From: Auanema rhodensis
Taxonomy: Eukaryota; Animalia; Nematoda
Length of the DNA: 64,000 nt
NCBI GenBank assembly: GCA_964057225.1
Contig: OZ059894.1
Location: 11,470,001 to 11,534,000, forward strand
Direction of reading: 5' to 3'
Positions 1 through 64,000 of the stretch are shown here, piece after piece. The notes below the pieces were generated by a model. That model saw nothing but the letters and a program-made list of their open reading frames with translations, was not told where the DNA came from and searched no databases. A program made the translations under genes and the position numbers. Position 1 is the first letter of the stretch; the number at the start of each line of letters is the position of its first letter.

Positions 1-1026
1 TCCTTGGTCAAATTTCTTCCAGTGCGAGTATCGAAGTCCATCAGCTCCTGGAGCCGTATCGCTGCAACGTCGTATGCGTTCCCAGACTTCCAAAGGGGTG
101 AAAACACCTTCTAATGGGTCGGTACTAGCTGGCAAATCCGGTCTGGTGACTGTGATGGGGAGGGCTGGGCCTTGACTGCTGTGAACAGAAAGGAAATGTT
201 TTTCAACCTCTGCAGATGGTATGGTGCAGGTTTCACTTTGTTCTCCGAGCAGTTGTCGAAAGGCTTTCTTCTTGTTGGCCCTCCAGAGCTTCTGGAGCTT
301 CATCGCCTGGGTTTTTTGGTCTTCCTCAGGTTGTGTGTGTGGTCGGCGCCTTTGTCGGAAGTTGGGAACTTTGATCATAATGTCAAGAGACTTTCTGATT
401 GCGTCTACCAACTCTTCCAGGACCTGCTCGAGCTCACTTTTGCACACAACCTTTTTAATTCTATCCACCCAAGTATTTTCAGAGTTTCTATTCGGATCAG
501 GGTCGGCAAAAAATGGTTCTGTACTCGAAACCCTGATCTCGTTGAATATTTCACTCTCTCGCGGAAGGGGGGAAACTTCGGCCTCTGGGGACAAGTCCAG
601 AATTGGGGCCTCAAACAAGCGTACCGTTGATGGAGATCCTTGTTCCTGTCCACTGGATGATGTTTCCTCCATTGTACGCTCCTCCACGGGCGGGGTGGTC
701 GTCCTTGTGCCTGGTGGCCGGGTGTTCCTGATCCTCCGCAATATAGGGCGGGAACTGGGCTCTCTCGGAGATAGAGGTGAGATCACCACAGTTTCCTCTA
801 TGATGCGGAGGCATCCTTCAGCTTTTTTCTGATGGCTTTTAACGGCCTTCAGATTGCTGGTGAGGCCACAGGCACGGCACTCAAATTCTACTCCGACCTC
901 ATGTTCTCTCCGAAGATGGCGGACGAGACCATTGTGGTCTGAGTAGGATCGCGGAATAGGAGCGCAGATTGAACAAGAAAAAGGGCTCTGAAGAGGCACC
1001 TTTAGCTTGTAAAGCCCTTGCTCCAT
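1..1026 (-). CDS. Partial retrotransposon ORF (N-terminal zinc fingers to start of RT)
   Basis: ATG at 1026; same sequence as the N-terminus of ORF 46910-50188; runs off the window. Confidence 0.9.
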   Translation of the reverse strand, partial: MEQGLYKLKVPLQSPFSCSICAPIPRSYSDHNGLVRHLRREHEVGVEFECRACGLTSNLKAVKSHQKKAEGCLRIIEETVVISPLSPREPSSRPILRRIRNTRPPGTRTTTPPVEERTMEETSSSGQEQGSPSTVRLFEAPILDLSPEAEVSPLPRESEIFNEIRVSSTEPFFADPDPNRNSENTWVDRIKKVVCKSELEQVLEELVDAIRKSLDIMIKVPNFRQRRRPHTQPEEDQKTQAMKLQKLWRANKKKAFRQLLGEQSETCTIPSAEVEKHFLSVHSSQGPALPITVTRPDLPASTDPLEGVFTPLEVWERIRRCSDTAPGADGLRYSHWKKFDQG

Positions 1027-1078
1027 CTCTAGCAGATCTAAAGACTTACGTAGTACAGTTGCAATATCGATTTAGCCA
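1..1078 (-). mobile_element. Utopia-type non-LTR retrotransposon, 5' part (cut by window edge), variant beta
   Basis: Nearly identical to 49163-50240; flanked by U2 nt 39-96 at 1079-1136. Confidence 0.93.
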
Positions 1079-1136
1079 TTAACCTTATTGTGAACCAATG
1101 GAACACATATCGAAGGTTAATTCGATAAGAACGATT
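1079..1136 (-). pseudogene. U2 snRNA fragment nt 39-96 between stacked elements
   Basis: 58 bp identical to U2 nt 39-96. Confidence 0.9.
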
Positions 1137-1924
1137 TATTGAAGTAGATAATGTTTGTCCCGGAGGACTACAATATTAAAATAATTACTGAAGCCCGAAG
1201 GCAGCGAGAAATAGTAAGGATACTACCTGCACTGAGTGCGTCGTATCATAAAAAAAGAGATAGCTAATGGGCAAGTTGAAGAGCTTGAAATTAACAATGA
1301 CGTCACTAGAAGTAAAGTTTTCTATCTGCAGCTGCGGGTAAAGAGGGTCAGCGTAAGCAGAATTCAATTCTACCAACAATTAGTGGGAACATTGAGAGAA
1401 CAGATGAAGGAGGAAATTGTAACTTCAAGTAAAATAGATTATATCTTCAGCTGCGGGTAAAGAGAGTCAGCTTTGTACAGATTACTAGTTTACATAAGAA
1501 GTGGTAACATTTCAAAAAAGGAGCACAACATAAAAAACGAGACTACGGACTATGAGGTAAATGTTATCATTGTCTGGATCGATGATTCGGCATTTGATTG
1601 CAGCTGCGGATTGAGTGGATCAGCTTGCATGGCGTCCGCATTCGACATCAGGGAAAATGATGAGTTTCTTGAGGTCCGGCTCGGCGGGCTGTTATGTCCT
1701 ATTCCCTGTTGATGGTGTTGTTGTCCTTGAGCTTGTTCTTCTTCCCAGAAAAAAAAAAACTGTGAAGCTGAAGAGTCCTATTAAACGTCTTTAAACGCAA
1801 GATTAATAAGAAGCTACTACAGCTAACACAGGACCGCCTCAAGGCCTGGTAGATCAACCAGTGTTGCTTCAATCACCAAGTATTGCGGCCTGGGCCCTTG
1901 GATCAATTCACAACACCAGTATAG
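1137..1924 (-). mobile_element. Non-autonomous U2-targeted retroelement A (788 bp, SINE-like)
   Basis: Same U2 insertion site as Utopia; ends in TTCAATAA; no RT ORF; shares 5' and 3' blocks with 34392-35256. Confidence 0.85.
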
Positions 1925-2003
1925 CAATGGAACACATATCGAAGGTTAATTCGATAAGAACGATTACTACACTTTGATCTTAGCCAAAAGGCCGAGAAGC
2001 GAT
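1925..2003 (-). pseudogene. Interrupted U2 snRNA, nt 1-79
   Basis: U2 match stops at nt 79 and continues into element A. Confidence 0.9.
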
Positions 2004-2034
2004 ACAGCATAGCCATGAGTATCAAAGACATCAA

Positions 2035-2072
2035 GCAAATGTATCGTACTTGTTACGAGTGCACTCTCTCAT
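2035..2072 (-). promoter_or_regulatory. Candidate U2 proximal sequence element (same position in all units)
   Basis: Position only (about -32 to -69 from U2 +1); includes imperfect palindrome TCGTAACAAGTACGA; no consensus matched. Confidence 0.3.
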
Positions 2073-2445
2073 TTGAATATAAAAGTGTGGTTTGACAATC
2101 TTGACTGTACAGGTCATAAATGGCTCATATAAACTGTGGATTTACTCAACTTTTGGACTTATTTTTTTCTTATTCGAAGCGCTGCACTTTTTTCTATTCT
2201 TTTTATTCAAATACTTGTATATAGTTTTATATGTACGGTTGCAAAGTTTCCGAATATTTTATATATTTTTATACAATAATTAGGAGAAGGTTAATACAAT
2301 GAAATCTCCCAACTTTACAGTGTTTGTATTGCTTACAGTATCTAGAACAACCACTCTTGTAATATTAGAGCACATATCAATCAACAACTTTTTCTAGTTA
2401 TCAAAGCTTTTTTATTTCTTCAAGATATTTCAAATAAAATATAAA

Positions 2446-2564
2446 AGCTTACGACACCCGGGATTCCCAAGCCGTCTCCGATCCAAGTACTAACCGGGCC
2501 CAACGTTGCTTGACTTGCCAGATCGGACGGGATGGCGTACTTTCAACGTGGTATGGTCGTAAGC
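2446..2564 (-). rRNA. 5S rRNA
   Basis: 119 nt, GCTTACGACCATACC...AGTACTTGGATCGGAGAC...GTCGTAAGCT, running into a TTTT Pol III terminator; nematode-like. Confidence 0.97.
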
Positions 2565-2805
2565 AATGTTATATTCTTCATTATCAGTTATATCACTCTA
2601 AATCTTGTTGTTAATAGTTAGGACCACAAAGAAAACAACAGGAACAGTAACAAATGAAATGCCCAAACTTTACAGTGTTCGAGTTATTTACAGTATCTAA
2701 GACTACCTCTGTCGTGTTATTAGAGCAAACATTCGATTAACAACAACTTTTTTTTAGTTATCAAAGCTTTTTTATTTCTTCAAAAAATTTCAAATAAAAT
2801 ATAAA

Positions 2806-2924
2806 AGCTTACGACACCCGGGATTCCCAAGCCGTCTCCGATCCAAGTACTAACCGGGCCCAACGTTGCTTGACTTGCCAGATCGGACGGGATGGCGTAC
2901 TTTCAACGTGGTATGGTCGTAAGC
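2806..2924 (-). rRNA. 5S rRNA
   Basis: Identical to 2446-2564, within a 360-bp internal duplication. Confidence 0.97.
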
Positions 2925-3069
2925 AATGTCATATTCTTCATTATCAGTTATATCACTCTAAATCTTGTTGTTAATAGATACGACCACAAAGAAAACAACA
3001 GGAACAGTAACAATAACAAAAAAAATTTTTTTTTCACCTATGTGTCTAAAGGTTAGCCATGTATCCGTT

Positions 3070-3096
3070 TATATATATATATATATATATATATAT
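3070..3096. repeat. (TA)n microsatellite, one per unit, variable length
   Basis: About 10 to 54 repeats depending on the unit. Confidence 0.95.
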
Positions 3097-3911
3097 CAAC
3101 AGTAAAAAGTCCAATCAAGAGAGAAATTTTTTCAACACATAGTTGTTTTTTTTTTAAATATCATTGTTTTTCCTCATAACTCGGTTTAAACTCGTTCTAA
3201 CCCGTTGAAATACGTCTAGAAAGTCTTTATAACATGCATATGTATGATAGAACTTCATATTTATTGTAATAGAAAATTTTATTTTCAGACGTCTTGGTTA
3301 ACAATGATATGTTTTACCCCCTTATAATTTTTATCATAATGTTCCTTATACGGAACGCTCAATGAAACTTGCTTCCAGAAAAATTTCTTTCTATTTTTTC
3401 TTCATATGTACGTAGATACTATAGAGAACTATGATAGAAAACTTTAACATTCACGAAATCATCATTTCTCATTACGCTACGGAGGTTTAAAAAGCTGTGT
3501 TTTACCTTATAATAGACCGGAAAACCCTTGTGTTAAAACTGGACCGTTTTTACACATATAAAAATGTCCCGTATTCGGGACCCTAATGTAACTTTTGATT
3601 CCCTATATTTTTTTTCATGAAATTTACAATCTACTGTAGAAAGAAGAATTATTTTTATAAAAACTGTAAATTTTTGAAAAATGAAAACAAAACGAAAACA
3701 AAAACAACTTTTTTTTGAACATTTTCTCACACAAGGGTCCCCCCTTACCTACTTTTTTTCTCATTACTCGTTTCAACCTCATCCGATCACTCTGCAAACA
3801 TGTTTAATCGTTCTAACTTGTTGAAATACGTCTTAAAAGTCTAAACAACATGCATATGCATAATAGAAACCACCCGAATAGGCCCCACGCACTAAACGAG
3901 ATATATACATT

Positions 3912-4036
3912 ACCAGTATAGTAATAGAACACATATTGAAGATTAATTCGATAAGAACAATTTATTGACGTAGAGAATGTTTGTTCCGAAAAACTACAAT
4001 ATTAAACTATAAAAGTAACAAAAGCGTAGAGGCAGC
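3912..4036 (-). pseudogene. Decayed element/U2(39-79)/element junction, present in all 20 complete spacers
   Basis: 3922-3962 matches U2 nt 39-79 at 36/41; 3963-4006 matches the element A 3' end at 38/44; 3912-3921 equals the element A 5' end (ACCAGTATAG). Confidence 0.85.
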
Positions 4037-4279
4037 AAAGACATGAATAAACATAAATGTAAATACAGAATTACCAGGTAGTACATAAGTATGACAAAAA
4101 ATTATAAGAAAGCCATGAAAATAGAAGGTTTGTGAACAAATGAGAGGTACATCTTTGATCGTATAGTCATTTCTAAACCGTTCGTATGCTGCAGCATCGT
4201 CATAAGCGTCACTCAAGTTGAATTTCCATGTGTACTACACGATTTTCATTCTTATTGTTACATTCTTTCCCTGAGGGAA

Positions 4280-4463
4280 TGGGCCGTTCCCGCCAGCAGT
4301 GCAAGAGCGGGTCGACCCGTGAGGTGGAGCTAGCAAGCCAGCATCTACCTCAAGTCTCAAAAATCGGTTAACCTTATTGTGAACCAATGGAACACATATC
4401 GAAGGTTAATTCGATAAGAACGATTACTACACTTTGATCTTAGCCAAAAGGCCGAGAAGCGAT
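4280..4463 (-). ncRNA. U2 snRNA
   Basis: ATCGCTTCTCGGCCTTTTGGCTAAGATCAAAGTGTAGTA, stems IIa/IIb, Sm site ATTTTTG, loop IV TTGCACT. Confidence 0.96.
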
Positions 4464-4905
4464 ACAGCATAGCCATGAGTATCAAAGACATCAAGCAAAT
4501 GTATCGTACTTGTTACGAGTGCACTCTCTCATTTGAATATAAAAGTGTGGTTTGACAATCTTGACTGTACAGGTCATAAATGGCTCATATAAACTGTGGA
4601 TTTACTCAACTTTTGGACTTATTTTTTTCTTATTCGAAGCGCTGCACTTTTTTCTATTCTTTTTATTCAAATACTTGTATATAGTTTTATATGTACGGTT
4701 GCAAAGTTTCCGAATATTTTATATATTTTTATACAATAATTAGGAGAAGGTTAATACAATGAAATCTCCCAACTTTACAGTGTTTGTATTGCTTACAGTA
4801 TCTAGAACAACCACTCTTGTAATATTAGAGCACATATCAATCAACAACTTTTTCTAGTTATCAAAGCTTTTTTATTTCTTCAAGATATTTCAAATAAAAT
4901 ATAAA

Positions 4906-5024
4906 AGCTTACGACACCCGGGATTCCCAAGCCGTCTCCGATCCAAGTACTAACCGGGCCCAACGTTGCTTGACTTGCCAGATCGGACGGGATGGCGTAC
5001 TTTCAACGTGGTATGGTCGTAAGC
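4906..5024 (-). rRNA. 5S rRNA
   Basis: Identical copy. Confidence 0.96.
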
Positions 5025-5265
5025 AATGTTATATTCTTCATTATCAGTTATATCACTCTAAATCTTGTTGTTAATAGTTAGGACCACAAAGAAAACAACA
5101 GGAACAGTAACAAATGAAATGCCCAAACTTTACAGTGTTCGAGTTATTTACAGTATCTAAGACTACCTCTGTCGTGTTATTAGAGCAAACATTCGATTAA
5201 CAACAACTTTTTTTTAGTTATCAAAGCTTTTTTATTTCTTCAAAAAATTTCAAATAAAATATAAA

Positions 5266-5384
5266 AGCTTACGACACCCGGGATTCCCAAGCCGTCTCCG
5301 ATCCAAGTACTAACCGGGCCCAACGTTGCTTGACTTGCCAGATCGGACGGGATGGCGTACTTTCAACGTGGTATGGTCGTAAGC
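5266..5384 (-). rRNA. 5S rRNA
   Basis: Identical copy. Confidence 0.96.
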
Positions 5385-5526
5385 AATGTCATATTCTTCA
5401 TTATCAGTTATATCACTCTAAATCTTGTTGTTAATAGATACGACCACAAAGAAAACAACAGGAACAGTAACAATAACAAAAAAAATTTTTTTTTCACCTA
5501 TGTGTCTAAAGGTTAGCCATGTATCC

Positions 5527-5576
<50 letters not shown>

Positions 5577-6758
5577 ACAGTAAAAAGTCCAATCAAGAGA
5601 GAAATTTTTTCAACACATAGTTGTTTTTTTTTTAAATATCATTGTTTTTCCTCATAACTCGGTTTAAACTCGTTCTAACCCGTTGAAATACGTCTAGAAA
5701 GTCTTTATAACATGCATATGTATGATAGAACTTCATATTTATTGTAATAGAAAATTTTATTTTCAGACGTCTTGGTTAACAATGATATGTTTTACCCCCT
5801 TATAATTTTTATCATAATGTTCCTTATACGGAACGCTCAATGAAACTTGCTTCCAGAAAAATTTCTTTCTATTTTTTCTTCATATGTACGTAGATACTAT
5901 AGAGAACTATGATAGAAAACTTTAACATTCACGAAATCATCATTTCTCATTACGCTACGGAGGTTTAAAAAGCTGTGTTTTACCTTATAATAGACCGGAA
6001 AACCCTTGTGTTAAAACTGGACCGTTTTTACACATATAAAAATGTCCCGTATTCGGGACCCTAATGTAACTTTTGATTCCCTATATTTTTTTTCATGAAA
6101 TTTACAATCTACTGTAGAAAGAAGAATTATTTTTATAAAAACTGTAAATTTTTGAAAAATGAAAACAAAACGAAAACAAAAACAACTTTTTTTTGAACAT
6201 TTTCTCACACAAGGGTCCCCCCTTACCTACTTTTTTTCTCATTACTCGTTTCAACCTCATCCGATCACTCTGCAAACATGTTTAATCGTTCTAACTTGTT
6301 GAAATACGTCTTAAAAGTCTAAACAACATGCATATGCATAATAGAAACCACCCGAATAGGCCCCCACGCACTAAACGAGATATATACATTACCAGTATAG
6401 TAATAGAACACATATTGAAGATTAATTCGATAAGAACAATTTATTGACGTAGAGAATGTTTGTTCCGAAAAACTACAATATTAAACTATAAAAGTAACAA
6501 AAGCGTAGAGGCAGCAAAGACATGAATAAACATAAATGTAAATACAGAATTACCAGGTAGTACATAAGTATGACAAAAAATTATAAGAAAGCCATGAAAA
6601 TAGAAGGTTTGTGAACAAATGAGAGGTACATCTTTGATCGTATAGTCATTTCTAAACCGTTCGTATGCTGCAGCATCGTCATAAGCGTCACTCAAGTTGA
6701 ATTTCCATGTGTACTACACGATTTTCATTCTTATTGTTACATTCTTTCCCTGAGGGAA

Positions 6759-6942
6759 TGGGCCGTTCCCGCCAGCAGTGCAAGAGCGGGTCGACCCGTG
6801 AGGTGGAGCTAGCAAGCCAGCATCTACCTCAAGTCTCAAAAATCGGTTAACCTTATTGTGAACCAATGGAACACATATCGAAGGTTAATTCGATAAGAAC
6901 GATTACTACACTTTGATCTTAGCCAAAAGGCCGAGAAGCGAT
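6759..6942 (-). ncRNA. U2 snRNA
   Basis: Intact copy. Confidence 0.96.
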
Positions 6943-7384
6943 ACAGCATAGCCATGAGTATCAAAGACATCAAGCAAATGTATCGTACTTGTTACGAGTG
7001 CACTCTCTCATTTGAATATAAAAGTGTGGTTTGACAATCTTGACTGTACAGGTCATAAATGGCTCATATAAACTGTGGATTTACTCAACTTTTGGACTTA
7101 TTTTTTTCTTATTCGAAGCGCTGCACTTTTTTCTATTCTTTTTATTCAAATACTTGTATATAGTTTTATATGTACGGTTGCAAAGTTTCCGAATATTTTA
7201 TATATTTTTATACAATAATTAGGAGAAGGTTAATACAATGAAATCTCCCAACTTTACAGTGTTTGTATTGCTTACAGTATCTAGAACAACCACTCTTGTA
7301 ATATTAGAGCACATATCAATCAACAACTTTTTCTAGTTATCAAAGCTTTTTTATTTCTTCAAGATATTTCAAATAAAATATAAA

Positions 7385-7503
7385 AGCTTACGACACCCGG
7401 GATTCCCAAGCCGTCTCCGATCCAAGTACTAACCGGGCCCAACGTTGCTTGACTTGCCAGATCGGACGGGATGGCGTACTTTCAACGTGGTATGGTCGTA
7501 AGC
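7385..7503 (-). rRNA. 5S rRNA
   Basis: Identical copy. Confidence 0.96.
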
Positions 7504-7744
7504 AATGTTATATTCTTCATTATCAGTTATATCACTCTAAATCTTGTTGTTAATAGTTAGGACCACAAAGAAAACAACAGGAACAGTAACAAATGAAATG
7601 CCCAAACTTTACAGTGTTCGAGTTATTTACAGTATCTAAGACTACCTCTGTCGTGTTATTAGAGCAAACATTCGATTAACAACAACTTTTTTTTAGTTAT
7701 CAAAGCTTTTTTATTTCTTCAAAAAATTTCAAATAAAATATAAA

Positions 7745-7863
7745 AGCTTACGACACCCGGGATTCCCAAGCCGTCTCCGATCCAAGTACTAACCGGGCCC
7801 AACGTTGCTTGACTTGCCAGATCGGACGGGATGGCGTACTTTCAACGTGGTATGGTCGTAAGC
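7745..7863 (-). rRNA. 5S rRNA
   Basis: Identical copy. Confidence 0.96.
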
Positions 7864-8005
7864 AATGTCATATTCTTCATTATCAGTTATATCACTCTAA
7901 ATCTTGTTGTTAATAGATACGACCACAAAGAAAACAACAGGAACAGTAACAATAACAAAAAAAATTTTTTTTTCACCTATGTGTCTAAAGGTTAGCCATG
8001 TATCC

Positions 8006-8051
<46 letters not shown>

Positions 8052-9232
8052 ACAGTAAAAAGTCCAATCAAGAGAGAAATTTTTTCAACACATAGTTGTT
8101 TTTTTTTTAAATATCATTGTTTTTCCTCATAACTCGGTTTAAACTCGTTCTAACCCGTTGAAATACGTCTAGAAAGTCTTTATAACATGCATATGTATGA
8201 TAGAACTTCATATTTATTGTAATAGAAAATTTTATTTTCAGACGTCTTGGTTAACAATGATATGTTTTACCCCCTTATAATTTTTATCATAATGTTCCTT
8301 ATACGGAACGCTCAATGAAACTTGCTTCCAGAAAAATTTCTTTCTATTTTTTCTTCATATGTACGTAGATACTATAGAGAACTATGATAGAAAACTTTAA
8401 CATTCACGAAATCATCATTTCTCATTACGCTACGGAGGTTTAAAAAGCTGTGTTTTACCTTATAATAGACCGGAAAACCCTTGTGTTAAAACTGGACCGT
8501 TTTTACACATATAAAAATGTCCCGTATTCGGGACCCTAATGTAACTTTTGATTCCCTATATTTTTTTCATGAAATTTACAATCTACTGTAGAAAGAAGAA
8601 TTATTTTTATAAAAACTGTAAATTTTTGAAAAATGAAAACAAAACGAAAACAAAAACAACTTTTTTTTGAACATTTTCTCACACAAGGGTCCCCCCTTAC
8701 CTACTTTTTTTCTCATTACTCGTTTCAACCTCATCCGATCACTCTGCAAACATGTTTAATCGTTCTAACTTGTTGAAATACGTCTTAAAAGTCTAAACAA
8801 CATGCATATGCATAATAGAAACCACCCGAATAGGCCCCCACGCACTAAACGAGATATATACATTACCAGTATAGTAATAGAACACATATTGAAGATTAAT
8901 TCGATAAGAACAATTTATTGACGTAGAGAATGTTTGTTCCGAAAAACTACAATATTAAACTATAAAAGTAACAAAAGCGTAGAGGCAGCAAAGACATGAA
9001 TAAACATAAATGTAAATACAGAATTACCAGGTAGTACATAAGTATGACAAAAAATTATAAGAAAGCCATGAAAATAGAAGGTTTGTGAACAAATGAGAGG
9101 TACATCTTTGATCGTATAGTCATTTCTAAACCGTTCGTATGCTGCAGCATCGTCATAAGCGTCACTCAAGTTGAATTTCCATGTGTACTACACGATTTTC
9201 ATTCTTATTGTTACATTCTTTCCCTGAGGGAA

Positions 9233-9378
9233 TGGGCCGTTCCCGCCAGCAGTGCAAGAGCGGGTCGACCCGTGAGGTGGAGCTAGCAAGCCAGCATCTA
9301 CCTCAAGTCTCAAAAATCGGTTAACCTTATTGTGAACCAATGGAACACATATCGAAGGTTAATTCGATAAGAACGATT
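9233..9378 (-). pseudogene. Interrupted U2 snRNA, nt 39-184
   Basis: U2 3' part directly after the retrotransposon 3' end. Confidence 0.92.
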
Positions 9379-12300
9379 AATGGTTTATTGAATAACTAAT
9401 GTTATGAAACAATAAATAACCAATAAAAAAGAGCCCAGAATCGGGGAGACGGTATTACCAGTACAACTTAAAACAGCAAGTGATTAAAAAGTACAAAATA
9501 AAACACATTACCAACAGAGGCTAAAACGACTCAAGAGTCGGGGGAGTGGGTTAAAAAAAGTAATGAATAACAAAAAAAATGAATAATAAAGCAGAACAGT
9601 GAAAAGTAAATATCAAGTGCCGCTATGATCAAACAATTTGAGTGCCTACGGCAATGGTGTTAAAAATAAACAACAAAATACATGTACCAATGAAGGTCAG
9701 AAAGAGAGAAAGAAAAAAGACAAAAATAAGTAATACAAAAAGTAAAAAATATATTACAATCAAATCACAAACAAGTCAATGGATAATTTCTTCTTCATAC
9801 TGCCTTACACCAGAAACATGTTCCACGTAGATATTCCTGGCCCACTTGATGGTATCGGCGACGACGAGCTTCTCCATTAGCCGGTTGTAGTGGCTGCTGA
9901 TCTTGAGTGATCGGAGGGCTTGTACGTTGAGCGGGTCCATAGTTCCAAGCATTCCTACGACATACGCTTCTACACTAGTCTTATAACCAAGACATTGGTA
10001 TTGGCTGGCTATGTCAGCATATTTCCTCTCCTTTATCATACGCGCGGCTATCATGGCTTGTCGGCGGTTTTCATAGCTCACTGTAACATCAACGATACTA
10101 CAGTGTTTTGCGTCATGATCGACCACTACTATGTCAGGTCGGAGTGTACTATTAATGCCAGGAAGAGGCTGGTTAGTGTAAACTTCTCCGTTTTTAGGCT
10201 CTGGCAGGGCTTTGATAAGACGGTCCACGATGTTGTTGTGGCGGAGTTGGATTGCTCTCGTGTGAAAGTGGCAGTGTCCAAGAACATGTGCAGCAGTTTC
10301 GTTGGGGTAACTACACCTGCGGCACTGTTTGTTTCCTTCTCCGTGTCTTCTACAGCCATTGAGCTGGAGAGTATTAAGTCGAGCCTTGTGGATGAATCGC
10401 CAATCAGCAAACCGTATGAAATCTCCCTTCGCCATAAAGTGATTGGACGCTTTGTTGAGCATTGTGACATCAAAGACTTTCCCTTGATCCGGTTTTTGAA
10501 GAAGGATCCGAAGGTCTTTCAGCCATAATGCACGTCGCAGGCTTCTGTGGCATAGTGAAGGTGTTAACAGTTGGTTGTTTAGATTGAGTTCTAAACCACT
10601 TTCGAGGCATGTCCAGTTAGCGTTGATGAGTTTCTTGAGTTGACGCATCGCTACTCTTACTCTAGTCCAGATGGAGGAAACATCAGATGTTTCGGTGTCG
10701 AAAATGCCATCAACGGAACCGTTGTAATATGCAGCTGTCTCATCGTTACTGGCTTGACGTTTAATCCTTTTTGATGCTACTTTTATTGAGTCTTGATGCG
10801 CAATATCAGCTACTACAAGATCAGATGACTTCAAAAGTTGGTAGGCATGAGTGACTTCACAGACGTCTGACAGGTGTTGGAGTCGAGAGAGACCAAGTCC
10901 GCCGTAGTTGGTTGGCAGGTAGATTGGTTCAGCACTGGCGTTTGGAGGATAGTGCATCCATCTACGGGCACAGCGTTTGAGTTCTTTGTCAAAGGCGACT
11001 AGTTTACTCTTTGGGACGTGGCCATTCGTCATATGAAAATTAAGGCAGGGCATCAGGAAGGTGCGTACTGCGTCAGCTTTCTGCCATTCAGCCAGTAAGG
11101 ATTTGTCAATTTTTTCCAAGTGTTGACTCATGATATTCACTGTTGGAACCGCAGACTTATGTAAATGCATTCCAGTAGGGATTCCCAGGTGGGAGTAGCT
11201 GTCAAATTTGCTGAGAGCGGGTAGAAAGCAGCTCTGAAGCATGTATGAGGCTGTTGATATTTTCCCTTTGTCGATCGTCAAAGTGGCGCATTTCGCTGGT
11301 TTGAAGGTCAAGCCTGTGAAATTAGCCGCATTTGATGCTGCGTCCAACATTTTCTGTAGATCTTCTGATGATGAGGAGACCAGGGCAAGGTCATCGGCGT
11401 ACGCTAGCACAGCGATGTTGTGATTGTGTAGCTTATAGCCTGTAGAGGTTTCCAAGATGGTTTTAATTAGAGGTTCAATGGCAAGGTTGAACAGGATCGG
11501 AGATAGTGGGGATCCTTGTAACACACCTGCGTGAACTGGAATGGTCGAAGTGAGTCCGGAGCCTGTCTGGATTCTTGTAGAGGCATCTGTGTATAGAGCT
11601 CGTACTCGGGATATTGAGGCTTCAGCCATTCCTGACCATCTTAGAACGTCTAGCAGAGTTTCGTGTGGCAGCGATCCAAAAGCGTTTGCGAGATCAAGCC
11701 AAGCAATTGCAATTTTCTCACGTTTACGTTTAGCGTCTGCAATGGTACTTTGCAACAAAAAGTTGTGTTCCATGCATCCAGCTTTGGCCACAAAGCCCTT
11801 TTGGGAGGGAGAAAGTCTTTTTTCTGCTCTTGCCCATGTTAGCAGTCGATGCGTAAGACAAGCTGAGTACGTCTTACCAATTGTGCACGAAAGTGCTATT
11901 GGTCGCCAGTTGTTAATGTCAGCTTTATCACCTTTCTTATGGATGAGGACGGTGGTCGACTCTTTCCAGGAAAAAGGGATGTGTCCTAGCTTGTGTACGG
12001 TGTTAAATATCGCTGCTAATATGTGACCTCCTTGGTCAAATTTCTTCCAGTGCGAGTATCGAAGTCCATCAGCTCCTGGAGCCGTATCGCTGCAACGTCG
12101 TATGCGTTCCCAGACTTCCAAAGGGGTGAAAACACCTTCTAATGGGTCGGTACTAGTTGGCAAATCCGGTCTGGTGACTGTGATGGGGAGGGCTGGGCCT
12201 TGACTGCTGTGAACAGAAAGGAAGTGTTTTTCAACATCTGCAGATGGTATGGTGCAGGTTTCACTTTGTTCTCCGAGCAGTTGTCGAAAGGCTTTCTTCT

Positions 12301-13106
12301 TGTTGGCCCTCCAAAGCTTCTGGATCTTCATCGCCTGGGTTTTTTGGTCTTCCTCAGGTTGTGTGTGTGGTCGGCGCCTTTGTCGGAAGTTGGGAACTTT
12401 GATCATAATGTCAAGAGACTTTCTGATTGTGTCTACCAACTCTTCCAGGACCTGCTCGAGCTCACTTTTGCATACTACCTTTTTAATTCTATCCACCCAA
12501 ATATTTTCAGAGTTTCTATTCGGATCAGGGTCGGCAAAAGATGGTTCTGTACTCGGAACCCTGATCTCGTTGAATATTTCACTCTCTCGCGGAAGGGGGG
12601 AAACTTCGGCCTCTGGGGACAAGTCCAGAATTGGGGCCTCAAACAAGCGTACCGTTGATGGAGATCCTTGTTCCTGTCCACTGGATGATGTTTCCTCCAT
12701 TGTACGCTCCTCCACGGGCGGGGTGGTCGTCCTTGTGCCTGGTGGGCGGGTGTTCCTGATCCTCCGCAATATAGGGCGGGAACTGGGCTCTCTCGGAGAT
12801 AGAGGTGAGATCACCACAGTTTCCTCTATGATGCGGAGGCATCCTTCAGCTTTTTTCTGATGGCTTTTAACGGCCTTCAGATTGCTGGTGAGGCCACAGG
12901 CACGGCACTCAAATTCTACTCCGACCTCATGTTCTCTCCGAAGATGGCGGACGAGACCATTGTGGTCTGAGTAGGATCGCGGAATAGGAGCGCAGATTGA
13001 ACAAGAAAAAGGGCTCTGAAGAGGCACCTTTAGCTTGTAAAGCCCTTGCTCCATCTCTAGCAGATCTAAAGACTTACGTAGTACAGTTGCAATATCGATT
13101 TAGCCA
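9379..13106 (-). mobile_element. Full-length Utopia-type (U2-targeting, RLE) non-LTR retrotransposon, variant alpha, 3728 bp
   Basis: Single RT-RLE ORF inserted in U2 in the same orientation; 52-nt unique 5' UTR; about 400-nt U-rich 3' UTR ending AATAAACCATT. Confidence 0.94.
9776..13054 (-). CDS. Retrotransposon protein: zinc fingers + reverse transcriptase + CCHC knuckle + restriction-like endonuclease (1092 aa)
   Basis: C2H2 finger CSIC...HLRREH; RT motifs APGADG, NWRPIAL, LDLANAF, QGSPLSP, YADD, GGLGL; CRRC...ETAAHVLGHC; RHN; RPDIV...VDV...KERKY. Confidence 0.97.
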   Translation of the reverse strand: MEQGLYKLKVPLQSPFSCSICAPIPRSYSDHNGLVRHLRREHEVGVEFECRACGLTSNLKAVKSHQKKAEGCLRIIEETVVISPLSPREPSSRPILRRIRNTRPPGTRTTTPPVEERTMEETSSSGQEQGSPSTVRLFEAPILDLSPEAEVSPLPRESEIFNEIRVPSTEPSFADPDPNRNSENIWVDRIKKVVCKSELEQVLEELVDTIRKSLDIMIKVPNFRQRRRPHTQPEEDQKTQAMKIQKLWRANKKKAFRQLLGEQSETCTIPSADVEKHFLSVHSSQGPALPITVTRPDLPTSTDPLEGVFTPLEVWERIRRCSDTAPGADGLRYSHWKKFDQGGHILAAIFNTVHKLGHIPFSWKESTTVLIHKKGDKADINNWRPIALSCTIGKTYSACLTHRLLTWARAEKRLSPSQKGFVAKAGCMEHNFLLQSTIADAKRKREKIAIAWLDLANAFGSLPHETLLDVLRWSGMAEASISRVRALYTDASTRIQTGSGLTSTIPVHAGVLQGSPLSPILFNLAIEPLIKTILETSTGYKLHNHNIAVLAYADDLALVSSSSEDLQKMLDAASNAANFTGLTFKPAKCATLTIDKGKISTASYMLQSCFLPALSKFDSYSHLGIPTGMHLHKSAVPTVNIMSQHLEKIDKSLLAEWQKADAVRTFLMPCLNFHMTNGHVPKSKLVAFDKELKRCARRWMHYPPNASAEPIYLPTNYGGLGLSRLQHLSDVCEVTHAYQLLKSSDLVVADIAHQDSIKVASKRIKRQASNDETAAYYNGSVDGIFDTETSDVSSIWTRVRVAMRQLKKLINANWTCLESGLELNLNNQLLTPSLCHRSLRRALWLKDLRILLQKPDQGKVFDVTMLNKASNHFMAKGDFIRFADWRFIHKARLNTLQLNGCRRHGEGNKQCRRCSYPNETAAHVLGHCHFHTRAIQLRHNNIVDRLIKALPEPKNGEVYTNQPLPGINSTLRPDIVVVDHDAKHCSIVDVTVSYENRRQAMIAARMIKERKYADIASQYQCLGYKTSVEAYVVGMLGTMDPLNVQALRSLKISSHYNRLMEKLVVADTIKWARNIYVEHVSGVRQYEEEIIH

Positions 13107-13202
13107 TTAACCTTATTGTGAACCAATGGAACACATATCGAAGGTTAATTCGATAAGAACGATTACTACACTTTGATCTTAGCCAAAAGGCCGAGAAGCG
13201 AT
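13107..13202 (-). pseudogene. Interrupted U2 snRNA, nt 1-96
   Basis: U2 match stops at nt 96 and continues into the element 5' UTR. Confidence 0.92.
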
Positions 13203-13644
13203 ACAGCATAGCCATGAGTATCAAAGACATCAAGCAAATGTATCGTACTTGTTACGAGTGCACTCTCTCATTTGAATATAAAAGTGTGGTTTGACAATCT
13301 TGACTGTACAGGTCATAAATGGCTCATATAAACTGTGGATTTACTCAACTTTTGGACTTATTTTTTTCTTATTCGAAGCGCTGCACTTTTTTCTATTCTT
13401 TTTATTCAAATACTTGTATATAGTTTTATATGTACGGTTGCAAAGTTTCCGAATATTTTATATATTTTTATACAATAATTAGGAGAAGGTTAATACAATG
13501 AAATCTCCCAACTTTACAGTGTTTGTATTGCTTACAGTATCTAGAACAACCACTCTTGTAATATTAGAGCACATATCAATCAACAACTTTTTCTAGTTAT
13601 CAAAGCTTTTTTATTTCTTCAAGATATTTCAAATAAAATATAAA

Positions 13645-13763
13645 AGCTTACGACACCCGGGATTCCCAAGCCGTCTCCGATCCAAGTACTAACCGGGCCC
13701 AACGTTGCTTGACTTGCCAGATCGGACGGGATGGCGTACTTTCAACGTGGTATGGTCGTAAGC
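13645..13763 (-). rRNA. 5S rRNA
   Basis: Identical copy. Confidence 0.96.
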
Positions 13764-14004
13764 AATGTTATATTCTTCATTATCAGTTATATCACTCTAA
13801 ATCTTGTTGTTAATAGTTAGGACCACAAAGAAAACAACAGGAACAGTAACAAATGAAATGCCCAAACTTTACAGTGTTCGAGTTATTTACAGTATCTAAG
13901 ACTACCTCTGTCGTGTTATTAGAGCAAACATTCGATTAACAACAACTTTTTTTTAGTTATCAAAGCTTTTTTATTTCTTCAAAAAATTTCAAATAAAATA
14001 TAAA

Positions 14005-14123
14005 AGCTTACGACACCCGGGATTCCCAAGCCGTCTCCGATCCAAGTACTAACCGGGCCCAACGTTGCTTGACTTGCCAGATCGGACGGGATGGCGTACT
14101 TTCAACGTGGTATGGTCGTAAGC
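14005..14123 (-). rRNA. 5S rRNA
   Basis: Identical copy. Confidence 0.96.
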
Positions 14124-15475
14124 AATGTCATATTCTTCATTATCAGTTATATCACTCTAAATCTTGTTGTTAATAGATACGACCACAAAGAAAACAACAG
14201 GAACAGTAACAATAACAAAAAAAATTTTTTTTTCACCTATGTGTCTAAAGGTTAGCCATGTATCCGTTTATATATATATATATATATATATCAACAGTAA
14301 AAAGTCCAATCAAGAGAGAAATTTTTTCAACACATAGTTGTTTTTTTTTTAAATATCATTGTTTTTCCTCATAACTCGGTTTAAACTCGTTCTAACCCGT
14401 TGAAATACGTCTAGAAAGTCTTTATAACATGCATATGTATGATAGAACTTCATATTTATTGTAATAGAAAATTTTATTTTCAGACGTCTTGGTTAACAAT
14501 GATATGTTTTACCCCCTTATAATTTTTATCATAATGTTCCTTATACGGAACGCTCAATGAAACTTGCTTCCAGAAAAATTTCTTTCTATTTTTTCTTCAT
14601 ATGTACGTAGATACTATAGAGAACTATGATAGAAAACTTTAACATTCACGAAATCATCATTTCTCATTACGCTACGGAGGTTTAAAAAGCTGTGTTTTAC
14701 CTTATAATAGACCGGAAAACCCTTGTGTTAAAACTGGACCGTTTTTACACATATAAAAATGTCCCGTATTCGGGACCCTAATGTAACTTTTGATTCCCTA
14801 TATTTTTTTTCATGAAATTTACAATCTACTGTAGAAAGAAGAATTATTTTTATAAAAACTGTAAATTTTTGAAAAATGAAAACAAAACGAAAACAAAAAC
14901 AACTTTTTTTTGAACATTTTCTCACACAAGGGTCCCCCCTTACCTACTTTTTTTCTCATTACTCGTTTCAACCTCATCCGATCACTCTGCAAACATGTTT
15001 AATCGTTCTAACTTGTTGAAATACGTCTTAAAAGTCTAAACAACATGCATATGCATAATAGAAACCACCCGAATAGGCCCCCACGCACTAAACGAGATAT
15101 ATACATTACCAGTATAGTAATAGAACACATATTGAAGATTAATTCGATAAGAACAATTTATTGACGTAGAGAATGTTTGTTCCGAAAAACTACAATATTA
15201 AACTATAAAAGTAACAAAAGCGTAGAGGCAGCAAAGACATGAATAAACATAAATGTAAATACAGAATTACCAGGTAGTACATAAGTATGACAAAAAATTA
15301 TAAGAAAGCCATGAAAATAGAAGGTTTGTGAACAAATGAGAGGTACATCTTTGATCGTATAGTCATTTCTAAACCGTTCGTATGCTGCAGCATCGTCATA
15401 AGCGTCACTCAAGTTGAATTTCCATGTGTACTACACGATTTTCATTCTTATTGTTACATTCTTTCCCTGAGGGAA

Positions 15476-15659
15476 TGGGCCGTTCCCGCCAGCAGTGCAA
15501 GAGCGGGTCGACCCGTGAGGTGGAGCTAGCAAGCCAGCATCTACCTCAAGTCTCAAAAATCGGTTAACCTTATTGTGAACCAATGGAACACATATCGAAG
15601 GTTAATTCGATAAGAACGATTACTACACTTTGATCTTAGCCAAAAGGCCGAGAAGCGAT
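15476..15659 (-). ncRNA. U2 snRNA
   Basis: Intact copy. Confidence 0.96.
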
Positions 15660-16101
15660 ACAGCATAGCCATGAGTATCAAAGACATCAAGCAAATGTAT
15701 CGTACTTGTTACGAGTGCACTCTCTCATTTGAATATAAAAGTGTGGTTTGACAATCTTGACTGTACAGGTCATAAATGGCTCATATAAACTGTGGATTTA
15801 CTCAACTTTTGGACTTATTTTTTTCTTATTCGAAGCGCTGCACTTTTTTCTATTCTTTTTATTCAAATACTTGTATATAGTTTTATATGTACGGTTGCAA
15901 AGTTTCCGAATATTTTATATATTTTTATACAATAATTAGGAGAAGGTTAATACAATGAAATCTCCCAACTTTACAGTGTTTGTATTGCTTACAGTATCTA
16001 GAACAACCACTCTTGTAATATTAGAGCACATATCAATCAACAACTTTTTCTAGTTATCAAAGCTTTTTTATTTCTTCAAGATATTTCAAATAAAATATAA
16101 A

Positions 16102-16220
16102 AGCTTACGACACCCGGGATTCCCAAGCCGTCTCCGATCCAAGTACTAACCGGGCCCAACGTTGCTTGACTTGCCAGATCGGACGGGATGGCGTACTTTC
16201 AACGTGGTATGGTCGTAAGC
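16102..16220 (-). rRNA. 5S rRNA
   Basis: Identical copy. Confidence 0.96.
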
Positions 16221-16461
16221 AATGTTATATTCTTCATTATCAGTTATATCACTCTAAATCTTGTTGTTAATAGTTAGGACCACAAAGAAAACAACAGGAA
16301 CAGTAACAAATGAAATGCCCAAACTTTACAGTGTTCGAGTTATTTACAGTATCTAAGACTACCTCTGTCGTGTTATTAGAGCAAACATTCGATTAACAAC
16401 AACTTTTTTTTAGTTATCAAAGCTTTTTTATTTCTTCAAAAAATTTCAAATAAAATATAAA

Positions 16462-16580
16462 AGCTTACGACACCCGGGATTCCCAAGCCGTCTCCGATCC
16501 AAGTACTAACCGGGCCCAACGTTGCTTGACTTGCCAGATCGGACGGGATGGCGTACTTTCAACGTGGTATGGTCGTAAGC
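16462..16580 (-). rRNA. 5S rRNA
   Basis: Identical copy. Confidence 0.96.
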
Positions 16581-16722
16581 AATGTCATATTCTTCATTAT
16601 CAGTTATATCACTCTAAATCTTGTTGTTAATAGATACGACCACAAAGAAAACAACAGGAACAGTAACAATAACAAAAAAAATTTTTTTTTCACCTATGTG
16701 TCTAAAGGTTAGCCATGTATCC

Positions 16723-16774
<52 letters not shown>

Positions 16775-17956
16775 ACAGTAAAAAGTCCAATCAAGAGAGA
16801 AATTTTTTCAACACATAGTTGTTTTTTTTTTAAATATCATTGTTTTTCCTCATAACTCGGTTTAAACTCGTTCTAACCCGTTGAAATACGTCTAGAAAGT
16901 CTTTATAACATGCATATGTATGATAGAACTTCATATTTATTGTAATAGAAAATTTTATTTTCAGACGTCTTGGTTAACAATGATATGTTTTACCCCCTTA
17001 TAATTTTTATCATAATGTTCCTTATACGGAACGCTCAATGAAACTTGCTTCCAGAAAAATTTCTTTCTATTTTTTCTTCATATGTACGTAGATACTATAG
17101 AGAACTATGATAGAAAACTTTAACATTCACGAAATCATCATTTCTCATTACGCTACGGAGGTTTAAAAAGCTGTGTTTTACCTTATAATAGACCGGAAAA
17201 CCCTTGTGTTAAAACTGGACCGTTTTTACACATATAAAAATGTCCCGTATTCGGGACCCTAATGTAACTTTTGATTCCCTATATTTTTTTTCATGAAATT
17301 TACAATCTACTGTAGAAAGAAGAATTATTTTTATAAAAACTGTAAATTTTTGAAAAATGAAAACAAAACGAAAACAAAAACAACTTTTTTTTGAACATTT
17401 TCTCACACAAGGGTCCCCCCTTACCTACTTTTTTTCTCATTACTCGTTTCAACCTCATCCGATCACTCTGCAAACATGTTTAATCGTTCTAACTTGTTGA
17501 AATACGTCTTAAAAGTCTAAACAACATGCATATGCATAATAGAAACCACCCGAATAGGCCCCCACGCACTAAACGAGATATATACATTACCAGTATAGTA
17601 ATAGAACACATATTGAAGATTAATTCGATAAGAACAATTTATTGACGTAGAGAATGTTTGTTCCGAAAAACTACAATATTAAACTATAAAAGTAACAAAA
17701 GCGTAGAGGCAGCAAAGACATGAATAAACATAAATGTAAATACAGAATTACCAGGTAGTACATAAGTATGACAAAAAATTATAAGAAAGCCATGAAAATA
17801 GAAGGTTTGTGAACAAATGAGAGGTACATCTTTGATCGTATAGTCATTTCTAAACCGTTCGTATGCTGCAGCATCGTCATAAGCGTCACTCAAGTTGAAT
17901 TTCCATGTGTACTACACGATTTTCATTCTTATTGTTACATTCTTTCCCTGAGGGAA

Positions 17957-18140
17957 TGGGCCGTTCCCGCCAGCAGTGCAAGAGCGGGTCGACCCGTGAG
18001 GTGGAGCTAGCAAGCCAGCATCTACCTCAAGTCTCAAAAATCGGTTAACCTTATTGTGAACCAATGGAACACATATCGAAGGTTAATTCGATAAGAACGA
18101 TTACTACACTTTGATCTTAGCCAAAAGGCCGAGAAGCGAT
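17957..18140 (-). ncRNA. U2 snRNA
   Basis: Intact copy. Confidence 0.96.
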
Positions 18141-18582
18141 ACAGCATAGCCATGAGTATCAAAGACATCAAGCAAATGTATCGTACTTGTTACGAGTGCA
18201 CTCTCTCATTTGAATATAAAAGTGTGGTTTGACAATCTTGACTGTACAGGTCATAAATGGCTCATATAAACTGTGGATTTACTCAACTTTTGGACTTATT
18301 TTTTTCTTATTCGAAGCGCTGCACTTTTTTCTATTCTTTTTATTCAAATACTTGTATATAGTTTTATATGTACGGTTGCAAAGTTTCCGAATATTTTATA
18401 TATTTTTATACAATAATTAGGAGAAGGTTAATACAATGAAATCTCCCAACTTTACAGTGTTTGTATTGCTTACAGTATCTAGAACAACCACTCTTGTAAT
18501 ATTAGAGCACATATCAATCAACAACTTTTTCTAGTTATCAAAGCTTTTTTATTTCTTCAAAAAATTTCAAATAAAATATAAA

Positions 18583-18701
18583 AGCTTACGACACCCGGGA
18601 TTCCCAAGCCGTCTCCGATCCAAGTACTAACCGGGCCCAACGTTGCTTGACTTGCCAGATCGGACGGGATGGCGTACTTTCAACGTGGTATGGTCGTAAG
18701 C
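18583..18701 (-). rRNA. 5S rRNA (single-5S unit)
   Basis: Identical copy; unit lacks the 360-bp duplication. Confidence 0.96.
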
Positions 18702-18843
18702 AATGTCATATTCTTCATTATCAGTTATATCACTCTAAATCTTGTTGTTAATAGATACGACCACAAAGAAAACAACAGGAACAGTAACAATAACAAAAAA
18801 AATTTTTTTTTCACCTATGTGTCTAAAGGTTAGCCATGTATCC

Positions 18844-18893
<50 letters not shown>

Positions 18894-20075
18894 ACAGTAA
18901 AAAGTCCAATCAAGAGAGAAATTTTTTCAACACATAGTTGTTTTTTTTTTAAATATCATTGTTTTTCCTCATAACTCGGTTTAAACTCGTTCTAACCCGT
19001 TGAAATACGTCTAGAAAGTCTTTATAACATGCATATGTATGATAGAACTTCATATTTATTGTAATAGAAAATTTTATTTTCAGACGTCTTGGTTAACAAT
19101 GATATGTTTTACCCCCTTATAATTTTTATCATAATGTTCCTTATACGGAACGCTCAATGAAACTTGCTTCCAGAAAAATTTCTTTCTATTTTTTCTTCAT
19201 ATGTACGTAGATACTATAGAGAACTATGATAGAAAACTTTAACATTCACGAAATCATCATTTCTCATTACGCTACGGAGGTTTAAAAAGCTGTGTTTTAC
19301 CTTATAATAGACCGGAAAACCCTTGTGTTAAAACTGGACCGTTTTTACACATATAAAAATGTCCCGTATTCGGGACCCTAATGTAACTTTTGATTCCCTA
19401 TATTTTTTTTCATGAAATTTACAATCTACTGTAGAAAGAAGAATTATTTTTATAAAAACTGTAAATTTTTGAAAAATGAAAACAAAACGAAAACAAAAAC
19501 AACTTTTTTTTGAACATTTTCTCACACAAGGGTCCCCCCTTACCTACTTTTTTTCTCATTACTCGTTTCAACCTCATCCGATCACTCTGCAAACATGTTT
19601 AATCGTTCTAACTTGTTGAAATACGTCTTAAAAGTCTAAACAACATGCATATGCATAATAGAAACCACCCGAATAGGCCCCCACGCACTAAACGAGATAT
19701 ATACATTACCAGTATAGTAATAGAACACATATTGAAGATTAATTCGATAAGAACAATTTATTGACGTAGAGAATGTTTGTTCCGAAAAACTACAATATTA
19801 AACTATAAAAGTAACAAAAGCGTAGAGGCAGCAAAGACATGAATAAACATAAATGTAAATACAGAATTACCAGGTAGTACATAAGTATGACAAAAAATTA
19901 TAAGAAAGCCATGAAAATAGAAGGTTTGTGAACAAATGAGAGGTACATCTTTGATCGTATAGTCATTTCTAAACCGTTCGTATGCTGCAGCATCGTCATA
20001 AGCGTCACTCAAGTTGAATTTCCATGTGTACTACACGATTTTCATTCTTATTGTTACATTCTTTCCCTGAGGGAA

Positions 20076-20259
20076 TGGGCCGTTCCCGCCAGCAGTGCAA
20101 GAGCGGGTCGACCCGTGAGGTGGAGCTAGCAAGCCAGCATCTACCTCAAGTCTCAAAAATCGGTTAACCTTATTGTGAACCAATGGAACACATATCGAAG
20201 GTTAATTCGATAAGAACGATTACTACACTTTGATCTTAGCCAAAAGGCCGAGAAGCGAT
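20076..20259 (-). ncRNA. U2 snRNA
   Basis: Intact copy. Confidence 0.96.
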
Positions 20260-20701
20260 ACAGCATAGCCATGAGTATCAAAGACATCAAGCAAATGTAT
20301 CGTACTTGTTACGAGTGCACTCTCTCATTTGAATATAAAAGTGTGGTTTGACAATCTTGACTGTACAGGTCATAAATGGCTCATATAAACTGTGGATTTA
20401 CTCAACTTTTGGACTTATTTTTTTCTTATTCGAAGCGCTGCACTTTTTTCTATTCTTTTTATTCAAATACTTGTATATAGTTTTATATGTACGGTTGCAA
20501 AGTTTCCGAATATTTTATATATTTTTATACAATAATTAGGAGAAGGTTAATACAATGAAATCTCCCAACTTTACAGTGTTTGTATTGCTTACAGTATCTA
20601 GAACAACCACTCTTGTAATATTAGAGCACATATCAATCAACAACTTTTTCTAGTTATCAAAGCTTTTTTATTTCTTCAAGATATTTCAAATAAAATATAA
20701 A

Positions 20702-20820
20702 AGCTTACGACACCCGGGATTCCCAAGCCGTCTCCGATCCAAGTACTAACCGGGCCCAACGTTGCTTGACTTGCCAGATCGGACGGGATGGCGTACTTTC
20801 AACGTGGTATGGTCGTAAGC
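20702..20820 (-). rRNA. 5S rRNA (single-5S unit)
   Basis: Identical copy; unit lacks the 360-bp duplication. Confidence 0.96.
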
Positions 20821-20962
20821 AATGTTATATTCTTCATTATCAGTTATATCACTCTAAATCTTGTTGTTAATAGTTAGGACCACAAAGAAAACAACAGGAA
20901 CAGTAACAATAACAAAAAAAATTTTTTTTTCACCTATGTGTCTAAAGGTTAGCCATGTATCC

Positions 20963-21010
<48 letters not shown>

Positions 21011-22192
21011 ACAGTAAAAAGTCCAATCAAGAGAGAAATTTTTTCAACACATAGTTGTTTTTTTTTTAAATATCATTGTTTTTCCTCATAACTCGGTTTA
21101 AACTCGTTCTAACCCGTTGCAATACGTCTAGAAAGTCTTTATAACATGCATATGTATGATAGAACTTCATATTTATTGTAATAGAAAATTTTATTTTCAG
21201 ACGTCTTGGTTAACAATGATATGTTTTACCCCCTTATAATTTTTATCATAATGTTCCTTATACGGAACGCTCAATGAAACTTGCTTCCAGAAAAATTTCT
21301 TTCTATTTTTTCTTCATATGTACGTAGATACTATAGAGAACTATGATAGAAAACTTTAACATTCACGAAATCATCATTTCTCATTACGCTACGGAGGTTT
21401 AAAAAGCTGTGTTTTACCTTATAATAGACCGGAAAACCCTTGTGTTAAAACTGGACCGTTTTTACACATATAAAAATGTCCCGTATTCGGGACCCTAATG
21501 TAACTTTTGATTCCCTATATTTTTTTTCATGAAATTTACAATCTACTGTAGAAAGAAGAATTATTTTTATAAAAACTGTAAATTTTTGAAAAATGAAAAC
21601 AAAACGAAAACAAAAACAACTTTTTTTTGAACATTTTCTCACACAAGGGTCCCCCCTTACCTACTTTTTTTCTCATTACTCGTTTCAACCTCATCCGATC
21701 ACTCTGCAAACATGTTTAATCGTTCTAACTTGTTGAAATACGTCTTAAAAGTCTAAACAACATGCATATGCATAATAGAAACCACCCGAATAGGCCCCCA
21801 CGCACTAAACGAGATATATACATTACCAGTATAGTAATAGAACACATATTGAAGATTAATTCGATAAGAACAATTTATTGACGTAGAGAATGTTTGTTCC
21901 GAAAAACTACAATATTAAACTATAAAAGTAACAAAAGCGTAGAGGCAGCAAAGACATGAATAAACATAAATGTAAATACAGAATTACCAGGTAGTACATA
22001 AGTATGACAAAAAATTATAAGAAAGCCATGAAAATAGAAGGTTTGTGAACAAATGAGAGGTACATCTTTGATCGTATAGTCATTTCTAAACCGTTCGTAT
22101 GCTGCAGCATCGTCATAAGCGTCACTCAAGTTGAATTTCCATGTGTACTACACGATTTTCATTCTTATTGTTACATTCTTTCCCTGAGGGAA

Positions 22193-22376
22193 TGGGCCGT
22201 TCCCGCCAGCAGTGCAAGAGCGGGTCGACCCGTGAGGTGGAGCTAGCAAGCCAGCATCTACCTCAAGTCTCAAAAATCGGTTAACCTTATTGTGAACCAA
22301 TGGAACACATATCGAAGGTTAATTCGATAAGAACGATTACTACACTTTGATCTTAGCCAAAAGGCCGAGAAGCGAT
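22193..22376 (-). ncRNA. U2 snRNA
   Basis: Intact copy. Confidence 0.96.
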
Positions 22377-22818
22377 ACAGCATAGCCATGAGTATCAAAG
22401 ACATCAAGCAAATGTATCGTACTTGTTACGAGTGCACTCTCTCATTTGAATATAAAAGTGTGGTTTGACAATCTTGACTGTACAGGTCATAAATGGCTCA
22501 TATAAACTGTGGATTTACTCAACTTTTGGACTTATTTTTTTCTTATTCGAAGCGCTGCACTTTTTTCTATTCTTTTTATTCAAATACTTGTATATAGTTT
22601 TATATGTACGGTTGCAAAGTTTCCGAATATTTTATATATTTTTATACAATAATTAGGAGAAGGTTAATACAATGAAATCTCCCAACTTTACAGTGTTTGT
22701 ATTGCTTACAGTATCTAGAACAACCACTCTTGTAATATTAGAGCACATATCAATCAACAACTTTTTCTAGTTATCAAAGCTTTTTTATTTCTTCAAGATA
22801 TTTCAAATAAAATATAAA

Positions 22819-22937
22819 AGCTTACGACACCCGGGATTCCCAAGCCGTCTCCGATCCAAGTACTAACCGGGCCCAACGTTGCTTGACTTGCCAGATCGGA
22901 CGGGATGGCGTACTTTCAACGTGGTATGGTCGTAAGC
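22819..22937 (-). rRNA. 5S rRNA
   Basis: Identical copy. Confidence 0.96.
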
Positions 22938-23178
22938 AATGTTATATTCTTCATTATCAGTTATATCACTCTAAATCTTGTTGTTAATAGTTAGGACCAC
23001 AAAGAAAACAACAGGAACAGTAACAAATGAAATGCCCAAACTTTACAGTGTTCGAGTTATTTACAGTATCTAAGACTACCTCTGTCGTGTTATTAGAGCA
23101 AACATTCGATTAACAACAACTTTTTTTTAGTTATCAAAGCTTTTTTATTTCTTCAAAAAATTTCAAATAAAATATAAA

Positions 23179-23297
23179 AGCTTACGACACCCGGGATTCC
23201 CAAGCCGTCTCCGATCCAAGTACTAACCGGGCCCAACGTTGCTTGACTTGCCAGATCGGACGGGATGGCGTACTTTCAACGTGGTATGGTCGTAAGC
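23179..23297 (-). rRNA. 5S rRNA
   Basis: Identical copy. Confidence 0.96.
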
Positions 23298-23439
23298 AAT
23301 GTCATATTCTTCATTATCAGTTATATCACTCTAAATCTTGTTGTTAATAGATACGACCACAAAGAAAACAACAGGAACAGTAACAATAACAAAAAAAAAT
23401 TTTTTTTCACCTATGTGTCTAAAGGTTAGCCATGTATCC

Positions 23440-23487
<48 letters not shown>

Positions 23488-24669
23488 ACAGTAAAAAGTC
23501 CAATCAAGAGAGAAATTTTTTCAACACATAGTTGTTTTTTTTTTAAATATCATTGTTTTTCCTCATAACTCGGTTTAAACTCGTTCTAACCCGTTGAAAT
23601 ACGTCTAGAAAGTCTTTATAACATGCATATGTATGATAGAACTTCATATTTATTGTAATAGAAAATTTTATTTTCAGACGTCTTGGTTAACAATGATATG
23701 TTTTACCCCCTTATAATTTTTATCATAATGTTCCTTATACGGAACGCTCAATGAAACTTGCTTCCAGAAAAATTTCTTTCTATTTTTTCTTCATATGTAC
23801 GTAGATACTATAGAGAACTATGATAGAAAACTTTAACATTCACGAAATCATCATTTCTCATTACGCTACGGAGGTTTAAAAAGCTGTGTTTTACCTTATA
23901 ATAGACCGGAAAACCCTTGTGTTAAAACTGGACCGTTTTTACACATATAAAAATGTCCCGTATTCGGGACCCTAATGTAACTTTTGATTCCCTATATTTT
24001 TTTTCATGAAATTTACAATCTACTGTAGAAAGAAGAATTATTTTTATAAAAACTGTAAATTTTTGAAAAATGAAAACAAAACGAAAACAAAAACAACTTT
24101 TTTTTGAACATTTTCTCACACAAGGGTCCCCCCTTACCTACTTTTTTTCTCATTACTCGTTTCAACCTCATCCGATCACTCTGCAAACATGTTTAATCGT
24201 TCTAACTTGTTGAAATACGTCTTAAAAGTCTAAACAACATGCATATGCATAATAGAAACCACCCGAATAGGCCCCCACGCACTAAACGAGATATATACAT
24301 TACCAGTATAGTAATAGAACACATATTGAAGATTAATTCGATAAGAACAATTTATTGACGTAGAGAATGTTTGTTCCGAAAAACTACAATATTAAACTAT
24401 AAAAGTAACAAAAGCGTAGAGGCAGCAAAGACATGAATAAACATAAATGTAAATACAGAATTACCAGGTAGTACATAAGTATGACAAAAAATTATAAGAA
24501 AGCCATGAAAATAGAAGGTTTGTGAACAAATGAGAGGTACATCTTTGATCGTATAGTCATTTCTAAACCGTTCGTATGCTGCAGCATCGTCATAAGCGTC
24601 ACTCAAGTTGAATTTCCATGTGTACTACACGATTTTCATTCTTATTGTTACATTCTTTCCCTGAGGGAA

Positions 24670-24853
24670 TGGGCCGTTCCCGCCAGCAGTGCAAGAGCGG
24701 GTCGACCCGTGAGGTGGAGCTAGCAAGCCAGCATCTACCTCAAGTCTCAAAAATCGGTTAACCTTATTGTGAACCAATGGAACACATATCGAAGGTTAAT
24801 TCGATAAGAACGATTACTACACTTTGATCTTAGCCAAAAGGCCGAGAAGCGAT
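24670..24853 (-). ncRNA. U2 snRNA
   Basis: Intact copy. Confidence 0.96.
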
Positions 24854-25295
24854 ACAGCATAGCCATGAGTATCAAAGACATCAAGCAAATGTATCGTACT
24901 TGTTACGAGTGCACTCTCTCATTTGAATATAAAAGTGTGGTTTGACAATCTTGACTGTACAGGTCATAAATGGCTCATATAAACTGTGGATTTACTCAAC
25001 TTTTGGACTTATTTTTTTCTTATTCGAAGCGCTGCACTTTTTTCTATTCTTTTTATTCAAATACTTGTATATAGTTTTATATGTACGGTTGCAAAGTTTC
25101 CGAATATTTTATATATTTTTATACAATAATTAGGAGAAGGTTAATACAATGAAATCTCCCAACTTTACAGTGTTTGTATTGCTTACAGTATCTAGAACAA
25201 CCACTCTTGTAATATTAGAGCACATATCAATCAACAACTTTTTCTAGTTATCAAAGCTTTTTTATTTCTTCAAGATATTTCAAATAAAATATAAA

Positions 25296-25414
25296 AGCTT
25301 ACGACACCCGGGATTCCCAAGCCGTCTCCGATCCAAGTACTAACCGGGCCCAACGTTGCTTGACTTGCCAGATCGGACGGGATGGCGTACTTTCAACGTG
25401 GTATGGTCGTAAGC
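25296..25414 (-). rRNA. 5S rRNA
   Basis: Identical copy. Confidence 0.96.
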
Positions 25415-25655
25415 AATGTTATATTCTTCATTATCAGTTATATCACTCTAAATCTTGTTGTTAATAGTTAGGACCACAAAGAAAACAACAGGAACAGTAA
25501 CAAATGAAATGCCCAAACTTTACAGTGTTCGAGTTATTTACAGTATCTAAGACTACCTCTGTCGTGTTATTAGAGCAAACATTCGATTAACAACAACTTT
25601 TTTTTAGTTATCAAAGCTTTTTTATTTCTTCAAAAAATTTCAAATAAAATATAAA

Positions 25656-25774
25656 AGCTTACGACACCCGGGATTCCCAAGCCGTCTCCGATCCAAGTAC
25701 TAACCGGGCCCAACGTTGCTTGACTTGCCAGATCGGACGGGATGGCGTACTTTCAACGTGGTATGGTCGTAAGC
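25656..25774 (-). rRNA. 5S rRNA
   Basis: Identical copy. Confidence 0.96.
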
Positions 25775-27124
25775 AATGTCATATTCTTCATTATCAGTTA
25801 TATCACTCTAAATCTTGTTGTTAATAGATACGACCACAAAGAAAACAACAGGAACAGTAACAATAACAAAAAAAATTTTTTTTTCACCTATGTGTCTAAA
25901 GGTTAGCCATGTATCCGTTTATATATATATATATATATATCAACAGTAAAAAGTCCAATCAAGAGAGAAATTTTTTCAACACATAGTTGTTTTTTTTTTA
26001 AATATCATTGTTTTTCCTCATAACTCGGTTTAAACTCGTTCTAACCCGTTGAAATACGTCTAGAAAGTCTTTATAACATGCATATGTATGATAGAACTTC
26101 ATATTTATTGTAATAGAAAATTTTATTTTCAGACGTCTTGGTTAACAATGATATGTTTTACCCCCTTATAATTTTTATCATAATGTTCCTTATACGGAAC
26201 GCTCAATGAAACTTGCTTCCAGAAAAATTTCTTTCTATTTTTTCTTCATATGTACGTAGATACTATAGAGAACTATGATAGAAAACTTTAACATTCACGA
26301 AATCATCATTTCTCATTACGCTACGGAGGTTTAAAAAGCTGTGTTTTACCTTATAATAGACCGGAAAACCCTTGTGTTAAAACTGGACCGTTTTTACACA
26401 TATAAAAATGTCCCGTATTCGGGACCCTAATGTAACTTTTGATTCCCTATATTTTTTTTCATGAAATTTACAATCTACTGTAGAAAGAAGAATTATTTTT
26501 ATAAAAACTGTAAATTTTTGAAAAATGAAAACAAAACGAAAACAAAAACAACTTTTTTTTGAACATTTTCTCACACAAGGGTCCCCCCTTACCTACTTTT
26601 TTTCTCATTACTCGTTTCAACCTCATCCGATCACTCTGCAAACATGTTTAATCGTTCTAACTTGTTGAAATACGTCTTAAAAGTCTAAACAACATGCATA
26701 TGCATAATAGAAACCACCCGAATAGGCCCCCACGCACTAAACGAGATATATACATTACCAGTATAGTAATAGAACACATATTGAAGATTAATTCGATAAG
26801 AACAATTTATTGACGTAGAGAATGTTTGTTCCGAAAAACTACAATATTAAACTATAAAAGTAACAAAAGCGTAGAGGCAGCAAAGACATGAATAAACATA
26901 AATGTAAATACAGAATTACCAGGTAGTACATAAGTATGACAAAAAATTATAAGAAAGCCATGAAAATAGAAGGTTTGTGAACAAATGAGAGGTACATCTT
27001 TGATCGTATAGTCATTTCTAAACCGTTCGTATGCTGCAGCATCGTCATAAGCGTCACTCAAGTTGAATTTCCATGTGTACTACACGATTTTCATTCTTAT
27101 TGTTACATTCTTTCCCTGAGGGAA

Positions 27125-27308
27125 TGGGCCGTTCCCGCCAGCAGTGCAAGAGCGGGTCGACCCGTGAGGTGGAGCTAGCAAGCCAGCATCTACCTCAAGT
27201 CTCAAAAATCGGTTAACCTTATTGTGAACCAATGGAACACATATCGAAGGTTAATTCGATAAGAACGATTACTACACTTTGATCTTAGCCAAAAGGCCGA
27301 GAAGCGAT
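27125..27308 (-). ncRNA. U2 snRNA
   Basis: Intact copy. Confidence 0.96.
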
Positions 27309-27750
27309 ACAGCATAGCCATGAGTATCAAAGACATCAAGCAAATGTATCGTACTTGTTACGAGTGCACTCTCTCATTTGAATATAAAAGTGTGGTTTGA
27401 CAATCTTGACTGTACAGGTCATAAATGGCTCATATAAACTGTGGATTTACTCAACTTTTGGACTTATTTTTTTCTTATTCGAAGCGCTGCACTTTTTTCT
27501 ATTCTTTTTATTCAAATACTTGTATATAGTTTTATATGTACGGTTGCAAAGTTTCCGAATATTTTATATATTTTTATACAATAATTAGGAGAAGGTTAAT
27601 ACAATGAAATCTCCCAACTTTACAGTGTTTGTATTGCTTACAGTATCTAGAACAACCACTCTTGTAATATTAGAGCACATATCAATCAACAACTTTTTCT
27701 AGTTATCAAAGCTTTTTTATTTCTTCAAGATATTTCAAATAAAATATAAA

Positions 27751-27869
27751 AGCTTACGACACCCGGGATTCCCAAGCCGTCTCCGATCCAAGTACTAACC
27801 GGGCCCAACGTTGCTTGACTTGCCAGATCGGACGGGATGGCGTACTTTCAACGTGGTATGGTCGTAAGC
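27751..27869 (-). rRNA. 5S rRNA (single-5S unit)
   Basis: Identical copy; unit lacks the 360-bp duplication. Confidence 0.96.
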
Positions 27870-28011
27870 AATGTTATATTCTTCATTATCAGTTATATCA
27901 CTCTAAATCTTGTTGTTAATAGTTAGGACCACAAAGAAAACAACAGGAACAGTAACAATAACAAAAAAAATTTTTTTTTCACCTATGTGTCTAAAGGTTA
28001 GCCATGTATCC

Positions 28012-28057
<46 letters not shown>

Positions 28058-29239
28058 ACAGTAAAAAGTCCAATCAAGAGAGAAATTTTTTCAACACATA
28101 GTTGTTTTTTTTTTAAATATCATTGTTTTTCCTCATAACTCGGTTTAAACTCGTTCTAACCCGTTGAAATACGTCTAGAAAGTCTTTATAACATGCATAT
28201 GTATGATAGAACTTCATATTTATTGTAATAGAAAATTTTATTTTCAGACGTCTTGGTTAACAATGATATGTTTTACCCCCTTATAATTTTTATCATAATG
28301 TTCCTTATACGGAACGCTCAATGAAACTTGCTTCCAGAAAAATTTCTTTCTATTTTTTCTTCATATGTACGTAGATACTATAGAGAACTATGATAGAAAA
28401 CTTTAACATTCACGAAATCATCATTTCTCATTACGCTACGGAGGTTTAAAAAGCTGTGTTTTACCTTATAATAGACCGGAAAACCCTTGTGTTAAAACTG
28501 GACCGTTTTTACACATATAAAAATGTCCCGTATTCGGGACCCTAATGTAACTTTTGATTCCCTATATTTTTTTTCATGAAATTTACAATCTACTGTAGAA
28601 AGAAGAATTATTTTTATAAAAACTGTAAATTTTTGAAAAATGAAAACAAAACGAAAACAAAAACAACTTTTTTTTGAACATTTTCTCACACAAGGGTCCC
28701 CCCTTACCTACTTTTTTTCTCATTACTCGTTTCAACCTCATCCGATCACTCTGCAAACATGTTTAATCGTTCTAACTTGTTGAAATACGTCTTAAAAGTC
28801 TAAACAACATGCATATGCATAATAGAAACCACCCGAATAGGCCCCCACGCACTAAACGAGATATATACATTACCAGTATAGTAATAGAACACATATTGAA
28901 GATTAATTCGATAAGAACAATTTATTGACGTAGAGAATGTTTGTTCCGAAAAACTACAATATTAAACTATAAAAGTAACAAAAGCGTAGAGGCAGCAAAG
29001 ACATGAATAAACATAAATGTAAATACAGAATTACCAGGTAGTACATAAGTATGACAAAAAATTATAAGAAAGCCATGAAAATAGAAGGTTTGTGAACAAA
29101 TGAGAGGTACATCTTTGATCGTATAGTCATTTCTAAACCGTTCGTATGCTGCAGCATCGTCATAAGCGTCACTCAAGTTGAATTTCCATGTGTACTACAC
29201 GATTTTCATTCTTATTGTTACATTCTTTCCCTGAGGGAA

Positions 29240-29423
29240 TGGGCCGTTCCCGCCAGCAGTGCAAGAGCGGGTCGACCCGTGAGGTGGAGCTAGCAAGCCA
29301 GCATCTACCTCAAGTCTCAAAAATCGGTTAACCTTATTGTGAACCAATGGAACACATATCGAAGGTTAATTCGATAAGAACGATTACTACACTTTGATCT
29401 TAGCCAAAAGGCCGAGAAGCGAT
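29240..29423 (-). ncRNA. U2 snRNA
   Basis: Intact copy. Confidence 0.96.
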
Positions 29424-29865
29424 ACAGCATAGCCATGAGTATCAAAGACATCAAGCAAATGTATCGTACTTGTTACGAGTGCACTCTCTCATTTGAATAT
29501 AAAAGTGTGGTTTGACAATCTTGACTGTACAGGTCATAAATGGCTCATATAAACTGTGGATTTACTCAACTTTTGGACTTATTTTTTTCTTATTCGAAGC
29601 GCTGCACTTTTTTCTATTCTTTTTATTCAAATACTTGTATATAGTTTTATATGTACGGTTGCAAAGTTTCCGAATATTTTATATATTTTTATACAATAAT
29701 TAGGAGAAGGTTAATACAATGAAATCTCCCAACTTTACAGTGTTTGTATTGCTTACAGTATCTAGAACAACCACTCTTGTAATATTAGAGCACATATCAA
29801 TCAACAACTTTTTCTAGTTATCAAAGCTTTTTTATTTCTTCAAGATATTTCAAATAAAATATAAA

Positions 29866-29984
29866 AGCTTACGACACCCGGGATTCCCAAGCCGTCTCCG
29901 ATCCAAGTACTAACCGGGCCCAACGTTGCTTGACTTGCCAGATCGGACGGGATGGCGTACTTTCAACGTGGTATGGTCGTAAGC
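29866..29984 (-). rRNA. 5S rRNA
   Basis: Identical copy. Confidence 0.96.
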
Positions 29985-30225
29985 AATGTTATATTCTTCA
30001 TTATCAGTTATATCACTCTAAATCTTGTTGTTAATAGTTAGGACCACAAAGAAAACAACAGGAACAGTAACAAATGAAATGCCCAAACTTTACAGTGTTC
30101 GAGTTATTTACAGTATCTAAGACTACCTCTGTCGTGTTATTAGAGCAAACATTCGATTAACAACAACTTTTTTTTAGTTATCAAAGCTTTTTTATTTCTT
30201 CAAAAAATTTCAAATAAAATATAAA

Positions 30226-30344
30226 AGCTTACGACACCCGGGATTCCCAAGCCGTCTCCGATCCAAGTACTAACCGGGCCCAACGTTGCTTGACTTGCCA
30301 GATCGGACGGGATGGCGTACTTTCAACGTGGTATGGTCGTAAGC
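30226..30344 (-). rRNA. 5S rRNA
   Basis: Identical copy. Confidence 0.96.
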
Positions 30345-30486
30345 AATGTCATATTCTTCATTATCAGTTATATCACTCTAAATCTTGTTGTTAATAGATA
30401 CGACCACAAAGAAAACAACAGGAACAGTAACAATAACAAAAAAAATTTTTTTTTCACCTATGTGTCTAAAGGTTAGCCATGTATCC

Positions 30487-30520
<34 letters not shown>

Positions 30521-31702
30521 ACAGTAAAAAGTCCAATCAAGAGAGAAATTTTTTCAACACATAGTTGTTTTTTTTTTAAATATCATTGTTTTTCCTCATA
30601 ACTCGGTTTAAACTCGTTCTAACCCGTTGAAATACGTCTAGAAAGTCTTTATAACATGCATATGTATGATAGAACTTCATATTTATTGTAATAGAAAATT
30701 TTATTTTCAGACGTCTTGGTTAACAATGATATGTTTTACCCCCTTATAATTTTTATCATAATGTTCCTTATACGGAACGCTCAATGAAACTTGCTTCCAG
30801 AAAAATTTCTTTCTATTTTTTCTTCATATGTACGTAGATACTATAGAGAACTATGATAGAAAACTTTAACATTCACGAAATCATCATTTCTCATTACGCT
30901 ACGGAGGTTTAAAAAGCTGTGTTTTACCTTATAATAGACCGGAAAACCCTTGTGTTAAAACTGGACCGTTTTTACACATATAAAAATGTCCCGTATTCGG
31001 GACCCTAATGTAACTTTTGATTCCCTATATTTTTTTTCATGAAATTTACAATCTACTGTAGAAAGAAGAATTATTTTTATAAAAACTGTAAATTTTTGAA
31101 AAATGAAAACAAAACGAAAACAAAAACAACTTTTTTTTGAACATTTTCTCACACAAGGGTCCCCCCTTACCTACTTTTTTTCTCATTACTCGTTTCAACC
31201 TCATCCGATCACTCTGCAAACATGTTTAATCGTTCTAACTTGTTGAAATACGTCTTAAAAGTCTAAACAACATGCATATGCATAATAGAAACCACCCGAA
31301 TAGGCCCCCACGCACTAAACGAGATATATACATTACCAGTATAGTAATAGAACACATATTGAAGATTAATTCGATAAGAACAATTTATTGACGTAGAGAA
31401 TGTTTGTTCCGAAAAACTACAATATTAAACTATAAAAGTAACAAAAGCGTAGAGGCAGCAAAGACATGAATAAACATAAATGTAAATACAGAATTACCAG
31501 GTAGTACATAAGTATGACAAAAAATTATAAGAAAGCCATGAAAATAGAAGGTTTGTGAACAAATGAGAGGTACATCTTTGATCGTATAGTCATTTCTAAA
31601 CCGTTCGTATGCTGCAGCATCGTCATAAGCGTCACTCAAGTTGAATTTCCATGTGTACTACACGATTTTCATTCTTATTGTTACATTCTTTCCCTGAGGG
31701 AA

Positions 31703-31886
31703 TGGGCCGTTCCCGCCAGCAGTGCAAGAGCGGGTCGACCCGTGAGGTGGAGCTAGCAAGCCAGCATCTACCTCAAGTCTCAAAAATCGGTTAACCTTAT
31801 TGTGAACTAATGGAACACATATCGAAGGTTAATTCGATAAGAACGATTACTACACTTTGATCTTAGCCAAAAGGCCGAGAAGCGAT
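31703..31886 (-). ncRNA. U2 snRNA (G79A variant)
   Basis: Intact copy with C>T at 31808 on the + strand. Confidence 0.94.
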
Positions 31887-32328
31887 ACAGCATAGCCATG
31901 AGTATCAAAGACATCAAGCAAATGTATTGTACTTGTTACGAGTGCACTCTCTCATTTGAATATAAAAGTGTGGTTTGACAATCTTGACTGTACAGGTCAT
32001 AAATGGCTCATATAAACTGTGGATTTACTCAACTTTTGGACTTATTTTTTTCTTATTCGAAGCGCTGCACTTTTTTCTATTCTTTTTATTCAAATACTTG
32101 TATATAGTTTTATATGTACGGTTGCAAAGTTTCCGAATATTTTATATATTTTTATACAATAATTAGGAGAAGGTTAATACAATGAAATCTCCCAACTTTA
32201 CAGTGTTTGTATTGCTTACAGTATCTAGAACAACCACTCTTGTAATATTAGAGCACATATCAATCAACAACTTTTTCTAGTTATCAAAGCTTTTTTATTT
32301 CTTCAAGATATTTCAAATAAAATATAAA

Positions 32329-32447
32329 AGCTTACGACACCCGGGATTCCCAAGCCGTCTCCGATCCAAGTACTAACCGGGCCCAACGTTGCTTGACTTG
32401 CCAGATCGGACGGGATGGCGTACTTTCAACGTGGTATGGTCGTAAGC
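32329..32447 (-). rRNA. 5S rRNA
   Basis: Identical copy. Confidence 0.96.
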
Positions 32448-32688
32448 AATGTTATATTCTTCATTATCAGTTATATCACTCTAAATCTTGTTGTTAATAG
32501 TTAGGACCACAAAGAAAACAACAGGAACAGTAACAAATGAAATGCCCAAACTTTACAGTGTTCGAGTTATTTACAGTATCTAAGACTACCTCTGTCGTGT
32601 TATTAGAGCAAACATTCGATTAACAACAACTTTTTTTTAGTTATCAAAGCTTTTTTATTTCTTCAAAAAATTTCAAATAAAATATAAA

Positions 32689-32807
32689 AGCTTACGACAC
32701 CCGGGATTCCCAAGCCGTCTCCGATCCAAGTACTAACCGGGCCCAACGTTGCTTGACTTGCCAGATCGGACGGGATGGCGTACTTTCAACGTGGTATGGT
32801 CGTAAGC
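32689..32807 (-). rRNA. 5S rRNA
   Basis: Identical copy. Confidence 0.96.
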
Positions 32808-32949
32808 AATGTCATATTCTTCATTATCAGTTATATCACTCTAAATCTTGTTGTTAATAGATACGACCACAAAGAAAACAACAGGAACAGTAACAATAAC
32901 AAAAAAAATTTTTTTTTCACCTATGTGTCTAAAGGTTAGCCATGTATCC

Positions 32950-33063
<114 letters not shown>

Positions 33064-34245
33064 ACAGTAAAAAGTCCAATCAAGAGAGAAATTTTTTCAA
33101 CACATAGTTTTTTTTTTTTTAAATATCATTGTTTTTCCTCATAACTCGGTTTAAACTCGTTCTAACCCGTTGAAATACGTCTAGAAAGTCTTTATAACAT
33201 GCATATGTATGATAGAACTTCATATTTATTGTAATAGAAAATTTTATTTTCAGACGTCTTGGTTAACAATGATATGTTTTACCCCCTTATAATTTTTATC
33301 ATAATGTTCCTTATACGGAACGCTCAATGAAACTTGCTTCCAGAAAAATTTCTTTCTATTTTTTCTTCATATGTACGTAGATACTATAGAGAACTATGAT
33401 AGAAAACTTTAACATTCACGAAATCATCATTTCTCATTACGCTACGGAGGTTTAAAAAGCTGTGTTTTACCTTATAATAGACCGGAAAACCCTTGTGTTA
33501 AAACTGGACCGTTTTTACACATATAAAAATGTCCCGTATTCGGGACCCTAATGTAACTTTTGATTCCCTATATTTTTTTTCATGAAATTTACAATCTACT
33601 GTAGAAAGAAGAATTATTTTTATAAAAACTGTAAATTTTTGAAAAATGAAAACAAAACGAAAACAAAAACAACTTTTTTTTGAACATTTTCTCACACAAG
33701 GGTCCCCCCTTACCTACTTTTTTTCTCATTACTCGTTTCAACCTCATCCGATCACTCTGCAAACATGTTTAATCGTTCTAACTTGTTGAAATACGTCTTA
33801 AAAGTCTAAACAACATGCATATGCATAATAGAAACCACCCGAATAGGCCCCCACGCACTAAACGAGATATATACATTACCAGTATAGTAATAGAACACAT
33901 ATTGAAGATTAATTCGATAAGAACAATTTATTGACGTAGAGAATGTTTGTTCCGAAAAACTACAATATTAAACTATAAAAGTAACAAAAGCGTAGAGGCA
34001 GCAAAGACATGAATAAACATAAATGTAAATACAGAATTACCAGGTAGTACATAAGTATGACAAAAAATTATAAGAAAGCCATGAAAATAGAAGGTTTGTG
34101 AACAAATGAGAGGTACATCTTTGATCGTATAGTCATTTCTAAACCGTTCGTATGCTGCAGCATCGTCATAAGCGTCACTCAAGTTGAATTTCCATGTGTA
34201 CTACACGATTTTCATTCTTATTGTTACATTCTTTCCCTGAGGGAA

Positions 34246-34391
34246 TGGGCCGTTCCCGCCAGCAGTGCAAGAGCGGGTCGACCCGTGAGGTGGAGCTAGC
34301 AAGCCAGCATCTACCTCAAGTCTCAAAAATCGGTTAACCTTATTGTGAACCAATGGAACACATATCGAAGGTTAATTCGATAAGAACGATT
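34246..34391 (-). pseudogene. Interrupted U2 snRNA, nt 39-184
   Basis: U2 3' part after the element B 3' end. Confidence 0.92.
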
Positions 34392-35256
34392 TATTGAAGT
34401 AGGAAATGTTTTGCCCCGTAGGACTACAAGTAAATATTATCTAGCACAAGGCTATTAGAGAATGATAAGATACTACCTGCACTAAGTGCGTCGCATCGTA
34501 AAGGGAAAAAAAATTAAACAATGGGAGTTTAACAGCATGAAATTGAGAGAAAAGACATATCCGAGTGTGAATAAAATTACGGGTGAACGGAACATGGAGT
34601 ACGAGAGACATACAAAACGAGACTAAGTGAAAAGAAAAAGTCTTGTATCACGTTCATGAAGGTTCGACGGATCCGGTAAGAAGCTGCGGGTTCAGAAGGT
34701 CAGCTTTCATCTCGTAGTCGTGGCGCATCAGGAATTTGTGAAGCTTTCCGGCTTTGCAGACGGCTGTATTGGTCCTCGTAGGATGGTGGAAGATGTTGTC
34801 GCTTAGTGATGTTACACATAAAGATATGCAAAAATAGAACAATTCAAAGAAAAAGAGCACAATTAAAACGAGATTTGGAGAGAAGAGAAGTCTTATATCA
34901 CTTTCGATGGTTCGGAAGCTCCAGTCTGCTGCTGCGGTTTAGGGGGTGCAACTGGCATGTCGGAGGCGTAGCACATCATAGGTCAAGCTTGCTGGACTCC
35001 CGGCTCGGCTGGTGGCTGTGAGTTTTCCTTGTGCTTGTTCTCGGTGGTGGTCCCTGGGCTGTCTCTTCACCAAAAATTACTATACTAATTGCACATTTCA
35101 TTTAAACGACCCATTTCAGAAGCTTTAAGAGGAAAAGCTACAATTAGCATAGGACCGCCTCAAGGCCTGGTGGATCATTCAATTTAGTTTCAATCGCCAA
35201 GTATAGCGGCCTGGGCCCTTGGGTCAATTCACTGAACCAGTGTAGTATCGATTGTT
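34392..35256 (-). mobile_element. Non-autonomous U2-targeted retroelement B (865 bp, SINE-like)
   Basis: Same U2 site; U2 nt 39-79 present on both sides; terminal blocks homologous to element A; no RT ORF. Confidence 0.87.
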
Positions 35257-35335
35257 CAATGGAACACATATCGAAGGTTAATTCGATAAGAACGATTACT
35301 ACACTTTGATCTTAGCCAAAAGGCCGAGAAGCGAT
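35257..35335 (-). pseudogene. Interrupted U2 snRNA, nt 1-79
   Basis: U2 match stops at nt 79. Confidence 0.92.
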
Positions 35336-35777
35336 ACAGCATAGCCATGAGTATCAAAGACATCAAGCAAATGTATTGTACTTGTTACGAGTGCACTCTC
35401 TCATTTGAATATAAAAGTGTGGTTTGACAATCTTGACTGTACAGGTCATAAATGGCTCATATAAACTGTGGATTTACTCAACTTTTGGACTTATTTTTTT
35501 CTTATTCGAAGCGCTGCACTTTTTTCTATTCTTTTTATTCAAATACTTGTATATAGTTTTATATGTACGGTTGCAAAGTTTCCGAATATTTTATATATTT
35601 TTATACAATAATTAGGAGAAGGTTAATACAATGAAATCTCCCAACTTTACAGTGTTTGTATTGCTTACAGTATCTAGAACAACCACTCTTGTAATATTAG
35701 AGCACATATCAATCAACAACTTTTTCTAGTTATCAAAGCTTTTTTATTTCTTCAAGATATTTCAAATAAAATATAAA

Positions 35778-35896
35778 AGCTTACGACACCCGGGATTCCC
35801 AAGCCGTCTCCGATCCAAGTACTAACCGGGCCCAACGTTGCTTGACTTGCCAGATCGGACGGGATGGCGTACTTTCAACGTGGTATGGTCGTAAGC
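35778..35896 (-). rRNA. 5S rRNA
   Basis: Identical copy. Confidence 0.96.
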
Positions 35897-36137
35897 AATG
35901 TTATATTCTTCATTATCAGTTATATCACTCTAAATCTTGTTGTTAATAGTTAGGACCACAAAGAAAACAACAGGAACAGTAACAAATGAAATGCCCAAAC
36001 TTTACAGTGTTCGAGTTATTTACAGTATCTAAGACTACCTCTGTCGTGTTATTAGAGCAAACATTCGATTAACAACAACTTTTTTTTAGTTATCAAAGCT
36101 TTTTTATTTCTTCAAAAAATTTCAAATAAAATATAAA

Positions 36138-36256
36138 AGCTTACGACACCCGGGATTCCCAAGCCGTCTCCGATCCAAGTACTAACCGGGCCCAACGTTG
36201 CTTGACTTGCCAGATCGGACGGGATGGCGTACTTTCAACGTGGTATGGTCGTAAGC
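36138..36256 (-). rRNA. 5S rRNA
   Basis: Identical copy. Confidence 0.96.
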
Positions 36257-36398
36257 AATGTCATATTCTTCATTATCAGTTATATCACTCTAAATCTTGT
36301 TGTTAATAGATACGACCACAAAGAAAACAACAGGAACAGTAACAATAACAAAAAAAATTTTTTTTTCACCTATGTGTCTAAAGGTTAGCCATGTATCC

Positions 36399-36444
<46 letters not shown>

Positions 36445-37626
36445 ACAGTAAAAAGTCCAATCAAGAGAGAAATTTTTTCAACACATAGTTGTTTTTTTTT
36501 TAAATATCATTGTTTTTCCTCATAACTCGGTTTAAACTCGTTCTAACCCGTTGAAATACGTCTAGAAAGTCTTTATAACATGCATATGTATGATAGAACT
36601 TCATATTTATTGTAATAGAAAATTTTATTTTCAGACGTCTTGGTTAACAATGATATGTTTTACCCCCTTATAATTTTTATCATAATGTTCCTTATACGGA
36701 ACGCTCAATGAAACTTGCTTCCAGAAAAATTTCTTTCTATTTTTTCTTCATATGTACGTAGATACTATAGAGAACTATGATAGAAAACTTTAACATTCAC
36801 GAAATCATCATTTCTCATTACGCTACGGAGGTTTAAAAAGCTGTGTTTTACCTTATAATAGACCGGAAAACCCTTGTGTTAAAACTGGACCGTTTTTACA
36901 CATATAAAAATGTCCCGTATTCGGGACCCTAATGTAACTTTTGATTCCCTATATTTTTTTTCATGAAATTTACAATCTACTGTAGAAAGAAGAATTATTT
37001 TTATAAAAACTGTAAATTTTTGAAAAATGAAAACAAAACGAAAACAAAAACAACTTTTTTTTGAACATTTTCTCACACAAGGGTCCCCCCTTACCTACTT
37101 TTTTTCTCATTACTCGTTTCAACCTCATCCGATCACTCTGCAAACATGTTTAATCGTTCTAACTTGTTGAAATACGTCTTAAAAGTCTAAACAACATGCA
37201 TATGCATAATAGAAACCACCCGAATAGGCCCCCACGCACTAAACGAGATATATACATTACCAGTATAGTAATAGAACACATATTGAAGATTAATTCGATA
37301 AGAACAATTTATTGACGTAGAGAATGTTTGTTCCGAAAAACTACAATATTAAACTATAAAAGTAACAAAAGCGTAGAGGCAGCAAAGACATGAATAAACA
37401 TAAATGTAAATACAGAATTACCAGGTAGTACATAAGTATGACAAAAAATTATAAGAAAGCCATGAAAATAGAAGGTTTGTGAACAAATGAGAGGTACATC
37501 TTTGATCGTATAGTCATTTCTAAACCGTTCGTATGCTGCAGCATCGTCATAAGCGTCACTCAAGTTGAATTTCCATGTGTACTACACGATTTTCATTCTT
37601 ATTGTTACATTCTTTCCCTGAGGGAA

Positions 37627-37810
37627 TGGGCCGTTCCCGCCAGCAGTGCAAGAGCGGGTCGACCCGTGAGGTGGAGCTAGCAAGCCAGCATCTACCTCAA
37701 GTCTCAAAAATCGGTTAACCTTATTGTGAACCAATGGAACACATATCGAAGGTTAATTCGATAAGAACGATTACTACACTTTGATCTTAGCCAAAAGGCC
37801 GAGAAGCGAT
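37627..37810 (-). ncRNA. U2 snRNA
   Basis: Intact copy. Confidence 0.96.
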
Positions 37811-38252
37811 ACAGCATAGCCATGAGTATCAAAGACATCAAGCAAATGTATCGTACTTGTTACGAGTGCACTCTCTCATTTGAATATAAAAGTGTGGTTT
37901 GACAATCTTGACTGTACAGGTCATAAATGGCTCATATAAACTGTGGATTTACTCAACTTTTGGACTTATTTTTTTCTTATTCGAAGCGCTGCACTTTTTT
38001 CTATTCTTTTTATTCAAATACTTGTATATAGTTTTATATGTACGGTTGCAAAGTTTCCGAATATTTTATATATTTTTATACAATAATTAGGAGAAGGTTA
38101 ATACAATGAAATCTCCCAACTTTACAGTGTTTGTATTGCTTACAGTATCTAGAACAACCACTCTTGTAATATTAGAGCACATATCAATCAACAACTTTTT
38201 CTAGTTATCAAAGCTTTTTTATTTCTTCAAGATATTTCAAATAAAATATAAA

Positions 38253-38371
38253 AGCTTACGACACCCGGGATTCCCAAGCCGTCTCCGATCCAAGTACTAA
38301 CCGGGCCCAACGTTGCTTGACTTGCCAGATCGGACGGGATGGCGTACTTTCAACGTGGTATGGTCGTAAGC
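38253..38371 (-). rRNA. 5S rRNA
   Basis: Identical copy. Confidence 0.96.
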
Positions 38372-38612
38372 AATGTTATATTCTTCATTATCAGTTATAT
38401 CACTCTAAATCTTGTTGTTAATAGTTAGGACCACAAAGAAAACAACAGGAACAGTAACAAATGAAATGCCCAAACTTTACAGTGTTCGAGTTATTTACAG
38501 TATCTAAGACTACCTCTGTCGTGTTATTAGAGCAAACATTCGATTAACAACAACTTTTTTTTAGTTATCAAAGCTTTTTTATTTCTTCAAAAAATTTCAA
38601 ATAAAATATAAA

Positions 38613-38731
38613 AGCTTACGACACCCGGGATTCCCAAGCCGTCTCCGATCCAAGTACTAACCGGGCCCAACGTTGCTTGACTTGCCAGATCGGACGGGAT
38701 GGCGTACTTTCAACGTGGTATGGTCGTAAGC
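38613..38731 (-). rRNA. 5S rRNA
   Basis: Identical copy. Confidence 0.96.
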
Positions 38732-38873
38732 AATGTCATATTCTTCATTATCAGTTATATCACTCTAAATCTTGTTGTTAATAGATACGACCACAAAGAA
38801 AACAACAGGAACAGTAACAATAACAAAAAAAATTTTTTTTTCACCTATGTGTCTAAAGGTTAGCCATGTATCC

Positions 38874-38907
<34 letters not shown>

Positions 38908-40089
38908 ACAGTAAAAAGTCCAATCAAGAGAGAAATTTTTTCAACACATAGTTGTTTTTTTTTTAAATATCATTGTTTTTCCTCATAACTCGGTTTAAAC
39001 TCGTTCTAACCCGTTGAAATACGTCTAGAAAGTCTTTATAACATGCATATGTATGATAGAACTTCATATTTATTGTAATAGAAAATTTTATTTTCAGACG
39101 TCTTGGTTAACAATGATATGTTTTACCCCCTTATAATTTTTATCATAATGTTCCTTATACGGAACGCTCAATGAAACTTGCTTCCAGAAAAATTTCTTTC
39201 TATTTTTTCTTCATATGTACGTAGATACTATAGAGAACTATGATAGAAAACTTTAACATTCACGAAATCATCATTTCTCATTACGCTACGGAGGTTTAAA
39301 AAGCTGTGTTTTACCTTATAATAGACCGGAAAACCCTTGTGTTAAAACTGGACCGTTTTTACACATATAAAAATGTCCCGTATTCGGGACCCTAATGTAA
39401 CTTTTGATTCCCTATATTTTTTTTCATGAAATTTACAATCTACTGTAGAAAGAAGAATTATTTTTATAAAAACTGTAAATTTTTGAAAAATGAAAACAAA
39501 ACGAAAACAAAAACAACTTTTTTTTGAACATTTTCTCACACAAGGGTCCCCCCTTACCTACTTTTTTTCTCATTACTCGTTTCAACCTCATCCGATCACT
39601 CTGCAAACATGTTTAATCGTTCTAACTTGTTGAAATACGTCTTAAAAGTCTAAACAACATGCATATGCATAATAGAAACCACCCGAATAGGCCCCCACGC
39701 ACTAAACGAGATATATACATTACCAGTATAGTAATAGAACACATATTGAAGATTAATTCGATAAGAACAATTTATTGACGTAGAGAATGTTTGTTCCGAA
39801 AAACTACAATATTAAACTATAAAAGTAACAAAAGCGTAGAGGCAGCAAAGACATGAATAAACATAAATGTAAATACAGAATTACCAGGTAGTACATAAGT
39901 ATGACAAAAAATTATAAGAAAGCCATGAAAATAGAAGGTTTGTGAACAAATGAGAGGTACATCTTTGATCGTATAGTCATTTCTAAACCGTTCGTATGCT
40001 GCAGCATCGTCATAAGCGTCACTCAAGTTGAATTTCCATGTGTACTACACGATTTTCATTCTTATTGTTACATTCTTTCCCTGAGGGAA

Positions 40090-40273
40090 TGGGCCGTTCC
40101 CGCCAGCAGTGCAAGAGCGGGTCGACCCGTGAGGTGGAGCTAGCAAGCCAGCATCTACCTCAAGTCTCAAAAATCGGTTAACCTTATTGTGAACCAATGG
40201 AACACATATCGAAGGTTAATTCGATAAGAACGATTACTACACTTTGATCTTAGCCAAAAGGCCGAGAAGCGAT
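40090..40273 (-). ncRNA. U2 snRNA
   Basis: Intact copy. Confidence 0.96.
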
Positions 40274-40715
40274 ACAGCATAGCCATGAGTATCAAAGACA
40301 TCAAGCAAATGTATCGTACTTGTTACGAGTGCACTCTCTCATTTGAATATAAAAGTGTGGTTTGACAATCTTGACTGTACAGGTCATAAATGGCTCATAT
40401 AAACTGTGGATTTACTCAACTTTTGGACTTATTTTTTTCTTATTCGAAGCGCTGCACTTTTTTCTATTCTTTTTATTCAAATACTTGTATATAGTTTTAT
40501 ATGTACGGTTGCAAAGTTTCCGAATATTTTATATATTTTTATACAATAATTAGGAGAAGGTTAATACAATGAAATCTCCCAACTTTACAGTGTTTGTATT
40601 GCTTACAGTATCTAGAACAACCACTCTTGTAATATTAGAGCACATATCAATCAACAACTTTTTCTAGTTATCAAAGCTTTTTTATTTCTTCAAGATATTT
40701 CAAATAAAATATAAA

Positions 40716-40834
40716 AGCTTACGACACCCGGGATTCCCAAGCCGTCTCCGATCCAAGTACTAACCGGGCCCAACGTTGCTTGACTTGCCAGATCGGACGG
40801 GATGGCGTACTTTCAACGTGGTATGGTCGTAAGC
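40716..40834 (-). rRNA. 5S rRNA
   Basis: Identical copy. Confidence 0.96.
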
Positions 40835-41075
40835 AATGTTATATTCTTCATTATCAGTTATATCACTCTAAATCTTGTTGTTAATAGTTAGGACCACAAA
40901 GAAAACAACAGGAACAGTAACAAATGAAATGCCCAAACTTTACAGTGTTCGAGTTATTTACAGTATCTAAGACTACCTCTGTCGTGTTATTAGAGCAAAC
41001 ATTCGATTAACAACAACTTTTTTTTAGTTATCAAAGCTTTTTTATTTCTTCAAAAAATTTCAAATAAAATATAAA

Positions 41076-41194
41076 AGCTTACGACACCCGGGATTCCCAA
41101 GCCGTCTCCGATCCAAGTACTAACCGGGCCCAACGTTGCTTGACTTGCCAGATCGGACGGGATGGCGTACTTTCAACGTGGTATGGTCGTAAGC
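41076..41194 (-). rRNA. 5S rRNA
   Basis: Identical copy. Confidence 0.96.
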
Positions 41195-41336
41195 AATGTC
41201 ATATTCTTCATTATCAGTTATATCACTCTAAATCTTGTTGTTAATAGATACGACCACAAAGAAAACAACAGGAACAGTAACAATAACAAAAAAAATTTTT
41301 TTTTCACCTATGTGTCTAAAGGTTAGCCATGTATCC

Positions 41337-41416
<80 letters not shown>

Positions 41417-42598
41417 ACAGTAAAAAGTCCAATCAAGAGAGAAATTTTTTCAACACATAGTTGTTTTTTTTTTAAATATCATTGTTTTTCCTCATAACTC
41501 GGTTTAAACTCGTTCTAACCCGTTGAAATACGTCTAGAAAGTCTTTATAACATGCATATGTATGATAGAACTTCATATTTATTGTAATAGAAAATTTTAT
41601 TTTCAGACGTCTTGGTTAACAATGATATGTTTTACCCCCTTATAATTTTTATCATAATGTTCCTTATACGGAACGCTCAATGAAACTTGCTTCCAGAAAA
41701 ATTTCTTTCTATTTTTTCTTCATATGTACGTAGATACTATAGAGAACTATGATAGAAAACTTTAACATTCACGAAATCATCATTTCTCATTACGCTACGG
41801 AGGTTTAAAAAGCTGTGTTTTACCTTATAATAGACCGGAAAACCCTTGTGTTAAAACTGGACCGTTTTTACACATATAAAAATGTCCCGTATTCGGGACC
41901 CTAATGTAACTTTTGATTCCCTATATTTTTTTTCATGAAATTTACAATCTACTGTAGAAAGAAGAATTATTTTTATAAAAACTGTAAATTTTTGAAAAAT
42001 GAAAACAAAACGAAAACAAAAACAACTTTTTTTTGAACATTTTCTCACACAAGGGTCCCCCCTTACCTACTTTTTTTCTCATTACTCGTTTCAACCTCAT
42101 CCGATCACTCTGCAAACATGTTTAATCGTTCTAACTTGTTGAAATACGTCTTAAAAGTCTAAACAACATGCATATGCATAATAGAAACCACCCGAATAGG
42201 CCCCCACGCACTAAACGAGATATATACATTACCAGTATAGTAATAGAACACATATTGAAGATTAATTCGATAAGAACAATTTATTGACGTAGAGAATGTT
42301 TGTTCCGAAAAACTACAATATTAAACTATAAAAGTAACAAAAGCGTAGAGGCAGCAAAGACATGAATAAACATAAATGTAAATACAGAATTACCAGGTAG
42401 TACATAAGTATGACAAAAAATTATAAGAAAGCCATGAAAATAGAAGGTTTGTGAACAAATGAGAGGTACATCTTTGATCGTATAGTCATTTCTAAACCGT
42501 TCGTATGCTGCAGCATCGTCATAAGCGTCACTCAAGTTGAATTTCCATGTGTACTACACGATTTTCATTCTTATTGTTACATTCTTTCCCTGAGGGAA

Positions 42599-42744
42599 TG
42601 GGCCGTTCCCGCCAGCAGTGCAAGAGCGGGTCGACCCGTGAGGTGGAGCTAGCAAGCCAGCATCTACCTCAAGTCTCAAAAATCGGTTAACCTTATTGTG
42701 AACCAATGGAACACATATCGAAGGTTAATTCGATAAGAACGATT
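42599..42744 (-). pseudogene. Interrupted U2 snRNA, nt 39-184
   Basis: U2 3' part after the retrotransposon 3' end. Confidence 0.92.
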
Positions 42745-45700
42745 AATGGTTTATTGAATAACTAATGTTATGAAACAATAAATAACCAATAAAAAAGAGC
42801 CCAGAATCGGGGAGACGGTATTACCAGTACAACTTAAAACAGCAAGTGATTAAAAAGTACAAAATAAAACACATTACCAACAGAGGCTAAAACGACTCAA
42901 GAGTCGGGGGAGTGGGTTAAAAAAAGTAATGAATAACAAAAAAAATGAATAATAAAGCAGAACAGTGAAAAGTAAATATCAAGTGCCGCTATGATCAAAC
43001 AATTTGAGTGCCTACGGCAATGGTGTTAAAAATAAACAACAAAATACATGTACCAATGAAGGTCAGAAAGAGAGAAAGAAAAAAGACAAAAATAAGTAAT
43101 ACAAAAAGTAAAAAATATATTACAATCAAATCACAAACAAGTCAATGGATAATTTCTTCTTCATACTGCCTTACACCAGAAACATGTTCCACGTAGATAT
43201 TCCTGGCCCACTTGATGGTATCGGCGACGACGAGCTTCTCCATTAGCCGGTTGTAGTGGCTGCTGATCTTGAGTGATCGGAGGGCTTGTACGTTGAGCGG
43301 GTCCATAGTTCCAAGCATTCCTACGACATACGCTTCTACACTAGTCTTATAACCAAGACATTGGTATTGGCTGGCTATGTCAGCATATTTCCTCTCCTTT
43401 ATCATACGCGCGGCTATCATGGCTTGTCGGCGGTTTTCATAGCTCACTGTAACATCAACGATACTACAGTGTTTTGCGTCATGATCGACCACTACTATGT
43501 CAGGTCGGAGTGTACTATTAATGCCAGGAAGAGGCTGGTTAGTGTAAACTTCTCCGTTTTTAGGCTCTGGCAGGGCTTTGATAAGACGGTCCACGATGTT
43601 GTTGTGGCGGAGTTGGATTGCTCTCGTGTGAAAGTGGCAGTGTCCAAGAACATGTGCAGCAGTTTCGTTGGGGTAACTACACCTGCGGCACTGTTTGTTT
43701 CCTTCTCCGTGTCTTCTACAGCCATTGAGCTGGAGAGTATTAAGTCGAGCCTTGTGGATGAATCGCCAATCAGCAAACCGTATGAAATCTCCCTTCGCCA
43801 TAAAGTGATTGGACGCTTTGTTGAGCATTGTGACATCAAAGACTTTCCCTTGATCCGGTTTTTGAAGAAGGATCCGAAGGTCTTTCAGCCATAATGCACG
43901 TCGCAGGCTTCTGTGGCATAGTGAAGGTGTTAACAGTTGGTTGTTTAGATTGAGTTCTAAACCACTTTCGAGGCATGTCCAGTTAGCGTTGATGAGTTTC
44001 TTGAGTTGACGCATCGCTACTCTTACTCTAGTCCAGATGGAGGAAACATCAGATGTTTCGGTGTCGAAAATGCCATCAACGGAACCGTTGTAATATGCAG
44101 CTGTCTCATCGTTACTGGCTTGACGTTTAATCCTTTTTGATGCTACTTTTATTGAGTCTTGATGCGCAATATCAGCTACTACAAGATCAGATGACTTCAA
44201 AAGTTGGTAGGCATGAGTGACTTCACAGACGTCTGACAGGTGTTGGAGTCGAGAGAGACCAAGTCCGCCGTAGTTAGTTGGCAGGTAGATTGGTTCAGCA
44301 CTGGCGTTTGGAGGATAGTGCATCCATCTACGGGCACAGCGTTTGAGTTCTTTGTCAAAGGCGACTAGTTTACTCTTTGGGACGTGGCCATTCGTCATAT
44401 GAAAATTAAGGCAGGGCATCAGGAAGGTGCGTACTGCGTCAGCTTTCTGCCATTCAGCCAGTAAGGATTTGTCAATTTTTTCCAAGTGTTGACTCATGAT
44501 ATTCACTGTTGGAACCGCAGACTTATGTAAATGCATTCCAGTAGGGATTCCCAGGTGGGAGTAGCTGTCAAATTTGCTGAGAGCGGGTAGAAAGCAGCTC
44601 TGAAGCATGTATGAGGCTGTTGATATTTTCCCTTTGTCGATCGTCAAAGTGGCGCATTTCGCTGGTTTGAAGGTCAAGCCTGTGAAATTAGCCGCATTTG
44701 ATGCTGCGTCCAACATTTTCTGTAGATCTTCTGATGATGAGGAGACCAGGGCAAGGTCATCGGCGTACGCTAGCACAGCGATGTTGTGATTGTGTAGCTT
44801 ATAGCCTGTAGAGGTTTCCAAGATGGTTTTAATTAGAGGTTCAATGGCAAGGTTGAACAGGATCGGAGATAGTGGGGATCCTTGTAACACACCTGCGTGA
44901 ACTGGAATGGTCGAAGTGAGTCCGGAGCCTGTCTGGATTCTTGTAGAGGCATCTGTGTATAGAGCTCGTACTCGGGATATTGAGGCTTCAGCCATTCCTG
45001 ACCATCTTAGAACGTCTAGCAGAGTTTCGTGTGGCAGCGATCCAAAAGCGTTTGCGAGATCAAGCCAAGCAATTGCAATTTTCTCACGTTTACGTTTAGC
45101 GTCTGCAATGGTACTTTGCAACAAAAAGTTGTGTTCCATGCATCCAGCTTTGGCCACAAAGCCCTTTTGGGAGGGAGAAAGTCTTTTTTCTGCTCTTGCC
45201 CATGTTAGCAGTCGATGCGTAAGACAAGCTGAGTACGTCTTACCAATTGTGCACGAAAGTGCTATTGGTCGCCAGTTGTTAATGTCAGCTTTATCACCTT
45301 TCTTATGGATGAGGACGGTGGTCGACTCTTTCCAGGAAAAAGGGATGTGTCCTAGCTTGTGTACGGTGTTAAATATCGCTGCTAATATGTGACCTCCTTG
45401 GTCAAATTTCTTCCAGTGCGAGTATCGAAGTCCATCAGCTCCTGGAGCCGTATCGCTGCAACGTCGTATGCGTTCCCAGACTTCCAAAGGGGTGAAAACA
45501 CCTTCTAATGGGTCGGTACTAGTTGGCAAATCCGGTCTGGTGACTGTGATGGGGAGGGCTGGGCCTTGACTGCTGTGAACAGAAAGGAAGTGTTTTTCAA
45601 CATCTGCAGATGGTATGGTGCAGGTTTCACTTTGTTCTCCGAGCAGTTGTCGAAAGGCTTTCTTCTTGTTGGCCCTCCAAAGCTTCTGGATCTTCATCGC

Positions 45701-46472
45701 CTGGGTTTTTTGGTCTTCCTCAGGTTGTGTGTGTGGTCGGCGCCTTTGTCGGAAGTTGGGAACTTTGATCATAATGTCAAGAGACTTTCTGATTGTGTCT
45801 ACCAACTCTTCCAGGACCTGCTCGAGCTCACTTTTGCACACTACCTTTTTAATTCTATCCACCCAAATATTTTCAGAGTTTCTATTCGGATCAGGGTCGG
45901 CAAAAGATGGTTCTGTACTCGGAACCCTGATCTCGTTGAATATTTCACTCTCTCGCGGAAGGGGGGAAACTTCGGCCTCTGGGGACAAGTCCAGAATTGG
46001 GGCCTCAAACAAGCGTACCGTTGATGGAGATCCTTGTTCCTGTCCACTGGATGATGTTTCCTCCATTGTACGCTCCTCCACGGGCGGGGTGGTCGTCCTT
46101 GTGCCTGGTGGGCGGGTGTTCCTGATCCTCCGCAATATAGGGCGGGAACTGGGCTCTCTCGGAGATAGAGGTGAGATCACCACAGTTTCCTCTATGATGC
46201 GGAGGCATCCTTCAGCTTTTTTCTGATGGCTTTTAACGGCCTTCAGATTGCTGGTGAGGCCACAGGCACGGCACTCAAATTCTACTCCGACCTCATGTTC
46301 TCTCCGAAGATGGCGGACGAGACCATTGTGGTCTGAGTAGGATCGCGGAATAGGAGCGCAGATTGAACAAGAAAAAGGGCTCTGAAGAGGCACCTTTAGC
46401 TTGTAAAGCCCTTGCTCCATCTCTAGCAGATCTAAAGACTTACGTAGTACAGTTGCAATATCGATTTAGCCA
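42745..46472 (-). mobile_element. Full-length Utopia-type retrotransposon, variant alpha, 3728 bp
   Basis: Almost identical to 9379-13106. Confidence 0.94.
43142..46420 (-). CDS. Zinc finger-RT-RLE retrotransposon protein (1092 aa)
   Basis: Same protein as 9776-13054. Confidence 0.97.
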   Translation of the reverse strand: MEQGLYKLKVPLQSPFSCSICAPIPRSYSDHNGLVRHLRREHEVGVEFECRACGLTSNLKAVKSHQKKAEGCLRIIEETVVISPLSPREPSSRPILRRIRNTRPPGTRTTTPPVEERTMEETSSSGQEQGSPSTVRLFEAPILDLSPEAEVSPLPRESEIFNEIRVPSTEPSFADPDPNRNSENIWVDRIKKVVCKSELEQVLEELVDTIRKSLDIMIKVPNFRQRRRPHTQPEEDQKTQAMKIQKLWRANKKKAFRQLLGEQSETCTIPSADVEKHFLSVHSSQGPALPITVTRPDLPTSTDPLEGVFTPLEVWERIRRCSDTAPGADGLRYSHWKKFDQGGHILAAIFNTVHKLGHIPFSWKESTTVLIHKKGDKADINNWRPIALSCTIGKTYSACLTHRLLTWARAEKRLSPSQKGFVAKAGCMEHNFLLQSTIADAKRKREKIAIAWLDLANAFGSLPHETLLDVLRWSGMAEASISRVRALYTDASTRIQTGSGLTSTIPVHAGVLQGSPLSPILFNLAIEPLIKTILETSTGYKLHNHNIAVLAYADDLALVSSSSEDLQKMLDAASNAANFTGLTFKPAKCATLTIDKGKISTASYMLQSCFLPALSKFDSYSHLGIPTGMHLHKSAVPTVNIMSQHLEKIDKSLLAEWQKADAVRTFLMPCLNFHMTNGHVPKSKLVAFDKELKRCARRWMHYPPNASAEPIYLPTNYGGLGLSRLQHLSDVCEVTHAYQLLKSSDLVVADIAHQDSIKVASKRIKRQASNDETAAYYNGSVDGIFDTETSDVSSIWTRVRVAMRQLKKLINANWTCLESGLELNLNNQLLTPSLCHRSLRRALWLKDLRILLQKPDQGKVFDVTMLNKASNHFMAKGDFIRFADWRFIHKARLNTLQLNGCRRHGEGNKQCRRCSYPNETAAHVLGHCHFHTRAIQLRHNNIVDRLIKALPEPKNGEVYTNQPLPGINSTLRPDIVVVDHDAKHCSIVDVTVSYENRRQAMIAARMIKERKYADIASQYQCLGYKTSVEAYVVGMLGTMDPLNVQALRSLKISSHYNRLMEKLVVADTIKWARNIYVEHVSGVRQYEEEIIH

Positions 46473-46530
46473 TTAACCTTATTGTGAACCAATGGAACAC
46501 ATATCGAAGGTTAATTCGATAAGAACGATT
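46473..46530 (-). pseudogene. U2 fragment nt 39-96 between two stacked retrotransposons
   Basis: 58 bp identical to U2. Confidence 0.92.
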
Positions 46531-49500
46531 AATGGTTTATTGAATAACTAATGTTATGATACAATAAATAACCAATAAAAAAGAGCCCAGAATCGGGGAG
46601 ACGGTATTACCAGTACAACTTAAAACAGCAAGTAATTAAAAAGTACATAATAAGACACATTGCCAACAGAGGCTAAAACGACTCAAGAGTCGGGGGAGTG
46701 GGTTAAAAAAAATGAACAAAAAAATGAATATTAAAGCAGAACAATGAGAAATCAAGTGCCGCTATGATCAAACAATTTGAGTGCCTACGGCAATGATGTT
46801 AAAAATAAACAACAAAATACATGTACCAATGAAGGTCAGAAAGAAAGAAACAAAAGACAAAAATAAGTAATACAAAAAGTAAATACATTACAATCAAATC
46901 ACAAACAAGTCAATTGATAATTTCTTCTTCATATTGCCTTACACCAGAAACATGTTCCACGTAGATATTCCTGGCCCACTTGATGGTATCGGCGACGACG
47001 AGCTTCTCCATTAGCCGGTTGTAGTGGCTGCTGATCTTGAGTGATCGGAGGGCTTGTCCGTTGAGCGGGTCCATAGTTCCAAGCATTCCTACGACATATG
47101 CTTCTACACTAGTCTTATAACCAAGACATTGGTATTGGCTGGCTATGTCAGCATATTTCCTCTCCTTTATCATACGCGCGGCTATCATGGCTTGACGGCG
47201 GTTTTCATAGCTCACTGTAACATCAACGATACTACAGTGTTTTGCGTCATGATCGACCACTACTATGTCAGGTCGGAGTGTACTATTAATGCCAGGAAGA
47301 GGCTGGTTAGTGTAAACTTCTCCGTTTTTAGGCTCTGGCAGGGCTTTGATAAGACGGTCCACGATGTTGTTGTGGCGGAGTTGGATTGCTCTCGTGTGAG
47401 AGTGGCAGTGTCCAAGAACATGTGCAGCAGTTTCGTTGGAGTAACTACACCTGCGGCACTGTTTGTTTCCTTCTCCGTGTCTTCTACAGCCATTGAGCTG
47501 GAGAGTATTGAGTCGAGCCTTGTGGATGAATCGCCAATCAGCAAACCGTATGAAATCTCCCTTCGCCATAAAGTGATTGGACGCTTTGTTGAGCATTGTG
47601 ACATCAAAGACTTTCCCTTGATCCGGTTTTTGAAGAAGGATCCGAAGGTCTTTCAGCCATAATGCACGTCGCAGGCTTCTGTGGCATAGTGAAGGTGTTA
47701 ACAGTTGGTTGTTTAGATTGAGTTCTAAACCACTTTCGAGGCATGTCCAGTTAGCGTTGATGAGTTTCTTGAGTTGACGCATCGCTACTCTTACTCTAGT
47801 CCAGATGGAGGAAACATCAGATGTTTCGGTGTCGAAAATGCCATCAACGGAACCGTTGTAATATGCAGCTGTCTCATCGTTACTGGCTTGACGTTTAATC
47901 CTTTTTGATGCTACTTTTTTTGAGTCTTGATGCGCAATATCAGCTACTACAAGATCAGATGACTTCAAAAGTTGGTAGGCATGAGTGACTTCACAGACGT
48001 CTGACAGGTGTTGGAGTCGAGAGAGACCAAGTCCGCCGTAGTTAGTTGGCAGGTAGATTGGTTCAGCACTGGCGTTTGGAGGATAGTGCATCCATCTACG
48101 GGCACAGCGTTTGAGTTCTTTGTCAAAGGCGACTAGTTTACTCTTTGGGACGTGGCCATTCGTCATATGAAAATTAAGGCAGGGCATCAGGAAGGTGCGT
48201 ACTGCGTCAGCTTTCTGCCATTCAGCAAGTAAGGATTTGTCAATTTTTTCCAAGTGTTGACTCATAATATTCACTGTTGGAACCGCAGACTTATGTAAAT
48301 GCATTCCAGTAGGGATTCCCAGGTGGGAGTAGCTGTCGAATTTGCTGAGAGCGGGTAGAGAGGAGCTCTGTAGCATGTATGAGGCTGTTGATATTTTCCC
48401 TTTGTCGATCGTCAAGGTGGCGCATTTCGCTGGTTTGAAGGTCAAGCCTGTGAAATTAGCCGCATTTGATGCTGCGTCCAACATTTTCTGTAGATCTTCT
48501 GATGATGAGGAGACCAGGGCAAGGTCATCGGCGTACGCTAGCACAGCGATGTTGTGGTTGTGTAGCTTATAGCCAGTAGAGGATTCCAAGATGGTTTTAA
48601 TTAGAGGTTCAATGGCAAGGTTGAACAGGATCGGAGATAGTGGGGATCCTTGTAACACACCTGCATGAACTGGAATGGTCGATGTGAGTCCGGAGCCTGT
48701 CTGGATTCTTGTAGAGGCATCTGTGTATAGAGCTCGTACTCGGGATATTGAGGCTTCAGCCACTCCTGACCATCTTAGAACGTCTAGCAGAGTTTCGTGT
48801 GGCAGCGATCCAAAAGCGTTTGCGAGATCAAGCCAAGCAATTGCAATTTTCTCACGTTTACGTTTAGCGTCCGCAATGGTACTTTGCAACATAAAGTTGT
48901 GTTCCATGCATCCAGCTTTGGCCACAAAGCCCTTTTGGGAGGGAGAAAGTCTTTTTTCTGCTCTTGCCCATGTTAGCAGTCGATGCGTAAGACAAGCTGA
49001 GTACGTCTTACCAATTGTGCACGAAAGTGCTATTGGTCGCCAGTTGTTAATGTCAGCTTTATCACCTTTCTTATGGATGAGGACGGTGGTCGACTCTTTC
49101 CAGGAAAAAGGGATGTGTCCTAGCTTGTGTACGGTGTTAAATATCGCTGCTAATATGTGACCTCCTTGGTCAAATTTCTTCCAGTGCGAGTATCGAAGTC
49201 CATCAGCTCCTGGAGCCGTATCGCTGCAACGTCGTATGCGTTCCCAGACTTCCAAAGGGGTGAAAACACCTTCTAATGGGTCGGTACTAGCTGGCAAATC
49301 CGGTCTGGTGACTGTGATGGGGAGGGCTGGGCCTTGACTGCTGTGAACAGAAAGGAAATGTTTTTCAACCTCTGCAGATGGTATGGTGCAGGTTTCACTT
49401 TGTTCTCCGAGCAGTTGTCGAAAGGCTTTCTTCTTGTTGGCCCTCCAGAGCTTCTGGAGCTTCATCGCCTGGGTTTTTTGGTCTTCCTCAGGTTGTGTGT

Positions 49501-50240
49501 GTGGTCGGCGCCTTTGTCGGAAGTTGGGAACTTTGATCATAATGTCAAGAGACTTTCTGATTGCGTCTACCAACTCTTCCAGGACCTGCTCGAGCTCACT
49601 TTTGCACACAACCTTTTTAATTCTATCCACCCAAGTATTTTCAGAGTTTCTATTCGGATCAGGGTCGGCAAAAAATGGTTCTGTACTCGAAACCCTGATC
49701 TCGTTGAATATTTCACTCTCTCGCGGAAGGGGGGAAACTTCGGCCTCTGGGGACAAGTCCAGAATTGGGGCCTCAAACAAGCGTACCGTTGATGGAGATC
49801 CTTGTTCCTGTCCACTGGATGATGTTTCCTCCATTGTACGCTCCTCCACGGGCGGGGTGGTCGTCCTTGTGCCTGGTGGGCGGGTGTTCCTGATCCTCCG
49901 CAATATAGGGCGGGAACTGGGCTCTCTCGGAGATAGAGGTGAGATCACCACAGTTTCCTCTATGATGCGGAGGCATCCTTCAGCTTTTTTCTGATGGCTT
50001 TTAACGGCCTTCAGATTGCTGGTGAGGCCACAGGCACGGCACTCAAATTCTACTCCGACCTCATGTTCTCTCCGAAGATGGCGGACGAGACCATTGTGGT
50101 CTGAGTAGGATCGCGGAATAGGAGCGCAGATTGAACAAGAAAAAGGGCTCTGAAGAGGCACCTTTAGCTTGTAAAGCCCTTGCTCCATCTCTAGCAGATC
50201 TAAAGACTTACGTAGTACAGTTGCAATATCGATTTAGCCA
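46531..50240 (-). mobile_element. Full-length Utopia-type retrotransposon, variant beta, 3710 bp
   Basis: Head-to-tail with the previous copy; 3' UTR indels and coding substitutions relative to alpha. Confidence 0.94.
46910..50188 (-). CDS. Zinc finger-RT-RLE retrotransposon protein (1092 aa)
   Basis: Intact YADD, CCHC and PD..D..K motifs; scattered substitutions versus alpha. Confidence 0.97.
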   Translation of the reverse strand: MEQGLYKLKVPLQSPFSCSICAPIPRSYSDHNGLVRHLRREHEVGVEFECRACGLTSNLKAVKSHQKKAEGCLRIIEETVVISPLSPREPSSRPILRRIRNTRPPGTRTTTPPVEERTMEETSSSGQEQGSPSTVRLFEAPILDLSPEAEVSPLPRESEIFNEIRVSSTEPFFADPDPNRNSENTWVDRIKKVVCKSELEQVLEELVDAIRKSLDIMIKVPNFRQRRRPHTQPEEDQKTQAMKLQKLWRANKKKAFRQLLGEQSETCTIPSAEVEKHFLSVHSSQGPALPITVTRPDLPASTDPLEGVFTPLEVWERIRRCSDTAPGADGLRYSHWKKFDQGGHILAAIFNTVHKLGHIPFSWKESTTVLIHKKGDKADINNWRPIALSCTIGKTYSACLTHRLLTWARAEKRLSPSQKGFVAKAGCMEHNFMLQSTIADAKRKREKIAIAWLDLANAFGSLPHETLLDVLRWSGVAEASISRVRALYTDASTRIQTGSGLTSTIPVHAGVLQGSPLSPILFNLAIEPLIKTILESSTGYKLHNHNIAVLAYADDLALVSSSSEDLQKMLDAASNAANFTGLTFKPAKCATLTIDKGKISTASYMLQSSSLPALSKFDSYSHLGIPTGMHLHKSAVPTVNIMSQHLEKIDKSLLAEWQKADAVRTFLMPCLNFHMTNGHVPKSKLVAFDKELKRCARRWMHYPPNASAEPIYLPTNYGGLGLSRLQHLSDVCEVTHAYQLLKSSDLVVADIAHQDSKKVASKRIKRQASNDETAAYYNGSVDGIFDTETSDVSSIWTRVRVAMRQLKKLINANWTCLESGLELNLNNQLLTPSLCHRSLRRALWLKDLRILLQKPDQGKVFDVTMLNKASNHFMAKGDFIRFADWRFIHKARLNTLQLNGCRRHGEGNKQCRRCSYSNETAAHVLGHCHSHTRAIQLRHNNIVDRLIKALPEPKNGEVYTNQPLPGINSTLRPDIVVVDHDAKHCSIVDVTVSYENRRQAMIAARMIKERKYADIASQYQCLGYKTSVEAYVVGMLGTMDPLNGQALRSLKISSHYNRLMEKLVVADTIKWARNIYVEHVSGVRQYEEEIIN

Positions 50241-50336
50241 TTAACCTTATTGTGAACCAATGGAACACATATCGAAGGTTAATTCGATAAGAACGATTAC
50301 TACACTTTGATCTTAGCCAAAAGGCCGAGAAGCGAT
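50241..50336 (-). pseudogene. Interrupted U2 snRNA, nt 1-96
   Basis: U2 match stops at nt 96. Confidence 0.92.
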
Positions 50337-50778
50337 ACAGCATAGCCATGAGTATCAAAGACATCAAGCAAATGTATCGTACTTGTTACGAGTGCACTCT
50401 CTCATTTGAATATAAAAGTGTGGTTTGACAATCTTGACTGTACAGGTCATAAATGGCTCATATAAACTGTGGATTTACTCAACTTTTGGACTTATTTTTT
50501 TCTTATTCGAAGCGCTGCACTTTTTTCTATTCTTTTTATTCAAATACTTGTATATAGTTTTATATGTACGGTTGCAAAGTTTCCGAATATTTTATATATT
50601 TTTATACAATAATTAGGAGAAGGTTAATACAATGAAATCTCCCAACTTTACAGTGTTTGTATTGCTTACAGTATCTAGAACAACCACTCTTGTAATATTA
50701 GAGCACATATCAATCAACAACTTTTTCTAGTTATCAAAGCTTTTTTATTTCTTCAAGATATTTCAAATAAAATATAAA

Positions 50779-50897
50779 AGCTTACGACACCCGGGATTCC
50801 CAAGCCGTCTCCGATCCAAGTACTAACCGGGCCCAACGTTGCTTGACTTGCCAGATCGGACGGGATGGCGTACTTTCAACGTGGTATGGTCGTAAGC
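50779..50897 (-). rRNA. 5S rRNA
   Basis: Identical copy. Confidence 0.96.
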
Positions 50898-51138
50898 AAT
50901 GTTATATTCTTCATTATCAGTTATATCACTCTAAATCTTGTTGTTAATAGTTAGGACCACAAAGAAAACAACAGGAACAGTAACAAATGAAATGCCCAAA
51001 CTTTACAGTGTTCGAGTTATTTACAGTATCTAAGACTACCTCTGTCGTGTTATTAGAGCAAACATTCGATTAACAACAACTTTTTTTTAGTTATCAAAGC
51101 TTTTTTATTTCTTCAAAAAATTTCAAATAAAATATAAA

Positions 51139-51257
51139 AGCTTACGACACCCGGGATTCCCAAGCCGTCTCCGATCCAAGTACTAACCGGGCCCAACGTT
51201 GCTTGACTTGCCAGATCGGACGGGATGGCGTACTTTCAACGTGGTATGGTCGTAAGC
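51139..51257 (-). rRNA. 5S rRNA
   Basis: Identical copy. Confidence 0.96.
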
Positions 51258-51399
51258 AATGTCATATTCTTCATTATCAGTTATATCACTCTAAATCTTG
51301 TTGTTAATAGATACGACCACAAAGAAAACAACAGGAACAGTAACAATAACAAAAAAAATTTTTTTTTCACCTATGTGTCTAAAGGTTAGCCATGTATCC

Positions 51400-51445
<46 letters not shown>

Positions 51446-52627
51446 ACAGTAAAAAGTCCAATCAAGAGAGAAATTTTTTCAACACATAGTTTTTTTTTTT
51501 TTAAATATCATTGTTTTTCCTCATAACTCGGTTTAAACTCGTTCTAACCCGTTGAAATACGTCTAGAAAGTCTTTATAACATGCATATGTATGATAGAAC
51601 TTCATATTTATTGTAATAGAAAATTTTATTTTCAGACGTCTTGGTTAACAATGATATGTTTTACCCCCTTATAATTTTTATCATAATGTTCCTTATACGG
51701 AACGCTCAATGAAACTTGCTTCCAGAAAAATTTCTTTCTATTTTTTCTTCATATGTACGTAGATACTATAGAGAACTATGATAGAAAACTTTAACATTCA
51801 CGAAATCATCATTTCTCATTACGCTACGGAGGTTTAAAAAGCTGTGTTTTACCTTATAATAGACCGGAAAACCCTTGTGTTAAAACTGGACCGTTTTTAC
51901 ACATATAAAAATGTCCCGTATTCGGGACCCTAATGTAACTTTTGATTCCCTATATTTTTTTTCATGAAATTTACAATCTACTGTAGAAAGAAGAATTATT
52001 TTTATAAAAACTGTAAATTTTTGAAAAATGAAAACAAAACGAAAACAAAAACAACTTTTTTTTGAACATTTTCTCACACAAGGGTCCCCCCTTACCTACT
52101 TTTTTTCTCATTACTCGTTTCAACCTCATCCGATCACTCTGCAAACATGTTTAATCGTTCTAACTTGTTGAAATACGTCTTAAAAGTCTAAACAACATGC
52201 ATATGCATAATAGAAACCACCCGAATAGGCCCCCACGCACTAAACGAGATATATACATTACCAGTATAGTAATAGAACACATATTGAAGATTAATTCGAT
52301 AAGAACAATTTATTGACGTAGAGAATGTTTGTTCCGAAAAACTACAATATTAAACTATAAAAGTAACAAAAGCGTAGAGGCAGCAAAGACATGAATAAAC
52401 ATAAATGTAAATACAGAATTACCAGGTAGTACATAAGTATGACAAAAAATTATAAGAAAGCCATGAAAATAGAAGGTTTGTGAACAAATGAGAGGTACAT
52501 CTTTGATCGTATAGTCATTTCTAAACCGTTCGTATGCTGCAGCATCGTCATAAGCGTCACTCAAGTTGAATTTCCATGTGTACTACACGATTTTCATTCT
52601 TATTGTTACATTCTTTCCCTGAGGGAA

Positions 52628-52811
52628 TGGGCCGTTCCCGCCAGCAGTGCAAGAGCGGGTCGACCCGTGAGGTGGAGCTAGCAAGCCAGCATCTACCTCA
52701 AGTCTCAAAAATCGGTTAACCTTATTGTGAACCAATGGAACACATATCGAAGGTTAATTCGATAAGAACGATTACTACACTTTGATCTTAGCCAAAAGGC
52801 CGAGAAGCGAT
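52628..52811 (-). ncRNA. U2 snRNA
   Basis: Intact copy. Confidence 0.96.
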
Positions 52812-53253
52812 ACAGCATAGCCATGAGTATCAAAGACATCAAGCAAATGTATCGTACTTGTTACGAGTGCACTCTCTCATTTGAATATAAAAGTGTGGTT
52901 TGACAATCTTGACTGTACAGGTCATAAATGGCTCATATAAACTGTGGATTTACTCAACTTTTGGACTTATTTTTTTCTTATTCGAAGCGCTGCACTTTTT
53001 TCTATTCTTTTTATTCAAATACTTGTATATAGTTTTATATGTACGGTTGCAAAGTTTCCGAATATTTTATATATTTTTATACAATAATTAGGAGAAGGTT
53101 AATACAATGAAATCTCCCAACTTTACAGTGTTTGTATTGCTTACAGTATCTAGAACAACCACTCTTGTAATATTAGAGCACATATCAATCAACAACTTTT
53201 TCTAGTTATCAAAGCTTTTTTATTTCTTCAAGATATTTCAAATAAAATATAAA

Positions 53254-53372
53254 AGCTTACGACACCCGGGATTCCCAAGCCGTCTCCGATCCAAGTACTA
53301 ACCGGGCCCAACGTTGCTTGACTTGCCAGATCGGACGGGATGGCGTACTTTCAACGTGGTATGGTCGTAAGC
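53254..53372 (-). rRNA. 5S rRNA
   Basis: Identical copy. Confidence 0.96.
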
Positions 53373-53613
53373 AATGTTATATTCTTCATTATCAGTTATA
53401 TCACTCTAAATCTTGTTGTTAATAGTTAGGACCACAAAGAAAACAACAGGAACAGTAACAAATGAAATGCCCAAACTTTACAGTGTTCGAGTTATTTACA
53501 GTATCTAAGACTACCTCTGTCGTGTTATTAGAGCAAACATTCGATTAACAACAACTTTTTTTTAGTTATCAAAGCTTTTTTATTTCTTCAAAAAATTTCA
53601 AATAAAATATAAA

Positions 53614-53732
53614 AGCTTACGACACCCGGGATTCCCAAGCCGTCTCCGATCCAAGTACTAACCGGGCCCAACGTTGCTTGACTTGCCAGATCGGACGGGA
53701 TGGCGTACTTTCAACGTGGTATGGTCGTAAGC
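53614..53732 (-). rRNA. 5S rRNA
   Basis: Identical copy. Confidence 0.96.
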
Positions 53733-53874
53733 AATGTCATATTCTTCATTATCAGTTATATCACTCTAAATCTTGTTGTTAATAGATACGACCACAAAGA
53801 AAACAACAGGAACAGTAACAATAACAAAAAAAATTTTTTTTTCACCTATGTGTCTAAAGGTTAGCCATGTATCC

Positions 53875-53922
<48 letters not shown>

Positions 53923-55104
53923 ACAGTAAAAAGTCCAATCAAGAGAGAAATTTTTTCAACACATAGTTGTTTTTTTTTTAAATATCATTGTTTTTCCTCA
54001 TAACTCGGTTTAAACTCGTTCTAACCCGTTGAAATACGTCTAGAAAGTCTTTATAACATGCATATGTATGATAGAACTTCATATTTATTGTAATAGAAAA
54101 TTTTATTTTCAGACGTCTTGGTTAACAATGATATGTTTTACCCCCTTATAATTTTTATCATAATGTTCCTTATACGGAACGCTCAATGAAACTTGCTTCC
54201 AGAAAAATTTCTTTCTATTTTTTCTTCATATGTACGTAGATACTATAGAGAACTATGATAGAAAACTTTAACATTCACGAAATCATCATTTCTCATTACG
54301 CTACGGAGGTTTAAAAAGCTGTGTTTTACCTTATAATAGACCGGAAAACCCTTGTGTTAAAACTGGACCGTTTTTACACATATAAAAATGTCCCGTATTC
54401 GGGACCCTAATGTAACTTTTGATTCCCTATATTTTTTTTCATGAAATTTACAATCTACTGTAGAAAGAAGAATTATTTTTATAAAAACTGTAAATTTTTG
54501 AAAAATGAAAACAAAACGAAAACAAAAACAACTTTTTTTTGAACATTTTCTCACACAAGGGTCCCCCCTTACCTACTTTTTTTCTCATTACTCGTTTCAA
54601 CCTCATCCGATCACTCTGCAAACATGTTTAATCGTTCTAACTTGTTGAAATACGTCTTAAAAGTCTAAACAACATGCATATGCATAATAGAAACCACCCG
54701 AATAGGCCCCCACGCACTAAACGAGATATATACATTACCAGTATAGTAATAGAACACATATTGAAGATTAATTCGATAAGAACAATTTATTGACGTAGAG
54801 AATGTTTGTTCCGAAAAACTACAATATTAAACTATAAAAGTAACAAAAGCGTAGAGGCAGCAAAGACATGAATAAACATAAATGTAAATACAGAATTACC
54901 AGGTAGTACATAAGTATGACAAAAAATTATAAGAAAGCCATGAAAATAGAAGGTTTGTGAACAAATGAGAGGTACATCTTTGATCGTATAGTCATTTCTA
55001 AACCGTTCGTATGCTGCAGCATCGTCATAAGCGTCACTCAAGTTGAATTTCCATGTGTACTACACGATTTTCATTCTTATTGTTACATTCTTTCCCTGAG
55101 GGAA

Positions 55105-55288
55105 TGGGCCGTTCCCGCCAGCAGTGCAAGAGCGGGTCGACCCGTGAGGTGGAGCTAGCAAGCCAGCATCTACCTCAAGTCTCAAAAATCGGTTAACCTT
55201 ATTGTGAACCAATGGAACACATATCGAAGGTTAATTCGATAAGAACGATTACTACACTTTGATCTTAGCCAAAAGGCCGAGAAGCGAT
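55105..55288 (-). ncRNA. U2 snRNA
   Basis: Intact copy. Confidence 0.96.
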
Positions 55289-55730
55289 ACAGCATAGCCA
55301 TGAGTATCAAAGACATCAAGCAAATGTATCGTACTTGTTACGAGTGCACTCTCTCATTTGAATATAAAAGTGTGGTTTGACAATCTTGACTGTACAGGTC
55401 ATAAATGGCTCATATAAACTGTGGATTTACTCAACTTTTGGACTTATTTTTTTCTTATTCGAAGCGCTGCACTTTTTTCTATTCTTTTTATTCAAATACT
55501 TGTATATAGTTTTATATGTACGGTTGCAAAGTTTCCGAATATTTTATATATTTTTATACAATAATTAGGAGAAGGTTAATACAATGAAATCTCCCAACTT
55601 TACAGTGTTTGTATTGCTTACAGTATCTAGAACAACCACTCTTGTAATATTAGAGCACATATCAATCAACAACTTTTTCTAGTTATCAAAGCTTTTTTAT
55701 TTCTTCAAGATATTTCAAATAAAATATAAA

Positions 55731-55849
55731 AGCTTACGACACCCGGGATTCCCAAGCCGTCTCCGATCCAAGTACTAACCGGGCCCAACGTTGCTTGACT
55801 TGCCAGATCGGACGGGATGGCGTACTTTCAACGTGGTATGGTCGTAAGC
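55731..55849 (-). rRNA. 5S rRNA
   Basis: Identical copy. Confidence 0.96.
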
Positions 55850-56090
55850 AATGTTATATTCTTCATTATCAGTTATATCACTCTAAATCTTGTTGTTAAT
55901 AGTTAGGACCACAAAGAAAACAACAGGAACAGTAACAAATGAAATGCCCAAACTTTACAGTGTTCGAGTTATTTACAGTATCTAAGACTACCTCTGTCGT
56001 GTTATTAGAGCAAACATTCGATTAACAACAACTTTTTTTTAGTTATCAAAGCTTTTTTATTTCTTCAAAAAATTTCAAATAAAATATAAA

Positions 56091-56209
56091 AGCTTACGAC
56101 ACCCGGGATTCCCAAGCCGTCTCCGATCCAAGTACTAACCGGGCCCAACGTTGCTTGACTTGCCAGATCGGACGGGATGGCGTACTTTCAACGTGGTATG
56201 GTCGTAAGC
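56091..56209 (-). rRNA. 5S rRNA
   Basis: Identical copy. Confidence 0.96.
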
Positions 56210-56351
56210 AATGTCATATTCTTCATTATCAGTTATATCACTCTAAATCTTGTTGTTAATAGATACGACCACAAAGAAAACAACAGGAACAGTAACAATA
56301 ACAAAAAAAATTTTTTTTTCACCTATGTGTCTAAAGGTTAGCCATGTATCC

Positions 56352-56393
<42 letters not shown>

Positions 56394-57575
56394 ACAGTAA
56401 AAAGTCCAATCAAGAGAGAAATTTTTTCAACACATAGTTGTTTTTTTTTTAAATATCATTGTTTTTCCTCATAACTCGGTTTAAACTCGTTCTAACCCGT
56501 TGAAATACGTCTAGAAAGTCTTTATAACATGCATATGTATGATAGAACTTCATATTTATTGTAATAGAAAATTTTATTTTCAGACGTCTTGGTTAACAAT
56601 GATATGTTTTACCCCCTTATAATTTTTATCATAATGTTCCTTATACGGAACGCTCAATGAAACTTGCTTCCAGAAAAATTTCTTTCTATTTTTTCTTCAT
56701 ATGTACGTAGATACTATAGAGAACTATGATAGAAAACTTTAACATTCACGAAATCATCATTTCTCATTACGCTACGGAGGTTTAAAAAGCTGTGTTTTAC
56801 CTTATAATAGACCGGAAAACCCTTGTGTTAAAACTGGACCGTTTTTACACATATAAAAATGTCCCGTATTCGGGACCCTAATGTAACTTTTGATTCCCTA
56901 TATTTTTTTTCATGAAATTTACAATCTACTGTAGAAAGAAGAATTATTTTTATAAAAACTGTAAATTTTTGAAAAATGAAAACAAAACGAAAACAAAAAC
57001 AACTTTTTTTTGAACATTTTCTCACACAAGGGTCCCCCCTTACCTACTTTTTTTCTCATTACTCGTTTCAACCTCATCCGATCACTCTGCAAACATGTTT
57101 AATCGTTCTAACTTGTTGAAATACGTCTTAAAAGTCTAAACAACATGCATATGCATAATAGAAACCACCCGAATAGGCCCCCACGCACTAAACGAGATAT
57201 ATACATTACCAGTATAGTAATAGAACACATATTGAAGATTAATTCGATAAGAACAATTTATTGACGTAGAGAATGTTTGTTCCGAAAAACTACAATATTA
57301 AACTATAAAAGTAACAAAAGCGTAGAGGCAGCAAAGACATGAATAAACATAAATGTAAATACAGAATTACCAGGTAGTACATAAGTATGACAAAAAATTA
57401 TAAGAAAGCCATGAAAATAGAAGGTTTGTGAACAAATGAGAGGTACATCTTTGATCGTATAGTCATTTCTAAACCGTTCGTATGCTGCAGCATCGTCATA
57501 AGCGTCACTCAAGTTGAATTTCCATGTGTACTACACGATTTTCATTCTTATTGTTACATTCTTTCCCTGAGGGAA

Positions 57576-57759
57576 TGGGCCGTTCCCGCCAGCAGTGCAA
57601 GAGCGGGTCGACCCGTGAGGTGGAGCTAGCAAGCCAGCATCTACCTCAAGTCTCAAAAATCGGTTAACCTTATTGTGAACCAATGGAACACATATCGAAG
57701 GTTAATTCGATAAGAACGATTACTACACTTTGATCTTAGCCAAAAGGCCGAGAAGCGAT
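57576..57759 (-). ncRNA. U2 snRNA
   Basis: Intact copy. Confidence 0.96.
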
Positions 57760-58201
57760 ACAGCATAGCCATGAGTATCAAAGACATCAAGCAAATGTAT
57801 CGTACTTGTTACGAGTGCACTCTCTCATTTGAATATAAAAGTGTGGTTTGACAATCTTGACTGTACAGGTCATAAATGGCTCATATAAACTGTGGATTTA
57901 CTCAACTTTTGGACTTATTTTTTTCTTATTCGAAGCGCTGCACTTTTTTCTATTCTTTTTATTCAAATACTTGTATATAGTTTTATATGTACGGTTGCAA
58001 AGTTTCCGAATATTTTATATATTTTTATACAATAATTAGGAGAAGGTTAATACAATGAAATCTCCCAACTTTACAGTGTTTGTATTGCTTACAGTATCTA
58101 GAACAACCACTCTTGTAATATTAGAGCACATATCAATCAACAACTTTTTCTAGTTATCAAAGCTTTTTTATTTCTTCAAGATATTTCAAATAAAATATAA
58201 A

Positions 58202-58320
58202 AGCTTACGACACCCGGGATTCCCAAGCCGTCTCCGATCCAAGTACTAACCGGGCCCAACGTTGCTTGACTTGCCAGATCGGACGGGATGGCGTACTTTC
58301 AACGTGGTATGGTCGTAAGC
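58202..58320 (-). rRNA. 5S rRNA
   Basis: Identical copy. Confidence 0.96.
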
Positions 58321-58561
58321 AATGTTATATTCTTCATTATCAGTTATATCACTCTAAATCTTGTTGTTAATAGTTAGGACCACAAAGAAAACAACAGGAA
58401 CAGTAACAAATGAAATGCCCAAACTTTACAGTGTTCGAGTTATTTACAGTATCTAAGACTACCTCTGTCGTGTTATTAGAGCAAACATTCGATTAACAAC
58501 AACTTTTTTTTAGTTATCAAAGCTTTTTTATTTCTTCAAAAAATTTCAAATAAAATATAAA

Positions 58562-58680
58562 AGCTTACGACACCCGGGATTCCCAAGCCGTCTCCGATCC
58601 AAGTACTAACCGGGCCCAACGTTGCTTGACTTGCCAGATCGGACGGGATGGCGTACTTTCAACGTGGTATGGTCGTAAGC
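58562..58680 (-). rRNA. 5S rRNA
   Basis: Identical copy. Confidence 0.96.
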
Positions 58681-58822
58681 AATGTCATATTCTTCATTAT
58701 CAGTTATATCACTCTAAATCTTGTTGTTAATAGATACGACCACAAAGAAAACAACAGGAACAGTAACAATAACAAAAAAAATTTTTTTTTCACCTATGTG
58801 TCTAAAGGTTAGCCATGTATCC

Positions 58823-58866
<44 letters not shown>

Positions 58867-60048
58867 ACAGTAAAAAGTCCAATCAAGAGAGAAATTTTTT
58901 CAACACATAGTTGTTTTTTTTTTAAATATCATTGTTTTTCCTCATAACTCGGTTTAAACTCGTTCTAACCCGTTGAAATACGTCTAGAAAGTCTTTATAA
59001 CATGCATATGTATGATAGAACTTCATATTTATTGTAATAGAAAATTTTATTTTCAGACGTCTTGGTTAACAATGATATGTTTTACCCCCTTATAATTTTT
59101 ATCATAATGTTCCTTATACGGAACGCTCAATGAAACTTGCTTCCAGAAAAATTTCTTTCTATTTTTTCTTCATATGTACGTAGATACTATAGAGAACTAT
59201 GATAGAAAACTTTAACATTCACGAAATCATCATTTCTCATTACGCTACGGAGGTTTAAAAAGCTGTGTTTTACCTTATAATAGACCGGAAAACCCTTGTG
59301 TTAAAACTGGACCGTTTTTACACATATAAAAATGTCCCGTATTCGGGACCCTAATGTAACTTTTGATTCCCTATATTTTTTTTCATGAAATTTACAATCT
59401 ACTGTAGAAAGAAGAATTATTTTTATAAAAACTGTAAATTTTTGAAAAATGAAAACAAAACGAAAACAAAAACAACTTTTTTTTGAACATTTTCTCACAC
59501 AAGGGTCCCCCCTTACCTACTTTTTTTCTCATTACTCGTTTCAACCTCATCCGATCACTCTGCAAACATGTTTAATCGTTCTAACTTGTTGAAATACGTC
59601 TTAAAAGTCTAAACAACATGCATATGCATAATAGAAACCACCCGAATAGGCCCCCACGCACTAAACGAGATATATACATTACCAGTATAGTAATAGAACA
59701 CATATTGAAGATTAATTCGATAAGAACAATTTATTGACGTAGAGAATGTTTGTTCCGAAAAACTACAATATTAAACTATAAAAGTAACAAAAGCGTAGAG
59801 GCAGCAAAGACATGAATAAACATAAATGTAAATACAGAATTACCAGGTAGTACATAAGTATGACAAAAAATTATAAGAAAGCCATGAAAATAGAAGGTTT
59901 GTGAACAAATGAGAGGTACATCTTTGATCGTATAGTCATTTCTAAACCGTTCGTATGCTGCAGCATCGTCATAAGCGTCACTCAAGTTGAATTTCCATGT
60001 GTACTACACGATTTTCATTCTTATTGTTACATTCTTTCCCTGAGGGAA

Positions 60049-60232
60049 TGGGCCGTTCCCGCCAGCAGTGCAAGAGCGGGTCGACCCGTGAGGTGGAGCT
60101 AGCAAGCCAGCATCTACCTCAAGTCTCAAAAATCGGTTAACCTTATTGTGAACCAATGGAACACATATCGAAGGTTAATTCGATAAGAACGATTACTACA
60201 CTTTGATCTTAGCCAAAAGGCCGAGAAGCGAT
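60049..60232 (-). ncRNA. U2 snRNA
   Basis: Intact copy. Confidence 0.96.
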
Positions 60233-60674
60233 ACAGCATAGCCATGAGTATCAAAGACATCAAGCAAATGTATCGTACTTGTTACGAGTGCACTCTCTCA
60301 TTTGAATATAAAAGTGTGGTTTGACAATCTTGACTGTACAGGTCATAAATGGCTCATATAAACTGTGGATTTACTCAACTTTTGGACTTATTTTTTTCTT
60401 ATTCGAAGCGCTGCACTTTTTTCTATTCTTTTTATTCAAATACTTGTATATAGTTTTATATGTACGGTTGCAAAGTTTCCGAATATTTTATATATTTTTA
60501 TACAATAATTAGGAGAAGGTTAATACAATGAAATCTCCCAACTTTACAGTGTTTGTATTGCTTACAGTATCTAGAACAACCACTCTTGTAATATTAGAGC
60601 ACATATCAATCAACAACTTTTTCTAGTTATCAAAGCTTTTTTATTTCTTCAAGATATTTCAAATAAAATATAAA

Positions 60675-60793
60675 AGCTTACGACACCCGGGATTCCCAAG
60701 CCGTCTCCGATCCAAGTACTAACCGGGCCCAACGTTGCTTGACTTGCCAGATCGGACGGGATGGCGTACTTTCAACGTGGTATGGTCGTAAGC
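60675..60793 (-). rRNA. 5S rRNA
   Basis: Identical copy. Confidence 0.96.
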
Positions 60794-61034
60794 AATGTTA
60801 TATTCTTCATTATCAGTTATATCACTCTAAATCTTGTTGTTAATAGTTAGGACCACAAAGAAAACAACAGGAACAGTAACAAATGAAATGCCCAAACTTT
60901 ACAGTGTTCGAGTTATTTACAGTATCTAAGACTACCTCTGTCGTGTTATTAGAGCAAACATTCGATTAACAACAACTTTTTTTTAGTTATCAAAGCTTTT
61001 TTATTTCTTCAAAAAATTTCAAATAAAATATAAA

Positions 61035-61153
61035 AGCTTACGACACCCGGGATTCCCAAGCCGTCTCCGATCCAAGTACTAACCGGGCCCAACGTTGCTT
61101 GACTTGCCAGATCGGACGGGATGGCGTACTTTCAACGTGGTATGGTCGTAAGC
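61035..61153 (-). rRNA. 5S rRNA
   Basis: Identical copy. Confidence 0.96.
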
Positions 61154-61295
61154 AATGTCATATTCTTCATTATCAGTTATATCACTCTAAATCTTGTTGT
61201 TAATAGATACGACCACAAAGAAAACAACAGGAACAGTAACAATAACAAAAAAAATTTTTTTTTCACCTATGTGTCTAAAGGTTAGCCATGTATCC

Positions 61296-61339
<44 letters not shown>

Positions 61340-62521
61340 ACAGTAAAAAGTCCAATCAAGAGAGAAATTTTTTCAACACATAGTTGTTTTTTTTTTAAAT
61401 ATCATTGTTTTTCCTCATAACTCGGTTTAAACTCGTTCTAACCCGTTGAAATACGTCTAGAAAGTCTTTATAACATGCATATGTATGATAGAACTTCATA
61501 TTTATTGTAATAGAAAATTTTATTTTCAGACGTCTTGGTTAACAATGATATGTTTTACCCCCTTATAATTTTTATCATAATGTTCCTTATACGGAACGCT
61601 CAATGAAACTTGCTTCCAGAAAAATTTCTTTCTATTTTTTCTTCATATGTACGTAGATACTATAGAGAACTATGATAGAAAACTTTAACATTCACGAAAT
61701 CATCATTTCTCATTACGCTACGGAGGTTTAAAAAGCTGTGTTTTACCTTATAATAGACCGGAAAACCCTTGTGTTAAAACTGGACCGTTTTTACACATAT
61801 AAAAATGTCCCGTATTCGGGACCCTAATGTAACTTTTGATTCCCTATATTTTTTTTCATGAAATTTACAATCTACTGTAGAAAGAAGAATTATTTTTATA
61901 AAAACTGTAAATTTTTGAAAAATGAAAACAAAACGAAAACAAAAACAACTTTTTTTTGAACATTTTCTCACACAAGGGTCCCCCCTTACCTACTTTTTTT
62001 CTCATTACTCGTTTCAACCTCATCCGATCACTCTGCAAACATGTTTAATCGTTCTAACTTGTTGAAATACGTCTTAAAAGTCTAAACAACATGCATATGC
62101 ATAATAGAAACCACCCGAATAGGCCCCCACGCACTAAACGAGATATATACATTACCAGTATAGTAATAGAACACATATTGAAGATTAATTCGATAAGAAC
62201 AATTTATTGACGTAGAGAATGTTTGTTCCGAAAAACTACAATATTAAACTATAAAAGTAACAAAAGCGTAGAGGCAGCAAAGACATGAATAAACATAAAT
62301 GTAAATACAGAATTACCAGGTAGTACATAAGTATGACAAAAAATTATAAGAAAGCCATGAAAATAGAAGGTTTGTGAACAAATGAGAGGTACATCTTTGA
62401 TCGTATAGTCATTTCTAAACCGTTCGTATGCTGCAGCATCGTCATAAGCTTCACTCAAGTTGAATTTCCATGTGTACTACACGATTTTCATTCTTATTGT
62501 TACATTCTTTCCCTGAGGGAA

Positions 62522-62705
62522 TGGGCCGTTCCCGCCAGCAGTGCAAGAGCGGGTCGACCCGTGAGGTGGAGCTAGCAAGCCAGCATCTACCTCAAGTCTC
62601 AAAAATCGGTTAACCTTATTGTGAACCAATGGAACACATATCGAAGGTTAATTCGATAAGAACGATTACTACACTTTGATCTTAGCCAAAAGGCCGAGAA
62701 GCGAT
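62522..62705 (-). ncRNA. U2 snRNA
   Basis: Intact copy. Confidence 0.96.
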
Positions 62706-63147
62706 ACAGCATAGCCATGAGTATCAAAGACATCAAGCAAATGTATCGTACTTGTTACGAGTGCACTCTCTCATTTGAATATAAAAGTGTGGTTTGACAA
62801 TCTTGACTGTACAGGTCATAAATGGCTCATATAAACTGTGGATTTACTCAACTTTTGGACTTATTTTTTTCTTATTCGAAGCGCTGCACTTTTTTCTATT
62901 CTTTTTATTCAAATACTTGTATATAGTTTTATATGTACGGTTGCAAAGTTTCCGAATATTTTATATATTTTTATACAATAATTAGGAGAAGGTTAATACA
63001 ATGAAATCTCCCAACTTTACAGTGTTTGTATTGCTTACAGTATCTAGAACAACCACTCTTGTAATATTAGAGCACATATCAATCAACAACTTTTTCTAGT
63101 TATCAAAGCTTTTTTATTTCTTCAAGATATTTCAAATAAAATATAAA

Positions 63148-63266
63148 AGCTTACGACACCCGGGATTCCCAAGCCGTCTCCGATCCAAGTACTAACCGGG
63201 CCCAACGTTGCTTGACTTGCCAGATCGGACGGGATGGCGTACTTTCAACGTGGTATGGTCGTAAGC
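63148..63266 (-). rRNA. 5S rRNA
   Basis: Identical copy. Confidence 0.96.
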
Positions 63267-63507
63267 AATGTTATATTCTTCATTATCAGTTATATCACTC
63301 TAAATCTTGTTGTTAATAGTTAGGACCACAAAGAAAACAACAGGAACAGTAACAAATGAAATGCCCAAACTTTACAGTGTTCGAGTTATTTACAGTATCT
63401 AAGACTACCTCTGTCGTGTTATTAGAGCAAACATTCGATTAACAACAACTTTTTTTTAGTTATCAAAGCTTTTTTATTTCTTCAAAAAATTTCAAATAAA
63501 ATATAAA

Positions 63508-63626
63508 AGCTTACGACACCCGGGATTCCCAAGCCGTCTCCGATCCAAGTACTAACCGGGCCCAACGTTGCTTGACTTGCCAGATCGGACGGGATGGCGT
63601 ACTTTCAACGTGGTATGGTCGTAAGC
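63508..63626 (-). rRNA. 5S rRNA
   Basis: Identical copy. Confidence 0.96.
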
Positions 63627-63768
63627 AATGTCATATTCTTCATTATCAGTTATATCACTCTAAATCTTGTTGTTAATAGATACGACCACAAAGAAAACAA
63701 CAGGAACAGTAACAATAACAAAAAAAATTTTTTTTTCACCTATGTGTCTAAAGGTTAGCCATGTATCC

Positions 63769-63822
<54 letters not shown>

Positions 63823-64000
63823 ACAGTAAAAAGTCCAATCAAGAGAGAAATTTTTTCAACACATAGTTGTTTTTTTTTTAAATATCATTGTTTTTCCTCA
63901 TAACTCGGTTTAAACTCGTTCTAACCCGTTGAAATACGTCTAGAAAGTCTTTATAACATGCATATGTATGATAGAACTTCATATTTATTGTAATAGAAAA

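Follow-up and report, generated by a model that had tools for sequence, protein, structure and literature searches.

The window analysed here (64,000 nucleotides, C1:11470001-11534000 in the 181 Mb genome of Auanema rhodensis; positions given without a contig are counted from its first letter) lies inside a tandem U2-5S array. The array runs on the minus strand in the window, where it contains 17 intact U2 genes and 39 5S genes, together with additional U2 genes that are interrupted by insertions. The array unit of ~2.47 kb consists of one U2 snRNA gene and two 5S genes (units of 2.12 kb have one 5S gene), and the units are 99-100% identical to each other. As a whole the array occupies ~1.3 Mb of C1, at 10.9-12.2 Mb, and the U2 3' end with the start of the spacer occurs in 412 copies genome-wide, all of them on C1. 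In the reference unit the intact U2 gene (4274..4463, minus strand) matches the Rfam U2 model over its full length with 148 bits, and is followed by a 236-nt 3' flank (4038..4273, minus strand) that has no homology to the mobile elements described below. In its first 12 nt this flank is similar to the conserved one of dispersed U2 genes on contigs C3, C4 and C8; a broader homology of the array spacer to the flanks of those genes was considered and rejected, as the likeness ends after ~12 nt. A search of the spacer with Rfam for other RNA-gene fossils, at E values up to 5, returned nothing credible.

Three kinds of insertion interrupt U2 genes in the window, all in the U2 sense. One is an autonomous element of 3727 bp (9380..13106, minus strand), flanked by U2 nt 1-96 and U2 nt 38-190, with an ORF of 1092 aa that contains an RVT_1 domain (E = 5e-28). 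The closest named relatives of this ORF are nematode and scorpion proteins; its closest proteins, 55-56% identical, are on metagenome contigs of 3.6-4.6 kb and are too distant for comparison of spacers, and an exact-protein look-up for sister species gave no match. The element fits the Utopia group, which comprises non-LTR retrotransposons that are specific for U2 snRNA genes and carry a restriction-like endonuclease, and which has known nematode members, for example Utopia-1_PPac (Kojima and Jurka 2015, PMC4640811), and it is referred to below as Utopia. The other two kinds are non-coding elements, here called riders, which rely on a retrotransposon of Utopia type: live rider A (788 bp; 1137..1924, minus strand; flanks U2 1-79 and U2 39-96) and live rider B (865 bp; 34392..35256, minus strand; flanks U2 1-79 and U2 39-190), both of which served as comparators. 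Two further families are found elsewhere in the array, C (742 bp, locus L034) and D (783 bp, loci L030 and L035); A, C and D have their first ~106 nt and last ~125 nt in common. Where elements are stacked in one gene, U2 nt 39-79 precedes a rider and U2 nt 38/39-96 precedes Utopia. The array also holds a chimera of 919 bp (L029, C1:11336991-11340737, minus strand 1501-2419) that consists of rider A nt 1-749 and the last 179 nt of Utopia between U2 1-79 and U2 38-96; a truncated Utopia at L052, which follows a T run, starts at the same Utopia position as does the Utopia part of this chimera (3549/3550). At C1:11633674-11636425 four rider 3' junctions are spaced 906 bp apart (865 + 41), which suggests four B elements stacked in one U2 gene.

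Downstream of the U2 gene, the spacer of each unit in the window contains a short composite relic which on the minus strand reads as a rider 3' tail, then U2 nt 39-79, then the first 10 nt of rider A. A junction of this composition had been noted ~320 bp past U2 when the stretch was read without database searches (the sequence-only reading), and its description proves accurate to the base. The distance from the U2 3' end at 4274 downstream to the start of the U2-like piece (3962-3922) is 312 nt. The rider tail (75 nt; 3963..4037, minus strand), which lies flush against this piece, has 38/44 positions of its last 44 nt in common with the 3' terminus of element A (1137-1924). The decayed remnant of U2 nt 39-79 (3922..3962, minus strand), the equivalent of the U2 'head' left between stacked riders, is identical to array U2 at 36/41 positions and differs from it by C42T, C59T, G64A, C75T and G79A, all five of which are GC>AT transitions. 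The rider head (3912..3921, minus strand) reads CTATACTGGT and then breaks off; its 10/10 agreement with A extends equally to the heads of C and D, and not to that of B, so that its assignment to A was right about the match and too narrow about the family.

Each of the three pieces is significant by itself. The U2 piece is recovered by BLAST with E = 1.4e-9 (within the window). The alignment of the spacer to the element consensus, which the sequence-only reading had put forward as a check, gives with nhmmer and a profile of families A, B, C and D a single match in the 1349-nt spacer, namely the tail (spacer 237-311, 75 nt, E = 4e-10). A match of 10/10 for the head at its fixed position has P ~1e-6 on spacer composition, and the decamer has no second occurrence in the unit. 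The manner in which the pieces are joined is that of live insertions: the tail end ...CAATA directly adjoins the U2 39-like AATTG, a flush boundary between tail and U2 nt 39 that is also present in live A, B, C and D insertions, and the U2 piece is 41 nt long with boundaries at exactly nt 39 and nt 79, as in live stacks before riders. All three pieces abut as they do in live stacks such as L027 (rider B, U2 39-79, rider A), and live seams of the same form occur in the window at 1079-1136 and 46473-46531 and at L027 and L035, which bears out the view that this is a seam of the form to be expected where one non-autonomous element is stacked on another.

The tail is indeed a rider 3' end, as had been proposed, but by sequence comparison it is closest to family C and not to A: its last 40 nt match C at 35/40, A at 34/40 and D at 33/40 positions, and the two bases diagnostic of C are present where A and D differ. 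Four tail positions are unlike every family and private to the relic (three C>T and one G>A). Thus the relic as a whole shows nine GC>AT transitions and zero changes of any other class at sites with a clear parent state, which fits unselected decay in a spacer of 30% GC. A hairpin in the tail was evaluated as a sign of selection through compensatory change (GTCC-TCCG-GGAC to GTTT-TTCG-GAAC, with the stem kept) and rejected, since 48 of the 126 possible sets of four GC>AT changes keep the stem (P ~0.38). Homology to the riders stops at the limits given above. Beyond the head, A nt 11-110 aligns with the post-relic sequence no better than do shuffles in anchored and local alignment (anchored p = 0.65); on the tail side, the match to the family profile ends at 75 nt, and decay-aware anchored alignment of the 100 nt upstream gives p = 0.05-0.7, so that homology further upstream is not significant. 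The four-family profile detects no surviving element homology in the remainder of the spacer, and the relic itself is not homologous to the 3.7 kb Utopia element and lacks an ORF, whereas that of an autonomous Utopia-type element encodes a reverse transcriptase and a C-terminal zinc-knuckle/restriction-like endonuclease. The source of the tail may have been a rider or a truncated autonomous element with the same tail; an autonomous element with a rider tail was not located, the protein searches having returned one Utopia lineage only.

The 125-nt string at 3912-4036 is present in 20 exact copies on the minus strand of the window, one in each of its 20 units (20/20), in agreement with the earlier claim of identity in all 20 spacers. 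The second copy lies at 6391..6515, and the remaining exact copies, of 125 nt each, start at 8865, 15108, 17589, 19708, 21825, 24302, 26757, 28872, 31335, 33878, 37259, 39722, 42231, 52260, 54737, 57208, 59681 and 62154; where no element intervenes the copies are 2115-2543 bp apart. Genome-wide the relic junction is found in 404 copies at up to 3 mismatches, compared with 412 U2 3' ends, and 100 of 100 among the matches listed are exact, which places the relic in about 98% of the ~410 units. The same relic thus lies at the same place in nearly all units, which are themselves near-identical throughout, the pattern by which concerted evolution is recognized. The relic is a true fossil of a stacked junction of rider, U2 39-79 and rider that has been fixed by homogenisation of the array. 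That occupied units are able to spread is evident from C1:11941068-11980104 (L001-L012 and L021), where 13 consecutive units, spaced by 3292-3313 or 2943-2947 bp, each carry a rider A that is 100% identical to the query; they represent one parasitised unit amplified as a block and not 13 separate hits, and parasitised units can therefore sweep the array. (Upstream of one A-occupied unit, in L001, a rider B fragment is succeeded by a run of N at minus strand 395-594, which may be an assembly gap.)

Fusion of neighbouring units by aberrant insertion can be observed in the present-day array. Units with a U2 3' end but without the relic pattern, and other fetched stretches, were examined for such junctions, and five independent examples were obtained (L039, L041, L044, L046 and L047). 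In each of them the Utopia 3' end sits on normal U2 38-190 followed by normal spacer, while the 5' end is joined inside the preceding unit, and neither the remainder of the spacer nor the 5S genes nor the promoter of the next U2 is left; each event joins an intact U2 to the remains of the next U2 and so fuses neighbouring units. The 5' join of L039 is at spacer +51 and belongs to a Utopia copy 5'-truncated to 1.1 kb, and that of L041 is at unit position 1315, with AT-rich filler. The other three joins lie in the relic, and their downstream sides were verified in L049-L051. In L044 (C1:11202200-11203700) the join is no more than 3 nt from the boundary between relic tail and U2, the site equivalent to the nick, and a full-length Utopia follows after U2 nt 1-96; in L047 (C1:11288500-11290000) it is 26 nt upstream of that boundary, with T-run filler, then U2 nt 2-96 and, as in L044, a full-length Utopia; and in L046 relic-U2 nt 66 is joined to Utopia at about codon 55. 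Since the relic tail, and not a U2 promoter, stands upstream of the U2 leader (nt 1-96 or 2-96) in L044 and L047, the leader travels on Utopia RNA from the U2 start site. An inversion junction is also located in the relic (L045, C1:11226400-11227900), where relic-U2 nt ~49 is followed by 34 nt of A-rich filler and inverted U2 184-38 with a Utopia tail. Three of the five long-range 5' joins and this one inversion breakpoint therefore fall within ~55 nt of the relic. Four of the five joins were ascertained by loss of the relic pattern, and with the sample space restricted accordingly, 3/4 fall in the zone (p ~0.02); over-representation of the relic as a site of aberrant 5' joins is thus suggestive only.

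Fusion of this type offers a route to the relic, to which as a whole we give about an even chance, and in which the order of events is reconstructed from the live junctions by analogy. A U2 gene would already have been occupied by a rider of A/C/D type, giving U2 1-79, rider and U2 39-190. RNA of a C-type rider, or of an autonomous partner with the same tail, would then have been reverse-transcribed by target priming at nt 38/39 of the U2 1-79 piece; the new copy would have kept only its last ~75 nt, and its 5' end would have been joined to the 3' flank (at +236) of the intact U2 one unit upstream, with loss of the intervening DNA, to give intact U2, flank and tail, followed by U2 39-79 and the rider. 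A later deletion would have left 10 nt of the downstream rider. Finally the fused unit, with one good U2 and its 5S genes, would have displaced the other units through conversion or unequal exchange, and the relic would afterwards have decayed by GC>AT changes. The five live junctions are present-day analogues of the second step, so that an origin by fusion has precedent in this array. Two rearrangements are needed, a fusion and then a deletion, and no intermediate survives. The sequence-only reading had proposed that the current unit descends from a parasitised unit which regained a whole U2 and then swept the array. Descent and sweep agree with the fixation in about 98% of units and with the spread of the 13 A-occupied units, but the regaining of a whole U2 is an unnecessary step, because the whole U2 can be that of the upstream neighbour.

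Stacks of a related kind are found at dispersed U2 loci on contig C8, where an intact U2, extended by 11-12 nt at its 3' end, is followed by up to 14 copies of U2 38/39-190 with the same extension. The period is 163-164, and 31 junctions are present at no fewer than nine loci, among them L033 (6982700-6984100), L036 (9537000-9538600), L037 (10054000-10055600) and L038 (10183600-10185200); the C1 array has none. A 5S gene lies ~550 nt downstream at L033. Like the relic, these stacks consist of an intact U2 and then a partial U2 that starts exactly at the nick site. Unlike the relic, they lack an element tail, U2's own 11-12 nt 3' extension being what stands before nt 39, and their copies are young (97-99% identical) and reach nt 190, whereas the U2 piece of the relic ends at nt 79. 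The C8 stacks have the appearance of pre-U2 RNA that was inserted as a copy at the Utopia nick site, a process that would rebuild an intact U2 upstream.

As such they count in favor of a different account of the relic, which spells out a speculation of the sequence-only reading and in which RNA running from U2 nt 1 through the 236-nt flank into a rider tail, made either as a read-through transcript or by a jump of the enzyme from a short rider RNA to U2 read-through RNA, would have been copied into nt 38/39 of a rider-occupied U2; the U2 part would anneal to target U2 1-38, and a whole U2 would be rebuilt upstream of the old U2 39-79 and its rider. That Utopia RNAs carry a U2 leader (L044 and L047; U2 nt 1-96 or 2-96 in a place that lacks an upstream U2 promoter), and that chimeric elements such as L029 exist, both speak for templates of this kind. 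This account nevertheless requires either a U2 that already had a tail 236 nt beyond its end or an exact template jump, involves no fewer events than unit fusion and still needs the later deletion; no other copy of flank plus tail was seen before a genuine U2 39, tail-less U2 stacks are absent from the C1 array, and the only present-day module of the kind, a U2 with flank and truncated Utopia at L039, has a single-copy junction, which does not support its mobility. We therefore regard it as unlikely. Its extension, that intact U2, 236-nt flank and rider tail were once a mobile cassette which rebuilt a working U2 in front of the parasite, is quite improbable; the Utopia enzyme would have used a transcript from the U2 promoter as template for insertion into occupied U2 genes, and the C8 stacks would reflect the same process with plain pre-U2 RNA. 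If true, it would mean that the machinery of a retroelement itself repairs or multiplies the host gene. Capture of retroelement cDNA at chromosome breaks is known from other systems, and repair of a double-strand break in the spacer with a ~126-nt piece of a stacked junction (DNA, or cDNA of a co-transcript of the stack) would account for the relic by one event, with flank and post-relic sequence formerly contiguous. That the piece is short and breaks off arbitrarily at either end (75 nt of tail, 10 nt of head) agrees with this, but no other small rider or Utopia patches are present in the about 230 kb of array examined, the empty site was not found, and unit-fusing aberrant insertions have been seen five times; a captured patch is on this evidence decidedly unlikely.

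Two further readings concern not the route but the standing of the relic. Its presence alone, in the absence of an outgroup species, cannot prove direction, and it might be argued that the riders took their tail and head from the spacer. This reversed polarity is barely credible: U2 is the only possible source of the middle piece, whose flanks are just those of live stacks, dispersed U2 genes are without the array spacer, and the states private to the relic are all AT against GC states common to four rider families and U2, from which it follows that the relic derives from riders and U2 and not the reverse. The relic might instead be kept by function, as a decoy for insertions (which the sequence-only reading had suggested), as a source of silencing RNA against riders, or in U2 3'-end formation. 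In favor of a function are its position in the likely read-through path of every U2 gene, its 404 copies (at up to 3 mismatches; 100/100 among the matches listed exact), and the three aberrant 5' joins and one inversion breakpoint inside it. Its identity among copies is no evidence of function, however, because whole units are 99-100% identical; its own changes are of the unselected GC>AT kind, and survival of the tail hairpin is compatible with chance (P ~0.38). Nor does it behave as a decoy. No Utopia 3' end (at up to 1 mismatch) and no A, B or D 3' end abuts relic U2, compared with 116 at nt 38/39 of genuine U2 (the tail of family C is indistinguishable from the relic's own tail in such a scan), so that the relic absorbs no insertions. 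The joins that do use the relic delete 5S genes, which is damage and not protection, and any present effect would thus be harmful or neutral. A function is accordingly highly improbable, and the relic is a dead fossil without a demonstrable job of its own.

Of the target only the downstream half remains in the relic, which is why it is never nicked and primed. In the two-subunit model of R2 the upstream-bound subunit nicks the bottom strand and primes, and the downstream-bound subunit cuts the top strand (PMC6895275). By analogy, one may speculate that an enzyme which binds the downstream half and cuts the top strand would draw 5' joins, and never 3' joins, to the relic. The half-site idea borrowed from R2 is an analogy only, and we know of no Utopia biochemistry. 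In other respects Utopia in this array is similar to R2/R1 in rDNA, both being site-specific, with a restriction-like endonuclease, and resident in a tandem multigene family. R2/R1 insertions have a precise 3' junction and a variable 5' junction with fillers and upstream deletions; the deletions observed here differ in that they reach about 2 kb into the neighbouring unit.

Some parts of this picture are already known. Tandem Utopia insertions with U2 fragments between the copies have been described in Nasonia and Phytophthora (PMC4640811), and both the elements of that study and those of this array have a 3' junction at a constant position within U2, 5' boundaries that differ from family to family, and stacked copies. 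The relic differs from Utopia in having no coding sequence and in lying in the spacer and not in the U2 gene, and non-coding riders are a type of partner of which that paper (PMC4640811), where the term 'non-autonomous' does not occur, makes no mention. Remains of transposable elements fixed across a U2 array are likewise known: every unit of the human RNU2 array is described as containing the same remains (one LTR and five Alu), which are ascribed to concerted evolution (PMC3795722, citing Pavelitz et al. 1995). The likeness to the present case is that of two U2 tandem arrays with the same element remains in every unit. The human remains are those of generic elements that landed in the spacer, whereas here they are specific for the array's own gene and include a piece of this gene cut at the insertion site. 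What is particular here is that remains of elements specific for the gene of the array have been displaced into the spacer, and that they come from non-coding riders. The relic changes nothing in kind in what is known of concerted evolution or of site-specific retroelements.

The relic does set a minimum age for the riders, as an A/C/D-type head and a C-type tail predate the last homogenisation of the ~1.3 Mb array, since when the relic has accumulated about 10-12% neutral change. Its 404 half-targets, which combine five point changes with a foreign upstream half, amount to a natural experiment on target recognition: that they took none of the insertions for which genuine U2 supplied 116 junctions (0/116) means that nicking and priming require the upstream half or the bases that have changed. 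It further illustrates that neighbouring units become fused, with loss of 5S genes, through aberrant insertions, and that the product of such an event can take over an array.

Several minor features of the array were recorded along with these results. The spacer of every unit contains a direct repeat (window 3192-3252 and 3808-3868, 616 bp apart; 85% identical over 61 nt, or 84% over ~69 nt by BLAST), one copy of which starts 44 nt past the relic head; the repeat could reflect either an earlier internal duplication or the ends of a different element. Close to the array's left end, one unit carries an insertion of 1.6 kb (L055, C1:10909800-10912700, minus strand 469-2103), which lies 10 nt downstream of the relic head. 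The array is partly inverted, at C1:11237523-11266204 and in other plus-strand stretches. Its continuity is also broken by ~24 kb of non-array DNA (L042, L052 and L053; C1:11081513-11105357), the left edge of which is at unit position 429, 2 nt off the relic tail boundary. L042 was for this reason considered as a candidate for the empty site and rejected, as the sequence beyond the break is the end of a large repeated element. The ~24 kb comprise two stretches of ~7 kb that are 84% alike and have their ends in common, with a lone 5S fragment mid-way, and are probably a pair of large mobile elements.

What the first reader, a model, noticed from the sequence alone, without database searches (positions are those of the whole stretch)
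13057..13083. Leaders of all element types are antisense to the U2 5' region, including the branch-point recognition sequence and nick site
Seen, on the + strand (antisense in the element RNA). The Utopia 5' UTR reads CTA-gc-AGATC-t-AAAG-acttac-GTAGTA versus U2 nt 21-39 CTAAGATCAAAGTGTAGTA. Element A reads GGCCCTTGGATCAA (1893-1906) and AGTATAGCAAT (1918-1928) versus U2 GGCCTTTTGG, GATCAA and AGTGTAGTAAT; the last gives an 11-bp RNA helix whose two differences are both G-U wobbles. Element B reads GGCCCTTGG (35214-35222) and AGTGTAGTATCG (35239-35250). The spacer relic has AGTATAGTAAT. Different primary sequences thus all keep complementarity to GUAGUA. Inference: the U2-element chimeric transcript folds back to mask the branch-site and U6-pairing surfaces so it does not poison splicing. 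Alternatively, the RNA pairs with the sense DNA strand beside the nick and helps guide targeting or second-strand joining.
Basis: partly seen in the sequence, partly recalled or inferred. Interest (0 to 1): 0.88.

Follow-up and report, generated by a model that had tools for sequence, protein, structure and literature searches.

The report
Anti-U2 tract in Utopia retrotransposon leaders
Jumping genes that live inside U2 snRNA genes of this roundworm, and distant relatives in a scorpion, carry in their leader a short stretch complementary to the start of U2; it looks selected and should pair with the U2 piece at the head of their own RNA, but what that pairing does is untested.

Summary

- **Utopia in this window.** The 27-nt match alone is weak.
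- **Scorpion relatives.** Eight Centruroides Utopia copies, only 43-65% identical in protein, each carry a 13-19-nt (14-16 in most) near-perfect antisense U2 tract 0-8 nt before the start codon. They are the sister clade of the window's element. The window's tract sits at the same place and outscores 99-100% of other 40-nt windows of the element.
- **Elements A and B.** These hold two tandem, diverged inverted copies of U2 nt 1-48. A, B and the spacer relic are one homologous family, not independent cases.
- **Other lineages.** Five other Utopia lineages lack the tract.

My best reading is a conserved anti-U2 box that pairs in cis with the U2 head of the chimeric transcript. Its function is unproven: masking, help with integration, or an inherited junction scar. 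No ribozyme was detected.

First-reader notes elsewhere in this genome record the same theme (s1-422405, -422406, -422424, s1-407165, s1-391384); they are unchecked.

The parts
13057..13097 (-). Utopia anti-U2 tract. All 23 nt of rc(U2 21-43) occur in order, broken by five insertions (10, 3, 2, 1 and 2 nt). It ends 2 nt before the ATG.
13052..13054 (-). Start codon of the 1092-aa Utopia ORF (13054-9776), which has an RT domain, a CCHC finger and an RPD..D..K endonuclease motif.
13107..13202 (-). U2 nt 1-96 head upstream of Utopia. It is the cis pairing partner.
50191..50231 (-). Same tract in the second Utopia copy (head of a tandem pair).
46423..46463 (-). Same tract in the third Utopia copy, which is preceded only by U2 40-96.
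1029..1069 (-). Same tract in the fourth Utopia copy, which runs off the window.
1879..1928 (-). Element A tract T1 plus 4 nt of U2 (76-79). It is antisense to U2 about 11-41.
1825..1878 (-). Element A tract T2, antisense to U2 about 1-43 (local alignment z 5.2).
35200..35256 (-). Element B tract T1. Nt 1-18 match rc(U2 31-48) with one base missing at the nick position, followed by blocks antisense to U2 about 11-30.
35146..35199 (-). Element B tract T2, antisense to U2 about 1-43. Its 5' half has decayed; its 3' half is identical to A's.
3912..3925 (-). Spacer relic: an A-type 5' junction (degenerate U2 40-78, then the start of T1). It is fixed in each array unit.

Best explanation
The leaders carry a heritable anti-U2 box, an inverted and partly decayed copy of the U2 5' region. 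In Utopia it covers nt 21-43. In the non-autonomous elements A and B it is present twice in tandem and covers about nt 1-48.

These elements are transcribed and copied with a U2 head (U2 1-96 or 1-79 here, 1-59 in the scorpion). The box should therefore pair in cis with that head and close the leader into a stem. The stem would bury U2 stem-loop I and the branch-point recognition sequence, and in the autonomous elements it would place the start codon at its foot.

**Shown:** the complementarity, its conservation, and its position.

**Inferred:** that the helix forms in vivo. Also inferred is its use, which I take to be keeping the U2-headed RNA from behaving as U2 (snRNP proteins, U6 or branch-site pairing) so that it can serve as mRNA and template. 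On this view the benefit goes to the element rather than to host splicing.
For: - **Conservation.** Eight scorpion copies with proteins 43-65% identical keep the tract 0-8 nt before the ATG while the flanking leader diverges.
- **Match to host U2.** Six of the eight fit the U2 variant of the one intact scorpion U2 gene fetched.
- **Phylogeny.** The scorpion clade is sister to the window's clade (SH-aLRT 94), and all lineages without the tract fall outside.
- **Window Utopia.** The tract sits at the same position and is an outlier within the element.
- **A and B.** They keep only a 5' module (83% identity) and a 3' module, and the 5' module consists of the two antisense tracts.
- **Predicted folds.** A/B MFE z is about -3. 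The scorpion long-range helix has P 0.83-0.995 against 0.02-0.12 for shuffled tracts.
- **Strand asymmetry.** Departures from perfect complementarity are mostly G-U compatible on the sense RNA, and the sense duplex is more stable than the complementary strands in 4 of 5 tracts.
- **U2 head travels with the element.** L005 has a 5'-truncated U2 head (from about nt 17-18) with non-U2 sequence directly upstream. Earlier notes s1-387519 and s1-391243 reached the same conclusion for this genome.
Against: - In this window's Utopia the helix adds no stability over shuffled leaders, and the tract is broken by five insertions.
- The closest relative with a readable leader, the Diploscapter-like L001, has at most a weak trace.
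- Between A and B, the part of T2 facing GUAGUA has decayed freely.
- A stable stem next to the cap and the AUG should hinder scanning rather than help it.
- Stacked copies lack U2 1-38 directly upstream.
- The G-U asymmetry is not significant (about 7 to 2).
Confidence: 0.4

Rival explanations
1. **Integration aid at the DNA level.** The RNA tract pairs with the sense (top) DNA strand of the target U2 gene right beside the bottom-strand nick. Alternatively, its cDNA complement captures the displaced bottom-strand flap. Either way it would help target choice or 5' joining.
For: - The tract starts at or spans the nick position (U2 38-40).
- In B T1, A/B T2, the Utopia leader and scorpion copy L009:10001, the discontinuity lies exactly at the nick.
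- Non-autonomous A/B keep the tract although they have no ORF.
- Most scorpion tracts (5 of 8) are uninterrupted Watson-Crick matches to the host U2 over at least 13-14 nt.
Against: - This gives no reason for the fixed position next to the ATG.
- A/B T2 reaches U2 nt 1-15, far from the nick.
- The tract is absent from five other Utopia lineages that use the same insertion site.
- The intramolecular partner in the same RNA should outcompete duplex DNA.
Confidence: 0.2
2. **Inherited junction scar.** An aberrant 5' joining once placed an inverted piece of the target behind the U2 head. Because the junction lies inside the U2-promoted transcript, the piece is copied at every jump. It has no function of its own, at least in the roundworm.
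For: - The antisense blocks are colinear, as in an inverted duplication of U2 1-48.
- T1 and T2 share derived features, so they look like a tandem duplication.
- The T2 5' half has decayed independently in A and B.
- The Utopia tract is riddled with insertions.
- For R2, junction aberrations are proposed to be propagated when the RNA includes upstream host sequence (PMC3774820).
Against: - A neutral 14-nt stretch would not survive in eight scorpion copies at 43-65% protein identity.
- The A/B 5' module is conserved while the middle of the elements cannot be aligned.
Confidence: 0.2
3. **Pairing in trans** with U2 snRNA or nascent U2 RNA. This could recruit or titrate U2 snRNP, retain the RNA in the nucleus, or bring the particle to U2 gene loci.
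For: - The tract contains a branch-site-like UACUAC and extends the U2 pairing to 14-19 bp.
- Scorpion leaders also keep a perfect 5' splice-site-like G|GUAAGU.
Against: - The cis partner is present in the same molecule.
- There is no consistent 3' splice site, so this is not a conventional intron.
- No expression data are available.
Confidence: 0.1
4. **Ribozyme P1 strand.** The tract is the P1' strand of a self-cleaving ribozyme that cuts the co-transcript inside U2, as in many R2 elements.
For: In R2, about 7 nt of element sequence pair with upstream 28S RNA over 23 to more than 700 nt to form P1 of an HDV-like ribozyme (PMC3774820).
Against: - Rfam found no ribozyme at E up to 10 on element B or on the scorpion leader.
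- My HDV-like descriptor gave 0 candidates in the window constructs and noise-level hits in the scorpion.
- The ORF starts right after the tract, which leaves no room for the core.
- U2 transcripts start at U2 +1 and need no 5' processing.
Confidence: 0.05

Closest known systems
R2 HDV-like ribozyme whose P1 stem uses upstream 28S rRNA sequence (Eickbush et al. 2013, PMC3774820)
   Same: A site-specific RLE non-LTR element co-transcribed with its host gene. The element's 5' region carries a stretch complementary to host RNA upstream of the insertion site. The pairing can span hundreds of nt. The host sequence on the RNA then shapes the 5' junction.
   Different: In R2 the pairing is a 7-bp P1 inside a catalytic fold. 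Here it is 14-19 bp (scorpion) or interrupted over 23-45 nt (roundworm), no catalytic core was detected, it sits directly before the ATG, and the host promoter already sets the 5' end.
Utopia, the U2-targeting RLE non-LTR retrotransposon (Kojima and Jurka 2015, PMC4640811)
   Same: Insertion with U2 resuming at nt 39/40, one ORF with zinc fingers, RT, CCHC and RLE, and tandem insertions in U2 arrays.
   Different: The paper has no occurrence of 'antisense', 'complementary' or 'ribozyme'. It reports TSDs of 0 bp (arthropods) or 20 bp (reptiles). Here 57-58 bp of U2 are repeated for Utopia and 40-41 bp for A/B.
R2 SIDE-type non-autonomous derivatives (Eickbush and Eickbush 2012, PMC3414825)
   Same: A and B keep only a conserved 5' module and a 3' module and use the autonomous element's site.
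   Different: In R2 derivatives the retained 5' module is a ribozyme. Here it is two antisense copies of the host RNA's 5' end.
Intron branch site pairing with the U2 GUAGUA sequence
   Same: The tract includes UACUAC, which pairs with the same U2 nucleotides as a branch site.
   Different: There is no bulged branch adenosine in register, the pairing extends far into the stem-I side of U2, and there is no consistent 3' splice site.

Membership tests
Utopia (U2-specific RLE non-LTR retrotransposon) | 3' junction with U2 resuming at nt 39 (bottom-strand nick 38/39) | tested here: met
   U2 resumes at nt 39/40 after Utopia, A and B; the A residues at the junction make the exact base ambiguous. 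Compared with PMC4640811.
Utopia (U2-specific RLE non-LTR retrotransposon) | Single ORF with reverse transcriptase | tested here: met
   Pfam RVT_1, E 5e-28, in the 1092-aa ORF.
Utopia (U2-specific RLE non-LTR retrotransposon) | C-terminal CCHC finger plus PD-(D/E)xK restriction-like endonuclease | tested here: met
   Motif level only: a CCHC finger at residues 911-928, then RPD at 972-974, a downstream D and K. These columns are nearly invariant in alignment A2.
Utopia (U2-specific RLE non-LTR retrotransposon) | RT phylogeny groups it with other U2-inserted elements | tested here: met
   It clusters with scorpion, spider and metagenome elements flanked by U2, apart from the R2-type outgroup. 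No Repbase reference sequences were available.
HDV-like ribozyme at the 5' junction (R2 type) | Nested P1/P2/P3/P1.1 fold with P1' directly after P3 | tested here: not met
   The descriptor scan gave 0 candidates in the window constructs (shuffles average about 1), and Rfam found no ribozyme hits. The descriptor is my own and is approximate.
Spliceosomal intron in the leader | 5' splice site, branch site and a 3' splice site in order | tested here: not met
   Scorpion leaders have a conserved G|GTAAGT and the tract as a possible branch site, but no consistent AG acceptor before the ATG. The window's GTAAGT..TTTAG is only 12 nt long.

The most novel reading that the evidence does not exclude
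The anti-U2 box acts as a guide. The element RNA, or its cDNA, base-pairs with the U2 gene at the nick and so contributes to site choice or to 5' joining. That would make Utopia a non-LTR retrotransposon with a nucleic-acid-guided integration step, as in group II introns.
Probability: 0.15. Interest if true: 0.9.

Novelty: new variant of a known kind. Interest (0 to 1): 0.62.

Why it matters
Site-specific non-LTR elements are being developed as gene-insertion tools, and how their RNA 5' ends take part in integration is still an open question. A conserved leader tract complementary to the host RNA the element rides on has not, as far as I could find, been described for Utopia. It gives a simple mutate-and-compensate handle to test three things: whether such elements must silence the host-derived head of their RNA, whether they use RNA-DNA pairing at the target, or whether they merely carry a scar. 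It also shows how a retrotransposon can use an snRNA promoter and 5' domain without making a functional-looking snRNA.

Tried and rejected
- **Read laying.** There is therefore no evidence on transcripts or copy variants. The four runs found are small and of unknown type.
- **Ribozymes.** None were found by Rfam or by my own HDV-like descriptor.
- **Cis covariation in L005.** I first read the extra T in L005's U2 head, matched by an extra A in its tract, as a cis compensatory change. I rejected this because an intact scorpion U2 gene (L011, from 15285) has the same T. It shows a match to the host variant, not cis covariation.
- **Leader intron with the tract as branch site.** Rejected because there is no consistent acceptor.
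- **L001 hit.** An antisense hit in L001 at about 980 lies in zinc-finger coding sequence and is spurious.
- **Sense versus reverse-complement fold energies.** Inconclusive at whole-construct level.
- **Other lineages.** The tract was looked for and not found in L003 (which has sense-orientation U2-like repeats instead), L006, L007/L008, turtle L012, spider L013, and metagenome loci L014-L017 and L020.
- **A/B versus Utopia.** They share no significant sequence apart from one 16-mer.

Full report
**Context.** The window is a tandem array on the - strand. Each unit of about 2.1-2.5 kb holds a 190-nt U2 snRNA gene and one or two 5S genes. Exact-match mapping of U2 pieces and reading of the junctions give four interrupted U2 genes.
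- U2 1-79 | element A (1924-1139) | U2 40-96 | Utopia, which runs off the window.
- U2 1-96 | Utopia (13106 to about 9380) | U2 40-190.
- U2 1-79 | element B (35256-34391) | U2 40-190.
- U2 1-96 | Utopia | U2 40-96 | Utopia | U2 40-190.

Utopia has one 1092-aa ORF with an RT domain, a CCHC finger and an RPD..D..K endonuclease motif. U2 resumes at nt 39/40 downstream of every element, which is the site published for Utopia (PMC4640811). A and B have no long ORF. They share only a 5' module (A 1-108 = B 12-119, 83%) and a 3' module (73%). Earlier notes of this scan call the organism a roundworm. My tree places the element next to Diploscapter-like sequences.

The Utopia leader is 52 nt and is identical in all four copies. 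Tested alone it is unconvincing.
- Local alignment to antisense U2: P 0.105.
- Chain alignment: P 0.05, while the sense control reaches P 0.03.
- Duplex energy against U2 1-45: z -0.6.
- Fold of U2(1-96)+leader: -35.4 kcal/mol against -35.0 for shuffled leaders.

GUAGUA does pair with the leader in the predicted ensemble (P 0.97), but shuffled leaders already give 0.59.

- B nt 1-18 is an inverted copy of U2 31-48 (16 of 19 columns), with one base missing at the nick position.
- Blocks antisense to U2 about 11-30 follow it.
- A second tract, T2, is antisense to U2 about 1-43 (A: z 5.2, P 0.001).
- T1 and T2 share derived features such as ACACTGGTT, so they are probably a tandem duplication (P 0.02-0.05).
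- A starts 11 nt into B's sequence, so 4 bp of its 11-bp helix are U2's own nt 76-79.
- The spacer relic is the same junction in fossil form.

A, B and the relic are therefore one family, and the tracts are descended copies of inverted U2 rather than convergent sequences. Folding U2(1-79) plus 110 nt of A or B is about 10 kcal/mol more stable than with shuffled leaders (z -3.0). In that fold U2 1-8, 11-15 and 25-43 are all sequestered.

**Comparative evidence.** I fetched relatives of the Utopia protein together with their flanks. Eight Centruroides copies were examined (L004/L009, L005, L010, L011).
- In each, the leader ends in a near-perfect antisense copy of U2 covering about nt 17-39 (core 25-38, 13-19 nt per copy), placed 0-8 nt before the ATG.
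- Their proteins are only 43-65% identical and the rest of the leader has diverged (alignment A1). The tract is therefore under purifying selection.
- Six of the eight tracts carry an extra A. It matches an extra U in the only intact scorpion U2 gene I fetched (L011, from 15285). So the tract fits a host U2 variant.
- This removed my earlier idea of a cis-specific compensatory change in L005.
- Scorpion copies are stacked. Each is preceded by U2 39-59, and the head of a stack has U2 1-59.
- L005 has a 5'-truncated U2 head with non-U2 sequence directly upstream. This suggests that the head travels with the element RNA.

In a maximum-likelihood tree the scorpion clade is sister to the window's clade (SH-aLRT 94). 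Every lineage without a tract lies outside: L003, L006, L007, turtle and spider. This fits a single origin.

With that prior, I aligned rc(U2 18-39) to the 40 nt before the window's ATG. It outscores all 1452 other 40-nt windows of the element under two scoring schemes, and all but 0.8% under a third. The window's tract is thus best read as a degenerate homologue of the scorpion tract. One caution remains: the nearest relative with a readable leader (L001, Diploscapter-like) shows only a weak trace.

**What it does.** Because the U2 head and the tract lie in one RNA, an intramolecular helix is the default expectation. In three scorpion constructs the roughly 380-nt-range helix is predicted with P 0.83-0.995. 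Tract-shuffled controls give 0.02-0.12. Departures from perfect complementarity in the roundworm tracts are mostly G-U compatible on the sense RNA. The sense duplex is more stable than the complementary strands in 4 of 5 tracts. This is suggestive but not significant.

I therefore favour a cis anti-U2 box that closes the leader onto the U2 head (confidence 0.4). The purpose is inferred. Hiding stem-loop I and the branch-point recognition face would stop the chimeric RNA behaving as U2. I think the beneficiary is more likely the element than host splicing, because chimeric RNAs should be rare next to U2 itself. That last point rests on general knowledge and was not tested. The fixed position next to the AUG is unexplained by masking and may point to a link with translation.

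**Rivals.**
- *Pairing with the target DNA beside the nick* fits the tract's boundary at the nick. It also fits the indels that fall exactly there in four independent tracts, and the retention of the tract in ORF-less A/B. It does not explain the AUG position or the coverage of U2 1-15.
- *A propagated junction scar* fits the colinear inverted-copy anatomy and the decay seen in this genome. It does not fit the scorpion conservation.
- *Trans pairing with U2 snRNP* is possible.
- *An R2-type ribozyme P1* is the closest published analogue (PMC3774820). No ribozyme was found by Rfam or by my descriptor.

**Limits.**
The Rfam scan of the scorpion leader stopped just short of the tract. All U2 and tract comparisons were done in local scripts.
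- No RNA evidence was obtained.
- The same theme was noted by first readers at five other places in this genome; those notes are unchecked.

Noticed in passing
L009 9589-10003, L005 1078-1500, L010, L011: Scorpion Utopia leaders keep a perfect 5' splice-site-like G|GTAAGT about 75 nt after the U2 head. They also keep two strongly conserved blocks (GGCCTGCACGGTTTAAACGCACCGTG and CTTGGTTGGyTGC..GCACCCCAGGGGGC). There is no consistent 3' splice site, so the function is unknown.
   Followed up: partly
L003 1-133: This Utopia relative has sense-orientation U2-like repeats (TCAAAGTGT, three in the 60 nt from the U2 junction plus a related copy just before the ATG) instead of an antisense tract. They may be microhomology footprints of 5' joining.
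   Followed up: partly
L015 366-430; L017 137-260: Distant Utopia-like elements from freshwater metagenomes have duplicated sense U2 pieces at the 5' junction: U2 1-39 followed by U2 2-13 in L015, and a tandem U2 head in L017.
   Followed up: no
window 4418-4433 and every U2 copy: The host U2 reads GTAGTAATCGTTC at the insertion site, where the arthropod U2s fetched here read GTAGTATCTGTTC.
   Followed up: no
window 31697-31886: One U2 copy in the array is a sequence variant: 144.6 bits against 148.4 for the rest, and it lacks the exact 40-79 match.
   Followed up: no
window 1658-1673 (A nt 252-267) and Utopia nt 2468-2483: A perfect 16-nt match is the only sequence shared between A and the Utopia body.
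   Followed up: no
window 13066-13083: The insertion that splits the Utopia tract is GTAAGT, a 5' splice-site consensus, and it is followed by CTTTAG. At 12 nt this is too short for an intron and may be coincidence.
   Followed up: no
window, array units: Units carry either one 5S gene (about 2.1 kb, for example around 18583, 20702 and 27751) or two (about 2.47 kb).
   Followed up: no

What the first reader, a model, noticed from the sequence alone, without database searches (positions are those of the whole stretch)
34392..35256. Non-autonomous, U2-site-specific retroelement family (B here, A at 1137-1924) apparently riding on Utopia machinery
Seen: two inserts of 865 and 788 bp sit at the same U2 position and orientation as the RT-RLE element, with 3' junction ...CTTCAATA/AATCGTTC. 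Neither encodes an RT or endonuclease. They are strongly diverged internally but keep the same ordered blocks: a GC-rich 5' block, internal repeats and two 3' hairpins. They show no extended similarity to the local autonomous element, so they are not simple deletion derivatives of it. I see no tRNA- or 5S-derived head. Known: R2 has non-autonomous SIDE partners in rDNA, and Utopia targets U2. Inference: an old SINE-like lineage expressed from the host U2 promoter and inserted in trans by a Utopia protein, giving a host gene / parasite / hyperparasite system. I do not recall such Utopia partners being described.
Basis: partly seen in the sequence, partly recalled or inferred. Interest (0 to 1): 0.9.

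Follow-up and report, generated by a model that had tools for sequence, protein, structure and literature searches.

The report
Non-coding rider elements in U2 genes
Short protein-less mobile elements sit only inside this roundworm's U2 snRNA genes, at the exact base used by the Utopia retrotransposon, and they share their last 80 bases with a second Utopia lineage, so they most likely borrow a Utopia enzyme and the U2 promoter, although fresh jumps have not been seen.

Summary
B (34392-35256) and A (1137-1924) lie in U2 genes, in U2 orientation, as U2 nt 1-79 | element | U2 nt 39-190. Neither has an ORF, a tRNA head or a 5S head.

Genome-wide the family has 47 copies in four subfamilies: A 29, B 12, C 3, D 3. 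All are at this site in one 1.2-Mb U2/5S array and none is elsewhere. Both ends are conserved (72-91%); the middle is not (33-55%).

A second autonomous Utopia lineage lies 508 kb outside the window as a single copy with one in-frame stop. Its last ~80 nt match the A/C/D tails at 78-82%. Every array spacer carries an old relic of that tail.

The 41-bp U2 "duplication" is probably an inherited U2 leader from U2-promoter transcripts, not a staggered cut. The 5' block is complementary to U2 nt 1-41. Contigs from three public runs, apparently RNA, cover A and B.

The best reading is a SINE/SIDE-like partner of Utopia. Current mobility is unproven, and array turnover clearly amplified some copies. 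I found no published description. This scan has already flagged the same family on other windows of this genome.

The parts
34392..35256 (-). Element B, 865 nt, non-coding. 12 copies in the genome.
35136..35256 (-). B 5' block, the conserved first ~120 nt. It is complementary in segments to U2 nt 1-48.
   Evidence: Alignment. Duplex -35.4 kcal/mol against shuffles -24.8+-3.4. It is the best anti-U2 stretch of the element.
34392..34472 (-). B 3' tail: a hairpin with a UNCG-type loop, then AACATT-N7-TCAATA.
35257..35335 (-). U2 nt 1-79 upstream of B, read here as the leader. The U2 promoter region beyond it differs at 1 of 440 positions from that of empty units.
34240..34391 (-). U2 nt 39-190 downstream of B.
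33929..34146 (-). Relic in the unit spacer: 217 nt, 77-78% like the last 217 nt of the Utopia-2 3' UTR. It is present in every array unit.
33877..33928 (-). Relic U2 nt 39-78 (90% identical to U2), followed by ACTATACTGGTA, the first bases of an A-type element.
1137..1924 (-). Element A, 788 nt, non-coding. 29 copies in the genome.
1925..2003 (-). U2 nt 1-79 upstream of A.
1079..1136 (-). U2 nt 39-96 linker between A and the next Utopia-1 copy.
   Evidence: (L050)
1..1078 (-). 5' part of a Utopia-1 copy lying downstream of A. It runs off the window.
9379..13106 (-). Utopia-1, the autonomous RT element with an intact 1092-aa ORF at 9776-13054. It is flanked by U2 1-96 and U2 39-190.
42745..50240 (-). 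Two tandem Utopia-1 copies separated by U2 nt 39-96.

Best explanation
A and B belong to a four-subfamily (A-D), 740-865-nt family of non-autonomous retroelements that live only at nt 38|39 of U2 snRNA genes.

Proposed cycle:
1. (Inferred, with indirect support.) The occupied U2 gene is transcribed from its own Pol II snRNA promoter. The element RNA therefore begins at U2 +1 and carries U2 nt 1-79 as a leader.
2. (Predicted.) The conserved 5' block, which is antisense to U2 nt 1-41, pairs with that leader.
3. (Inferred from tail homology and shared site.) A Utopia RT/restriction-like-endonuclease protein supplied in trans nicks U2 DNA at nt 38|39. It starts target-primed reverse transcription at the element's 3' tail. 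The tail is a small hairpin plus AACAUU-N7-UCAAUA. It is shared at 78-82% with the Utopia-2 lineage, and as a terminal motif with Utopia-1.
4. (Inferred.) The full-length cDNA ends in anti-U2 sequence and anneals to the upstream half of the target. This gives an exact, inherited U2 39-79 pseudo-duplication and rebuilds an intact target upstream, which allows tandem and mixed stacks.

On top of this, unequal crossing-over in the array multiplies occupied units.
For: Site specificity:
- 47 of 47 5' motifs and 47 of 47 3' motifs in the 181-Mb genome lie in one array, all on one strand.
- Junctions are uniform.

Selection on the ends:
- 5' ~100 columns are 83-91% identical and 3' ~100 columns 72-82%, against 33-55% in the middle.

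Tail sharing:
- The last ~80 nt of A, C and D match autonomous Utopia-2 at E 1e-13 to 1e-16.
- The tail is native to that lineage, because a 217-nt relic in every unit carries it.
- The hairpin is kept in 6 of 6 tails.
- The motif AACATT-N6-7-TCAATA is also in Utopia-1.

Leader rather than staggered cut:
- Leader ends are lineage-specific: 79 for A-D, 89 for Utopia-2, 96 for Utopia-1. A-D match neither enzyme's supposed stagger.
- In stacks the linker always has the length of the downstream element's leader.
- A 168-nt 5'-truncated Utopia-1 copy sits between U2 1-39 and U2 39-96 with no duplication.
- Other truncated copies have irregular junctions and target deletions.
- One Utopia-1 copy is joined exactly at U2 +1 to the nick-equivalent point of the relic.

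Varied contexts: plain U2, upstream or downstream of Utopia-1, a B x4 tandem, and a B-A stack.

Transcription:
- Contigs of three small runs cover A and B (the B contig runs 30 nt into the U2 leader) and other subfamilies.
- The 70-copy Utopia-1 and the ~400-copy distal spacer are nearly absent. That pattern does not follow DNA copy number.

5' block: the duplex with U2 1-48 has z -3 to -4 against shuffles, and this block is by far the best anti-U2 region of each element.
Against: - No new insertion, polymorphism or 5'-truncated A-D copy was seen. Junctions are invariant, whereas R2 SIDE junctions vary.
- Copies within a subfamily are ~100% identical, but so is the whole array, so identity says nothing about recent jumps.
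- 13 consecutive A-bearing units show DNA-level amplification.
- The tail-sharing partner Utopia-2 is a single copy with an in-frame stop.
- Homology of B's tail to Utopia-2 is weak: no blastn hit, 53% identity in the 125-nt tail alignment.
- The runs are only guessed to be RNA. They are contigs and carry no strand or end information.
- 3' tail folding energies are not better than shuffles.
- Stacks could also arise by unequal recombination in the 41-bp U2 linkers.
Confidence: 0.6

Rival explanations
1. Dead passengers. A-D were inserted long ago, but today they multiply and move only at the DNA level, by unequal crossing-over and gene conversion that homogenise the U2/5S array. No retrotransposition occurs now.
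For: - There is a run of 13 consecutive A-bearing units, plus adjacent pairs and triplets.
- Array units are virtually identical.
- Junctions are invariant and there are no truncated A-D copies.
- The tail-sharing Utopia-2 is single-copy with a stop.
- Units holding a truncated Utopia-1 copy are themselves tandemly triplicated (L087, L088).
- Replication of degenerate R2 by rDNA turnover is documented (PMC4370867, listed; abstract only read).
Against: - Singletons of each subfamily are scattered over ~1.2 Mb in several different stack contexts.
- The ends are conserved across subfamilies that differ by 30-47% overall, while the middles have drifted.
- A, B and further subfamilies appear in probable RNA contigs.
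- 40 or more intact Utopia-1 ORFs are available as an enzyme source.
Confidence: 0.25
2. Plain internal-deletion derivatives (true SIDEs) of a third Utopia lineage that has the same 5' block and tail. That lineage would be extinct or unassembled in this genome.
For: - Internal-deletion derivatives do arise here. L090 is a Utopia-1 copy lacking nt 152-2031 with leader and tail intact.
- The 3' tail is clearly Utopia-derived.
- The assembly has N-runs inside the array, next to two copies.
Against: - No element in the 181-Mb assembly other than the 47 short copies carries the 5' motif or the upstream 3' motif within 2 mismatches.
- There is no similarity to the 5' UTRs or proteins of Utopia-1 or Utopia-2.
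- The A-D leader ends at nt 79, unlike either autonomous lineage.
Confidence: 0.1
3. Not a mobile element: a host-maintained variant U2 locus producing a chimeric U2-derived non-coding RNA, for example an antisense regulator of U2 or of Utopia.
For: - The 5' block is complementary to the functional 5' end of U2.
- The sequence appears to be transcribed.
- The ends are conserved.
Against: - The insertion point is exactly the Utopia nick site, and the tail is Utopia-derived.
- Multiple divergent subfamilies, tandem multimers and stacks with Utopia are typical of parasites.
- The inserts disrupt the U2 gene.
Confidence: 0.04

Closest known systems
R2 SIDEs (short internally deleted elements) of Drosophila rDNA (Eickbush & Eickbush 2012, PMC3414825)
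   Same: Both are short, protein-less, site-specific riders in a tandem multicopy RNA gene. Both are co-transcribed with the host gene, share the 3' end of an RLE-type autonomous element, and are presumed to be copied by its TPRT machinery.
   Different: SIDEs keep the R2 5' ribozyme and are recent deletion derivatives with variable 5' junctions. A-D share only ~80 nt of tail with an autonomous lineage, and no ribozyme was detected. Their 5' end is defined by the U2 transcription start plus a 79-nt U2 leader. Their junctions are invariant, and the host gene is a Pol II snRNA gene.
LINE/SINE pairs with shared 3' tails (stringent-type recognition)
   Same: A non-coding element carries the 3' tail of a LINE lineage, and its body is unrelated to the LINE.
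   Different: A-D have no Pol III head (tRNA, 7SL or 5S). They are not dispersed: every copy is at one nucleotide of one gene family. Transcription is borrowed from the target gene's promoter.
Utopia, the U2-specific RLE non-LTR retrotransposon (Kojima & Jurka 2015, PMC4640811)
   Same: The 3' junction is identical, with U2 resuming at nt 39. Orientation and tandem insertion are the same. A Pristionchus family (Utopia-1_PPac) is listed there.
   Different: Utopia encodes ZF-RT-ZF-RLE, whereas A-D encode nothing. The paper describes no non-autonomous partner and interprets flanking repeats as staggered-cut TSDs.
SINEU, crocodilian SINEs with U1/U2-derived heads (Kojima 2015, PMC4494074)
   Same: A non-autonomous retroposon whose 5' end is snRNA sequence, probably acquired by template switching.
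   Different: SINEU copies are dispersed or target a Mariner, and they depend on Tx1-type APE elements. Here the U2 head is continuous with the live host gene and rebuilds the target.

Membership tests
Utopia (autonomous) | ORF with RT and C-terminal zinc finger / restriction-like endonuclease | tested here: not met
   A-D have no ORF longer than 79 aa and no tblastn match. The window's 1092-aa ORF has RVT_1.
Utopia (autonomous) | 3' end abuts U2 resuming at nt 39, in the same orientation as U2 | tested here: met
   site as stated in PMC4640811
SIDE-type non-autonomous derivative | 3' end homologous to the 3' UTR of an autonomous element at the same site | tested here: met
   The last ~80 nt of A, C and D are 78-82% identical to Utopia-2 (E 1e-13 to 1e-16). 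B is weaker: 53% in the 125-nt tail alignment.
SIDE-type non-autonomous derivative | 5' end (ribozyme / 5' UTR) of the autonomous element retained | tested here: not met
   There is no similarity beyond chance to the Utopia-1 or Utopia-2 5' UTRs, and no ribozyme family at E<=10.
SIDE-type non-autonomous derivative | Variable 5' junctions or truncations indicating independent TPRT events | tested here: not met
   There are only two 5' junction types, one per lineage, and no truncated copy.
SINE | Pol III-type head (tRNA, 7SL, 5S) | tested here: not met
   ARAGORN found none and Rfam found none.
SINE | LINE-derived 3' tail | tested here: met
Any non-autonomous retroelement | Mobilisation in trans by the partner's RT | not testable with these tools
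   This needs an in vitro TPRT assay or observation of new insertions.
Any non-autonomous retroelement | Transcribed | tested here: inconclusive
   Contigs from three runs of one study cover A and B in a pattern that does not follow DNA copy number. The runs are only guessed to be RNA, and there is no strand or end information.

The most novel reading that the evidence does not exclude
The conserved 5' block is an evolved antisense-U2 module. By pairing with U2 nt 1-41 it could hold the RNA's 5' end, and so the finished cDNA end, at the upstream half of the cleaved U2 gene. The partner strand could be the element's own U2 leader or the displaced sense strand of the target gene. This would give RNA-guided, scar-free 5' joining that rebuilds the target, and it would also keep the chimeric U2 head out of the spliceosome. 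Under this reading, any RNA embedded between a U2 leader and U2 nt 39 onward could be copied. The riders would then depend on target homology more than on a specific protein-RNA tail contact.
Probability: 0.2. Interest if true: 0.8.

Novelty: new variant of a known kind. Interest (0 to 1): 0.58.

Why it matters
Non-autonomous partners are known for R2 in rDNA but, as far as I could find, not for Utopia or for any snRNA-gene-specific retrotransposon.

This locus offers a compact three-level system:
- about 400 U2 target sites;
- about 70 mostly intact Utopia-1 copies;
- one decaying Utopia-2 copy;
- 47 riders in four old lineages.

The ends needed for propagation are marked out by conservation. 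The locus makes several questions testable:
- how RLE elements recognise RNA tails across lineages;
- how precise 5' junctions are made (inherited host-gene leader versus staggered cut);
- how parasites and their riders persist in a homogenising gene array.

The idea itself follows precedents from R2/SIDE and LINE/SINE pairs, so it extends known biology and does not overturn it.

Tried and rejected
- Ribozyme or other known RNA at the 5' block: Rfam at E<=10 gave only noise.
- tRNA head: none.
- Hidden coding capacity: no long ORFs, no tblastn hits, and A-B conservation is equal in all frames.
- Deletion derivative of Utopia-1 or Utopia-2: no 5' or body similarity.
- Copies outside U2: none.
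- Flank haplotypes to separate independent insertions from unit duplication: the units are too uniform to tell.
- Thermodynamic support for the 3' hairpins: z only -0.8 to -1.6 for A and B, and +0.3 for Utopia-2.
- Anti-U2 tract in the Utopia-1 leader, from an earlier scan note: not significant in my crude duplex test (z -0.7). Utopia-2 does carry a perfect 10-mer antisense to U2 nt 1-10.
- Cross-species search: the best protein relatives (55-56% identity) are on short metagenome contigs without U2 flanks. Metagenome pattern scans gave nothing or chance 19-25-nt hits in GC-rich contigs.
- L012's "truncated" B and the copy in L075 simply abut N-runs.
- The Utopia-2 ORF was searched as two pieces on either side of its stop and was not read through.

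Full report
WHAT IS THERE

The window is part of a tandem array of units holding one U2 snRNA gene and one or two 5S rRNA genes, all on the minus strand (Rfam). It corresponds to G000:C1:11470001-11534000 of a 181-Mb, 112-contig eukaryotic assembly. Earlier scan notes call the organism a roundworm. The best named protein relatives include nematodes and a scorpion.

An intact U2 is 190 nt (window 4274-4463). B (34392-35256) and A (1137-1924) both lie in U2 orientation as U2 nt 1-79 | element | U2 nt 39 onward. The 3' junction is ...CTTCAATA|AATCGTTC.

The window's autonomous element, here called Utopia-1, spans 9379-13106. Its intact 1092-aa ORF has an RVT_1 domain. It resumes U2 at the same nt 39, but its upstream U2 flank runs to nt 96. 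A sits directly upstream of another Utopia-1 copy, separated from it by U2 39-96.

OBSERVATION CHECK

All the descriptive claims hold.
- There are no ORFs above 79 aa.
- There is no similarity to Utopia proteins, and the conservation is not frame-specific.
- There is no tRNA and no Rfam family.
- A and B are 83% identical over the first ~108 nt and 74% over the last ~155 nt, and are otherwise barely alignable.
- Internal repeats exist.
- There is a GC-rich stretch at element nt ~170-360.
- There is no significant blastn match to Utopia-1.

FAMILY CENSUS

Searches of the whole genome with A and B found two further subfamilies, C (783 nt) and D (742 nt).

Exact-motif scans give 47 copies of a 5' motif and 47 copies of a 3' motif. 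All are on the minus strand of C1 between 10.91 and 12.10 Mb, and none is elsewhere. De-duplicated, the counts are A 29, B 12, C 3 and D 3.

Junctions are uniform. There are two 5' junction types, both after U2 nt 79, and every assessable copy is followed by U2 nt 39. Two B copies abut N-runs, and one A copy is a chimera (described below).

Contexts differ:
- plain U2 (34 copies);
- upstream of Utopia-1 with a U2 39-96 linker;
- downstream of Utopia-1 with a U2 39-79 linker;
- four B copies in tandem separated by U2 39-79;
- a Utopia-1 / B / A stack.

The array holds 399 uninterrupted target sites, 70 Utopia-1 3' junctions and 48 A-type 3' junctions. Utopia-1 ORFs are mostly intact and 98-100% identical.

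Across subfamilies the ends are conserved: the 5' ~100 alignment columns at 83-91% and the 3' ~100 columns at 72-82%. The middle is at 33-55%.

THE MISSED PARTNER

Listing every junction of the form "not-T + AATCG..." turned up three that do not belong to A-D. One of them (L074/L076, C1:10961685-10965621) is a second autonomous element, here called Utopia-2.
- It is 3.9 kb and colinear with Utopia-1.
- Its protein is 48-59% identical to the Utopia-1 protein.
- Its ORF is split by one in-frame stop into 820 and 273 aa. I searched the two pieces separately.
- It is the only full copy in the assembly.
- Its upstream U2 flank ends at nt 89.

Its last ~80 nt match the tails of A, C and D at 78-82% (E 1e-13 to 1e-16). 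B's tail is more diverged, at 53% in a 125-nt alignment. The similarity stops abruptly upstream of the tail.

The tail is native to the Utopia-2 lineage. Every array unit carries, about 95 nt downstream of U2, a 217-nt relic that is 77-78% identical to the end of the Utopia-2 3' UTR. The relic is followed by a degenerate U2 39-78 and then by the first ~11 nt of an A-type element. Both the autonomous lineage and an A-type rider with the same nt-79 boundary therefore predate the present array unit.

In the tail, the hairpin UGU.GUCC[UNCG]GGAC..ACA is kept in all six sequences, with one compensatory and three wobble changes. Single-sequence energies are unremarkable. The terminal module (stem)TT-N6-7-TCAATA is also recognisable in Utopia-1, which adds AACCATT after it.

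LEADER OR STAGGERED CUT

The U2 repeat flanking full-length copies is lineage-specific. It ends at nt 79 for A-D, 89 for Utopia-2 and 96 for Utopia-1. If the repeat were a target-site duplication set by the enzyme, A-D would match neither enzyme.

Four further observations bear on this:
- In stacks the linker always has the length belonging to the downstream element. Utopia-1 copies lying upstream of B or A still have a clean U2 1-96 flank.
- A 168-nt 5'-truncated Utopia-1 copy (L067) lies between U2 1-39 and U2 39-96 with no duplication. It ends in ...TTCAATA like A-D.
- Other truncated Utopia-1 copies have irregular 5' junctions with target deletions.
- In L010 a Utopia-1 leader beginning at U2 nt 1 is fused to the nick-equivalent point of the upstream relic.

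Together these fit RNA templates that start at the U2 transcription start. Their cDNA end then anneals to the upstream half of the target, as proposed for R2 when 28S sequence remains on the RNA (title and abstract of PMC3774820, and my own knowledge). The evidence is indirect and comes mainly from Utopia-1. For A-D it rests on the invariant nt-79 boundary across lineages that differ by 30-47% and in the relic. Earlier scan notes reached the same leader model for Utopia-1.

5' BLOCK

When the first ~120 nt are folded together with U2 1-79, the predicted structure pairs U2 nt 1-8, 11-15 and 24-41 with the element. The duplex energy with U2 1-48 is -35 to -37 kcal/mol. Dinucleotide shuffles give -25 +/- 3 (0-4 of 300 reach it), and other parts of the same elements give -12 to -29. 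B's extra 11 nt at its 5' end extend the match to U2 nt 29-48.

The block looks like two degenerate antisense copies of the U2 5' end. What the pairing does is unknown. I did not reproduce a significant signal for the Utopia-1 leader. Utopia-2 has a perfect antisense 10-mer to U2 1-10.

TRANSCRIPTION

One study has four small runs (~20 Mb of contigs each), whose kind is only guessed to be RNA; three of them hold half or more of the sampled words of A and B. Laid on L011, contigs cover three regions: A; B (running 30 nt into the upstream U2); and the U2 3' part with 225 nt of downstream spacer. Two further contigs share only A/B-type ends and have other middles, so they represent other subfamilies.

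The 70-copy Utopia-1 and the distal spacer, present about 400 times in DNA, are almost uncovered. That pattern does not follow DNA copy number, so the runs probably show transcripts. They carry no strand, start or end information, and the tool warns against ranking by depth.

LITERATURE

Kojima & Jurka 2015 define Utopia, give nt 39 as the downstream boundary, list a Pristionchus family and report tandem insertions. The paper does not contain the words non-autonomous or nonautonomous.

The closest precedents are R2 SIDEs (PMC3414825), LINE/SINE tail sharing, and snRNA-headed SINEU (PMC4494074). Full-text searches for non-autonomous snRNA-gene-specific retroelements found nothing relevant. Repbase and Dfam could not be consulted.

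VERDICT

There is one important correction: the riders share their tail with a second Utopia lineage that the window does not contain.

I put 0.6 on a trans-mobilised, U2-promoter-driven non-autonomous family that is active now or was recently. I put 0.25 on the same family now spreading only by array turnover. Smaller odds go to plain deletion derivatives of an unseen lineage and to a host RNA gene.

It is a new variant of a known kind. The scan has already reported this family from several other windows of the same genome, so the new content here is:
- the Utopia-2 tail link;
- the relic's identity;
- the four-subfamily census with contexts;
- the truncated-copy evidence on the leader.

Noticed in passing
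L061-L065 (G000:C8:6.98-10.33 Mb): On another contig there are small U2(/5S) loci. In them a full U2 is followed by up to 15 tandem monomers of about 163 bp, each made of U2 nt 39-190 plus a ~12-nt trailer that matches the U2 3' flank. Every monomer starts exactly at the Utopia nick site. This looks like repeated retro-copying of 3'-extended pre-U2 RNA into the nick, or a U2-derived satellite.
   Followed up: partly
L067 (G000:C1:12096700-12098900), locus 287-492: A 168-nt 5'-truncated Utopia-1 copy sits between U2 1-39 and U2 39-96 with no U2 duplication. Its 3' end stops at ...TTCAATA, lacking the usual AACCATT, exactly like the riders and Utopia-2.
   Followed up: yes
L010 (G000:C1:11202123-11205986), locus ~1035-1045: The relic tail ...GTCAAT is fused directly to U2 nt 1-96 plus Utopia-1, with about 1.5 kb lost (5S genes and U2 promoter). 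Both breakpoints fall at special points: the relic's nick-equivalent site and U2 +1.
   Followed up: partly
L059 (G000:C1:11336991-11340737), locus 1332-2247: A chimera of A nt 1-749 joined, with an 8-nt overlap, to the last 177 nt of the Utopia-1 3' UTR. It arose either by a tail swap through template switching or by a 3.6-kb deletion. There is a single copy. An earlier scan note covers it.
   Followed up: partly
L090 (G000:C1:11424650-11426950): An internally deleted Utopia-1 copy (nt 152-2031 missing) with an intact U2 1-96 leader and tail. This is a SIDE-like derivative of the resident element.
   Followed up: no
L084-L089 (G000:C1:11.02-11.36 Mb): 5'-truncated Utopia-1 copies have irregular upstream junctions and 1.7-2.4-kb target deletions that remove the 5S genes. 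One such unit is tandemly triplicated, which shows DNA-level amplification of occupied units.
   Followed up: partly
G000:C1:11227114-11302991: Several Utopia-1 junctions and U2 sites lie on the plus strand, so a segment of the array is inverted.
   Followed up: no
window 34386-34395 and 9385-9390: A canonical AATAAA is formed across the rider/U2 junction (CAATA|AATCG), and one lies inside the Utopia-1 terminus (TTCAATAAACC). It could be a polyadenylation signal that leaves a short U2 39+ tag on the RNA.
   Followed up: no
window, whole: Array units carry either one or two 5S genes (unit lengths ~2.1 and ~2.47 kb). Utopia-1 3' UTRs come in two variants that differ by about 7% and in length.
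   Followed up: no
L058 (G000:C1:11918299-11919086): One A copy (99% identical to A) carries the C-type variant of the upstream 3' motif, which suggests recombination or conversion between subfamilies.
   Followed up: no
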